A DNA stretch of 63,512 bases, the filler included, from Basidiobolus meristosporus CBS 931.73 (lineage: Eukaryota; Fungi; Basidiobolomycota), in NCBI GenBank assembly GCA_002104905.1. It is 4 parts of 4 records of this genome, joined end to end, with 100 filler letters (N's around TTAATTAATTAA, not from the genome) between each part and the next. Parts side by side here need not be neighbours in the genome. Positions count along the whole stretch, not along the records: positions 1 to 28,321 come from MCFE01000886.1; 3 more parts are not named here. One strand, given 5' to 3'. A program made the translations under genes and the position numbers. Every line of letters starts with the position of its first letter. The stretch's first letter is position 1. Below, one piece after another: positions 1 through 63,512 of this stretch. The notes under the pieces are model-generated. The model was not told where the DNA came from. It searched no databases and was given only the letters and a program-made list of their open reading frames with translations.

Positions 1-605
1 TACTACATCAGTAAAGAGACTGCAAAGCTCACAAGAATCCAATCTAAGTTCTACAAGAAACTACCACTTTTCTGTCGGAAAAGTCCCCTCTAAGAAACCC
101 CTTTACTCTAAAGACACCTTTAGAGACCCCTTTACTCTCAAGAAGCCCCTTTAGGCACCCCTTTAGTGTAAAGTCCACTTTAGAGACCACTACAAGAAGC
201 CCCTTTACTCTAAAGACACCCCTTTAGACACCCCTTTAGGTCTAAAGACCCCTTTAGAGACTTCTACAACACACCCCTTTAGGTTAAAGGGGAGTTCAGA
301 ATTTCCATATTAGGAAATATTTTCTCAGAAAGGAAAGTGACTTCCAAATAAGGAAAAGTTACTATAAAAGTAAATAAGCCCATTAGTTGACAGAAGGTCA
401 GAACACTGCTGTAGAAGTGATAAACACTGCCTACAGTATACTTTGAGCCCAAGATTGAGGAAATTAGTGAAAGTTATATCTTCTATCAGTATATCAAACT
501 CCCAATAAACTATTTCAGTATTAGCATACTGGAAGTTGTTGTATATTGTTGATTAGCCTCTACATTGTAGAACAAGCCCCAAACTAATCATAATACAACA
601 CAACA
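1..605 (-). mobile_element. LTR family A, partial, inverted relative to the copy at 17499-18770; continues off the left edge of the window
   Basis: 1-605 is the reverse complement of 17499-18177. It ends ...CAACACAACA at 605, followed by ATTC. Confidence 0.85.
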
Positions 606-1550
606 ATTCTTTTACTTGCAAAAGGCTCTGGTGGTGGAGGCTCTTCATGTGGGTCATCATCAGTCAGTTCACCAGAAGAAACTTGCTGATGGTCATGTGT
701 AATGGCACATGCAGATGCAACTTGATGTGCTAGCATGGCCCTTGGCTGGGCTTGATGTGATGCGGCTTGTTGACGTAACTTGGCCTGCTCCAATGGACTT
801 GTGTCTTTTTGAGTAGTCTGGCAAGTTCTGGTGGTTTTGCTCTGAAGCATGCACATTGACCCAACATGTGTTGACTCAATGTGGGGCACTCTTGTGAAGG
901 GTGTTGGCATAGTTTGGACTGATGGCACCAGCACCCTGAAGTTGCAAGGAATGGTAAGGAATCCAGCGAGGCATGCTGGCGCAATCTAGAAGCTGTTGCT
1001 TGCTGTCTGTATTCTTCCTCTTGAAGCTCACCTTTGCATTCCTCATGGTATTCACTTACCCTCTGTCTGATACTTTGGAGCTGTTGCATGGATGAGTCTT
1101 GTGTATATTGCTCTTGGCAGCCACTTAGCTATACTGGTATATCACGTAATACATTAGTCATTGGAGGCAAAAACTCATTCAAGATCTCTTTGGTTCCCAA
1201 AGTCAAGGCACAAACAGACGCGTCTGGCCCATACTGAGCAAACTGCGTGCAAGATTGTTCCTGCATAGCTTCCGCATCAAATCCCCTCACTCTCAGCTCA
1301 TTCTGGACTTCAATACTTGTCTTGATATATATCTTCTTACATGCATCCGCTGGAATCTTGATGTAAAACTCATGCCACAGATTTCTACTCAGGTTCTTTC
1401 ATCTCTGTTGACTCTCCAAGGGATCTAGTCCTGCCAGATTAATGGGTAGTGCCCAAATATTTGTATGAAGACTTATCATAAACACTTGGGCAAAACTGAA
1501 ATCATATGGCAAGAACTCAAACTGATCCAACATCAACTTTTCCGGTCTGG
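606..1550 (-). pseudogene. Decayed ORF of unclassified repeat 'family B', copy 1
   Basis: Colinear with ~17097-17498 plus ~18771-19300. Interrupted minus-strand frames (e.g. NLWHEFYIKIP...ELRVRGFDAEAM...HWSRPSYV). No domain recognised. Confidence 0.55.
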
Positions 1551-2621
1551 TGTAGTGGGGTGACAGTGACACCCACTGACAGATGTGCTCATTCCTCTAT
1601 TTTCTACTTCCCTATATCTCTTCTACATTTATATTAGTTTTATCACATTTGTCTAACCTGATCAGTACTATCCCATAAGCTGGTTGACTATCACACCTGC
1701 TTACCTTATTGCATAAGTTATCCCTCACTTTATGTAAGATTACTAGCTGTAAGTACTTCTATATTAGGCAAGTACCTGTGCCAGTACCTGTGACACATAA
1801 TCAACCTGTGTCACCATCCCTACCATTTTCATACCATATATGGTATCCCTATGTTACACAGGTTTCAGAAAACTGATTCCTGATTGGTTGGATGTGCTGT
1901 GCCACTTAGAATCTTCTGGCACCTACTTAGAACATTCTAAGGTCATTCTGATGTCATTAAGATTTCTATTGATATCCAGAACCTTCTGGAACACTATGAT
2001 TAGTAATGACTTAGCCAGTAAGAAAAGTATATAAGGGAGGCTATCCCCCAACAATAAACCATCACCCCTTTTATCAATATACCAACTTGTTGATTAGTGT
2101 AACCACTGCTACCTGCTGCTACCTGAGCTTCCCACCCCAGACCACAGGACACTCCCAGGAAACCATGCTGACAGCCAAGTGACCTTGGAGGCACTACTTG
2201 TGAGGAATACTCAGAGTAGGTATTTTTTATTATATTTGATTCTTTCCCAAGTTTGTTCTTGTACAGGCAAAGATACTTTTCTGTCTTTGTAACTATTGAC
2301 CACAGCTGCATTCTTATCAAGTCCCTGCTGGTGGAGTTTACAGTTGTTTTGACTTTGAAAGCTTTAGTACATTGTCATCTCAAAGGATGCTGAACCCAGC
2401 ACATACTTTTGTTAAGATGCCAACTAGGTTGGGGATTGTAGCTCAATAGTTTTCCCTTGACAAGCTTGTGGCTTTATTCCCCTTCATATTAGATTAGAGA
2501 CAGAGCCCAAGTATTCCTAGCACGCTTTTGCCAGAGGTTATCACACCCAGTGAACACCCCACACACAAAACATTTGAGAAGTGTTGGATGTATCTCTCCC
2601 TTGGACATATACACCACCACA
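1551..2621 (+). mobile_element. 5' LTR (family C, 1071 bp) of Gypsy-1
   Basis: Termini TGTAGTGGGG...ACACCACCACA. Near-identical to 52383-53453 and homologous to the inverted copy at 14638-15716. Followed by a PBS. Confidence 0.92.
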
Positions 2622-2625
2622 TATT

Positions 2626-2643
2626 TGGCACCCAACATGGGGG
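2626..2643 (+). promoter_or_regulatory. Primer-binding site, tRNA-Lys type, CpG-decayed
   Basis: TGGCACCCAACATGGGGG versus the Lys1,2-type PBS TGGCGCCCAACGTGGGGC. Two of the three differences are CG>CA. It starts after a 4-nt spacer (TATT) following the LTR end. Confidence 0.7.
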
Positions 2644-2761
2644 GTTCATACAAGCTCCCCAGGACCCAACAAGATTTACCAGAAGATTTGAGCTGTTATC
2701 CACTTATTGAAAAGAGACTACCAATTTTATCAAGATTACAACACCAACCTACCTGCCTAAA

Positions 2762-5700
2762 ATGAATTATATGCCATTACCACTCTCACATGGAGCCCCA
2801 CAGTTTGATGAAAAGGATGAGGAAAGCTTCATATTCAAATGGGAGAAGCTCTGCAAGATGTGCATCCTACATGATCAAGAAATGGCTGAAGACTTCCCCT
2901 ACTACTGCACCAATGATATTACCTCTAAGCTTCTCAGACAAGGAGACATTCTAACAGACTGGGCCTTAATAAAGACCTACCTACATACCAAGTATGGTAG
3001 ACCCCTGATATACTATGGAATTGAAGACCTCAGACACTTTGGAAGGACTGGAATTTCCAAGCTACCACTTGAAGAGTTCATTCTGTTGTAAGAGTCTTGG
3101 AGATATTGGAAGTGATTGGGAGAACAAGTAGATTATGTGGTTTTCACTTAATGATTTATTGAATGTAAAAGTAGTATTTATACTTTTACCTGGTCTTGGC
3201 ATAACAAACACGTAGAATAGGCTAAGGAAGGTCCCAAGAACATGTGTGGAAAGTTTGGGGCTGTTTGGACAACTTTGAGAATTTTCATGTACTGGGTACC
3301 AGGTATTTTGGTGAGAATATTCCAAGTGAATCCCAACAAGAAATTGGGTCAGTATTCTCTAGGGTTTGAAGGTAATGTTCTAAGTGACTAAGTTATGTGA
3401 ATATTTAGGTGGAAATACAAATTTTTACAACACATTCAACAGTATGAAGATATGGCCAAGCCACTCCTAGAGTCCCAGGCTATAACTGAGTTTACCACAA
3501 CACTTTACCTTGCACAAGGGCTTCCCCAGGACTTGGCAAGGAGGGTTGACTTACATGCAGCCAAGGATGACATGTCTGGCATTCCTTGCTTTGCAGAGAT
3601 GAAACATGTTCTCCTAGAGGCAAAGTAAATTTGACCATTATGAGACTACTGACATCTAATCTGCCAAACCAGTCAACCAAGAAGCCAAGGAGTGCTGTTG
3701 CTGACAGTCAGACCTGCACTACCAGCAGAATAGACCAACTTGCTGAACAGCTACAAAAGCTAGCCCTCAAGATTAATGGCTCAGCTGAAGTAGCTGCTGA
3801 GGGCCAAAGACCTTTGCCCAGACACTGAATCTGGTGTGACTCTACTCAGCATGCCAGACAAGAATGCTCAGAGCTTAGTCAGCTACTTAGAGAAGGAACA
3901 GTACAGTTTGATGCTGATGAAATACTTGCTGACAAGGAAGGAGGAAGGATTCCCACTAATTCCTGAAGAGGAGGAATGAGTGCTCTTTTCCAGAAATCTG
4001 ACTCAGCAACTGGAAAGATCACTGTTGATGCCCCTATTGGGACTCATAAAGTGAATCCAAGCAGCCCTGACAACAGATAATACAAAGTTGATGCCTGTGC
4101 TAATAAAAGACACCTCCCTGAAGAACCTGCAAACCCATCCTTAGAAGACCACAATTTGAAGAACCTGAAGTTGTCATAGACAAGAGGCCTGGTATGCTGC
4201 CCACCCAAGTTCCATTACCTCACTTTCAGATGACCTCAATGATAGCAAGCTACTCAAGCCCTCAACTGATTACTGAGAAGCTGCTGAAACAGAACCTCAC
4301 TTTGCTGGTTAGAGAAATCATGAGTGTATCCCCATCTGAGCGGCTTATTACAAGACAACAAGCTGTTGAACATATGGACACCCATATACTTCAGACAAGT
4401 CATGAAGACCACCAAGAGGATGACAGTACTACTGGATACAAGACCTTTACTCAGTTGCAATTGCTGTAGTGAAAGGATACATATATGATGACCCTGTTGA
4501 CTACCATATTAACAATGGCTCAGAGATTTGTGTTACACCGCTAGACTTCTGGAAGTCACTTAGAAGCAAGGACCTACAGTCTGTTGATAGAGATATTGGA
4601 TGGAACATGACTGATGCAAACACAGGATCTAGTCCACTCTATGGTGTAGTACACAAGTTCCCTATTGAGATACAAGGAATCAAGGTCTGGCTTCCCCTCT
4701 TCATCTACCAGAAGGCAAACTTTGACCTTCTGCTAGGTAGGCCAGGGGAAACCAGTACCAAGGCTACACCTACCAACTATTCAGATGGGCCAGAATGGTA
4801 CACCATGCAAGGATTGAACCCAGGACTACAGTCAACCTTCTCAGGTGTAACACCCAATAATAAGAGGACACATACTGCTTGCCAAAATACACATCTTGTT
4901 ACAGAAGAAGATGAGGAGCCTGACAATATGCACCCCAACATTTGGAGCTGCTCACAAGGTATACAGGAGCAGACAGCTATGGTTCAAAGAAAATACAAGA
5001 CAGTAGAACAGAAGATTAAACCATCACTTACACCTTTGGCTGATGGATCTTGACCTGCTGATTACATTAGACCACCAGAAGAAACACCAGAAGATATACA
5101 ACTTACACCTGAGAGACTTAAGCAACTTATCATTGGTAATGGAAACCTAACATTATAGGATAAACTATTATTTGAAGAAACCTTGAAAAGGCATGATAAG
5201 GTCTTCTACTAAAATGACAAGGAGATGCAACTCTTAAAGAGATTGGTTGAAAAACCTATCAAGATTCATACAGTGCCCCACACACCCCAACCATTTAAGC
5301 CTTACCCACTGCCAAGAGGACTCCAAGCTGATGTGCATGACCTACTTAAGAAGAAGATAAAAGCTGGTATTCTAGAACCTTGCCATGGACCTTATGCTAA
5401 CAGATGGTTTGTGACCAGAAAGTAGAATGGAAAGCTCCAATTCATTCAGGACATGCAACCTGCAAATGCTGTCACTATCAGAGATGCTGCTATTCCTCCA
5501 TCTATTGATGACTTTGCAGAAAGCTTTAGTGGCCACTCCATCTACTCAACATACAATCTCTACTCAGGATACAACTAGATCCCCCTTGATGAGACATCAA
5601 GAGATATGTTTGCACTACAGACGCCATTTGGACTGTTGAGGATGACAAGACTCAGCCAAGGGGCTACAAACTCCATGGCTTAGTTCCAGAGATGCATGGT

Positions 5701-7268
5701 GAATGTGCTGTACCAGTTTATACCTGAGAAACTTGCTGTCTTTGTTGATGGCATAGGCATCAAAGGACCAAAAATTTGGGTCACCACTGAAGTTATGCCT
5801 GGAGTAGGAAAGTTTGTCTATGACCATATTTCAGACAATGATGCCATATTAGGAGCCATTGCAGAAGCTGGACTCACCATCAGTGGTGAGAAAAGCAGCT
5901 TTTGTGTATCAGAGATATCCATTGTTGGACAAAAATGCAACACCTTTGGTTGTTCACCTGGAGACTCCAGGACACAAAAGATATGCAACTAGCCTACCCC
6001 CACAAATCTAACACAGGCTTGTGGCTTTGTGGTAGCTTGTGGGTTCTTTAGGATCTGGATCCCAAGATTTTCTGAGATAGCAGAGCCAATCTATCAACTA
6101 CAGAGAAAGAATACCCCATTTATTTGGGGAGAAGAGCAAGAAGAAGCCATGCAATTACCAAAAGAGGCCTTAGTATTTCCACCAGTTCTGAGACCTCTTG
6201 ACTATCAGAACACTGAATGCCCACCTATTTTGACAGTGGATGCACGCCCTATAGGAGCTGGAGCGCTACTTGGCCAAGATGATGAATATGGCAACTACTA
6301 TGCCTGCAGATATGAGAGCTGCCTATTCTCTCCTAAAGAACAAAGATACTCACAGATTAAGAGAGAGCTACTAGGAGTTGTGAAGATGCTGAGGAAGCTG
6401 AAGTCACATCTCTATATGACACATTTCATCCTGGAGACAGATGCCAAGCCACTTATAGGAATGATCAACAAGCCTGACCTCCCTGATGATGCCACAAACC
6501 AATGAATGGCATTGCTAAAAATGTCTGACTTTGACATCAAACATATCCCTGGCAAGACAAATGTTGTGGCTGATGCACTCTCCAGGAAGGGACCGCAATT
6601 ATTTGAAGAGTTGGACCCTGACTTTGATGATATGATTGATGCAGAGATCTGACAGATTGCCATCAACAACCAAGAGATAACTACCTGTAGTCTGCTCAAG
6701 GAATATCTAAGGACACTCAAGAAACCTAGTTGGATGGAAATTCAGGAGTATAGAAAACTCAGAAAGAAGGCACACCACTACTATCTCAAAGATGGTCTTC
6801 TCTTTAAGCAAGTGAAGTCTGGGCTTATGCCAAGAAGAGTAGTCACCACCCTACAAGAGCAACTGAACATCATGACAAGTATCCACCAAGGAGAACCAGG
6901 AGGACATGGAGGACAAGAAGCCACCTACAACACCATAGCTCAGAGGTACTACTGGGAAAACATGTACTATGATATCCAACACTTTGTTGAGTCATGTGTA
7001 GCCTGCCAGAAGTGATCCTCCAAGCATTAGGAAGAACCACTGCATCCTACTTACACAATCTGTCTATGGCAAAAGGTTGGTATTGACCTTGTCCACATGC
7101 CAACAGCAGGATTGAAAAAGTACCTGATTGTTGCTAGAGATAACCTTAGTGGATGGGCAGAGGCTTGAGCCTTGCACAACAACAAGTGCAATACCATAGG
7201 GAGATTTATACTTGAAGACATTACCTGCAGATTTGGCTTCATCCAACAGTTTGTTGCAGACAGAGGAT
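2762..7268 (+). pseudogene. Ty3/Gypsy gag-pol (Gypsy-1), multiply disrupted and 3'-truncated within integrase
   Basis: Order is gag (degenerate knuckle IWCDSTQHARQEC), PR (INNGSEIC), RT (GPYANRWF...FVDGIGIKG), RNase H (TVDA...ETDAKPL...HIPGKTNVVADALSR), IN (H..GH.G..T...YYW..MY.DIQHFVESC..CQ). Many stops; abuts CACTA sequence at ~7270. Confidence 0.92.
3084..3432 (-). mobile_element. Solo Copia LTR (family J, 349 bp) inserted in Gypsy-1 gag
   Basis: TGTTG...CAACA termini with an exact 5-bp TSD CATTC (3079-3083 and 3433-3437). Homologous to the LTRs at 51206, 52261-53683 and 62135-62483. Confidence 0.92.
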
Positions 7269-7289
7269 AAATGACATCCCAAATTCCTA

Positions 7290-9777
7290 CAAAAAAGTTG
7301 CCACTTCTGCCATGAATACCTCCTGAATATCAGCAAAGAAATTCTTGGTATTTAGCCAATATATTCCTTCTCCCTGCTGGATTCTAGTCCCCCTTATAGG
7401 TGTGCTCTGGCTTTTGTTTGTGTGAATTCCATATTGAATGGTGTAGAAGTTAGTTTGTGACCATGAGAAATCTGGCATATCTTGGTGCAGTTTTCCTGAT
7501 CAAAATTAGTTGTTTGTTGCACCCAACCCAATTTTGCAGTACTCAACTGATTACCCATGCATTGGGGCTGCTTAGCTTCTTAATGCCATAGGCATAGGTG
7601 TCTCCATGCACAAATTTGTCCTCAGTATTTTCCAACATTTCCTGGCTGTCCTCCATGCGCCATCTAATCACATGCATCACAGACTTGAAGGTAATATTCT
7701 TGATGAGATTGGGATATGGTTGTACCTGCAACTTGACTTGTCTTCCTATCTCCCCACACATCTGCTCCATAGGAAATTCCTAAAAGGTGAAGCAACACCC
7801 AATATTCTCCACACAACATGCAAGATGGAGTAGAGAATGGATACAGTAGCAGCAGAGATCTATGTGCTCAGCTTTATGCTTGTATTATAGCCACTCAAAT
7901 CCTTTCACAAACTCCTCACACAATAGCTGTAGATGCGTCAAGTTGGCATTGGTGATCCACTTCTAGATAAATATTCCTACAATGTCCACATATGACTCCC
8001 AGTGCTTCCAGTTTACTCTTGGTAGGAATGGCTTCAGAACACCACTTGAATAAATACTTGTCCAGTTCATCCAGTCTTTGCATTTGTATTGTTGCATATG
8101 CATATGAATATTAATTGGAGCCCATCAGAAGTACTAAGGGTAGCAGATACTCTGTAATATCTTGCCAATTCTTTCAAATTTCTCCAGTATCTAATAGGGC
8201 TCATTTAGCCTGAAATGCCCCATGTACAACTTAGTCATCAGTATATGGATATTGTTGAAAAGCAAATGCATTGCTCCCAGTGGAAAGCTTTTGCTCCAAC
8301 AAATACCCTCTATGTTCAGTATCTCTGGTTTCTGATTGATTCCATATTCCGGCCAATGGCTTATAGATTGCCAACTTTGCTGCAATTGCATGCTTACTAC
8401 TGTATGTTCTCTCTGTGGAAAGATGATGTTCTTATTGCTGGTGATTGGGTAATATTAATGTGTGTGAGTTATGGAGTAAGTCCTCTGGATCTCACACATT
8501 TGACAGCAATACCATCCATTGTGCCCAGAAAAACCTGCTATCTTCATGATGGCTGCAGTATCTCCAATGCAGATAATAATATGCACATTTACATGATGGC
8601 CATTTACTGTTATCCCACTGAAAAGCATACAAAACTCATCCAGCATTGGATACAGGTAGCTATCCAGGTTGGACGGTGATTTAGGATAAGATACCAGTGA
8701 GACTACCATCAGATTATTGCTCTGATACTGTAAGATGGGAGGCAGATTCAGATTGATGAGAATCAGTGGTCAGCAGGATTTGCTGATAGAGTACTTGTTT
8801 GATGAGCATCCATCAAGTGCTAAAGCAAAGGCATGGTCATACATACCTTCAAAGTACCCCCTGCTTCTTAGCTGTTTGTAAAGTATACCATCAAATATAT
8901 TGGATATGTTTGGGCTTGATTGATACTGAGTGAGGAACTGCATAGCTTTGCAATATTTGTTGGACTGCATCAGCTTCCTCAGATGGGGTATGACTGAAAT
9001 AAATCTGGAGTGTGAACAATGTTTTCCCTCAATGGTGGTGAATTCCTTACAACTTGGGCACGTTGCAATGGTAGCGTTTCTAGATGTGAATGCCATGCAA
9101 CTGTTAACACATGCTGGAATCAGGAGAGTCTCTGGATCATATGTTGCCAGCCACATGACAGTTGTCCACTTGTACCATGTACATGGTAAGTTGCATCCCA
9201 GTATGATTTTAGCAAGAAGTAATATTAAATCCTCAATGCCCCCATTACTAATATTAGTGGAAACGTGCCACTTCTCTAGCCAAAACATTACATCATTCAC
9301 CAGTAGATGGATTACTGGGCTCACTGGGCCCCATAAGGTATCCTTGGCATTTGTTTTAACAGGTGTTGTCACATTGCATATAGGGATTTGACCAGGCTCA
9401 TATGTGGTACTGTTGTTAGAGGAGATAGGCTCAAAATTCATCAGTGAACCTTCTTTGTTAGTGCTATCACTCTCTGTGCCGTATTCTGAAGGCTGAGGTG
9501 AGCCTAAAGGCATCACAAACTCACCTGACTCAGTTTGCACAAGGTGACAAAGATGGCCAGGTGCCAATATAGAAGTATCAACTTGCCGGCAAGATAATGT
9601 TGGTACAGTGGTGACCAATGAATGGTCAAATATGACTTGGGTGGCAAACCACCGGCCATGATCCTTGTAATACTTTCTATGCTGTCTGTGTGCTTCATGG
9701 ATGAGAGGCTTGCCACAATAGCCACATGGTCTTTTTTCTCTTCTTTTACAACATTGAGTCAAAGTAGTCTTGTCCAT
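7290..9777 (-). pseudogene. En/Spm Tnp2-family transposase, frameshifted
   Basis: Motifs ACVNSCMAF..CPxC, NIFDG..Y..L..RGYF...FALALDG, P.NLDSYLYPMLDE, GD.AAI.KIAGFSGHNG..CC.MC, MHLL.NN, and MEQMCG.IG..VK....PY.NL. Confidence 0.88.
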
Positions 9778-9999
9778 GGGGCAAATAGTTTGCCCTTCAA
9801 CAACATAACATTATCATATAACTTTTTGGTCAATACTCATGTGAACTTAAGACAGTCTTGTATTTGAGACATTGCACCTACCTGAATGTAAGATTCAATG
9901 ATGACCTGCCATAGTAAGCATTGTAAATAAAGTTGTGGCACCACATACACACATATATATAACACTATTTCCCCTTTGTTTTGACTTGCTTCCATATAT

Positions 10000-10950
10000 G
10001 TGCCACCAAAAAATAAAGCCAAGTTGTCTAGTTATCAACCAAACCCCACCGCTGACAGCAACAGAAAAGCGGTTGGACAACAGCTTGCTTTGACATTCAG
10101 TGCAACAAGTGGGGCTACATCCAACAAAGGCCCCATGGACAGTGTACCCATTGAAGGTAATAATGCAGACTTGTCAGGCTGTAAGTCAAATAGGCAATTG
10201 AGAACCCCTGCAGAGCCACAAGATGACTGTTATGCTCAGGCAGATGAGAATGTAGCAAACGCAGTACCCTCTGTTGAAGATCAGCAAGTGGCCATGATAA
10301 CATTACCACCACCCATATTAGCAACTATGTTGTTGGCTCATACCAAAGCATTGATGAAGCAATTAGGTGCAGTGGCTGATAGGATAGATGCAATAGCCCA
10401 GAGAAATCAGGAAATAGTCCAGAAACAGGATGAGTGGATAATACGTTTAGATCAATCAGTATCCCAGGTAGAGAAAGCAGTATCTTTGCTGCAAAGAAGG
10501 AACTCAAGTAGCCCAATGACACAGCCAAGAATTGATCATTTCTCAATGTAGCAGCAGAAACACACCATAAAGTCTTTGAAGCACAACAGCAGTGCCCAAA
10601 GATAAAGCCCACAGAAAAACCTATCATAGCGTGGGAGGGTGACAATATGATGGTTATAATAAAGCCTAAAAATCAAAAGACATTGAAGATCCCTGAAGCC
10701 ACTGAGTGCAATAATGAAGAGTGGGCTAATATACAAGAGGCTGTTAGAAGTCTAGCATGCCATCACCTTTAAGCCAGCATACCATGGGACCATCAGGAAC
10801 TCAAGGCCAAGCAGATTGTACTTTACTTGTTCCATGAGTATCATCCTGGATTAAAACAGGCAAACAGATTTTGGGCCAGTATTGGTATGCTAAGAAAGTA
10901 TATTTAGAATAGCAAAACTATCAAAGGCAGAGTAACAAGGGTTCCATGGC
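10000..10950 (+). pseudogene. CACTA accessory ORF, divergent from the transposase (coiled-coil then helical domain), frameshifted after ~10545
   Basis: ORF 10000-10551 has a heptad-like segment (KQLGAVADRIDAIAQRNQEIVQK...). It continues in another frame (EWANIQEAVRSLA...PWDHQE...FHEYHPGLKQANRFW). A paralog lies at ~54830-55520. Confidence 0.6.
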
Positions 10951-11817
10951 TAAAAACCAGCAGCTTCCTGAAGAGCCTGTTACAAGCATGGCCAAAAGCT
11001 CCAGACAAGCATCAAAGAGATGTCAGGTAGCTGGAAGAGTGCCAATTAGGGACAAGCAGGCAGACACAGATGCACTAGCACAACATTTATCAAGGAAAAA
11101 GCATTGTACCACTCAAGAAGCACCCAGTCAAAGTAGCAGTGAAGGACCTGGCAGTGATAAAAACCAGCCGCTTTTACAGGAGCCCATCATAACTATGGTT
11201 GAGAGCTCAAAACAAGCAGAAATGAAATGTCAGGTTGCCAGGAGAGTGCCAGCAAGGAACAAGCAGGCTAAAACAGATGTGTCAGGGGATAATTTATCCA
11301 GGAGAAAATGTAGTTCTTTACAAGAAACACTCAGAAAAGTAGCAGTGAAAGATCTGGCAGCGATAAAGGAAAAGGTAAAGGGAAATATGTCTACCCAAGC
11401 CTGGGACAGGGAGGCATGTAAAAGAAACTGCAGTTCTTGCCAATTAATGCTGCATGCCAGGAACAAACCAAATCCCATCATAGCCAAGAAGAATTACCAA
11501 CAAGAAGATAGCTGTTTTCACAAGAGTTGGAAGAGCAGCAGGCTGAGCTACACTCCAGCAAGGTAGATGAGTTTGCTGAAAAAGGCAATTTTTCTACCAC
11601 AGCCTCCACAGCCCCTATTGTTGACAGAGTGAAGATCTCACTACAGAGAAGACTACAACGTCAAGAGCTCAAAAGACTATCACAATGCCTTCAGTGGAGT
11701 TTTGGAACATTAATAGGCACACCAAGAGGTTGCAGCACTTCTTCAAGAGCAGTGCTCAAGAAAATGCACTGGAATATTGCAAGGATTTATTGCAAAGACT
11801 GGCAGATGAGGAGCTAG
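10946..11817 (+). pseudogene. Low-complexity CACTA-internal ORFs with a ~70-aa tandem repeat
   Basis: KNQQLPEEPVTSMAKSSRQASKRCQVAGRVP.RDKQA.TD is repeated as KNQPLLQEPIITMVESSKQAEMKCQVARRVP.RNKQA.TD. The 3' part is also present at ~55540-55770. Confidence 0.5.
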
Positions 11818-12351
11818 ACCTTGCAGTGCCAGCTGAAGACCAGACATGTGGGAACTTGTGAACAAACAGTGGCATAAAGCTGTTGGGTTCCGGCCAAAGT
11901 TGTGGTACCAGAGTGTCACAGCAGAAATACTTATTGAGTGGTGGATTTTAATGGAGTTACTTGTTGAGTGTGCGGTTAGGCTCAATGCTAGTGTAGGGTA
12001 TAGAGACTTGTATAGATCAATACAATTGGCAACTGAGGTACAACAGAAGTTTCAACAGAAATAAATCAATTTATATGCATGAAAAGTAAGAGAAATGGTT
12101 GAGTCAGGAAGTAAGGGGTGTGAAAAAGAGGCAATAGCCAATCAACTTACACAAATGTAGGAGGTAATACAGTGTCAATCTGGCACTGTAAACAGGCTGG
12201 CGCTATGTGGCACTATCCAACAGTACAAGTCTATTCTAACTTGGTAATATGGTAGTGAGGTGCGTGTTTGTTTAGCAAACGGTTCACATAACCAATTGGG
12301 TGTAATTCCCTAGGCTGGTGGTACTGTCCCAGTACAGCGCCTATACTAGTG

Positions 12352-15300
12352 AGACTTCCTTCACAGTTAACAAAAAATCTCACATCCCAATTGGGAAAAT
12401 GTAACATTGGTCATGATGTCAGGGTATGTTTCAGCTGATTGAATGCTCTCTTTTGAGGCTCCAACCTCACAAAACACTGGCCTTTTTTTGTCAATTTGTA
12501 AAGGGGGGCTGCTATTGTTGGAACATTTTTGAGAAAGTAGCAATGGCAGCTGGCTAATCCTAGGAATCCCAACACTGCATTGATATCCTTTGGTGCCAGT
12601 GAATCTTGAACATCTTTTAGGAGTGAAGTGGATGGGTATATCCCATCTGCCAAGATCTTGTGGCCTAGGAACAACATTTTTGTATACAAGAAATGGCACC
12701 TCTGGGGATGTAGTTTGAGTTGGTTCTCAAGGAGGGCTGTCAGAATACATTGCACATTGTGTATAGGTTCTTCTACATCAGGACAATGTATTGTGATGCT
12801 GTCCAGATACAAAAGAGCAGATTCCCATTGTAAATTTCCTAGCACCTTGTTAATCATCCATTGGAATGTAGTGGGAGCATTGCACAAGCCAAAGGGTAGT
12901 TGGTTCTTTTTGTATAATCCAAACAATTTTATAAAAGCAGATTTGGGTCAATCTTCCAGGGCTACTTCTACTTACCAATATCCAGAGATTACGTCAAGAG
13001 AGCTGAAATATTTAGCTTCAACTAATCTGTCCAAGAGGTAGTCTATTTGTGGTAGTGGATACACATCCTTCCAGGTGACAGCATTCAATTTTCAGTAGTT
13101 GATGCAAAAACATTGCTTTCCATCTTTCTTTGGCACTATCACTAAGGGGGTAGCCCACACAGAATGGCTCTCTGTAATGATGTTGTCCTTTGATAAAGTT
13201 TCAATTGTCTCTTTGATATAATCTGTGTCAGTTTTTGAGTTCCTATAGGCTTTTTGCTTGATGGGGTATTTGTCAGCAAGGTGGATTTGGTGATATACCC
13301 CAGGTATATGGCCAATTACTAGGTTCTTAGAGAATAATTGGGCAAGTGGGTGTATTCTGTCTAGGAACTTGTCTTGTAATGTAGGCAGTAGACTATGGTT
13401 CACATCTAGTTTGGGGAGTTCCTCTTCTGGCTCCCTGTCTGTAGGCAGTCCTTGGTTGTTTCCATCAACTTTCTCTAGGTTTAACAATGGCACTCCTCTA
13501 GGCAATGTCACCATATGTTGCCCATTGTTAACCACTAAGAACTTCAGGCTTTGCATTTCAAATTATGGCAGTATCCATACTTTAGGGATCAAGATTCCTT
13601 TCAGTTGCTTGGATACTCTTGTTGCTGTTATCATTCATCTACTTGTCAAATAAGCTACTGATGTCTCTAATGAGATCACAGTCTCACTGGCTTGTGGTAT
13701 TTTTATCACCTCTTGTGTGATGATCAGAGACTGCAACAATTTCACCTCTTTGATTGTCACACTGTTGCTACATGTCTTGCTCTCATTGGTGATATGAATC
13801 AGTGGTATACTTTTGGTATCCCACCTGAGTTCAGATGCATTGTTGAGTATATCCATCTTATGTTGGATTAACCAACTCTTGCTAAGGAGTAGATTGTTGG
13901 TGGCTATGGGTAGGACCACACATCTTGGTGTATAATCAAGTTGCCTAGTTGGACATGGCAATTAGGCACCACTCCTATTGTTATGTCCAGTTGGTCACCT
14001 GCTAGCCATACTCTAATGGTGTTGTTGGGGACTATATCTTACTGTAGACATTTTGCTTATGACTCTGACATGATCAACGTAGAGGATCCTGTGTTAACAA
14101 TGGCAAGAATCTCCTTATTCTCTATACATACCTCTACATATCTACCCTTATTTGGCTTTTGTAGGAGCATCTGGTTGACATGAAAGGTTGTTATCTCCTT
14201 CAATCTCTCTATCATTTCCTTGACTAGAGCCAGGGCAAGCCCTAGTAAATTAGTTATTGGGAGGGTTACCTTGGTTTGCTTTGGTACCTTCACTATGGGG
14301 AATAGGCAAGAAGATGTTCTAGCATTCTTTACTTGCTTCAACACTTCTTCCCAAGGCATAATCTTTTGGGGAGTCCATTTTTCTTTTCTTATTATCACTT
14401 GAATCACTATAGGGCAGCCCTCATAGCAAGATGACTTGTTGTACCTGTTCAACTAACTCTTGCAATGTTTTACATCCCTGTTGTTCTTTAGATGCCTTTT
14501 ATCTTACTTTATTGTCAAAACCCATAATATAATACCTCATGAGCTGTCATTTGGCAATTTTGTCTTTTGGGAGACATCAAACTTGTTGGAGAAACAGTTC
14601 AATGTAAGCTTTATTGCTCTCACTGCTTTTCTTCTGTTGTGGTGGTGTATAAGTCCTAAAGGCAAAATATGGCAGACACTTCTCAAGTGTGTTTGTGTGT
14701 GGGGTGTTCACTGGGCACAATAACCTCTGGAAAAAGCTTGCTAGGAATTCTGCATCTTTTATCTAATCTAACGTGAAGGGCAATAAAGCCTCAAGCTTGT
14801 CAAGGGAAAACTATTTAGCTACAATCCCTAACTTAGTTAGCGCCTTAAAAAAAGTTTATTTTGGCTTCAATGTCCTTTGAGATGACAGTGTACCAAAGCT
14901 TCCAAAGTCTGAACAACTGTAAACCCCACTAACAGGGACTTGATAAGAATGCAGCTTTGACCAATAGTTACAAAGACTGAAAAGTATCTTTGCCTGAACA
15001 AGAACAAACTTGGGAAAACAATCAAATATAATAATATATATCTACTCTGAGTGTTCCTTACAAGTAGCATCTCCAAGGTTAGTTGGCTGTCAACATGGTT
15101 TCCTGGGAGTATTGTCAGGTTGGAGTCAGAAAGCAGTGGTAATAGGTAGCAGTGATCTCATTGATCAAAACATTAGAATATCGGAAGAGGGGATAATTTT
15201 GTGTAAGGGATAGTCTCCCATATATCCTTCTTTTTCTGCTCAAATTCTTGCTAGGAAATACTTTTCAGAAGCTTTCAGAAGATAGTAGAGAGCCAATCAT

Positions 15301-16032
15301 GTCATTTTGTACTAAGAATATCTCAAATTCTTGCTGGATTGTTCCATGAGACATATTAGTACCTTGCCAATCAGATAGTGGTAATATGAAACCTCTGTGT
15401 TCTGTAGTTACCTCATATGGTAGTAGGAAAGGATGGTTATGAGACCAGGATGGTCACATGACATAGGCATCTTTGAGTTACTTGCCTTGCATGGAAACTA
15501 TCTTATCTTGGCATCTTGGCAAGGAATAGTAATAGCTTGTGTAATGGGTTAATAATGACAAATAGTTTGCCAGGTCACATATTTATAATCACATAGACAG
15601 ATAGAAAATTTTGCAATTTGGAATGATACCAATATTGGGGTGGTAATCCTTTTTAGGGAAGTGAATGTATGGGAATGAGCACATCTGTCTGTGGGTGTCA
15701 CTGTGACCCCACTACACCATGAGGACAGTAGAAGGGCTTTGCAGTGGTATCTTTTAGCATACAGCAAGCATGGCTTGTAGGCTTCTTCTGGTGCATACCA
15801 TTGGTCTTTTACTGCATCTTCCAACCTATGATGTCATTGCCATGCTGACCCTTCCATATGTCTTGCAAACTCCCATACTTTCTTATTTTCATCCCATCCT
15901 GCATCAACCACAACTCTCTTAAGCTTATCAAACCATGTAAGGGCATTCTCTCACTTTCCCTTGTATGCTTTTAGTTTGATTGTAGTAGTCATTACCTCAC
16001 TTGTGCTTATTTCTGCAAAGACAGGACCAATA
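12352..16032 (-). pseudogene. Ty3/Gypsy gag-pol (Gypsy-D), decayed; interrupted by solo LTR C in gag and by the CACTA terminus in RNase H
   Basis: gag (KAYKGK..NALTWFDKLKRV..AGWD), PR (LAIVNTGSS), RT (PLVIVPKKDGK.CFCINY..LN, LPFGLCNAPTTFQ, LYLDS) and partial RNase H. Confidence 0.88.
14638..15716 (-). mobile_element. Solo LTR family C, inverted, in Gypsy-D gag
   Basis: Reverse complement of both family C termini. The flanks CTGT and CCAT both derive from CCGT by CpG decay. Confidence 0.85.
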
Positions 16033-16483
16033 TGTAGGTTATTACTGACTGTATTTGGTGAGTGGAAGAGCTTGTAAGTCAAATTAGTACCACTTGGTTC
16101 AAAATAACTTCCATTATAAAGTAGCAAGGTAATAAAGAGTTGTGTTTACTCCGTCCAAATCTTGTTGTTCACTCACTTGGTTCAATTGGATATATATACT
16201 ACTAAGAGAGGCTTAGATAATAGACAGTGAGTTTAAAAATAGGGGTGTGAATACCTTCCTGCTATATAAGTGTTCTAACTAGATAAGGGCTGGAGTAGGA
16301 GGGAGGACACATGGGGGAATCATAGGAAGGATACTGGGGGACTTAGGGTTGGACTCTGGGGAGAACTCTTGGGCCAAGAGTGGGTACTACATTTAGTGCT
16401 CACATATCACAGGGGTTAAGAGGGAGCTTTGTCCTCAAAGTTCTTTGACTAACTTGCTCCTCCAGGATCAATTTTGTTGTACA
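16033..16483 (-). mobile_element. Probable 5' LTR of Gypsy-D (451 bp)
   Basis: TGTA...TACA termini. On the minus strand it is followed by a 3-nt spacer, then TGGTCCTGT (PBS-like), then gag. No second copy is available for confirmation. Confidence 0.5.
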
Positions 16484-17498
16484 TCAAAATAAATGCATTT
16501 CAGACTTTACGCTATGCTGACACTAACCATTTGGGTTACCATCTCCCCAATTGGAGAGTGTGACAATAATTGATTGGTCTGAAAGTATCCTGAAGCTGTA
16601 AGTCCTCAATTGGCCCATTGACCAATACATAAGCTACTTGATTTGCCATCAAATATTCCATTTTGCCCATTGAGCATGTAAATCCCTAATCTTAGAGATT
16701 AGACAAGGTTTCATAGCAAACATGCAACCAATTGTGTAGATGTAAATCAGATCAAATAGGCTCACTAGTGTCACAGATGATGTATATATATGCTGGGTAT
16801 TTATTATAGGCGCTCTGTCTCACAAGTGAGACAGCTGTATATTAGCTGGTAACAATTCAATATGATCCCATCATCTGCTCCTAGGTTCTTTTTTCATAAG
16901 GATTATTACTGAAGCATTTGCAAGTGATTCACATTGCACACTTGAACTACTTCCTTGTTCACTATCATCTTGCCTATGTGCATACTTGTAGTCAGTATCT
17001 TGCCTCCTAGTTGATGAGTGCAATGTTAGTGCTTGGTTGTGCTGAATTACTCCAGATGATAGGATGGAACCAGCCTAAAGAGCCATGTGCTGATGCATTC
17101 TTTTACTTGCCAAAGGCTTCAGTGGTGGAGGCACTTCATGTGGGTAATTGTCAGTCAGTTCATCAGATGTAAACTGCTGATGGTCAGGTAAAGCAGCACA
17201 CAAAGGTGCAACTTAATGCATTGGCAAAGCTCTTGGCTAAGTTCTATGTGATATTACATGTTGACACAACTTGGCCTGCTCCAATGGACTTGTGTCTGAG
17301 CAAGCAGTATGGCAAGTTCTGGTAGTTTTGCTCTGAGGTGCACATGTTGATCTGACACACATTGACTCAAAGAGGGGTGCTCATGTGTGGGGTGTTGGTG
17401 TAGATTAATCTGATGTGTGCCAGTGTTGCAGGGGATGGTAAGGAGTTAAGCAAAGCATGCTGGTGCAAACTGGATGTAATTGATTGTGGTCTGCATTC

Positions 17499-18770
17499 TG
17501 TTGTGTTGTATTATGATTAGTTTGGGGCTTGTTCTACAATGTAGAGGCTAATCAACAATATACAACAGCTTCTAGTATGCTAATACTGAAATAGTTTATT
17601 GGGAGTTTGATATACCAATAGAAGATATAACTTTCTCTAATTTCCTTAATCTTAGGCTCAAAATATACTGTAGGCAGTGTTTATCACTTCTACAGCAGTG
17701 TTCTGACCTTCTGTTGACTAATGGGCTTATTTACTTTTATAGCAACTTTTCCTTATTTGGAATTCACTTTCCTTTCTGAGAAAACATTTGCTAATATGGA
17801 AATTCTGACTCCCCTTTAGCCTAAAGGGGTGTGTTGTAGAAGTCTCTAAAGGGGTCTTTAGACCTAAAGGGATGTCTAAAGGGGTGTCTTTAGAGCAAAG
17901 GGGTGTCTAGCAGGGTGTCTTTAGAGTAAAGGGGCTTCTTGTAATGGTCTCTAAAGTGGACTTTACACAAAAGGGGTGTCTAAAGGGGCTTCTTTAGAGC
18001 AAAGGGGTCTCTTAAAGGGGTCTCTAAAGGGGTCTTTAGACTAAAGGGGTGTCTAGAGGGGTGTCTCTAGAGTAAAGGGGTTTCTTAGAGGGGACTTTGC
18101 TGACAGAAAAGTGGTAGTTTCTTGTGGAACTTAGATTGGATTCTTGTGAGCCTTGCAGTTTCTTTACTGATGTAGTACCAATCAAATTCAGAATACTCAA
18201 CAATGCAAGTGATGCAGGGGAAGTCTTATAGCCTTTAAACTTGTAACTGTAGTGTGAAGATTCTGGAAAGAGAGGCTTGCTTTTTATTTTTCAGCTGGGG
18301 AAGTCATATATATGAAAATTTTGAAGGATCAAAGTTTTTGGGCAATTGCGCAAGCAATACATGTGATACAAAGCTAAAACCTTGCAGTTGCACAGATTGG
18401 ACATAGGCGCAGCACCTGTGAGAGTTTCACATGATTTGATTGGCTGGTTTTAAAGTTACATGCAATCAAAGTCACCATAGTAATCCTAGCAATAAGGCAT
18501 AGTATATTTAATAATTGGACTCTTTTGGTCATTACTCCTTAAGTACTGCTTCAAGTGAGCTGTAATCTGAAACATGTGTTGGCTACTACTTGCTCTGTGG
18601 GACATAATATTCTTGGGTGCATTGCTTCTCAGGGTCTGGAGCATTTGCTCTTCAAACTTGGAAATTCTTGATCTTTCACTTGTGTGTTACAATAGCAAAA
18701 AGCAAATAAAGAAATGAGTGCAATATTGGTTTAGAGATATTGTAGTAATGGAACACTTTCCATTACCACA
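17499..18770 (+). mobile_element. Solo LTR family A (1272 bp), 4-bp TSD ATTC
   Basis: TGTTG...CCACA termini with ATTC at 17495-17498 and 18771-18774. Removing it restores the uninterrupted family B sequence seen at ~1001-1020. Sense strand is inferred only from an AATAAA near 18705. Confidence 0.88.
17815..18095 (+). repeat. G-rich imperfect minisatellite inside LTR A (AAAGGGG-TGTCT-TTAGAG modules)
   Basis: More than a dozen AAGGGG tracts with shuffled spacers. The complementary C-rich version is at ~85-290. Confidence 0.85.
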
Positions 18771-20189
18771 ATTCTCCCTCTTGAAGCTCACCTTCTGATT
18801 CAGCCAACTATTCACTTACCCTCTTTCTTATACTTTGAAATGTTGCCTTAATGAGTCCTATGAACATTGCTCTTAGAAGCCATGCAGGTTGGCAATATAT
18901 AAAATATATCAAGTAGTGCATTAGTCATTTGAGGAAATAACTCACTCAATATCACTTTGGATCACAAAAGTGAGGCATGAACGGATGCTTCTGACCTGTA
19001 CTGTGCAAATTGAGCACAGAATTGTTTGCACATGGCATCCTCATCAAATTCCCTCACTCTCAGCTTATTCTTGATTTCATTGCTTGTCCTGTTTTACATC
19101 TGCTTACATACATGTGCTGGAATCTGAATGTAGAGACCATGCCACAGCTTTCCACTCGGATTCTTCCATATTAGTCAACTCTCTGTGGTATCCAGTTCTG
19201 CTTGATTGATGAGTATTGCCCAAATATTTGTATGAAGGCTCATCAAAGACACTTGGGCTACACTAAAATCATTTGGCAACAACTTGAACAGATCTGACAT
19301 CTGCTCTTATGGTCCATACCAAGCTTGTGAGCTGGGGGAGGGGTTTTGTCTGGGTAGTACTAAAGATGAGTTGGAACTTGGTATAGAGACTATAATGACA
19401 GATTTGGATACTTATACAGTGGTATATTGGCATCAACCTGGTCTTATTGAAAAATACATGAAAACTGATGTGATTTTGAGTTCTCCATATATTACACATG
19501 ATTCATTTTGAATTGCACTGATACAGGTCAGTTCACATTAATTGCAGATTTCCTATTTGATTATAGACTTGTGAGTAAATCATCAAAAGAGTCACCAAAT
19601 TGTTGTTTGAGGATAATTTTTGTCTTGGATCTAATTGTCATGGATCAGATCACATCAATCTCAGATTTCCTATTTGATTATACACTTGTAAGTGAATCAT
19701 CAGTAAAATCACCAAGTCATTATTTGAAAATGATTTTTGCAACATACTGATGGGTTACATGGGAATTGATGAGGATTTAGTCATAATGCATGGAAAATTG
19801 GATAAATTAAGCTGATTGCGCTAAATCAATTCATATCACCTCTACCCAATCTTGTATCAGTTCTAATATGACTTACTCATTTGAATGGTCATTGTGTATC
19901 AATCCTATCACCACCACTGGATTTCCTTTTGACACATTAGAGGAGATCTGTACCAAGTACTGTGGATCATTTACTCCCATCTACTCAGCAAGATCCCTTG
20001 TTATGCTCCTCTGCTAGTACAAGAACTTCTGCCATACAAGGTTTCATCCCACCATCCATGGCAACAAATGTCCTGGAAGCTTTCATTCCCAGCTGACAGC
20101 AATGGAATATCACCTTGCAGAGGGTATGAGTGACTTAGAGCAAGCTTGGAATATCCAGCTCAGAGTGTCCAATAGACATTCATATTTGA

Positions 20190-22308
20190 GAGTGTGCAAA
20201 GAGCTTTCTTAGCCACATTGCTTTTTTTGTAGCTTCACAGGCTGCTATATACCCTGCCTCTGTGGTAGAAAGTGCTGCAGTTGGTTGCTTTCTTGAATTC
20301 CATGAAGTTGCTCTTTTGCAGTAAAAAAAGGTGTATCCTGTGAAGGATTTTCTGTCTTCAAGATTTTGTCTGCAATCAGCATCAGAGCATCCCACAAGAT
20401 CCTGCTCTGAATCCTTATAAGTGTATCTTATGCAGATATCAGCAGTTCCTTTTAGGTATCTAAAAATCCGCTCAAGTGCTGCAATATGATCAGATCCATA
20501 GTTCTGATTATACTGGCTGACAACTCCCACTAACCCTAGCCCTAAATTGTATTGTAAGCAGGCATCAGCTGTTCCTTTTAGATATCCAAAAATCTGCTTG
20601 ACTGCTGCTATATGCTCAGATCCATAGTTCTGATTATGTTGGCCAACAACTCCCACTGAATATGAGATATCCGGACATGTTCCAAGCATGATATACATCA
20701 GACTGCCTACCATAGATTGATAAGGAAAGTCAGGGCTTTCAGATGGCTCCAAGATCTCTTGATTTGGCTGAGTTATGACCAAACTAAGGTTTGTCTCCAT
20801 AGGGGTAGCTGCCAGTTTACAGACTTCCATATGGTACTACTTTTGTCAATCTTGAATATACTTGGATTGGCTTAGGGTGATAGTGTGGGTACTTCTGTTC
20901 ATGGAGAACCTGGTCCCTAAGCAGTAACTGAGTTCTCCTAGATTGGACATCTTGAACTCCTTAGATAAGCTGGATTTAGTCTCTTCTGATGTTGCTAGGT
21001 TATTGGCAGCTATAATATGATCATCCACATGCAGAGCAAATAGAACTGGATTTGCTCTATGTGGCTTATAGTATATACTATAGTCAGCATTACTTCTTTC
21101 AAAACTCAGAGATTTTAGATAAGAATTTATCTTGCAATTCCAGGCTCTTGGTGATTGTTTGGGACCATACACACACTTTTTGAGCTTGCAGACCAAATGG
21201 GGCTATCTTGGTCAACAAACCCATTAGGGTTGTCTGTATATATGTCCTGATCAAGTTCTTAATTCAAAAATGCAGCTTTTACATCCATTTGATCAATAAA
21301 AAACTTGTATTTGGCTGCAATAGCCAGTATGAATTGGATGAAATTAAACTTAGCTACCAGTGCAAAAGTCTCAGTATAGTCAAGTATTTTGTTTGAGAGT
21401 ATCCTTTGGCCATAAGTTTTTTTCTGTACCTTTTGATTGTACCATCAGGCTTTTATTTTGTCTTAAAGACCCATCTGCATCCAATTGATTTTTGGTTGAT
21501 TGGTATTATGACCAAGTCCCTAATTTGATTTTCCATCAGGGCCTGATATTCTTCAGTCATTGCAGATCTCCAAAATTTTGTCTGAGGGCTATTTAGTGCC
21601 TCTTTTACAGTCTGGGGTTCATCAATATTTATTTGGGCTATTTCTTGTCCAATTGGATATCTAGGCATTTGATACTGGAATGCTCACTTTGGGGATATTC
21701 CTGGGCACTGTTTCAGGCTGAACCAAGGTTATAGAGTCCTCTGGAGTGAAAAAACATTAGTGCTTTGCTCTGATTCAATCCTGACATTTGGTGGACTTGA
21801 GATCAGATTTTTGTCATCATCTGGTATCATTTTTTGTGAGAATTTTGTATTTTCATTGGAGAACATATCTTGGGACTTGATAAGCTTCATTGTGTTGGTA
21901 TTGTAGTGTCTGTATGCTTTACTCTCATTACAGTTGCCCAAAAATACGTATTTTACACTTGTTGGCTCATATTTTGACTGATTTCTGGGCAGTTTCTTGA
22001 CATATGCTGTACAATCAAGTATTCATAGATGTTCTGCACTTAGTCTGTATCCATACCATGCTTCAAATGGAATAGAATCACAAAGTAATCTGTTGCAACT
22101 TCTATTTTTATGGTATACAGCTGTAGCAACTGGTTCCACCCAAGAATCATAGGATAATTTTTGACCATGGATCATAGATCTTGCTATATCTATTATTGAT
22201 CTGTTTGCATGTTCAGCTACTCCATTTTACTGTGAGGAGTATGGTTCAGTAGTCTCTTACTTTATCCCATGAATTTGGCAGAAGTGGATGAGAGTTTTGA
22301 GGTGTATT
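20190..22308 (-). pseudogene. Ty1/Copia pol fragment (family H/J): IN C-terminus, RT, start of RNase H
   Basis: EPQTVKEAL..W..AM.EEY, W+FKTK, LKKCVYGPKQSPRAWN, LHVDD, PYQSMVGSLMY, GCSDADC, and ALSTTEAGY.AA.EA.K.A.WL. The left end is cut at ~20190. Confidence 0.92.
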
Positions 22309-23569
22309 TGTTATGATTTGCCACTTGAATGATTAAGTTAGATCAGTTTTTAGTCAAATCAATTAGCATATGTTTAAGTTATCAGTATATCAGTAGTATC
22401 TATCAAATCAGTAGCATTATTCAGCAAATGAATCAGCAGATCCTTTTCAGACAGAAATAGATATATTAAGTAGGATCTTATTGGGTGATGATGATGCAAT
22501 CAAATGAGTCATCAGCCACAACCTACATTAGGAAATACAATTAGTCAGCAATTGATCTGGCAAAATGTATATAAGGAGCTGCTGGTACCTCAATAAAGAT
22601 CAGTTCAAGTTTTAGTGAATACAATGCTAGCTAAACTCCCTATTCCTCTACAACTCTTATACCAAGACCTGTAACATTGGTGGCAGCAATAACCAGAGAC
22701 CTCCCTCCTGAAGAAAGAAGAAGCCTCCCTCAAGATGTCCAAAAATCAAGAATGGAAGAATGCTATGCAGCAAATCCTGGCCTAACAGCAACAGTTACTC
22801 CAGATCCTTAGCCAGCAACAACAAGGAATGACTACCAAGGCCCAAAGCCAGCAAAACCCTGTCAAGCGCTACTTTAGTGTGAAAGTCAACCGGTACCATG
22901 GTAGAGTCAATGAAAACCTCTGAGCTTGGCTCTTCCAGATTGAAGAAGCTTTCAAGGCTAAGGAAATTGCTCCAGAAAGCAAGTTACATTTTGCAGCCTC
23001 TTACCTGGCAGATGAAGGTTTACAGTGGTATCACAACAAGATCAGGTTATCCACCATGATGGGACGCTCTACAATCTCTACCTGGGATGAGTTTGTGTTG
23101 GAAATTCAGGATGCCTTTGAACCCCCACACCAACCAACACTACTAAGAAGAAAGTTGAAGACACTCAGACAGAAAGGAATGGTACAAGAGTACATCTACA
23201 AATATAGGTGTCTACTTGGACAAATTGAAAGAATGGCCCCTCTGGGTCAAGTTGAATACCTTATTGATGGGTTAAAAGAAAGAACTTGTAAGGAAGTGAA
23301 TTATTGAAGAACTCAGACTATTGAGGAAGCCATCAGATTACCATTGAATATGACTTAGCTATGTTTGGAGTTGGGAAGCCAACAGTGACTAATCACAGAG
23401 GCTACAATCACTATCAAAGAAAACAATCCAAAGCAGTGCCAATGGAAATAGATGCTATACAGAAGAATCCTACCTCAGAAGAATGTAAGAAGAAAGGACT
23501 TTGCTTGAATTGCCACCAGCAGGGACATAATGCAAAGTACTGCCCTCAGAGAAGAAATGGACATAAACC
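22309..23569 (+). mobile_element. Ty3/Gypsy-G: 5' LTR (22309-22676), PBS (22678-22690) and decayed gag, inserted in Copia-H
   Basis: TGTTA...TAACA LTR. PBS TGGTGGCAGCAAT resembles Leu-type TGGTGGCAGCGGT. The retrotransposon gag (W.FQIEEAF...HFAASYL...LQWY...TWDEF...F) and the knuckle CLNCHQQGHNAKYC are cut by a Copia-E LTR at 23570. Confidence 0.85.
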
Positions 23570-26195
23570 TGTTGAAATATTGGACTATTTGATATCATTC
23601 AGCAGCTAAAAATTTACTTAACAGTTCTAGACTAGTCTTAGTCACTGTACAACTCATTTACTGCCTTAACTTGGCCACTTTCTCCTGATATATGATCTTA
23701 TGATTATTCCCCTATAGTCAGGATCAAATTAGCACTATTACCAAACATTATGTACTAACCCTGAAGCTGTTACAGAATGCTCCTGAATATTGAGAAACCC
23801 TCCCTACTTAGTGTTACAGCTGTATTACTTCTACAAAGGTATAAATACTTAGCTTCTTTATGATTAAACAACATTTTAACTATTATCACTATTTCTTGAT
23901 AAGTTCCTTATATCCAAATCACTTCTTAAATTGCAACAGGTTATGAGCCCCAATTGCCTTAATCTATTCTAAAGATGACTTCTACCTGCAAACAAAGCAA
24001 TACCAACATCTTTCCTGTAAAGGAGAGGTTTGATCGGAAGAACTACAGACTTTGGAGAATCAAGATGCAGATCCACCTTGAGGACAGACAGCTCTGGAAC
24101 ATAGTAACAGGAAAGGAAGTTGAGCCCAAAGGAACAGCAGAAGATGTGGAGAAGTTTTAAGAGAAGGAGAGAAAGGCCTTCAATGCCATATGCATCAATG
24201 TGCAAGACTCCTTCATTGGACAAATCCATGCCTCAAATACTGCCAAAGCAGCATGGGAATCCTTAGAGAAGATCTTTAGAGCAAAGTCAGTATCAAGCAA
24301 GCTTTATTTGAAACAAAAGTTCTTCAATATGAGAAAAAAGCCAGATGATGACATGCTACTACTCATTACCAGAATGGAGACACTTGCAGAAGAACTTTAC
24401 AGTATTAATGCTGGTGTAGATGATGAAGAAAAGATACTCTGTCTGCTTTGCAGCCTCCCAGACAAGTATGAGCCACTCATACTTACTTTTAAAAGCAGAG
24501 AAGACTACTTGACTTTAGACTATGTCAAAGGACAACTTCTCCATGAAGAACTCAGACATAATGATCAAGCAGAGAAAATTGAAGATAATGCTTTATTCAG
24601 TTCAGAAAGGCATACAGAAAAGAAGGGAAAGCAACAAAACCAAAGAAAACCTGGCTGCTGTAACTACTGTAAAAAGCCAGGACACTGGGCAAGAGAATGC
24701 AAGAAGAAACAAGCAGACAAAAAACAGAAACTAGAGCAGGTAAACCATATAACTACTGATGAACAGTTATTTGTAACTGTACAAGAGAGTGCAAGTAACC
24801 AAAGTAATGAATGGTATATTGACTCTGGAGCATCACAGCATATTTGTGGTATAAAGGATTGGTTCAGCAACTTAAAGACTATTCCCGTAAGAAAGGTTTA
24901 TCTGGGAGATAACTCTGCATTGGAAGCTACCGCCAGTGGGTCTATACAAATAAATATGAGTGATAACTCAGGGGCAACAACCGCAAAACTGACTGACGTA
25001 CTCTATGTACCTGGAATAGCTAAGAACCTACTCTCAGTCAGTAAAGCAACTACTCAGGGACTGAAATTTGTTTTTACTAAGCTGACCTGCTCAATATTGA
25101 GTGAACAGAAAATGAGCCAATTGGTGAAAAATCAGCTTGTTTTGGGCCTAAAATACTTGATTCCAATCAAATTGAATGTTTGTAAGGGATGTCCATATGG
25201 CAAACAAGCTAGGCAACATTTCAAGAGCTTAGAAGGCATCAACACCACCAAAATATTGGCTATTGTACACTCAGACATATGTGGCCCCATGAGAAAACTG
25301 TCCTTTGGAGCCAAGAGATATTTTATAACATTTATTGATGACAAGACAAGATATACATGGGTGTACTTCCTCAAAACAAAGGATGAAGCTTTAGAGACAT
25401 TTAAGCACTTCAAGAACATGGCAGAAACACAAACTGGGTGTAATTTGAAGGTACTACAAAGTGACAATGGAGGATAATACTGCTCAAAGGAGTTTGCAAA
25501 ATACTGCTTGTCTACTGGTATACTTCAACAGACCACAGTTCCTCATACTCCACAGCAAAATGAAGTAGCAGAACGCGCAAATAGAACAATAGTAGAGATG
25601 GGAAGATCTATGCTACATGATAAGGGAATGGACTACAAGTTTTGAGCTAAATCTGATGTCACCGCTGTATACATCAAGAACAGATGCCCAAAAACAGCAC
25701 TGTGTGATTCTACACCCTTTGAAGCATATACAGGCAAAAAACCAGATCTCCAGCACCTCAGGATCTTTGGCAGTGATGCTTTTTATCACATCCCTGACAA
25801 AAAACGCTCAAAGTTGGAACCAAAGAGTAGAAAAGGGATCTCTCTTGGGTATTGTGAAGATACTAAAGGGTATAGAGTGTATGATGGCAAAATTCAGAGG
25901 CTGATCAAGAGCAGGGATGTTGTATTTCAGGAGAATTCAGATCAGAAAGCCACAGAAATCATTGGCCAGCTGCCTGATGATGCAATCAACACAAATGAAG
26001 AAGATACATACCAAATCCAGCCAGAGATGAAAGATACTTCTACCAGTGCCAGATCAGAACAGATTATCCCAGTTAGGAGATCTACCAGAATAAGAAATGC
26101 CCCTGGATCCTGGTGGCAGACATTCAATGATCATGAAGAAGCTCATCTTGCCTAATGTGCCAAACCTTGGAATCTGGAATAGGCAATGCAAGGTC
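23570..26195 (+). mobile_element. Ty1/Copia-E copy 1: LTR 23570-23938, PBS 23939-23950, gag-PR-IN, interrupted just before RT
   Basis: 369-bp TGTTG...CAACA LTR. PBS GGTTATGAGCCC (half-tRNA-iMet type as in copia/Ty5). Knuckle CNYCKKPGHWAREC, WYIDSGASQH, IVHSDICGP. Stops at 24158 and 25475, and a 147-bp deletion near 25104. Confidence 0.95.
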
Positions 26196-28321
26196 TGTTG
26201 AAATATTGGACTATTTGGTATCATTCAGCAGCTAAAAATTTACTTAACAATTCTAGGCTAGTCTTAGTCAGTGTAGGACTCATTTACTGCCTTAACTTTG
26301 CCACTTTCTCCAGATATATGATCTTATGATTATTCCCCTATAGTCAGGATCAAATTAGCACTATTACCAAACATTATGTACTGACCCTGAAACTGTTACA
26401 GAATGCTCCTGAATATTGAGAAACCCTCCCTACTTAGTGTTGCAGCTGTATTACTTCTACAAAGGTATAAATACTGAGCTTCTTTATGAATAAACAGCAG
26501 TTCAACTATTATCACTATTTCTTGATAAGTTCTTTACATCCAAATCACTTCTTAAATTGCAACAGGTTATGAGCCCCAATTGCCTTAATCTATTCTAAAG
26601 ATGACTTCTACCAGCAAACAAAGCAATACCAACATCTTCCCTGTAAAGGAGAGGTTTGATGGGAAGAACTACAGACTTTGGAGAATCAAGATGCAGATCC
26701 ACCTTGAGGAAAGAAAGCTTTGGAACATAGTAACAGGAAAGGAAGTTGAGCCCAAAGGAACAGCAGAAGATGTGGAGAAGTTTCAAGAGAAGGAGAGAAA
26801 GGCCTTCAATGCAATATGCATCAATGTGCAAGACTCCTTCATTGGACAAATCCATGCCTCAAATACTGCCAAAGCAGCATGGGAATCCTTAGAGAAGATC
26901 TTTAGAGCAAAGTCAGTATCAAGCAAGCTTTATTTGAAACGAAAGTTCTTCAACATGAGAAAAAAGCCAGATGATGACATGCTACAACTCATTACCAGAA
27001 TGGAGACACTTGCAGAAGAACTTTACAGTATTAATGCTGGTGTAGATGATGAAGAAAAGATACTCTGTCTGCTTTGCAGCCTACCAGACGAGTATGAGCC
27101 ACTCATACTTTCTTTTGAAAGCAGAGAAGACAACTTGACTTTAGACTATGTCAAAGGAAGACTTCTCCATGAAGAACTCAGACGTAATGATCAAGCAGAG
27201 AAAATTGAAGATAATGCTTTATTCAGCTCAGAAAGGCATACAGAAAAGAAGGGAAAGCAACAAAACCGAAGAAAACCTGGCTGCTGTAACTACTGTAAGA
27301 AGCCAGGACACTGGGCAAGAGAATGCAAGAAGAAACAAGCAGACGAAAAACAGAAACTAGAGCAGGCAAACCATATAACTACTGATGAACAGCTATTTGT
27401 CACTGTACAAGAGAGTGCAAGTAACCGAAGTAATGAATGGTATATTGACTCTGGAGCATCACAGCATATTTGTGGTATAAAGGATTGGTTCAGCAACTTA
27501 AAGACTATTCCCGTAAGAAAGGTTTATCTGGGAGATAACTCTGCATTGGAAGCTACCGCCAGTGGGTCTATACAACTAAATATGAGTGATAACTCAGGGG
27601 CAACAACAGCAAAACTGACTGACGTACTCTATGTACCTGGAATAGCTAAGAACCTACTCTCAGTCAGTAAAGCAACTACTCAGGGACTGAAATTTGTTTT
27701 TACTAAGCTGAGCTGCTCAATATTGAGTGAAAATGGACAAAAATTAGCTTTGGGAATCAGAGATCACAATATATACAAGTTACAATGCAAGATCATTGTA
27801 CCTGAGTATGTCAACATTGCTGAAACTGATGAAACCAACTGGGAGACGTGGCATAGGAGGCTAGGACACATAGGGGAACAGAAAATGAGCCAATTGGTGA
27901 AAAATCAGCTTGTTTTGGGCCTAAAATACTCAATTCCGATCAAATTGAATGTTTGTAAGGGATGTTCATATGGCAAACAAGCTAGGCAACGTTTCAAGAG
28001 CTCAGAAGGCATCAATACTCACCTGAAATATTGGCTATTGTACACTCAGACATATGTGGCCCCATGAGAACACTGTCCTTTGGAACCAAGAGATACTTTA
28101 TGACGTTTATTGATGACAAGACAAGATATACATGGGTGTACTTCCTCAAAACAAAGGATGAAGCTTTAGAGACGTTTAAGCACTTCAAGAACATGGCAGA
28201 AACACAAACTGGGTGTAAATTGAAGGTACTACGAAGTGACAATGGAGGAGAATACTGCTCAAAGGAGTTTGCAAAATACTGCTTGTCTACTGGTATACTT
28301 CAACAGACCACAGTTCCTCAT
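26196..28321 (+). mobile_element. Ty1/Copia-E copy 2: LTR 26196-26564, PBS, gag-PR-IN running into the assembly gap
   Basis: LTR is about 95% identical to 23570-23938 (about 18 differences in 369 bp, by eye). ORF 26601-28067 is open for 488 aa and includes WHRRLGH, with a frameshift near 28020. Confidence 0.95.
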
Positions 28322-28421
28322 NNNNNNNNNNNNNNNNNNNNNNNNNNNNNNNNNNNNNNNNNNNNTTAATTAATTAANNNNNNNNNNNNNNNNNNNNNNN
28401 NNNNNNNNNNNNNNNNNNNNN
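28322..28421. other. Assembly gap with TTAATTAATTAA linker (28366-28377)
   Basis: 100-bp N block. The 12-mer gives stop codons in all six frames. Confidence 0.97.
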
Positions 28422-28849
28422 ACTGCATTTAGAACATTCTTCGTAGATGAGTGTATTGCACGGCAAAAGCTGTGTGGCACAAAATGTGATGAGCAGCCCA
28501 GTTCAAGGATTGCTACCTTTGATTTTGCATATTATTGCCGCATCATTTATATGTTTGAATAAAGAGGTGACACTATGCCATACAAGAAATACCATTTCAA
28601 TGCTACTGCTCTTTTGATGTTGGCCATCAATACATATAATTTCCTGGAACTGGTTTACATTACCAAGGTAACCTTCTGAGCTGGTTTACATTACCCAGGT
28701 AACCTTCTTCTCTTGTACAACCATTCGTAGAGCTAGCCACAGCGACTATTGACAAAAGTATGTGCAACAATGGGGAAATGACGCCTATATATTGCGCTAA
28801 CCTTGCTGCTAGACATCATTCACACACTAATCTCTCAATCAAAATAATA

Positions 28850-29044
28850 ATGAAGAAATTTGCAGTCTCCTTGATGGTCGCCTTCCTTGTGGCCAGCTCC
28901 AGTTCCGGCTCCGTAGATGCTCTCTCGTGCCAAGCCCAAGGGAACTCAAGAGGCTCCTTGTGCGTTTCCGGTAGCTGCCCCACCGGTTGGAGATCCGTGT
29001 TCTGGGACACTGGATGCAAGTCTGGCCAAAGATGCTGTATCTGA
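28850..29044 (+). CDS. Small secreted six-cysteine peptide, beta-defensin-like spacing (64 aa)
   Basis: Signal peptide MKKFAVSLMVAFLVASSSSGSVDA, then a 40-aa mature part with C-x10-C-x4-C-x12-C-x5-CC. TATA-like element at ~28785; AATAAA just after the stop. Confidence 0.8.
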   Translation: MKKFAVSLMVAFLVASSSSGSVDALSCQAQGNSRGSLCVSGSCPTGWRSVFWDTGCKSGQRCCI

Positions 29045-29433
29045 TGATCAATAAATCTATTACGTTCAATGTTGAATGCTAGAGATAATGCAAGTATACA
29101 AAGTAGCTGGATAAAGAAGTAAACAGTGTATGTTGGGGTATTCTAACCATACACGCTACACATCATTTACAACAGTATAAATAAAAGTGCTACTCTGTCA
29201 AAAACCTCTGGTGGATGCTGGACAATAAGTATAAATCCACTAGTAGATGTATGTGACTATTTATTCCCATAAGATCAGGGCCTGGGATCCCATTATATTC
29301 ACTAATTAGTCTTAGTGCTTCTGTTTGATGCTTCCTATTCTGTTTATAGAATCATCAACCTAGACTAGTGCTTCCAACAGTAATACTTGTGTGTGAATTT
29401 CATGATAGCATATTACCAAATCTTGTGAAAGGT

Positions 29434-29473
29434 TATTCACTCTATTCACCCTACTCACCCTATTCACCCTATT
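29434..29473. repeat. 9-bp tandem repeat (TATTCACCC) x4.4
   Basis: tattcactc tattcaccc tactcaccc tattcaccc tatt. Confidence 0.85.
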
Positions 29474-30129
29474 AGGATCACTTAGACTACAGGCAAGCTC
29501 CCAAATACATAAACTGCCAATAGACAGTATTTGCGTGATATAAGGGTAAAACAAATCTAGCAAAATATGGCCGCAGGAGTACTCAAAATAAGAGTTCTAG
29601 ATAATCTATTTTTCCTGCTTAGAAGCACGTTGATTTCTTCAGCACTTACATGAATCAGCGCAATAGCTGTTGCAGATTCAAAGTGGCGTCCGGCTGATAG
29701 ATGCTTAACGGTCTCAAGGTTATTTAGGATATACGTTGAGTTCTAGGTTGTTTGGTAACAGAAATTAAACAAAGCCTTTTCTAAAGGAAGCCAACGCTAC
29801 TAAGGCAAAAGCAAAGACCTCAGGGGTGCCATATCATATTGACCGCAACAGAAAAGGATTGTCTTCAGAAGTGCGGAGCGTGCAACACGATACTGATTGC
29901 TGGAACGGATACCTGTACATGGCAGTTGTACACGTATATCTGATCAAAACACTTAAACAATCAAAGTAGCAGTTCACACATATGTTAGATGCTCACAGTG
30001 CAATGAGCATAATACAGTTGGGTCAAAGGAATGCGGATTTGAACTCATTTATTTCACAATGCTTCAGCTAAATATCCATAACAGCAACATCTCCAAGAGT
30101 CCACCGGCTACATAGGCACCAACCAAACC

Positions 30130-30348
30130 CTACGAAATTACCCATGTCTGGCTATCCACGCAGGCGGTCCCCTTTCTTCCTTCGAGGATCTGCTTGAAGG
30201 ACAGCTCGCCAGTTCCGGGTCCTCTCCAAGTCCAGCGAATCCCTTTGACTGTGACTGAGGCGTAGTTCCCGTTGTTAGCTCTCTTGGCTCTGGCAATTTC
30301 TTCTCTGACATCGGCAGAATACAAACGGGCTTCTTGATCGGATACCAT
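30130..30348 (-). CDS. Small hypothetical protein (72 aa, MVSDQEARLYS...)
   Basis: CpG-rich, coding-like ORF with GGTGATATAAAG about 56 nt upstream of the ATG. No signal peptide; no recognised domain. Confidence 0.55.
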   Translation of the reverse strand: MVSDQEARLYSADVREEIARAKRANNGNYASVTVKGIRWTWRGPGTGELSFKQILEGRKGTACVDSQTWVIS

Positions 30349-31539
30349 GGCTGAGAAAGTGGAGTGTAATAAGTCTTGAGACTGACAAGCCCACACCTGC
30401 TGCTTTATATCACCTTATCCAGGTGGTGGCTTAGTGTTGGCTGCTTCATGTGCCCTTTTCTACTAAGTATAGCGGCTTCCCACCTAAAGTGCTGAGTCTT
30501 AGGCCAAGCTTGGAGAAATGATCCAGAAATCATGAATGGTTACAGTTGAGGCCAAATCTGCAACATTACCTGAGGAAACCAGTACTAGCTAAACACATCC
30601 ATGAATATTTCCTTCTTGCCGGCACCGTCTCTATGCACCATGCCGGTCATTGGTGACAAGGATTTGCACCAATCAGCAATGAGTCTGTTCTTGAAATAAC
30701 AGGTTATATAATCAACCTGCCCAAAAGAATGACCGTGGTAGTCGGTGGCTGGGCTCTTAATCCGACGCTGTACTCCATCTGTGGCAGGGTAAAGTTTGCA
30801 ATAGATAAGTGCATGTGTCTTGCAAGAAAGCATCGCCATCCAAGCTATTGATTGTAGCAGCATAGATAAAGCGTAACACAAATAAAGTGAACAGTCACAT
30901 TTGGCTTGTTTCTTGACAAATAACTAATTGAAAACGCGTGTACTACAACAAGAAATTCCAAGGCAGCCTCATCTATCCCAAGCACTATCCACTCAATATC
31001 CCCAACTCTTGGCAAAAAACTAACCAATTTATTCTCGCCTGTACTGTGCTGTACACCCCATGACAGTCGTATCGTTCACCAATCAGCAACAACCCTAGGT
31101 TCTTGTAATAACTGGTTAATTTAATAAGCCTGCCCCAAAGCTTGACTGTGGTTGCTGCTCTCCAGTTGCGGCAGGGTCAGATCAGCAATATATTTAATCA
31201 TGTGTACAGCAAGAAAACAGCACTACCAAAGGACAATACCTTCCAGGCAATGACAGGACTATTGTAAGAGACAATTACCGAAGTCCTTACTAACACGGAT
31301 AGTTATTGCAAAAACTGAGAGAATTTTGAACGATATTAAGGATATCATTGACCAGATCGCCCTCATTCCTCACACTTTGAAGTGCAACCTATACTGTGTA
31401 GCCTTGGTACGAAGAGGTAAAGTAGCAAAGGTTAAATCAATCTAGCTTGCATAAAGCTAGTGCTATGAACGAAGCCTAATTGAGTGGGATCGAGGTGATA
31501 TAAATCGGCAAAATTCGCATGAGACTCCACCAGCCAGTC

Positions 31540-32064
31540 ATGCAGCTTTCCTTCCTCTTGCTAGTTTCCGCCATCGCTTCATTGCAAGCAATCTCCGCTA
31601 CCCCACTCGGTGACTCCCAGGTAGCCTTCACCAATGAACCATGCGTCGAACAACAGGGTGCTTGTTATCAGGAGACTTCGGCCCCCAGTCAAGAATACCA
31701 GCCGTCAACTGAGGAGGGGGATGATTCGGAGATGAGTGAGCCAATGCAGACAAGCGAGACTTCGGGTGAGCAGCCAGGATTCTCTGGGTTGCAAGGGTTC
31801 GATATTTCCAATCTTCAACCATCCCAAGCCTTGCTGGACAAAATCAATGGCCATTCCTCCAGTAAAGCCAATGCCTTGTCCAACTCAAACCAGTTCGACC
31901 AAGCGCAAGTCATCGACCAAACCCTGTACCAGCCCAAGCAGCAACAGTCACAAATTATCATCACTCAGCCAGCAGCGCGTGCGCTTAAAGGTGGGTACAA
32001 GAAGTATAAGAGATCTGCTCGTCGCCACTTCAAAGTTAGATATTTCAGTGGAAACAGATATTAA
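31540..32064 (+). CDS. Secreted Q/S/E-rich protein 'X' with a basic C-terminal tail (174 aa)
   Basis: Signal peptide MQLSFLLLVSAIASLQAISA. The TATA at 31499-31504 favours ATG 31540 over 31519. The tail is KGGYKKYKRSARRHFKVRYFSGNRY. Confidence 0.8.
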   Translation: MQLSFLLLVSAIASLQAISATPLGDSQVAFTNEPCVEQQGACYQETSAPSQEYQPSTEEGDDSEMSEPMQTSETSGEQPGFSGLQGFDISNLQPSQALLDKINGHSSSKANALSNSNQFDQAQVIDQTLYQPKQQQSQIIITQPAARALKGGYKKYKRSARRHFKVRYFSGNRY

Positions 32065-32416
32065 GTCTAGTGAAAGTAAATTTACGAAATAAAATGAGCA
32101 ACATATTACTCGGTATACTGATGATGTACAGTACTCAAGAATTTGCTGATATGCACACACAGAAACAGTGGCACTTATCGTTGTACACAATGTCATTGTG
32201 AGTATTGAAGAGAAGTATGGGCAGCGGTGATAGAGCCATATATATATACAGAGGCTGTCATTCCAGTGCATGTGTTTTATATGTTACAGGCTTCCTCAAT
32301 AAAGTCTATAGAATGTAACAAGACTCACTTTATGCCCTCGACTTAACCTTATTATATAGCCTCCCATGCTATATAGCGGCCTATGCAACTAACTCATTTC
32401 TCAGCTATTCTTCAGC

Positions 32417-32914
32417 ATGCGCTCTACTACCGTAGCAGTGATTCTAGGCCTTGCCGCTCTTCAAGTTGCCGTTGCTGTCCCAATCGGCTGTTCTTCTCCA
32501 TGCACTCGCGAGTATAGAAGGGTGCATTATCGCAGCTTACCATGTGCACAGTATGCGAGCGATTGCTACCAAAACGCTCGAGTTTTGCCTGTCGTTAAGA
32601 CGACGAATGTCCAATCCCCGTTATTGCGCCAGGTTTTCACCACGGTGACCAGAAAGCACGATAACCTGAACATTGCTAACGCCAACAGCAACAAAGGCTT
32701 CGATGTCAAGTATCAAGCAGGGCCCAGTCTCGAACTGGAGGGTGGGGCCAATGCATTAGAATATGCTAAGCAAAAGGGAGCGGAACACTTGGAAGATGGT
32801 TCTTTCTCTCCCTACGTCCTGATGCAGCCCACCCAAGATATACAATACACAACCCCTGTGGCAGAGATGCAATGCGTTGAAGATTGTCCAGAGCAAAACG
32901 TTCAATACAATTAG
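32417..32914 (+). CDS. Secreted protein 'Y1' of unknown function (165 aa)
   Basis: Signal peptide MRSTTVAVILGLAALQVAVA. Four N-terminal Cys plus a C-terminal CxxxC. Two local paralogs. Confidence 0.82.
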   Translation: MRSTTVAVILGLAALQVAVAVPIGCSSPCTREYRRVHYRSLPCAQYASDCYQNARVLPVVKTTNVQSPLLRQVFTTVTRKHDNLNIANANSNKGFDVKYQAGPSLELEGGANALEYAKQKGAEHLEDGSFSPYVLMQPTQDIQYTTPVAEMQCVEDCPEQNVQYN

Positions 32915-33281
32915 TGCGATGACATGAGCTGAAAATGTAGGCAGCCATCACCACATTATTACTGAAAATCTTCAATCAATAAAATTCAAATGACATCCTT
33001 ATATTTGTTACTTATGATTAGCTTTTTACTTGCACGCACCTGTATCATGATCAGAGCTTTGGGCATTAATATTAGATATTTGCTTACGTACTAACATACT
33101 CACCCTCAGTCTTTAGTGATGCTGCCCTCCACCGAAAAGTTTGATATTAGAGAGAATGTCTGGCAGGGTTACCGGATTGACTTTGGTAACACAAAGATTC
33201 GAGATTGACAGACTGCCCAGTGACTGTTAGCATGGTGATATTTCCTCTTATCATTTTTGTGCAAGCTAAGAGTAAAATAGA

Positions 33282-33363
33282 TGATGAGGGTGGGGTTCGA
33301 ACCCACGCCTCCGAAGAGACTGCGACCTGAACGCAGCGCCTTAGACCACTCGGCCACCTCACC
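33282..33363 (-). tRNA. tRNA-Leu(CAG), 82 nt, intronless
   Basis: GGTGAGG/CCTCATC acceptor stem, TGGCCGAGTGG A-box, CTGCG-TTCAGGT-CGCAG anticodon arm, long variable arm, GGTTCGAACC B-box, and a T4 terminator at 33274-33277. Confidence 0.97.
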
Positions 33364-33714
33364 AGCTTGTACTTGGTCATTACGAAAGAGTTTGAAAGCA
33401 AATATTCTTGAAGTACTACCTTCGCTCGAAGCAAGCATCATAAAGTATCTTTTCCTATTGTTTTGTCGTAATTGTCTAGATGATACTGAGTAGTGAGTAA
33501 TGGTCGTTCAAGACACTGTTGTTATCGATGCACAAATGTAAGAGATATGGCTTAGTAATGAATCCAATCCAAGAAAAGTACTACTTTATACCGGATGAAC
33601 TAGACTGTTTAAACCATTTCTGGGTTCTTCCCAAGCGTGATTAATATTAAAGTTGCATGTTGTGTGACTTACAAACCAAGAAGATATAATAACGAATATA
33701 AAGGCTGTAGAGGA

Positions 33715-34125
33715 GTGTCTACTCAAGATATCCTCTTAGCCAGTGCTTTGATACTTGCATCCTCTTCTGCCGCTCCTCTTGAACGCAACCGACCCAATAC
33801 TACGGCAGCCCCCGAGTATGTAGAGCTATTAAAAACGTAAAGGCGTGTAGTGAAGAATTTCCATCTTCATTCTGGACAGGAAGTAAGGTTCGCAGAATGC
33901 GTGAGGATGATCCAGGAGCTTTCTTAAATCCTAGGTACACAGAGTGGAAGCGTGGCAAAGCGTGTTCATGATACAACTGATGGGATTGACGTATTTTTGT
34001 CGCCCTGGATCGCTTTTAGAAGACAGAAAAAGCCGGGAGAACTTAAGCCTAGTCTGTGGGGTTACCCAGCAAAAAGGGAGAGGAGCAAGTGCGGAAACAG
34101 TAACTTTCAAGGAATTTAGTGGCAT
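33715..34125 (+). pseudogene. Possible decayed secreted-protein gene
   Basis: A signal-like segment ILLASALILASSSAAP follows a GTG, then coding-like sequence broken by stops at ~33838 and ~33924. Confidence 0.3.
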
Positions 34126-34628
34126 GGTTGAGTAGGGATTATCTCGTATAGTATTGGATATGCAGCACAAAGCGTTGTTACATCAACAATATACAAGGGC
34201 AGCATATAAGTATCATTCGGTCACTCTTACTAACGCTTAAGTCATGTTGTAGTGGCTCCGAATATCAGACACGTACCAAGGACTCGGACTGTTGCGGCAA
34301 GAACATCTAAGCATCACTATCGCCAACGTCGCCTTTCCCTTTCTTCAGTATCTACTTCTAGCTTTATACTATAAAGCATCTGGTTGACATTAAATGCTGA
34401 TTACTATTTCGTGTATGCACTGTCTCACTTACGAGAATCACCAGCTAGGCATAAGGATCATTTTTAAGAAATAGCAACACCCAGGCTAAATCAAGAGTGG
34501 GATCGAGAAGGTGATATAAAGCGATAGTGTGAGTAATGACCTGATATGTCAACGAAAGGTGAGATATGAAATAGCAATTTGTCCAGCCAAGCCTATATAC
34601 CAGCCCACAAATACGTTATTCACTTCAC

Positions 34629-35062
34629 ATGCGCTCTTTTACCGTAGCAGTGATTCTAGACCTTGCCGCAATCGGCGGTTACTTTCCATTCACTCGCGAG
34701 TATAGAAGGGTTCATTATCGCAGTTTACCATGTGTTTAGTATGCGAATGGTTGCTACCAAAACGTTCGAGTTTTGCCTATTGTTAAGTCGTCCAATGCTC
34801 AATCCCCGTTATTGTGCCAGATTTGACCACGGTGACCAGAAAGCACAATAACCTGAACATTGCTAATGCCAACAGCAATAAAGGCTTCAATGTCAAGTAT
34901 CAAGCAGGACCCAGTCTCGAACCGGAGGGTGGGGCCAACGCACTGAAATACGCCAAGCAAAAGGGAGCGAAACACCCGGACAATAGCTCTTCGTATCCCT
35001 ACGTTCTGATGTAGTCCACCCAAGATGTAGCAGAGACCGAACAAAATGCTCAATACAATTAG
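34629..35062 (+). pseudogene. Y2, paralog of Y1
   Basis: Colinear with Y1. A deletion removes the end of the signal peptide; nonsense TAG near 34737; C-terminal deletion. Confidence 0.88.
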
Positions 35063-35089
35063 TGTGCTGACAATTGCGCCTATCAGATA

Positions 35090-35545
35090 AATCAACCTAA
35101 ACTGAGGATATTGGGTAGGCAGAACAAATAATCATTCTTTGCGCGACTACTCTACTCTCACAGTCTCATTGACTATCAATCCATCGCAGATACAGTGTAC
35201 TGGTCCAAAAAAATCGACAGACACCAAAGGAATAGGGGCACTCCACATTTGGTTGGTGGCAAGAGAGAAGTCCAAACAGCGTTGTGTATCAACAACCGCA
35301 TTTGAAGATACTTTGGGATGTCAGTAAGGCCATGTTCAATGTTTACGTACTTACTCCATCGAACTTTAAAATAAATGTATCAATATTGGGAGGTAAATGG
35401 CCGTTTAAGTCAACATACCATTGTATTATTCGTGAGACGCAAAACGACTCGTACTACGATCTTTCAAGCGTGCACTCAGGAATGGCACTGGTTATTTCAT
35501 AGTCAATGTTTGCAGTCCCGAGTAGTATACATAATACAGTTATCC
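35090..35545 (+). repeat. Segmental duplicate of ~38235-38710 (downstream tail of the Y units)
   Basis: Near-identical blocks (e.g. CGACTACTCTACTCTCACAGTCTCATTGACTATCAATCCATCGCAG). Confidence 0.9.
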
Positions 35546-35680
35546 AACACTACCCAAGAAACATAGTTTAACTTAGATTATTTACTCAAGATTCAAAAAC
35601 TCTTAGCTGACTGGCAGATCTGCTAATTCTGAAGAAATATATTGCTATACATTGCGGGTACAAATCTCTACATTTTGTTT

Positions 35681-36658
35681 CTATGCTACAAGTTCTGGAT
35701 ACTTCACCAAATCTTCACTCAGCTTCCACAGTTGTTGGGCATTAGAGTCATCCAAAGCATAAGGCCGCGCGGTCTCATTGCTAACCTTTGCATCTTCAAG
35801 ATATGAGCCAGACTGATTTACAATCGAGGGGTCAAAGGCAGCAACAATGTGAGTTGCCGCTCCCTGAGGGATGGTTTTCCAAGTAAGGGATTTCAGAGCC
35901 TCTTCTGACATCCAGGGCTGGCCATCAGCATCCAGGAAGTTCTCCTTAAATTCGTCGGCGAGATTCAAGTGATTTGCTAAGTTTGTGGATATAACACCAG
36001 GGTGAAGACTGAAGGCCACTAGTCCCTTACTTTTGTAGCGGTTGCTCAACTCCTTGGTAAAGAGAATAATGGCGGTTTTAGACTGACCATAGGCCTGCCA
36101 TTTTTCGTACGTTCTGCCGTCGGAAAACCCAGGATCTGCAAAGCGGATTTTGGATATTTGATGGCCTGAGCTAGATACATTAACTACGCGTGGACCTTGG
36201 GAGGAAGCCAAGAGCCGATCTAGTATCAGGTTTGTGAAAAGGAAAGGTGCCAAGTAATTAATCCCAAACTGCGCTTCAAACCCATCTTTTGTTCTACTGT
36301 ATGGTGCAGCCATGATTGCGGCATTGTTGATTAGCACGTCAATAGGCTCGGTATATTCATTCACCTCCTTGGCAGCATCTCGAACCGAATCCAAAGAGGC
36401 AAGATCGATCACGAGCGATCGTAGGTTTGCACTTGGTGTCTCTTGCTTGATTTTCCCAATGGTCTCGTCGAGAGAACTCTGTCTCCTGCCTGCAACGATC
36501 ACCAGCTTGGCACCGTACTTTGCAATTACTCTGGCGGCTTCGGCACCAAGGCCACCCCAAGTAGCACCTGTGATAAGCACAGTTTTTCCCTTGATGCTGT
36601 CAGAGAACACCATAGCGGCCTCCTCAGATGTAGTGTCTTTTCCGAAAGTGTGGGACAT
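35681..36658 (-). CDS. Short-chain dehydrogenase/reductase, WWOX/retinol-dehydrogenase-like (325 aa, intronless)
   Basis: Motifs TGATWGGLG, DVLINNAA, QFGINYL, VNVSS.GH and YGQSK. Probable start MSHTFG at 36658 within ORF 35681-36766. Confidence 0.93.
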   Translation of the reverse strand: MSHTFGKDTTSEEAAMVFSDSIKGKTVLITGATWGGLGAEAARVIAKYGAKLVIVAGRRQSSLDETIGKIKQETPSANLRSLVIDLASLDSVRDAAKEVNEYTEPIDVLINNAAIMAAPYSRTKDGFEAQFGINYLAPFLFTNLILDRLLASSQGPRVVNVSSSGHQISKIRFADPGFSDGRTYEKWQAYGQSKTAIILFTKELSNRYKSKGLVAFSLHPGVISTNLANHLNLADEFKENFLDADGQPWMSEEALKSLTWKTIPQGAATHIVAAFDPSIVNQSGSYLEDAKVSNETARPYALDDSNAQQLWKLSEDLVKYPELVA

Positions 36659-37733
36659 TTTGATTGACTCAGTCTTCAGGCGAAGGTGGCAATAAATAGG
36701 AGTCACCAAGTGCAGGCCCATGTGATCATCTTTCTCAGCAGCTTTTTGTGGGTGGTGAGCGGCCACTTAGAATGTAATGTTCCCAATTCGTAGGGTATCC
36801 GCAGCATTTACTGGAAGTCTACTCGTGTGCCCAATCACACTCGGATCTGATGGTAATGTCGCGGTATTGGGTATATACGTAGGCCACATACAGAAGCTTA
36901 TCAATATGATTAGGTCGATCATCTGTAACAGTTGGCAGTCATATCACCCGAAATCCGCAGTAAGGTTACTGACCCAAATTTACGGATCATCAATACCCGA
37001 GTTTGTGGAAAATCACAGCCCATGACAAGCTGACTATTCCATATGGAGAATGTTTCCGATTGATTGCGGATTGATGTTTAGATCTATGCAAACGTTCCCG
37101 TGGTTAAGAGTTTAGCCAGCAAATTTGTTTAGTTGGCTAATGTGCATATTAATCGTCAATAAACAACTACTAGAGGCAAATGTGAACATCAATCATTATT
37201 AAACAGCTACTATATTGCCACGTAGATATCCATTTTGAAGCCGCGAAAAAATCTATGTAATTGATGGCAATGTCTAGTACGCAGTATAGGCTTGTATGTT
37301 TAAAACATTACATAAGCGACGTTGGCTGTACCATTAGTCAGTAAGAGTTTCTAACCATCTCTACAACCTAAGCCAACGTAGAATTTGGGTACAAAAACAG
37401 TAGCTACAAAACGTAAATTAATTTCAAGCGACATATATAATCTATTCCTCAGAGCTAGTAAACGAAAGTGAGTTAGATATTTCAGCGGAAACAGATACTA
37501 GGATTAGCAATAGAAAATAAAGACGAAATATAAGGTTTGGTCATGGTGAGTTCCACCAAATAATAGAAGAAAATTGAAAAAATAGGAGAATGCAAAATAC
37601 GGATGGTACTCAAACAGCATCGTAATAGTGTGAGTAATGACCTGATTAATCCATGAAATATATAATAGCAATTTGGCCAGCTAAACCATATTATATGCTA
37701 TATAACAGCCCACAAATACGTTATTCACTCCAC

Positions 37734-38138
37734 ATGCGCTTTATTACCATAGCAGTAATTCTAAGCCTTGCCACCATTCAAGATGCCGTTGCTGCCCCAA
37801 TCGGCTGTCATTCTCCATGCACTCGCGAGTATAGAGGGGTTCATTATCGCAGCTTACCATGTGCACAGTATGCGAACGATTGCTACCAAAACGTTCGAGT
37901 TTTGCCTGTCGTTAAGACGTCGAGTGTCCAATCCCCGGTATTACTTCAGGTTTTCAGCACGGTGACCAGAAAGCACGATAGCCTGAACATCGTTAATGTC
38001 AGCAGCAATAAAGGCTTCAACGTCAAGCATCAAGTACGACCCAGTCTCGAACCGGAGGGTGGGGCCAACGCGCTGGAATACGCCAAGCAAAAGGAAGCGA
38101 AAACCCAGATAATAGCTCTTCATATTTCTACGTTCTGA
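37734..38138 (+). CDS. Y3, paralog of Y1 with a frameshifted C-terminus (134 aa); possibly a pseudogene
   Basis: Intact signal peptide and Cys region. A 1-nt deletion near 38101 relative to Y2 shifts the frame; the ancestral end is visible near 38200. Confidence 0.75.
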   Translation: MRFITIAVILSLATIQDAVAAPIGCHSPCTREYRGVHYRSLPCAQYANDCYQNVRVLPVVKTSSVQSPVLLQVFSTVTRKHDSLNIVNVSSNKGFNVKHQVRPSLEPEGGANALEYAKQKEAKTQIIALHISTF

Positions 38139-39129
38139 CGCAGTCCACCCAAGTTGTACAATACACAACCCCTTGGCAGAGGCAGAACAACACGTTCAAT
38201 ACAATTGGTGTGCTGACAGTTCCCCCAACAGAAAAATCAACCTAAACTGAGGACATTGGGTAGGCAAAACAAATAAACATTCTTTGCACGACTACTCTAC
38301 TCTCACAGTCTCATTGACTATCAATCCATCGCAGATACAGTGTACTGGTCCAAAAAAATCGACAGACACCAAAGGCATAGGGGCACTCCACATTTGGTTG
38401 GTGGCAAGAGAGAAGTCCAAGCAGCGTTGTGTATCAACAACCGCATTTGAAGATACTTTGGGATGTCAGTAAAGCCATGTTCAATGTTTACATACTTACT
38501 CCATTGAACTTTAAAATAAATGTATCGATTTTGGGAGTTAAATTGCCGTTTAAGTCAACATACGATTGTCTTTTTCGTGAGACGCAAAACGACTCGTACT
38601 ACGATTTCTCAAGCAAGGGCTTGAAGCGTGCACACAGGAATGGCACTGTTCTTACGTAGTTGGTTATTTCATAGTCAATGTTAGCAGTCCACAACAGTAC
38701 ATATAATACATTTATTTTTGTCGATTTCAATATTATGGGATTAGGCAACGAAATGAGTGAAAATTTCTAACGAATTTTTTCCTATAAATAGAGAGCATCT
38801 GTACTTTACAGGATTATGTATATTGTACATTCCCAGTACACTAAAGGACGGTCTGCACATTCTGACAGCCTGTTATCTAACTATCATTCAAAAATCAAAT
38901 TAAAATATCAATCTATATTGCTACAAAATCACTTCGAAAATCGCTTAAAATTTTGATTGCAAAATGACATACTTGTCTGATTACGATTACAGTTTTCTGA
39001 TCTTTAAAATCAAAATTCATAACTGAATGTTTAAGCGGGCACACAACTTTGCATAAAAATCGGAAAAGAGTAAGTTGATAGTCTCACTTTGTTGTAGCGC
39101 CTACTGATGACCATCCACTCAGACTGCTC

Positions 39130-39410
39130 CAGTGCGCTTGGTTTTTGTTGCTCTGTTGCCAGCCTCACGCGTTCCCCAAGTCTTCAATAACCTTGCCATC
39201 TCGCAATTACTTGAAGATGCCCATGTCTACACTAGGCTCCAAAAGACATGGATAGAAATCATCAGCAGTGACCCACTACTGAAGCCTTCAACTAATCAGT
39301 TCTCCAGAAGCTTGAGATACAGAAAGATGCCACTCTACCCAACTGTCAACTTATTTGAAAGTCAAACTAAGAAGGCTTTAGGCTCTTGTGAGGACACAAA
39401 TAGCTGAGCA
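39130..39410 (+). pseudogene. Possible Mutator (MULE) transposase fragment
   Basis: FVALLP..RVPQVFNNL......Y..LQKTWI......L.P.......TVN.FES loosely fits the MULE C-terminal catalytic region. Judged by eye only. Confidence 0.3.
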
Positions 39411-41118
39411 TAAGCAAATTTGATGAAAATAAAAGTGGTTGTGCAGATTATATAGTATAATGTTTCAAGAGTCTCAGAGATACTGGAAGTGAATGGGAGA
39501 ACAAGTAGAATTTGCAGTCTGCTCCTAATCATTCATCAAATATAAGAGTATTATCTTTACTTCAACATGGTCTTAACAGTGCAAACATGAAAAATACAAT
39601 TATGATGGTTCCAAGAATATGTGTGCAAAGCTTGGGGCTGTTATGACAACTCTCAGATATTTCATGTCTTAGGTATCTGATACTTGTGCTGAGTGACTCT
39701 ATACAAGGTCAATGGCTAGAGCTCTCAAAGATTTGTAAATCACAACCTAGGTGTTCAGAAAGCATATATGTCACATCCCTATTATATATTGGACCTAGAA
39801 TTCATGTAATAATCAGCTGGTATTCTGCTGGTATTCCAATGATATCCTGCAGGCATTCTGCTGGTGCTTTTCCTTTGGATTTCTAGCTGCACTTTAGGGG
39901 AAAGTAGAGAGTAGTTGATGATCAGATTTAGTATGAATACTAGTTAGTCTTGTCCACCTGAAAACTAAGTATGCCAAATAGCTAGTACTGTACATGTTGA
40001 CAGCTGTAAGTTTAGTGAGACTTGGAACTCAACTGATATATAATGGTATTCAGAAGGTCCTTTCTTGTTCTTATTCTCAAAGCATGAACACTGTAGGTAA
40101 GAGGAGAAGGATGCAAAAAGCCTCAACAATAGTATACATTATCCAACTAAGCTCTCTGGCAGCTATTTTTCATTGTGAACAAGTTTCTGTACTAGAGTTC
40201 AAGAGCAGCACCAAATGGGCTTACAGTAAGTGCTTATGCTGGTCAACAGACCCCTGATGACCTCTGTATGTAAGCACATACTGCCAAAGAGGTCTTCCTA
40301 AATACCTGAAAAGTAACAAGTAACATCAGCAAAGCAAGCATAATAGGGTGATGATGGCTGCATATCAGTGAATAACAGCAGCAAAGTAGTGCTCCCTTTA
40401 CTGTAGCTGTGCTTTGTTCCCTCTGATCAGAGAGTAATGCATACAGCTGTGCCAAAAATATGTTAAGTGCATGAAGGTATTGCCATATTACCAGTTTGGC
40501 TGTTGCACACCAGCTTTGCACCTCCACTTTTTAATTTGTTACTCTTGGTCAATGATGTACTTGACCTAGGCTAGTGTATGAGATAGAGGATACTCTCAGA
40601 GTGCATGGCTGGATAGAAAGGAGGCCAATGGTCAATGCATCAGTGCCTCTGCAATATTTCAGGTACCATATATAGTGTTGACTGCTGTGCATCAACATTT
40701 AAAACTTAGCCAACTTTACTCCATTAGAAAATCTAGTACCCTAACCAATTTTCCCTAACCCAGGCATAACTAATCCCTGTTATGGTTTATTTTATCACTT
40801 CTCAGAATCTGTTTTTAGCTGTCACACCTGAGCAATTTTCACGTGGTCATTATGTCCTCAATTGATCTACTAAGCTGTTCCAAGTGATTAGTCATCTGAG
40901 ATCTATCTAACTACTTAGTAGTTACTAAGACACCGGCTGATCAATGATGCAATTTTCATTTATCTTATGTGCCTATCAACATCTAAACTGATTTCAATTA
41001 GTCTAGTCTCTTAGCACTCACTAATACAACTTGATCAGAAAAGTAGAAGCAAAGCTTACTGAGCCTTTTGGTTTAGTGTGTGTATCAACAAAATTAACAA
41101 TGTGTCTCAGCAAATCAA

Positions 41119-41218
41119 NNNNNNNNNNNNNNNNNNNNNNNNNNNNNNNNNNNNNNNNNNNNTTAATTAATTAANNNNNNNNNNNNNNNNNNNNNNNNNN
41201 NNNNNNNNNNNNNNNNNN
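41119..41218. other. Assembly gap with TTAATTAATTAA linker
   Basis: 100-bp N block with the linker at 41163-41174. Confidence 0.97.
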
Positions 41219-42685
41219 TCTAATGCAGCAACCTCCACATTGAACCTATCTTGTCATAGGCCTTGCCATTGCAAGCACCTGTAGCAAGGACTTTGAGAAA
41301 TGCTGCCATCTAGGAAGATGGCATGTCTTGACAAGCCCAGCCCAGTGTTTGGGAGCATAGTTGGCTAAGGCTCCATGAGAAGCTGGACCCCACCAAGTAA
41401 TTTGGTTACACGCCTGGAATTCCAAGTAACTTGTTGAGTGATGAATTGCTCACCGGCAGTCACCTTCATGTTCTTGGCCGTGGCCTTTGCGTAGCCCAAC
41501 CATTTACCAGGGTGGGACTGAGTGTGCGTTGAGAGCAACCTGTTGGTATCTAGTATCAATGCCTCTATTAGACTGCCATAGAGGGTAATCCGAGGCACAT
41601 CAGTCTGGTTAAATCCTTTGACCAATTCCTTTTGCAATGTTGGCAATACTGTATTTAACAAAACCTCTTGAGTCACGTCAATTATATCGAAGCGGAGCCC
41701 GGTTGATGCATTATTGGCTTTCGATCCTAGAGTCAGCTCTAGCAACGAGTCCTCTTGAGCAAGTTCATCCAGCCCCTGCTGAACAGCGGTATGAGCGCTT
41801 CCTCCCTCTTGGTCTCGATCCATATGCCACCATATCTAACTTCGGGCTGAGGTCCAGATATGATTTAGCTTTACCGGTCAGGTCTCCAGTGATGTTCCAC
41901 AAGGACTTGGAGATCTGGTCCCAGGCCTCCAACATCAACGGGGTAGTTTGTTTGGGACCGTGGCGCCGCTGGATGAACTGGTCTACCAATGGTTTACCGC
42001 TCAAAGGCTGATTAGGATCCTTCCAAGCGATATCAGTTACTATGTGGTACAGGAATTCATTGGTGTTAGTCCCGTCGGGCGTGACCCCCATTCCCCTCAT
42101 GCTCTTTGCGGAATGATGGTACCCAGCAAATGGCTCAGCCAACACGGTGGGAGGAACCCCGAAGATTCCTTGTCCGCCAGCAAAATTGTCGATCCTAGGA
42201 GACTTTCATTAGTGGCCCGAAATCACCCATCGACCAATAACTTACATGCTCCATCCCCAATCCATGCCGTAGTAACCATCTGTATACTTCCACTGCAGCA
42301 ATCCCTCAGAATAAAGATCGATGATAAACGCCTTACCCTCAGTCTCCCAGATCCCATCCAAGAACGACTTGGTAACACCCGGAGTCCAGAACTGAGTGCT
42401 GGTCAAGAACCAACTCTGCATCACCCAAACAGCGTTCTTGTCGGCCTTTCTGAGTGCGTGCACGACAGCCTTGGTGGTGGATTTCAAGTATTGCTTATCT
42501 GAAGAGGCTGGTAACAATTCATTATAAAGATCCAGAATGTAGTGGTCAGTAACGTTTTCACCGTAGAACCGCTTCGGAAGCTTGATGAACTCCTCCGCCA
42601 GTGTAGCAAATAGTGGCTCTTGAGGATCTACATAGTGAACCTTGGTGAACAACCTTCTTACCAAATTTGGTAAGAAGCTACCCAC
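41219..42685 (-). pseudogene. Alpha-N-acetylglucosaminidase (GH89, NAGLU-like), 5'-truncated and frameshifted
   Basis: DHYILDLYNEL, AVWVMQSWF, IIDLYSE...QW..TDGYYG..WGW, NFAGG, MRGMG.TP.G...NEFLY, RFDIIDVT, and NQITWWGP..NYA.KHWAGLV. Intron at 42195-42245 (GTAAGT..CTAAT..TAG). Frameshifts near 41800 and 41450. Confidence 0.85.
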
Positions 42686-42958
42686 TGCTTCAACAATAAT
42701 TTACAGCTAACAAATTGAAGAAAAACACCAGCATAATACCACCAGAATATAAAATGAACTCCAAGTATGCGATGTTTCATGGGTATTCATGGGAAAGATT
42801 TAATTACGTTGGTGTAAAGGTTCTGGTTTCAACTGAGTGAGCTCTGCGAAATGCAATTACATTTATTGTTCCAAGTTTTCAGTACATTGAGATATCTATG
42901 TCAAAATATACAGATCTATACTAAAAGAACAATACATAAGTCTATGGGCTTGTATTAT

Positions 42959-44566
42959 CTAGCTTTGAGCATCCCTGTCTACTGTCTTTGCTAGTCTTGC
43001 CATCCGCTCTTGTCTCCACTGATTGCCAAACTTGAGTAGTACAATTATGAGCAAATTGGAGACAATACATATCAAGCCCACAATAGTGAAAATCCAACCC
43101 ACACCAACGCCTCGAATACCGGGCTCAATAGTAACAGTAGCTGTTGCACCCAATAGACAGCGTACAAAATTATTTGTAGCTGTAATACTGGCGCTTTTGC
43201 TAGGAAACAAATCTACCACCAATGTCTGAAAGACATTCATCATAGACGTGCTAGCAGCACCCATGAAGAACTGCAGCATCAACACTACAGCCAAAGGAGC
43301 ACGGATGTGAAGCATCCACCCGTATAGTAAAGTGATTACTTGAATCGGGATTACATTGATCCACAATGAACGCAGGCGAGCGCGAAAAATTGGAAAGTTG
43401 GGAGGCAAATTGCCACGTCTGGCCTCACCAAAGCCAGACTTGATAGCAGTAGTCTTGAAGTTGTGGTCAAGTAATTTGCCCTGGAAGTAGCTACCCAGGA
43501 TACAGCCCACACCCTGACACAGGAAGCATAGGCCAATGTGAATTTCACTTAAACTATAAATTTTCGTAAATTGGCTAGTGGTTGATGTCAGATAGCAATA
43601 GTAAGTGGCATAATGAATGCCATTATAAATCAAGGCAACAATCACATCTTTTTCTAGCAGAAACAAGAATGGCTGACTCAGATTGGGGATTTGAAGAAAT
43701 CTGCTCTTACTCTTCTTCCCATCCCCGTCAATTTGTAGATGGCTACATTTCTTTGCCTTACGGCGTTGCCACCATTGAGCAGGCGTAGGGTTAGCGTATC
43801 CTGAACCATTTCCCACAAGACTACGAAGAGTCTCGGGAAGCAAGAAGAAGATGCTTGCAAGAAAGCATGCACCGATGATGAGTAGGATCCAGAATATCCA
43901 CCGCCATGTTAGATATTCTGCGATGATGCCACCAAGCACGGGGCCAATAACTAATCCTAGCATTTGGCCCAGGGAGAAAATCCCAAAGTAGCCACCCCGC
44001 TCTGAAGGTGCAGCAATGTCTCCCACTACACCTGCCCCAATAGCAATCACTGAACTGGAGCCGCATGCTTGCAACATCCGAAGAATCAGCAACGCAGTAA
44101 AATTGGGAGTTAGTCCTAGACCAACACAAGACCCTACATAGACCAAGAGGGTGGCTAGATAGACGGGACGACGTCCCCAAATATCAGCCAATGATCCCCA
44201 CAGGGAAGGAGACAATCCCTGAAAGATCATGTAGACAGTCACTGTCAAGTTGACAAGTTCTGTCGTGGTGTTCATATCCTGTTATGGGCAATGATTAGAA
44301 CAAGAACATTCCTCCCTTGCTGCTAGCTGTAAACATACCTTTTGAATGGTATCCAATGCAGGAAAGTATATGTTGCTAGACAGTGGCGACATAATACCGG
44401 TGAAACAGCAAATCAAAACGATAGTCAGCTTCTTGTTACGAGAGAATACAGAATAAGGCACTTCTGCAACTGTCTCGGTGATTGGCAGCTCTTTTTGAGG
44501 CTGTTGCTCGAGGGAGCTGCCGATGGGTTTATTGATTACGATATGGGCGGTGCTTGGCAACGACAT
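42959..44566 (-). CDS. MFS drug:H+ antiporter (DHA1, QDR/Dtr1-like), 515 aa; exons 44339-44566 and 42959-44278
   Basis: SPLSSNIYFPAL, GSLAD.WGRRPV (motif A) and G..LG.VIGP.LGG (motif C). A 60-nt GTATGT..AG intron at 44279-44338 keeps the frame. Confidence 0.95.
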
Positions 44567-45791
44567 TAGATTGTTCGTAGGAAAAATTCAACATGGAAAA
44601 CCGAACGCCTTTATAGTTCCCCTCAATCGACAAAATTTTACCCTTGCGATCTATGTTTAGACGACCAAACCAGGAAGTAGAGGATATCTGCGCTATGCTT
44701 ACATTGAGAAGATACGAACAAACTCCATCCAAATCAGGAAGATAACGAATGAAAAATAAAGCTTGCACGAAGCAGATAAGAATGAGTTGCCTTTACAAAA
44801 TCAGAATCGTATCCATATTGGGAAGATAGCGAAGTAAGAACCGGGCCCATATTGGGCAGATAAGCACGAATCAATGAACTAAATGATGAGCGAGAATGTT
44901 CTTTGTTGACAAAATTACAGCTACAACTCTGATCTAGAGCATCCTTTAGATGCCAGGATCACACATTGATATATCGCATGGAACCTTTTTGCAAGTTGAT
45001 ATGTCGAACCGAAGGACTTGTTCACCAAACCATGAGAATGTCGCTGAATGTCAAAGTGCGCATACTCAATCCTACAGGGAAGATTGACTAAGCAAACGTA
45101 TGGTAACATCGGCGCTACTCGTCGCATCAATTCAACACTAGTCCTCCCAGGTGTGTATAGCATCTAGTATGTAAGTGTTTGATAAAATAATCAGCAACCA
45201 TGTCCAGTCGCCCTATATCTAACAACAAAAATCTGAAGATATTTTGAATATCCATACTCTCGTACGGTATTTAGCTGAGATCTAACAGCCAGGAACCAAT
45301 ACAACGTGAAAATACAATTACGTACGGTGGTTGTTTCCCTTGACACTCAATTTGTTGTATCACATGAGAAAAGCCAATGGTTTGGCGGGTGTGGCCATTT
45401 CTTTCCACTTATCATACGTGTCAAGGATTCCCGGGATGATGCTGCTTTAATCCCGATGTTTGCTTTGTCGTAAATATGTATTGCGATATTGAATCCCCAT
45501 TCAAGGAACAAGCATGGCTGTTACTCCCTAGACCAAGACTGTCTACAATCCCGGTGCATTGGAAACCCCAAATCACCTGAAGCAGAATATTTGGAGAGGT
45601 TTTGTTGAGGTTTTTGGATTTAACATGCAAAATACTTATACAATCCCAAGTATTTCCGACCTTATATCAATTATCTCAAATTAATATGTGGGTTGTGCAC
45701 TGAACATTCCTGAACATCAATTGTAGTCCAGGACGTTGTCTCCTAGGTTTGGTAGTAATGTCTTTGGTGTGATAACTCTCCTACCAGCTCC

Positions 45792-45815
45792 TTAGGGTTA
45801 GGGTTAGGGGGGGGG
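45792..45815 (+). repeat. (TTAGGG)3 plus G6, interstitial telomeric-type repeat
   Basis: TTAGGGTTAGGGTTAGGGGGGGGG directly abutting the LINE 3' end. Confidence 0.9.
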
Positions 45816-48589
45816 AGACAGTCACCAACAGGTGAAATCTTTATTTCAGTTGAAACAAAGAAGCCAGCGCTACTGTTGTAGCTTTGATACAAGAGTGTGC
45901 AGCTGAGGGGGATTTGTAGGTAAGTTAATAAGAAGTGATGATAGCTCTTCAGTGCTCAAGACACTGTTCAGTGGGAAGGGGGGTAGCAAAAGAGGTAAGA
46001 ATGACTTGTGAACAACATTAATGAGGGGAATGTGATAAGGATTGATATTCATCATAAAGGGAGTGTGCTGCTGCAGATATTGCTGCCAAAGGTCTGTCAA
46101 GTACTTCAGGTAGGCCAGCTTGGGTTTTTCTGACTGCAGAATATATTGAGCAAACTTCTTGACTTCAGGATCTCCAAGTATAGTTCTCCAGCAGGAGTCA
46201 GGTGTAGTGTGGTGTGTTCTCTTCCATGCCTTAATCAGTGGGTTGTTGCAGTGGTGAAGTCTGAGATATAATCTGGTTCTAAGGTAGAGAAGTCTGATCT
46301 TATAAGGCATAAACCCAAAAGCACCAAGAATAGCATGTCTGTAGGGGCATTCAGGCAAATGAGGCACCAAGGAGGTAATGCACCATACTTAAAACTTCTC
46401 AAGCTTAGTGCAGTCTCTAGAAGTAAGTGAGAGAAGTGGTAAGCCAAATTCCAGGACAGGGAAGACAAACTGCTTGAGTAGAAGGAGGCAGCTGGGAGCG
46501 GAAGTTGTAGGAGGAGTAACAAAATGTAGCTTGTGGAGTGCCTGTCTTGCCAGGATGATTCTCTTCTTCAGGTGTGCTCCAGAGTCTAGTCCAGTAGGAA
46601 GGAAAGGAAAGCCAAGATATGTAGCAGAAACCTGAGCAGGTAGAGTGGAGTTCTCCAAGGTGATGGGAGAGCCCAAAGGTACTGTCTTTGCAATGGAAAG
46701 CTGGAGATTATTCTTCTGCAGATACTGGTGGATGGTCTGGGAGTCTTGTTGCACATTGGAGGAGGATATTCTGATGTCATCAGCAAAGAGAGTAACCATG
46801 CAGTCAGCTGAGAGTCTTGGGAAATCATTCAGGAAGATGGCAAACAGTATAGGACTAAGCACAGAGCCTTGAACCACTCCATTAGGAACTGAGAACACAG
46901 CTGATTGCTCACTTGGGTGCAGAATTCTTGCTTGTGGATCCAGAGACAGAGACCTGACAAGGAGGGTGAGAGAGGTACTGGAGAAGCATTGCAACCTGGC
47001 CCAAAGCAGATTTCTGTCTACTGAATCAAAGGCCTTAGTAATATCAAACAGAACTGAGGGATACTTGCACTGGAGAGAGTGATCTTGGCTAAGTATGACT
47101 GCATATTCCAAGGAGAGGCCAGGAACAAAGCCAAACTGTGCAGGATGAAACTTGAGGGAGTCAGAGTAGAGCTCCTGAGCTAGCAGAAGCTCAAACACCT
47201 TTCTGCAGGTGGGCAGCAGAGATATTGGCCTGTAGGAGCTAGGATCCAGGTGCTTTCCTTTACCCTTGTACAGTGGCAGAACATTTGCAAAGGACCATTC
47301 CTCAGGAGTAGAAAGCTGGGCTGAGCATTGCTGAAACAGTGGAAGCAGAAGTGCAGACATGGCCTTGGTACCAGTCTTCAGAAGCTCATAGGAGATTGTG
47401 TCCACACCTGGAGCAGTAGAGTTGGGAAGCCTCTTGAGCACATTATGGATTCTCCCTTGATCAAGTGCAAGTGGGATGGGCAGAGTCTTGAAGTCAGGAT
47501 GAAAGCCAGGAGTTGAGTACTGCTTTGTAGAGAAGAAGATGTTAGCCAGCTGTTCTGTTGAAGGTAACTTCCTGGAAGAGGGCCTCATTGCCCTGTAGAG
47601 TCTTGATACTGTTCTTGTTATAGAGTTGGAAGATTGCAGAGGCAAAGAACTCATAATATGATCCCAGAGCTGAGTATGCAGAGTGTGGTGAATTGCCTTG
47701 GAGTGGTGTATGGCTGTCAGTAGGAGTTTCTCTGTTTTTGGGTTAGGGAAACCGGGGTAGCTTTGTTGCAGGGCTGAAACAATGGATTCCCATTTTCTTG
47801 AGGTAACAGCAGTAGTCTTGCATGGCAGTGAGAGGGAGGCAGACACCAGAATCAGATGCTTCACAAAGAGCCAGGCATAGTTGAGATCATCTGGCAGAGA
47901 AAGTAGCAAACTGGCAAGCTTCAAGTAGTTCCCAAAGTCTTTCTTCTGATTCTTGGTAGCTTTGTGGGTGAGCACAGTAAGTTTTGGCAGCTTCTTCTTC
48001 ACAATTGGTTGCATAGAAAGGGACCAGGCTGGGTGGTCAGAGGCTCTCAAGGATCCTAGCTCAGCTCCAGAGAATTGCTTAACTTCATTCACAAAGTAGA
48101 GGGCTGCAGCAGAAGGGCAGATCCAGTCAACACATCTTTTCTCAGATTGAGCACCTAGTGCCAGCAGATGGCATTCTCTCAGGAAGTTCAGTAGGAATGT
48201 AGACCTTGGCTTCATTCTTGCAGTCAGAGTAGTCTTGTTCTCAGGATGGGCAATGTTGAGATCTCCAAGCAAGATAATAGATGTTGATACAGATTGCTGG
48301 TATTGCTGAACTTTCTGGCAAATAACTTGCACTTCCTGAAGGGCAAGACTTGGAGGCAGATAGCAGAGCACCAGACTGATAGTTGGCAACTGGAGAGCAG
48401 CACAGTAAGGGGAGTAAAGAGGAACACAGAGCTGAGGAGTATTGATGGTAGAAGAGATGAAGCAGATAGAGGAGGTATTCTTTGTTCTAGGAGTAGAAAA
48501 ACAATATAGATTAGTCAAAAGTATAGAGGGTAGCTGGACATCAATCAAACACAGGAGGGAAAATCTTGAAAGAAGTCTCTCTAGAGTTG
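45816..48589 (-). mobile_element. Non-LTR retrotransposon (LINE) with APE endonuclease and RT; 5' end hidden in the gap
   Basis: ORF 46389-48548: EN (LLGDLN, VDWI, SDH) and RT (APGVD.I, YRPISLL, QFGF, FDITKAFDSV, GVVQGSVLSP.LF, LFADD). Frameshift near 46380; C-terminus ends at 45870; AATAAA in the ~55-nt 3' UTR. Confidence 0.93.
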
Positions 48590-48689
48590 NNNNNNNNNNN
48601 NNNNNNNNNNNNNNNNNNNNNNNNNNNNNNNNNTTAATTAATTAANNNNNNNNNNNNNNNNNNNNNNNNNNNNNNNNNNNNNNNNNNNN
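48590..48689. other. Assembly gap with TTAATTAATTAA linker
   Basis: 100-bp N block with the linker at 48634-48645. Confidence 0.97.
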
Positions 48690-51688
48690 ATGCAGTGGGA
48701 GAAGGAATAATCCAAGTAAGCTTTAGAAGCAGCAAAAAAGCCATACATTAACCTTTCAAGAGGACTCTTTGTACCAGAAATAGTCAAGAACCCACTATGT
48801 GTAAGCAAGGCCACAGCAGAATGACTCAATTTCAGCTTTGACAGTTGTGGATGCAGGATCACTAATCAAAAAAGTGCCCATATTGCTTTGAGTATCAGAG
48901 ATCAAAATCTATACAAATTGACTTATATTCCATTATATCTGGAAGCCAATATAAGTAACTTAAATGCAGAAACACCAAAGCTTTGGCATAGGAGATTTGG
49001 ACACATCAATTTTGATTATTTGTGCAAAATGGTTATTGATCAGCTAATTTCCGGGGTAAAAGTTGAACACCCAGCTAATTTGGAGCACTGTGCACCTGCA
49101 TATATGGGAGACAAGCCAGACAACCATCCAACAGCTCTGGGTTGATCAAAACTAAGAAAAATAAGATCTAGTTCACTCAGATGTAGGTGGACCAATGCAA
49201 AATTTATCCTTAGGCGGGATGAAGTATTTAATCACTTTTATTGGTGATTATACAAGATACATGTGGGCTTATTTATGGAGAGAGAGGAGGAAGCTCTGTC
49301 TATGTTCAGGATGTTTAATGCCATGGCAGAGAGAGAAACTGGCAAAAAAATCAAGGAAATATGCTTTGACAATAATGGAGAATATATCTCAAGACTCTTC
49401 ATCCACTTCTGCAAAATTCATAGATAAAGCAAGAGACTACTGTATCATACTCCCCACAGCAAAATGGAGTAGCAGAACATGCTAACAGATCAATAATAGT
49501 TATGGCAAGACCAATGATCCATGATCAAAAATTATCCTATGACTTTTGGGTGGAATCAGTTGCCACTGCTGTATACCTTAAAATAGAAGTTATCCTAGAG
49601 AACTTAGTTACTCTATTCCATTTGAAGCATGGTATAGGTACAGACCAAGAGCAGAGCATCTAAGAATATTTGGGTGTACAGCATATGGCAAGAAGCTGCC
49701 TGGAAATCAGGCAACATTTGAGCCAAAAGTGTAAAATGCATATTCTTGGGCTACTGCAATGCAAGTAAGGCATACAGACTCTACAATACCAAAGCAAAGA
49801 AGCTTATCAAGTCCAGGGATGTGTTGTTTGATGAAAATTCAAAATTTTCACAGAAAATGACATCAGATGATGACAAAAATCTGATCCCAAGTCCACCAAT
49901 AGTCAAAGTTAAATCAGAGCAAAACAATGAAAGCATTTTCACTCCAGAGAGCTCTGCAAACTTGGTCAGCCAGAATTAGTGCCAAGGCATATCACAGAAG
50001 TGATCATTTCAGTATCAAATGCCAGGATATCCAACCAGGCAAGAAATAGCCCAGATTACTATATCAATAAGGGTACAAACTTTGCCTATGCCTATTCAGA
50101 CCATATTGATGAACCCCAGACTGTGAAAGAGGCCCCAAATAGCCCTCAGACAAAGTTTTGGAGATCTGCAATGACTGAGGAATATCAGGCCCTGATGAAA
50201 AATCAGGCTTGGAACTTGGTCCAATTACCAATCTACCAATAGTCAATTGGTTGCAGATGGGTCTTCAAGACATAATACAAGGCTGATCTAGTTCAAGATG
50301 TCCAATCTAGGGGACTCAGTTGCTATTTAGGGACTACATTCTCCATAGACAGTAGTACCCAGACTATCAGCCTAAGCCAATCCAAGTATATTCAAGATAT
50401 ACTAAAGAAGTACCAAATGGAAGACTGTAAAATAGCAGCTACCCCAATGGAGACAATTCTCAATGTAGTCAAAACTCAACCAAATCAAGAGAGCTTGGTG
50501 CTGTCTGAAAGCCCTGACTTTCCTTATCAATATATGATTGGCAGTCTGATGTATATCATGCTTGGAACATGTCCAGATATCTCATATTCAATGGGAGTTG
50601 TCAGCCAAAATAATCAGAACTATGGAACCAATTATATTTCCACAGTTAAGCGGATTTTTAGATATCTAAAAGGAAGGGCTGATATCTGTTTAAGATACAC
50701 TTATAAGGATTCTGCACAGGATCTTGCGGGATACTCTGATGCTGACTGGTGACAAAATTTGGAAGAGAGAAAATCCACCATATAATACACCTTTCTTTAC
50801 TGTAAAGGGGCAATTTCATGGAATTCAAGAGAGCAACCAACTGTGACACTTTCTGCCACAGAGGAAGAGTATATGGCAGCCTGTGAAGCTACAAAAGAAG
50901 CAATGTGGTTAATGAAGCTTTTTACAGATTTAGGCCTATCAAAAAACACCTATTACTTTATTACAAGTTAATCAAGGATGTAAACAATTAGGTAGAAATC
51001 CAACTTTTCATGCTAGTACTAAGCACATAAATATCAGACATCATTTCATATGTGAAGCTATAGAGAATAACTTAGTTAGCTTAGTTTACTGTCCTTTAGA
51101 TGAATTGATTGCAGATATATTAACCAAACCATTAGCTAGAGACAAGTTTGAATATCTTAGGTCAAAATTAGGACTAGTCAATATGAACATTTAGCTGAGT
51201 GAAAGTGTTGTAGAAATTTGTAATTCCACCTAAATATGCACCTAACTTGTGCACTTAGATCTTTGCCTTCAAATCTAGAGAATCCTGACCAAATACCTTG
51301 CCGGGATTTACTTAGAATATTTTCACCAAAGTACCAGGTACCCAGAACATAAAAATTTCAAAGTTGTCCAAACAGCCCCAAACTTTGCACACCTGTTCTT
51401 GGTACCTTTCTTAATCTCTTCTACATGTTTGTTATGCCAAGACCATACAAAAGTATAAATAGTACTTGTACATTTAATAAATCATTAAGAGAGTGCTGTA
51501 TATTGTGTTATTAATTTGATATTTTTGGGTCATATGCATGTCAATTTTGATCCCAAATTGGCACTGTATGGCACCATCTGGCACTCTGGGGCATGATCAG
51601 GCACCATCTGGCATGCTATGGCACTATTGGGCACTATGATCAGCTGGAATGACGGAACAAGTCTAATATCTCCAAGATTCTTACAGCA
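48690..51688 (+). mobile_element. Ty1/Copia family H/J, 3' part: IN, RT with core deleted, RNase H, PPT and 3' LTR (51206-51688, interrupted at ~51490-51662)
   Basis: WHRRFGH, integrase core, EPQTVKEA, GYSDADW, and TKHI.IRHHF...ADILTKPL. A purine-rich tract GAGTGAAAG precedes TGTTG. Confidence 0.9.
51560..51639 (+). repeat. 8 x 10-bp phased GGCA(C/T) array inserted in the Copia 3' LTR
   Basis: ggcactgtat ggcaccatct ggcactctgg ggcatgatca ggcaccatct ggcatgctat ggcactattg ggcactatga. Confidence 0.88.
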
Positions 51689-53683
51689 TTATATATGTAA
51701 TTTAAGGTCAAATCTTCAGTTCTGGACTCTAGGGAGATACAAGGCTCTGAAACCTGTCTGTTAGACTATTCAGGATGGTTACTATCATATCCTCAACAGT
51801 GGTTGGCAGGCCCACAGATTTGATCTCATCCACCAGTATGATTATTCTTTTATATTTTTCATTCTTTCTCCTGGCAGCAGCTTTGTGGTAAAGAATTTGG
51901 CCTAAAATACATTTTCTTAGCAGCTGAACATGACTGACAGATGTCTTCTAATGCCTTCTGGGCATTCTTTGCTGTTTTTGCTCTTCAGCATTGAATTATC
52001 AGCTTGTTTTTAACACTAAGGCAAATGCAGTTAAAGGTACTCTGTTCTTGCTTTTGGTACTTTAAAGCTTCCTCTCCCACACTTTAGGAGGGTATTCTTC
52101 TCCCATGACAATATTCCAAAGGCCACTCTCTTGTAGCAGCATATTCATCTTCACTTTCCACACTTGGTAGTTGGATCCATCCAACTTTTCAGCACAGGGA
52201 AAAACTCTAGTAATAGCAGAAGTAAACATTGCAGAGAGTGAAAGCTTGGGGCTCATAACCTGTTGTTAGAGTCTTGGAGATATTGGAAGTGACTTGGGAG
52301 GACAAGTAGATTATGTGGTTTTCACTTAATGATTTATTGAATGTAAAAGTAGTATTATACTTTTACACAGTCATAGCAGCACTGTAGTGGGGTGACAGTG
52401 ACACCCACTGACAGATGTGCTCATTCCCTTATTTTCTACTTCCCTATACCTCTACAACACTTATTTTAGTTTTATCCCATTTGTCTTACCCAATCAGTAC
52501 TATCCCATAAGCCGGTTGACTATCACACCTGCTTACCTTATTGCATAAGTTACCCCTCACTTTATGTAAGATTACTAGCTCTAAGTACTTCTATATTAGG
52601 CAAATACCCGCGCCAGTACCTGTGACACATGATCAGCCCGTGTCACCATCCCTACCATTTCCATACCATATATGGTATCCCTATGTTACACAGGTTTCAG
52701 AATACTGATTCCTGATTGGTTGGATGTGCTGTGCCTCTTAGAACCTTCCGGCACCTACTTAGAACATTCTTAGGTCATTCTGATGTCATTAAGATTTCTA
52801 TTGATCTCCGGAACCTTCTGGAACACCATGATTAGTAATCACTTAGCCAGTGAGAAAAATATATAAGGGAGGCTATCCCTCAACAATAAATCATCATCCC
52901 TTTTATCAATATACCAACTTGTTGATTAGTATGATCACTGCTACCTGCTGCTACCTGAACTTCCAACCCCAGACCACAGGACACTCCCAGGAAACCACGC
53001 TGACAGCCAACTGACCTTGGAGGCACTACTTGTGAGGAATACTCAGAGTAGGTATCTTTTATTATATTTGATTCTTTCCCAAGTTTGTTCTTGTACAGGC
53101 AAAGATACTTTTCTGTCTTTGTAACTATTGACCACAGCTGCATTCTTATCAAGTCCCTGCTGGTGGAGTTTACAGTTGTTTTGACTTTGGAAGCTTTAGT
53201 ACATTGTCATCTCAAAGGACGCTGAACCCAGCACATACTTTTGTTAAGATGCCAACTAAGTTGGGGATTGTAGCTCAATAGTTTTCCCTTGACAAGCTTG
53301 TGGCTTTATTCCCCTTCACATTAGATTAGAGACAGAACCCAAGTATTCCTAGCAAGCTTTTGCCAGAGGTTATTGCACCCAGTGAACACCCCACACACAA
53401 AACACTTGTGAAGTGTTGGACGTATCTCTCCCTTGGACCTATACACCACCACAGCGCAAGCATACAGATTAGGTTAAGAGAGGTTGCAAGAGTATGTGTG
53501 CAAAGTATGGGGCTGTTTGGACAACTTTGAGAATTTTCATTTTTTGGGTACCTGGTATTTTAGTGAAAATATTCTAAGTAAATCCTAACAAGGAATTTGG
53601 TCAGTATTCCCTAGGATTGAAAGTTAATGATCTAAGTGACCAAGTTAGGGGAATACATAGGTGGAATTATAAACTTTACAGCA
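51689..53683 (-). mobile_element. Ty1/Copia family H/J copy on the minus strand: 5' LTR (52261-53683, split by solo LTR C), PBS and gag N-terminus
   Basis: GGGCTCATAACC (PBS reverse complement) next to TGTTG. gag AEKLDGSNYQVWKVKM.MLL...GLW.IV.G. Cut at 51688 by the 3' LTR of the plus-strand copy. Confidence 0.88.
52383..53453 (+). mobile_element. Solo LTR family C (1071 bp), TSD GCAC/GCGC
   Basis: Full-length match to 1551-2621. Removing it restores a continuous family J LTR. Confidence 0.93.
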
Positions 53684-56587
53684 CAAAGTAGCCCTTGCTT
53701 CTTAGCTGTTTGTAATATTTGCCATTGAATATATTGAATATGTTTACACTTAATTAACACTGAGTGTGGTACTTTATAGCTTCACAATATTTGTTGAACT
53801 TTAAAAGCTTCTTTAGATGGGGTATTACTGGAATATATGTGGAGTTTGAACAAAGTTTTCCTGCAATGGTGGTGGATTCCTGACAAGTTGGACACCATGC
53901 AATGGTGATAATTTCTGATGTGAATGCCTTGCAACTGATAACACATGCTGGTATCAGGATGGTCTTGGGGTCATATGTTGTCAGCTGCATGACAGTTGTT
54001 CATATGTACTATGAACATGGTAAGTTGCATCTTGAGATGATTTTGGCAAGAAATAGTAGTAAATCCTCAAGGCCCCCATTACAGATATTAGTGGAAAATT
54101 GCCACTTCTCTAGTTGCAACATCCCATCATTAACCAGTAGATGGATTACTGGACTCACCTGACTCTTTAATCATTCTTGGTATTTTTTTTTACAGGTGTT
54201 GTCTCATTGCATAATGGGATTTTGCCGGGCTCATGCAGGGTACACTTGTTAGGAGAGATAGGCTCACAATCTACCAGTGAGTCTTCTTCCTCAGAGCTAT
54301 CACCCTGTGTGCCATATTTAGAAGTCTGGGGTAAGCCTAAAGGCATCACAAACTCACCTGATTCATTTTGCACAAGGTAACAAATATAGCCAGGTGCCAA
54401 TATAGAACTATCAGCTAGCTGGCAAGATATTGTTGGTATAGTAGTGACTGATGAATGGTCAAATATGACTTGTATGAGAAAACACTGGCAGTGATCCTTG
54501 TAATACTTCCTATGCTAACTGCATGATTTATGGCTGAGAGGCTTGCTACAATAGCCACATGGTCTTTTTTCTTGTCTCTTAAGGTGTTGAACCAAATTAG
54601 TCTTGTCCATGGGGCAGACAGTTTGACACTCAGCAACCCAACACTATTAAATCATTTTTTGTCAGTACTCATGTGAGTTTAAGGCAGTCTTGTATTTGAG
54701 ACACTGCACCTACACAAATATAAGATTCATTGATGACCTGTCATAGTAAGCATTATAAATAAAGTTGTGGCACCACATTCACATTTATGTAATACTATTT
54801 CCCATTTAGTTTGATTCACTTCAATATATATGCTGCCAAAAAATATAGCAATGTTGTCAAGTTCCCAGCCATACACCACCACTAACAGCAGTAGAGGAAC
54901 AGTTGGACAACAGCTTGCTTTGACATTTAGTGCATCAAGCAGAGCTACAACCAAAAAAAGGCCATGTTGACAGTGTAGCCATTCAAGGTAATAATGCAGA
55001 CTCCTTAGGCTCACAGTCAAGTAGGCTGAGAGTCTCTGCAAAGAGGCAAGCTGACCATAATGCCAGGCAGATGTGAATGTAGCAACAGCAGTACCTTCAG
55101 TGAAGACCAGTAAGTGGCCATCATAATATCAACACCACCTGTATTAGAAATCATGTTGTCAGTTCATACCAAAGCATTAATCAGGCACTAGAAGCAGTGA
55201 ATAATAAGATAGATGCAATGACCCAGAGAAATCAGGAAATAGTCCAGAAACAGGGTGGTTGTACAATATGTGTAGATCAATTGCTATCCAAGGTAGAGAA
55301 TGCAGTGTCTTGCTGCAACAAAGGAGCTCAAGTAGCTCAAGGTCACAGCCAAGAAGTGTGCCATTTCCCAATGTAACAGCAGAGGAGCACTGTACACTCT
55401 TTGAAGCTCAACAGCAGTGCCAAAATATAAAGCCCACACAAGAACCTATCACAGCATGGGTGCAAGAAAATGTAGTGTTTATACCCAAGCCTAAATATCA
55501 AAAGACATTGAACATTTGCTAACAGATAAAGCAACCATGTCAAGAACTCAGAAAGTTATCACAATGCCTTCAGTGTAACCTTGGAACATTAATAAGCACA
55601 CCAAGAGGTTGCAGCACTTCTTCAAGAGCAGTGCTCAAGAAAATACACCTGAACAATGCAAGAATTTATTGCAAAGACTGGTAAGTGAGGGGACTAACCT
55701 TGCAGTGGTGGCTGAAGACTAGGATGTGTGAGAACCAGTGAACAAACAGTGGCATAAAGCTGCAGGGTTCCTGTTATGAATTGACTCCAGGCAGGAGAGT
55801 GGAGCTATGCAAAGTAGGATCAGGAAAGGACTTGGGTGTGGAACAACAAGGTTAGGTGGAGTTCCAAGTCAAGGCTGTTTATTCAAGTCCTGTGTTTATC
55901 AGACTGAGGAATACAAAAGGGGGATAGGATTTTATATACTTTCTGGCCATATGGATGCCAAGATATATTAGCTAACACTGATGGGGTTCTGGGATGAGGC
56001 ACAGTAGGTGTGCCAAGATAGAAATATACTAAAGAGCAGACTAGAATATCACATGGGGACATGTCAGGAGTCAGACTTCCATGTGACTAGGTCATGTGAT
56101 ATGTAACTAATACATATGGTACTGAACTACATAAGTTTCAAAGGGGAGCTTCCATAGAACATACTGTTGTGCAACAATGAACTGAAGCTTTCCAGTGGTT
56201 GCTAGAATGTAGTAAAACTTTCTAAAAGGAACTGGGATTTTGTCACCAGCTTGATTTAGCTTGAACATTGAAGACTAGGGATGTCATATGATCATGACAG
56301 TTCCTGCCAAAGTCATGGAAACAGAGTATTACAGCAGAAAAACATATTGAGTGGTGGATTATAATGAAGGTGCTTATTGAGTGTGGGTTGGGCTTAATAT
56401 TAGTCTAAGGTATAGGGACTTGTTTAGGTCAATAAAATTGGCAATTGAGGTTCAACTGAAGTTTTACAGAAATAAATCAAGTTGATAGAAATTATAGTGC
56501 TAGATAGTGCTGTAGAGTGCCAAATCAATCCGGCACTACAAACAGGCTGGCACTAAGTAGCACTATCCAGCAGAACAAACTTAATAT
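53684..56587 (-). mobile_element. En/Spm (CACTA) copy 2: 5' half of the transposase (~53690-54610), accessory ORF (~54830-55520, +) and subterminal region
   Basis: Colinear with ~8870-10740 and ~11660-12260, with an internal deletion. Confidence 0.85.
55772..56299. mobile_element. Solo LTR (528 bp), 5-bp TSD GTTCC
   Basis: TGTTATGA...TCATGACA termini with GTTCC on both sides. The empty site matches CACTA copy 1 at ~11885-11900. Confidence 0.9.
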
Positions 56588-56633
56588 GGGAATGAGCACA
56601 TCTGTCAGTGGGTGTCACTGTGACCCCACTACA
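56588..56633 (-). mobile_element. 46-bp stub of the LTR family C 5' terminus
   Basis: GGGAATGAGCACATCTGTCAGTGGGTGTCACTGTGACCCCACTACA is the reverse complement of the start of LTR C. Confidence 0.88.
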
Positions 56634-59600
56634 GCAAGTCATCATTGAATCTTACATTCATGTAGGTGCAATGTCTCAAATCAATGACTGTGTTAAATTC
56701 ACATGAGTATAGACAAAAAAGAGATATAATAGCATTATGTTTTTGAGTGTCAAACCATTTCTCCCATGAACAAGACAGCTTTGATTCAATGCCAGAAGAG
56801 AAGAGAAAAAAGACCTTGTGGCCATTGTAGTAAGCTGCTCAGCAATGAGGCACACAGACAGCATAGGAAGTGTTACAAGGATCACAGCCAGTATTTTGCC
56901 ACATAAGTCATATTTGACTATTCACCAGTCACTACTGTACCAACAATATCTTGCTGGCCACTTGATACTTCTAAAACAGCACATGGCCATAATTGTTACC
57001 TTATGCAAACTGAGTCAGGAGAGTTTGTGATGCCTTTAGGCTCACCCCAGCCCGCTAAATATGGCACATATAGTGATAGCTCTGAAGAAGCAGGCTCACT
57101 GATGGATTGTAAGCCTATCTTCCCTAACATCAGTACCCTGCATGAGCCTGGCAAAATCCTATTATGCAATGAGACAACAGCCATGAAAAAAATGCTAGGG
57201 GTAGGTTCATGAAGTCAAGTGAGCCCAGTAATTCATCTACTGGTGAATGATATGATGTTGTGGCTAGACAAGTGGCATGTTTCCACTAATATCAATAATG
57301 GGGCCTTGGGGATTTACTATTACTTCTTGCCAAAGTCATCACAGGATGAAACTTACCATTTACATGGTATCAATGGAAAACTATTATGTGGCTGGCAACA
57401 TATGACCCAGACACCATCCTGATACCAGCATGTGTCAACAGTTACATGGTGTTTACATCAGAAAATGCCATAAATGCAAGGTGTCCAAATTGTCAGGAAT
57501 CCACCACCATTGGGGGAAAACACTGTTCACACTCCAGAAATATTTTGGTAATACCCCATCTAAAGAAGCTCATGCAGTCCAACAAATATTGTGAAGCTAT
57601 AAAGTACAACATTCAGTATCTGTCAAGTGCAAACATATCAGATATATTTGATGGCAAACATTAAAAACAGCTAAGAAGCAAGGGTTACATTGAAGGTATG
57701 TATGACTATGCCTTTGCCTTGAAACTTGATGGATTCTCATTAAACAAGTACTCTGCCAGCAAATCCTGCCGGCTACTGATTCTCATCAACCTAAAGCTGC
57801 TGCTTATCTTATGGTATCAGGGCAGAAATCTGATGGTAGTCCCACTCATATCTGGGCCTAGATCACCATCCAACCTGGATAGCTACCTGTATCCATTGCT
57901 GGATAAATCTTGTATACTTTCCAGCAGGATAGCAGTAGACAGCTGTCATGAAAAGCATATACTATTAGCTGCATTGGAGATACCCCAGCCATCAGCAGGA
58001 TAGCCAGCTTTTCTGGGCACAATGGACAGTATTGCTTTCAAATGTGTGAGATCCAGGGGACTTAATCCATCAGTTGCACACATTATTATTACCAAAACAC
58101 CAACACTAAGAGCATCATCTTCACATAGAGAGAACACACAGAAGTCAGCATGCAATTGCAGCAAAGTTGGCAAGCTATAAGCCATTGGCCAGAATATGGA
58201 ACTAATTGAAAACCAGAGATACTCAAGATATAGGGTATCTGTTGGGGCAAAGTATTCCATTGGGAACAATGCATTTGCTTTCAACAATATTGCTATACTG
58301 ATAACAAAGTGCTACATGGGGCATTTTAAGCTAAATGAGCCCTTTGAGAAACTGGGGAAATTTGAATGAATTGGCAAGATATTACAGAGTATTGGCTACC
58401 CTAAGTACTCCTCACAGGCTCTAATCAAGATTCATATGTGTATGCAAAAATACAAGTACAAGGACTGGGTGAACAGTATATGTATTTATGTAAGTGTCCT
58501 TCTTAAGCCATTGCTATCAAGAGTCCACAGGAGGCATTTGGAGTCATATGTGCACATTGCAGGAATATATATCCAAAACAGATCACCATTGACAACTTGA
58601 CACATGTGCAGCTTTTGTGCAAAGAGATTGTGATGAAATTTGAGCAGCTATAATTCAAACATAAAGCTGAATGCATAGATCTCTGCCACTACTGTATCCA
58701 TTCTCCATTTCATCTTGCTTGGTGCATTGAGAATATTGGGCCTTGCTTCACCTTTTGGGAGTTTTCTATGGAGCAGATGTGCGGCGAGATAGGAAGACAA
58801 GTCAGTGGCAGGTACTGCCATACTGCAATCTCATCAAGAATATTACATTCAGGTCTGTCACAGCTGTGATGAGGCAGCACATTGAGAACAGCCAGGAAGA
58901 GTTGGAAATACTGAGTACAGATGTGCACATGGAGACACCTATGCCTATGGCATTAAGTAACTAAGCAGCCCCAATGAGTAGGTAATCAATTAAGTAATGC
59001 AAAGTTAGGTTGAGTGCAAAAAGCAACTGAATTTTATTGGGAAAATTCTACTAAAGTATGATGGGTTCTCTTGGTCACAAGCCAATTTCTGCACCATTCA
59101 ATATGGAATTCACACAAACAAGAGCCAGAATGCACTTTTAATGGTGACTAGAATCCAGCAGGGAGAAGGAACATATTGGCTATATACCAATAAGCTCTTT
59201 GCGGATATTCAGGAGGTATTCATGGCAGAAGTGGTGGCAACCAAGTATGTGCTTGCCAGTAGAATATTTTACCTGCAATTCAAAGTATATAGCAGCTTTG
59301 CAAGCATCACACTAAAAAGCCGTAAAGTTGAGGTGATAGAAGCATGTCAATTTTGACAGGTGTAAGTATTTGTAGAGGTTTGTAGGCTGAAGGCCATAGT
59401 ACTGTTGAACTCAAACTGTATGTGAAATACCTAAGGTAGTAGTGGGTAAGCAAATAAAGAGGGGTGATTCTACAGTGGAATACATCAAATGCATAAGGGG
59501 AGGTAGAAAAAGGAGATTACATTTGGTTAATTTGTATGGTAGCATATTACAGAACTCTCTGTAGGCCACAATACAGCCATAATAATGCTGTCAGAGCCTT

Positions 59601-60100
59601 GCAAAGAGGTTGTTAAAACACTGTCAAGTTTTTTGCCATATAAGGCCATTGGATACACTGCTGGTTAAATTCACTTAATTAGCTGTAAGGTGCACTAAGA
59701 CCAAAACAATGCCATGCCACCCTTGGCAAAACAATGAACAATTACTGTCATATTTTATCAACTTCATTTGGATGTAAATTAGCAAAACACTGTTGTGATC
59801 CTGTCACAAGATTGTGTAGATTGTCATTATTTCCAAGCTGCTGGTATTGTAGCAGTCTCCTGACAGCATCTTGATGGCTGATCTGGTTTGGATCCACCGT
59901 CTGTGGTGGTGTTGAGGTACTCCTGGGAGCAGCTACACTGCTTACGGTGTTCAAGGTGTCTGATGGGTGTAATAACCTTGGTGTCTAAACTGCTGGTGTC
60001 ATTGCCAATATGTCACTATAGTAAAAGCTCCTGCTTCTCTAGCTTCCTTGATGCTCCAAGTTTCTTCAAAGGCCTCTGCATATATTGTGCACTACCCTGA
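56634..60100 (+). mobile_element. En/Spm (CACTA) copy 3: decayed full-length transposase (~56766-59356) followed by ~750 bp of coding-like sequence
   Basis: Reverse-complement match to 7290-9905 (ACVNSYMVF, YAFALKLDG, GPRSPSNLDSYLYPLLD, FSMEQMCGEIG), extending beyond the break point of copy 1. Confidence 0.87.
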
Positions 60101-60179
60101 AAAGCACCTTGATGGCAAGTCTGAGGTGTAATTGTTAAAGGTAGATGCAGTAATCAATTGCTAATCAATAAGGGGAAAG

Positions 60180-60620
60180 TGTTACTGATAGAAGAGATGA
60201 TTTATTGATTAGGGATTGACTTCACTTAAATACTTTTCCTGATTGCCAAGTGATAACTGATGACAAGGTTCTGGAATATCTCAAGCATCAGTGGAATTCT
60301 TGATGACATCACTATGAGCTAAAAATACGCCAAAAAGGTCCTGGAAGGTTCTAAAAGGCACAGAACATCCAACCAATCATGGATCAGTAGTCTGAAACCT
60401 GTGCAATAGAGATACCATATATGGTATTTAAATGTTAGGGATGGTAACACAGACTTAGGTCATGTGTCATAGGTACTGATGGAAGTATTTGCCTAATTTA
60501 GATACATATACAGATCACAATGCTGAATAACATCTGGGATAACTAATGCTAATAACTAATCTGGGTAAATATCATATGGAGATTATACTAACAATATGGG
60601 CAAAAGAAGAATGGGCTAAT
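60180..60620 (-). mobile_element. Diverged LTR-C-like fragment
   Basis: Patchy reverse-complement similarity to 1680-2070 (e.g. GGATGGTAACACAG, ATACCATATATGGTA, CTGAAACCTGTG). Ends not defined. Confidence 0.5.
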
Positions 60621-60736
60621 ACTGATAAGATAGAGTATGGATAAGTACATCATACTAGCTTTATGAATAAACTTGTCTGTGGGAGGTATGTTTACCCTAC
60701 CATACCATGGGACCAAAGTATCTTACATAGGGATGT

Positions 60737-61400
60737 TTGCAAGATATATATGTTATTAGCAAATATAAGATATATGGTAACTTAGCAAGTATCACACTCA
60801 AAAGCTGCAAAGTTGTGATGATACAAGTATGTCAATTGCATCAGGAGTGCACCTTTGTAGAGGCTAGTAAACAAGAGGCCATAGTTTTTTTGATTTGGAC
60901 TATATGTAGAATACCAAAGGTAGTAGTGGGTAAGCTAAACCAGAGGTGAGAGTGTACAGGGGAATACATGAATTGCATAAGGGAAGGTAGAAAAAGGAAG
61001 TACCACTTGGTAAATCAGTATGGTAGTGTTATACAGAACTAGCTGTAGGCCGCCATACAGCCAGTATAATGCCATCAGAGGCTTGCAATGAGGCCATTCA
61101 AGCACTGTCAAGTCTTTTGTCATATAAGGCAGTCAGATGTACTTGTTGATTAGATCCGCTCAAATAGTTGTGGAGCACACTAAGACTGCAACAATTCCAT
61201 GCCATCTTGGACAAGCAATGCCCTGATACCACAATGCTTTTGACCTTATTTGGCAGTAAAACTGGCCAAATGCCATTATTTTCTTGTCATAAAAATGTGT
61301 AGAAGGTGATTAATTCCAAGCTGCCAGTGTTATTAAGATCTCCAGAAGGAATTCTGACAACTGATGTAGATTGGATCCCTCATGGGACCATATTATTTTC
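60737..61400 (+). repeat. Diverged paralog of ~59250-59900 (CACTA transposase C-terminus plus downstream segment)
   Basis: SITLKS(C/R)KV and the downstream blocks (GTAGTGGGTAAGC, GCATAAGGG, CTGTAGGCC) recur in the same order. Confidence 0.75.
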
Positions 61401-61467
61401 CATAGGGTATATCAATAAAGGTGCCATCAGAGTGTATGCCTGGTCAGTCCCTACTGATAAGCCCTAG

Positions 61468-62134
61468 GCTGTAAAAGAGGCCCTAAATAGCCCTCAGACA
61501 AAGTTTTGGAGATCTGCAATGACTGAGGAATATCAGGCATTGATGGAAAATCAAACTGGGACTTGGTCCAATTACCAATCTACCAAAAATCAATTGGTTG
61601 CAGATGGGTCTTCAATACATAATACAAGACTGATCTAGTTCAAGATGTCCAATCTAGGGGACTCAGTTGCTATTTAGGGACTACATTCTCCATAGACAGT
61701 AGTACCCAGACTATCAGCCTAAGCCAATCCAAGTATATTCAAGATATACTAAAGAAGTACCAAATGGAAGACTGTAAAATAGCAGCTACCCCAATGGAGA
61801 CAATTCTTAATGTAGTCAAAACTCAACCAAATCAAGAGAGCTTGGTGCTGTCTGAAAGCCCTGACTTTCCTTATCAATATATGATTGGCAGTCTGATGTA
61901 TATCATGCTTGGAACATGTCCAGATATCTCATATTCAGTGGGAGTTACAAAATACATGGCTGATGGTACAATTGAAAGATACAAAGCAAGACCTGTGGCC
62001 AAAGAACAGTCTTAAACAGAAGCACTTGACTACACTGAGACCTTTTCACTGGTAGCCAAGCTTAATTCCATCAGATTGATATTGGCTATTGCAGTTAAAT
62101 CAAAGTTTTTTATAGAACAAATGGATGCAAAAGC
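61468..62134 (+). pseudogene. Rearranged Copia H/J RT fragments
   Basis: 61468-61945 matches ~50120-50600, including the same deletion junction. It is followed by the RT N-terminal segment (DGTIERYKAR.VAK...DY.ETF..VAK). Confidence 0.85.
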
Positions 62135-63512
62135 TGTTATAAGAAGATTGTAATTCCAGCTAAGTACTTGTCTAGCTTAGTCACTAAGATTGTTACCTTC
62201 AGATCCTAGAAAAAACTGACCAGTTTATTATCAGGATTTACTTGGAATATTTTCACCAAAATATCTAGAACCCCGTATATGAAAACCAGATAGGTTGCCC
62301 AAGCAGCCCCAAGTTTGCACACATGTTCTTGGGACCTTCCTAAATCAATTCTACATGTTTTGTTATGCTAAGACCATGTAAGAGCTTTAATATTTCTTTT
62401 ATATTCAATAAATCATTAAGTGAAAACCCCATAATCTACTAGTCCTTGCAATCACTTCCAATATTTCCAAGACTCTTACAACAGGTTATGAGCCCCAAGC
62501 TGTCACTCTCTGCAATGTCTACTTCTCCTATTACTGGAATTTTTTCCTCTGCTGAAAAGTTGGATGGATCTAACTACCAAGTGTGGAAGGTGAAGATGCA
62601 GATGCTGCTACATGAAGGAGGCCTCTGAGATATTGTCATGGCCTGAGAATGCCCTGCTAAAAATGTGGGAGAGGAAGCCTTAAAGTAGCAGAAGAAAGAA
62701 CAAAGTGTATTTAACAGCATCAGCCTTAATTTTAAAGATAAATTTCAGATTCAATGCTTGCAAGAAAAAATGGCAAAGAATGCCTTGAGGGCATTAGAAG
62801 ACACTTACAAGTCATGTCAGCTACTAAAAAAATGTATCTTTGACATAAATCCCTATTACAACAATGCTGCCTGGACAAGAGATGTGATATTCAATTAACA
62901 GAAGTACCCTGCTGGTGAATGTAATAAAATCTGTGGGCATACCCACTGATGATGACAATCTGATAGTTACCTTCCTGAAAAACTTAAAGACAGGCTTCAG
63001 GGCCATTTATAGCCTCTAGAGTCTAGCACCAAAGATTTGACTTTAGATTAAATATATCAAAGGCTCCTTAATGCAGAATTAATAAAATTAAGCTCCAATA
63101 AGAAGGAAGAAGATAATGCACTAATAAGCAGTCCTAACCAACAAAGGAGATACCCATGACATTTAATGGCAATAGCAGTCTGTCTTGCAACTACTGCAAT
63201 AGGAAAGGACACACATTGCACTGGTGATTCAAAAAGAGAGATGATCAGCAAAAGAGCCTGAATATGGAAATGCTGCAACAACTGAAGACAGAACTAGTGA
63301 TATTTGCACAGAATATGGCCACAAAAAAGGATTCTCAAACAGGGTATAATGATTCTGGTGCATCTCAACATCTTACATATCCAAAAAGTACTGCTTAACC
63401 ATTATCAAGAAATCTCAATTAGGTAATTTGGATCACTGTGAAGCCTGCATATATGGGAAACAAGCCAGACAACTGCTCAAGAGCTCTGGGTTAATCAAAA
63501 CTGAGAAAAAAT
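62135..63512 (+). mobile_element. Ty1/Copia H/J copy: 5' LTR 62135-62483, PBS 62484-62495 and heavily decayed gag-PR to the window end
   Basis: 349-bp LTR, GGTTATGAGCCC, AEKLDGSNYQVWKVKM, and DSGASQH near 63350. Confidence 0.9.

Follow-up and report, generated by a model that had tools for sequence, protein, structure and literature searches.

The Nested Copia Pair

The window analysed here is the whole stretch of 63,512 nucleotides (filler included) from Basidiobolus meristosporus CBS 931.73, whose content, according to Pfam and other comparisons, is TE-derived sequence only. Within it, two Copia copies of one family are nested on the plus strand. Copy 1 (23570..26194) is the older, dead 5' part of an element comprising a 5' LTR (23570..23938; 369 bp, TG...CA, zero CpG), gag, the protease barrel and the start of the integrase, and it ends at 26194/26195, where copy 2 has inserted. 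The target of copy 1 was another retrotransposon, of which a gag remnant with a Retrotrans_gag domain and a CCHC knuckle is left on the plus strand (23056..23569). Contigs of the family lose their likeness to the window upstream of 23570 and downstream of 23938, i.e., at the bounds of the copy 1 LTR.

Copy 2 (26196..28321, plus strand) is the younger, nested insertion, since its LTR (26196-26564, TG...CA) begins within the coding sequence of copy 1. Its gag-pol ORF (26601-28067), recognizable by Pfam domains, is frameshifted by two extra bases (28020..28021) and stops at 28067, with the integrase resuming in another frame from 28022/28031; no insertion matching these two bases reaches 5% of the family depth on copy 1. 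The domain order in the pair—Retrotran_gag_2 (4e-41), Pol_BBD, gag_pre-integrs, rve and SH3_retrovirus, in one frame—is that of the Ty1/Copia type, with Retrotran_gag_2, Pol_BBD, rve and SH3_retrovirus matched in copy 1. Ahead of the place where RT/RNase H, a 3' LTR and a target-site duplication would be expected, copy 1 is broken off at 26194 and copy 2 leaves the piece at its edge at 28321.

The family is very abundant, with a read depth worth roughly a thousand copies. Searches for further family copies by protein words returned nothing above 41% identity, a protein search with a second ORF gave no matches, and scans of metagenome and viral contigs (protein; exact 32-mer) were empty. In the Atlas, a transposase-like ORF led to fungal clusters labelled Mucoromycota, while the Copia clusters were dominated by plants.

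Decay of the Older Copy

Copy 1 bears the marks of an inactive element. It contains stops, the presence of which had been pointed out in the initial annotation and which lie at 24158 and 25475, and a 147-bp in-frame deletion, whose junction was placed by BLAST/MAFFT at 25102..25105 (plus strand; counterpart in copy 2, 27732-27875); at this point, the family contigs carry on with copy 2 sequence (loose ends at 25103/25105). At 30 non-CpG differences between the copies, at least 98.6% of the family depth reads a letter other than that of copy 1, while copy 2 agrees with the family majority at each of the 30 listed sites within its span and is, thus, near it. The near-private coding changes of copy 1 amount to 18 non-synonymous and 8 synonymous ones, including the two stops, which look neutral, since 67-86% of changes would be non-synonymous under neutrality. 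Given these near-private, neutral-looking changes, the CpG losses described below most likely came about by decay once the copy had inserted and are not the outcome of selection.

Polarity of the CpG Losses

For comparison of the copies, positions 23569-25546 were aligned with 26195-28321 by BLAST and MAFFT. The offset is 2626, changing to 2773 past the deletion in copy 1 and to 2775 past the two extra bases of copy 2, and the pair is 97% identical, with 68 substitutions. Copy 2 has 15 CpGs (26940..28233, plus strand), one of which lies inside the deletion; among the 14 aligned ones, 11 appear as CA in copy 1, TG occurs at none of them, and three are retained. The initial annotation, which had aligned the copies by eye and reported 11 CG>CA against no CG>TG changes at the first two of these offsets, is borne out in all these respects; of its cited examples, GAC GAG to GAC AAG (27089-90 / 24463-64) is correct, while the pair 27099/24473 is off by 10.

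The 11 sites span 24314..25458 on the plus strand (A at 24315, 24464, 24558, 24642, 24719, 24801, 25165, 25218, 25330, 25399 and 25458) and all lie in the gag-pol frame, where they affect six CGN Arg codons, three NCG codons and two codon junctions of the type NNC|GNN. The CpGs retained in both copies (24886..24998, plus strand) are found at 24886 (CCGT), 24931 (CCGC) and 24997 (ACGT). In the other direction, copy 2 shows neither TG nor CA opposite any CpG of copy 1, and the two extra CpGs of copy 1 (24035, 24982) are of transversion origin. CG can be taken as the ancestral state because distant Copia proteins keep arginine, or mostly R or K, at positions occupied by Q or H in copy 1: the R of LRSDNGGEY is kept in 8/8 homologues aligned there, and R or K prevails at the LRRKFF and EERR positions.

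Transitions hit 11/28 C/G positions of CpGs but 22/742 other C/G positions, a raw 13-fold difference; hypermutability of the CpGs in this Copia repeat is, thus, supported. The asymmetry is limited to CpG, since outside CpG the transitions in copy 1 are split evenly between the strands (11 G>A, 11 C>T). Under a context-free binomial, the 11:0 count has a two-sided p of 0.00098 (one-sided 0.0005), so that the previously given value of about 0.001 holds as a naive figure, but not once sequence context is taken into account.

Sequence Context of the Losses

Throughout the window, CpG is strongly depleted (o/e 0.08), with TG and CA at 1.35, and the depletion depends on the preceding base. Counted on both strands, there are 13 TCG (o/e 0.019; 0.009 outside the Copia pair), as compared to 62 ACG (0.10), 43 CCG (0.08) and 56 GCG (0.11), i.e., TCG is depleted about five times more strongly than the other NCG trinucleotides (chi-square p = 1.7e-9); the most enriched product is TTG. 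The 15 CpGs of copy 2 are spread over ten ACG, five CCG and no TCG on the sense strand, and over seven TCG, seven ACG and one GCG on the antisense strand. Accordingly distributed are the losses: seven are at sense CGA (antisense TCG) and four at sense CGT inside ACGT, which corresponds to 7/7 antisense TCG, 4/6 antisense ACG and 0/1 antisense GCG. Within the pair itself, the contrast of 7/7 lost TCG to 4/7 lost VCG goes in the same direction as in the window without being significant (p = 0.19).

As TCG is preferred and the seven TCG are located exclusively on the antisense strand, the 11:0 count probably reflects mainly the location of the targets and not an enzyme confined to one strand. Only the four ACGT sites bear on polarity, because there both strands offer the same context, and they stand at 4:0 (two-sided p = 0.125). 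In a strand-symmetric, context-aware model, the probability of 11:0 given 11 events is 0.004-0.06 for TCG:VCG rate ratios of 2 up to infinity; the ratio is poorly fixed, being about 2 if o/e is read as survival and 5-10 if it is read as equilibrium. Even with context allowed for, the count sits in the tail, which speaks against an explanation by context. Furthermore, ACG was lost at 4/6 antisense but at 0/9 sense sites (Fisher p = 0.011), and a polar model outdoes the symmetric context model by a likelihood factor of about 8 to 30, from which nothing has yet been deducted for the case having been chosen by eye, after the fact, for its extremeness. Other repeat pairs in the window (75-94% identity) have 1-5 CpG differences each, too few for polarity.

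Explanations for the One-Sided Losses

In our view, the losses are probably best accounted for by an old copy that decayed in place under a TCG-preferring, strand-symmetric loss of CpG, with the layout of the targets yielding 11:0. Copy 1 would be an inactive Copia insertion decaying where it had landed, with a younger member of the family arriving inside it later. The extreme instability of CpG in this genome would most likely arise from cytosine methylation followed by deamination, and its peak at TCG would correspond to the TpCpG-preferring hypermutation of Pucciniomycotina TEs. On a sense strand devoid of TCG, with seven TCG opposite (sense CGA, four of these being Arg codons), a strand-symmetric process would result in sense CAA; at the remaining four losses, in ACGT, either strand could be hit, and their all falling on the antisense side would be a modest chance event.

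The initial annotation had instead proposed a strand-biased, processive or single-event mutator, which the layout of the targets does not support. In a truly strand-polarised, RIP-like event, an enzyme would have moved processively along the antisense strand of copy 1, once or a few times, and deaminated (methyl)cytosines in CpG, as in single rounds of RIP in Neurospora. The placing of 11/11 losses on one strand, including 4/4 at the ACGT sites, together with the ACG contrast and the likelihood ratio given above, is what such an event would leave, and workers on RIP score each strand separately (bioRxiv 10.1101/115501). However, 7/11 sites need no polarity, and the post hoc choice of the case weighs on the remainder. 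Nothing points to a burst set off by homology, because copy 2 keeps 15/15 CpGs although it is linked to copy 1 and 97% identical to it, in a family of about thousand-copy depth. The places of variants on copy 1 (C>T 35, G>A 23, A>G 37, T>C 24) also fit TG variants at these CpGs in the family, which is an indirect reading, and the classical RIP indices are negative (TpA/ApT 0.84; (CpA+TpG)/(ApC+GpT) 1.49). On balance, we regard a strand-polarised event as unlikely, and the 11:0 count as weak evidence for a strand-specific mutator; classical RIP is rejected on account of the negative indices and the intact linked copy.

The CA letters might also have been inherited, if copy 1 stemmed from an active sub-lineage that was losing CpGs under purifying selection, with G>A tolerated (R>Q/H or silent) and C>T eliminated (stop, Cys or non-synonymous). 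G>A is indeed milder at 9/11 sites (CGN or NCG codons), C>T turning four CGA codons into TGA, and in this respect the argument against selection offered earlier was thin. The 40 best-supported of 174 variants where the family differs from copy 1 include no member of the 11 sites, so that the A is not evidently private; recurrent mutation at hypermutable sites, however, also accounts for this absence. Against inheritance stand the private, neutral-looking character of the other changes in copy 1, the cost of R>Q in the integrase motif at the arginine kept in all homologues aligned there and of two E>K changes, and the pace of CpG loss, which exceeds that at other C/G at least 13-fold, so that 1.7% private divergence already predicts that most CpGs are lost in place. 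We therefore hold inheritance to be quite improbable and, given the neutral private changes and the R>Q at the conserved position, reject selection as the cause of the losses, in agreement with the earlier conclusion.

Editing of minus-strand cDNA by an AID/APOBEC-like deaminase during reverse transcription would cause sense G>A at insertion, which is the polarity observed on the coding strand. Yet cDNA is unmethylated, and we know of no deaminase with a strict requirement for C before G. Moreover, G>A is not in excess outside CpG, neither overall (11 versus 11 C>T), on which ground APOBEC-type editing is rejected, nor among the private changes of copy 1 (3 versus 7), and the depletion of CpG and TCG across the window points to a genomic process; such editing has, in our estimate, next to no probability. 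Only slightly more credible is chance alone, with CpG deamination symmetric and indifferent to context: the pair was presumably one of many inspected before it was reported, but the binomial probability is about 0.001 and the context effect is visible independently in the window, which makes this model unnecessary.

Relation to Known Systems

Classical RIP of Neurospora crassa likewise changes C:G to T:A in repeats, reportedly with strand polarity in a single round, the feature to which the initial annotation had appealed. It differs from the present case in targeting CpA instead of CpG, the RIP indices being negative here, and in mutating both linked duplicates, whereas copy 2 is untouched and has kept all seven CGA. 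RID, which is needed for classical RIP, was not found in the basidiomycetes of Amselem 2015 (PMC4352252). Hypermutation of the APOBEC3 type shares sense-strand G>A in a retroelement, but CpG context is not an APOBEC signature, and a G>A excess outside CpG is absent here.

Closer likeness is offered by the TpCpG-preferring "RIP-like" hypermutation of Pucciniomycotina TEs (Hood 2005; Horns 2012, PMC3318451; Duhamel 2023, PMC10502011). Both there and here, C>T changes occur at CpG of repeats, including Copia, with an extra preference for TCG (CGA opposite), TTG and CAA are enriched and RIP indices of the CpA type are negative. The target in Microbotryum, however, is described as strictly TCG, whereas VCG is also heavily depleted here (o/e about 0.1), and the Pucciniomycotina TpCpG studies pooled both strands and so did not look at polarity per copy. 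In rusts and other fungi, old TE copies lose CpG while young ones keep it (Amselem 2015, PMC4352252; Austropuccinia psidii, bioRxiv 10.1101/2020.03.18.996108), as in the present pair. This decay has been read as deamination of 5mC with imperfect T:G repair, tied to a methylase of the Masc2/Dnmt1 type and depending on age, without bursts (PMC4352252; bioRxiv 10.1101/2020.03.18.996108). The idea of a RIP-like process specific for CpG instead of CpA, put forward in the initial annotation, has forerunners in the literature, where hypermutation of fungal TEs at TpCpG/CpG is already described (PMC3318451, PMC4352252, PMC10502011).

Implications

TCG-preferring CpG decay is an already known phenomenon, of which the Copia pair is one more instance. 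Strand counts at CpG need to be stratified by trinucleotide context and by the CpGs that the active element still carries. It is doubtful that TCG/CpG hypermutation is delivered in strand-polarised bursts, each on one strand of one copy, as an enzymatic, processive, RIP-like reaction as opposed to the slow, spontaneous decay of methyl-CpG; if it were, the published strand-pooled TpCpG analyses could not have revealed such bursts. A true polarity would mean that the CpG "RIP-like" mutation in RID-less fungi is an active, processive enzyme reaction, and would settle whether TpCpG hypermutation represents genome defence or passive deamination of methylated TEs, a question raised by Horns 2012 (PMC3318451) and Amselem 2015 (PMC4352252).

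Copia Copies and Their Nesting

The two copies compared here, copy 1 (23570–26194, plus strand; older and inactive) and copy 2 (26196–28321, plus strand; ended by the edge of the piece), each represent the 5′ portion of a Ty1/Copia element. Both start with a 369-bp LTR with TG...CA ends (23570–23938 and 26196–26564, both on the plus strand), followed in the 3′ direction by gag, a protease barrel, a pre-integrase domain and integrase. Because its LTR begins in the middle of the coding sequence of copy 1, copy 2 is the later, nested insertion; copy 1, in turn, has inserted into the gag region of a different retrotransposon (Retrotrans_gag and a CCHC knuckle; 23056–23609), which makes the locus a three-level nest. 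Both copies are broken—copy 1 by stops at 24158 and 25475, as the initial annotation had indicated, and by an in-frame 147-bp deletion, copy 2 by a 2-bp insertion at 28020–28021 shifting the gag-pol frame. The latter looks private, since no such insertion is found at 5% or more of the depth of the family. CpG is absent from both LTRs, and copy 2 has its first one 745 bp from the start of the element; CpG seems to have been retained by the active lineage in coding sequence only.

Elsewhere in the window, inverted arms of about 600 bp (1–605 and 17499–18177; 85–94% complementary) lie about 17 kb apart, with sub-terminal 73-bp tandem repeats (17843–18086). Between them, a minus-strand ORF of 335 amino acids (8770–9777) has no Pfam match and is similar to Transposase_21/Plavaka-type fungal clusters in the Atlas. 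Arms, repeats and transposase-like ORF together may represent a large DNA transposon in which retroelements are nested.

CpG Loss in Copy 1

Alignment by self-BLAST and MAFFT defined two direct copies (23569–25546 and 26195–28321) differing by 68 substitutions. Their offset of 2626 changes to 2773 past the 147-bp deletion, both values as originally proposed, and to 2775 past the two extra bases that copy 2 carries relative to copy 1. The fate of the 15 CpGs of copy 2 matches the strand-polarised count initially reported: in copy 1, 11 read CA, none TG, three are kept in both copies and one is deleted (p = 0.00098, naive two-sided binomial, previously put at about 0.001). The cited change of GAC GAG to GAC AAG is correct, while the example pair 27099/24473 is off by ten. 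Within the aligned pair, TG or CA in copy 2 never stands opposite a CpG of copy 1; the two CpGs found only in copy 1 (24035 and 24982) are transversion products (G>C, A>C). The asymmetry is, as an observation, real, and it is carried by CpG alone, since the non-CpG transitions of copy 1 are symmetric (11 G>A versus 11 C>T).

CG is the ancestral and CA the derived state, because distant Copia proteins keep R, or R/K, at positions occupied by Q or H in copy 1: the R at LRSDNGGEY is kept in all eight distant homologues aligned there, and the LRRKFF and EERR positions are mostly R or K. Transitions affect 11 of 28 CpG positions versus 22 of 742 other C/G positions; CpG-specific hypermutation of repeats was, thus, rightly recognised, though it is already known.

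To survey this very abundant family, contigs of a single sample (runs X1 and X2) were mapped onto copy 1, yielding about 14,000 matching contigs with a summed word depth of 3–8 × 10^5 (single divergent contigs, about 10^2) and break points exactly at the LTR ends and the deletion junction of copy 1. At 30 or more non-CpG differences between the copies, at least 98.6% of family depth carries the letter of copy 2, which places copy 2 near the family majority and makes the letters of copy 1 private or nearly so. These near-private changes (14 transitions, 16 transversions) are unusually transversion-rich outside CpG. Among the best 40 of 174 variant rows, which do not include the 11 CpG sites, the private coding changes of copy 1 comprise 18 non-synonymous (including the two stops) and eight synonymous ones, pointing to neutral drift (under neutrality, 67% of transitions and 86% of transversions would be non-synonymous). 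Runs X1 and X2 are extremely rich in the family, X5 and X6 practically devoid of it; the latter two bear the same species label with another organism code and match 23569–26194 only in about 60 short pieces less than 95% alike. Either different species or lineages may share this label, or the family may have expanded recently. Protein searches and scans of metagenome and viral contigs yielded no further source of family copies beyond the run contigs.

Sequence Context and Strand Polarity

On both strands of positions 1–28321, where overall CpG observed/expected (o/e) is 0.08, TCG occurs 13 times (o/e 0.019; 0.009 without the Copia pair), compared with 62 ACG (0.10), 43 CCG (0.08) and 56 GCG (0.11). 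TCG/CGA is, hence, depleted about 5–10 times more strongly than the other NCG contexts (13 versus 43–62; o/e 0.02 versus about 0.1; p = 1.7e-9 against equal depletion), and TTG is the most enriched product trinucleotide. From this unequal depletion and the TTG enrichment, it follows that CpG decay here favours TCG. A clear trinucleotide mutation signature is visible in just 28 kb.

The CpG contexts of copy 2 are themselves unevenly laid out, with ACG ten times, CCG five times and TCG never on the sense strand, and TCG seven times (sense CGA), ACG seven times and GCG once on the antisense strand. Copy 1 has lost antisense TCG at 7/7, antisense ACG at 4/6, antisense GCG at 0/1 and sense contexts at 0/14 sites. 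With all seven TCGs antisense, seven of the 11 polarised changes are the necessary product of a strand-symmetric, TCG-preferring process.

With rho as the ratio of TCG to VCG (ACG, CCG, GCG) rates, the probability that all 11 losses are antisense, (rho/(1+rho))^7 × 0.5^4, is 0.004, 0.017, 0.032 and 0.0625 for rho of 2, 5, 10 and infinity, respectively; the o/e values give rho of about 2 as survival and 5–10 as equilibrium. The four ACGT sites, an equal target on both strands, are split 4:0 (two-sided p = 0.125), and ACG losses differ between antisense (4/6) and sense (0/9) with a Fisher p of 0.011. A strand-biased, processive mutator, as initially proposed, gains a likelihood of about 8–30 times that of the symmetric context model, without discount for a case picked by eye; it is not needed for seven of the 11 sites, given that TCG is antisense only. 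Furthermore, the variant sites of copy 1 (A>G 37, T>C 24, C>T 35, G>A 23) are symmetric outside CpG only if TG-bearing family members exist at these CpGs; on this indirect reading, the sense strand would have been hit in other copies. Since the polarity stems mostly from the layout of targets, such a mutator is not established and we consider it unlikely; the polarity itself is suggestive at best. Other repeats of the window offer too few CpG differences for testing it.

Selection, dismissed at the outset on two sites although codon phases matter here, would produce exactly such polarity if copy 1 had inherited its CA states from a selected lineage: six of the 11 sites are CGN Arg codons (four CGA, where C>T gives TGA, and two CGT, where it gives Cys), three are NCG codons with silent G>A, and only two (NNC|GNN) allow silent C>T. 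Yet the remaining changes of copy 1 are neutral and private, and the integrase motif would not tolerate R>Q; the probability of this origin is low. Classical RIP was rejected on its negative indices (TpA/ApT 0.84; (CpA+TpG)/(ApC+GpT) 1.49) and on the retention of every CpG by copy 2, which is linked to copy 1 as a 97% identical duplicate; cDNA editing was rejected as a G>A excess is absent outside CpG.

In-place decay over the time span of the 1.7% private divergence of copy 1 explains why most of its CpGs are lost. The TCG preference found here equals the TpCpG signature of transposable elements in Pucciniomycotina (PMC3318451; repeated in PMC10502011 and PMC12730594), which others have ascribed to Masc2/Dnmt1-type methylation followed by deamination (PMC4352252; bioRxiv 10.1101/2020.03.18.996108).
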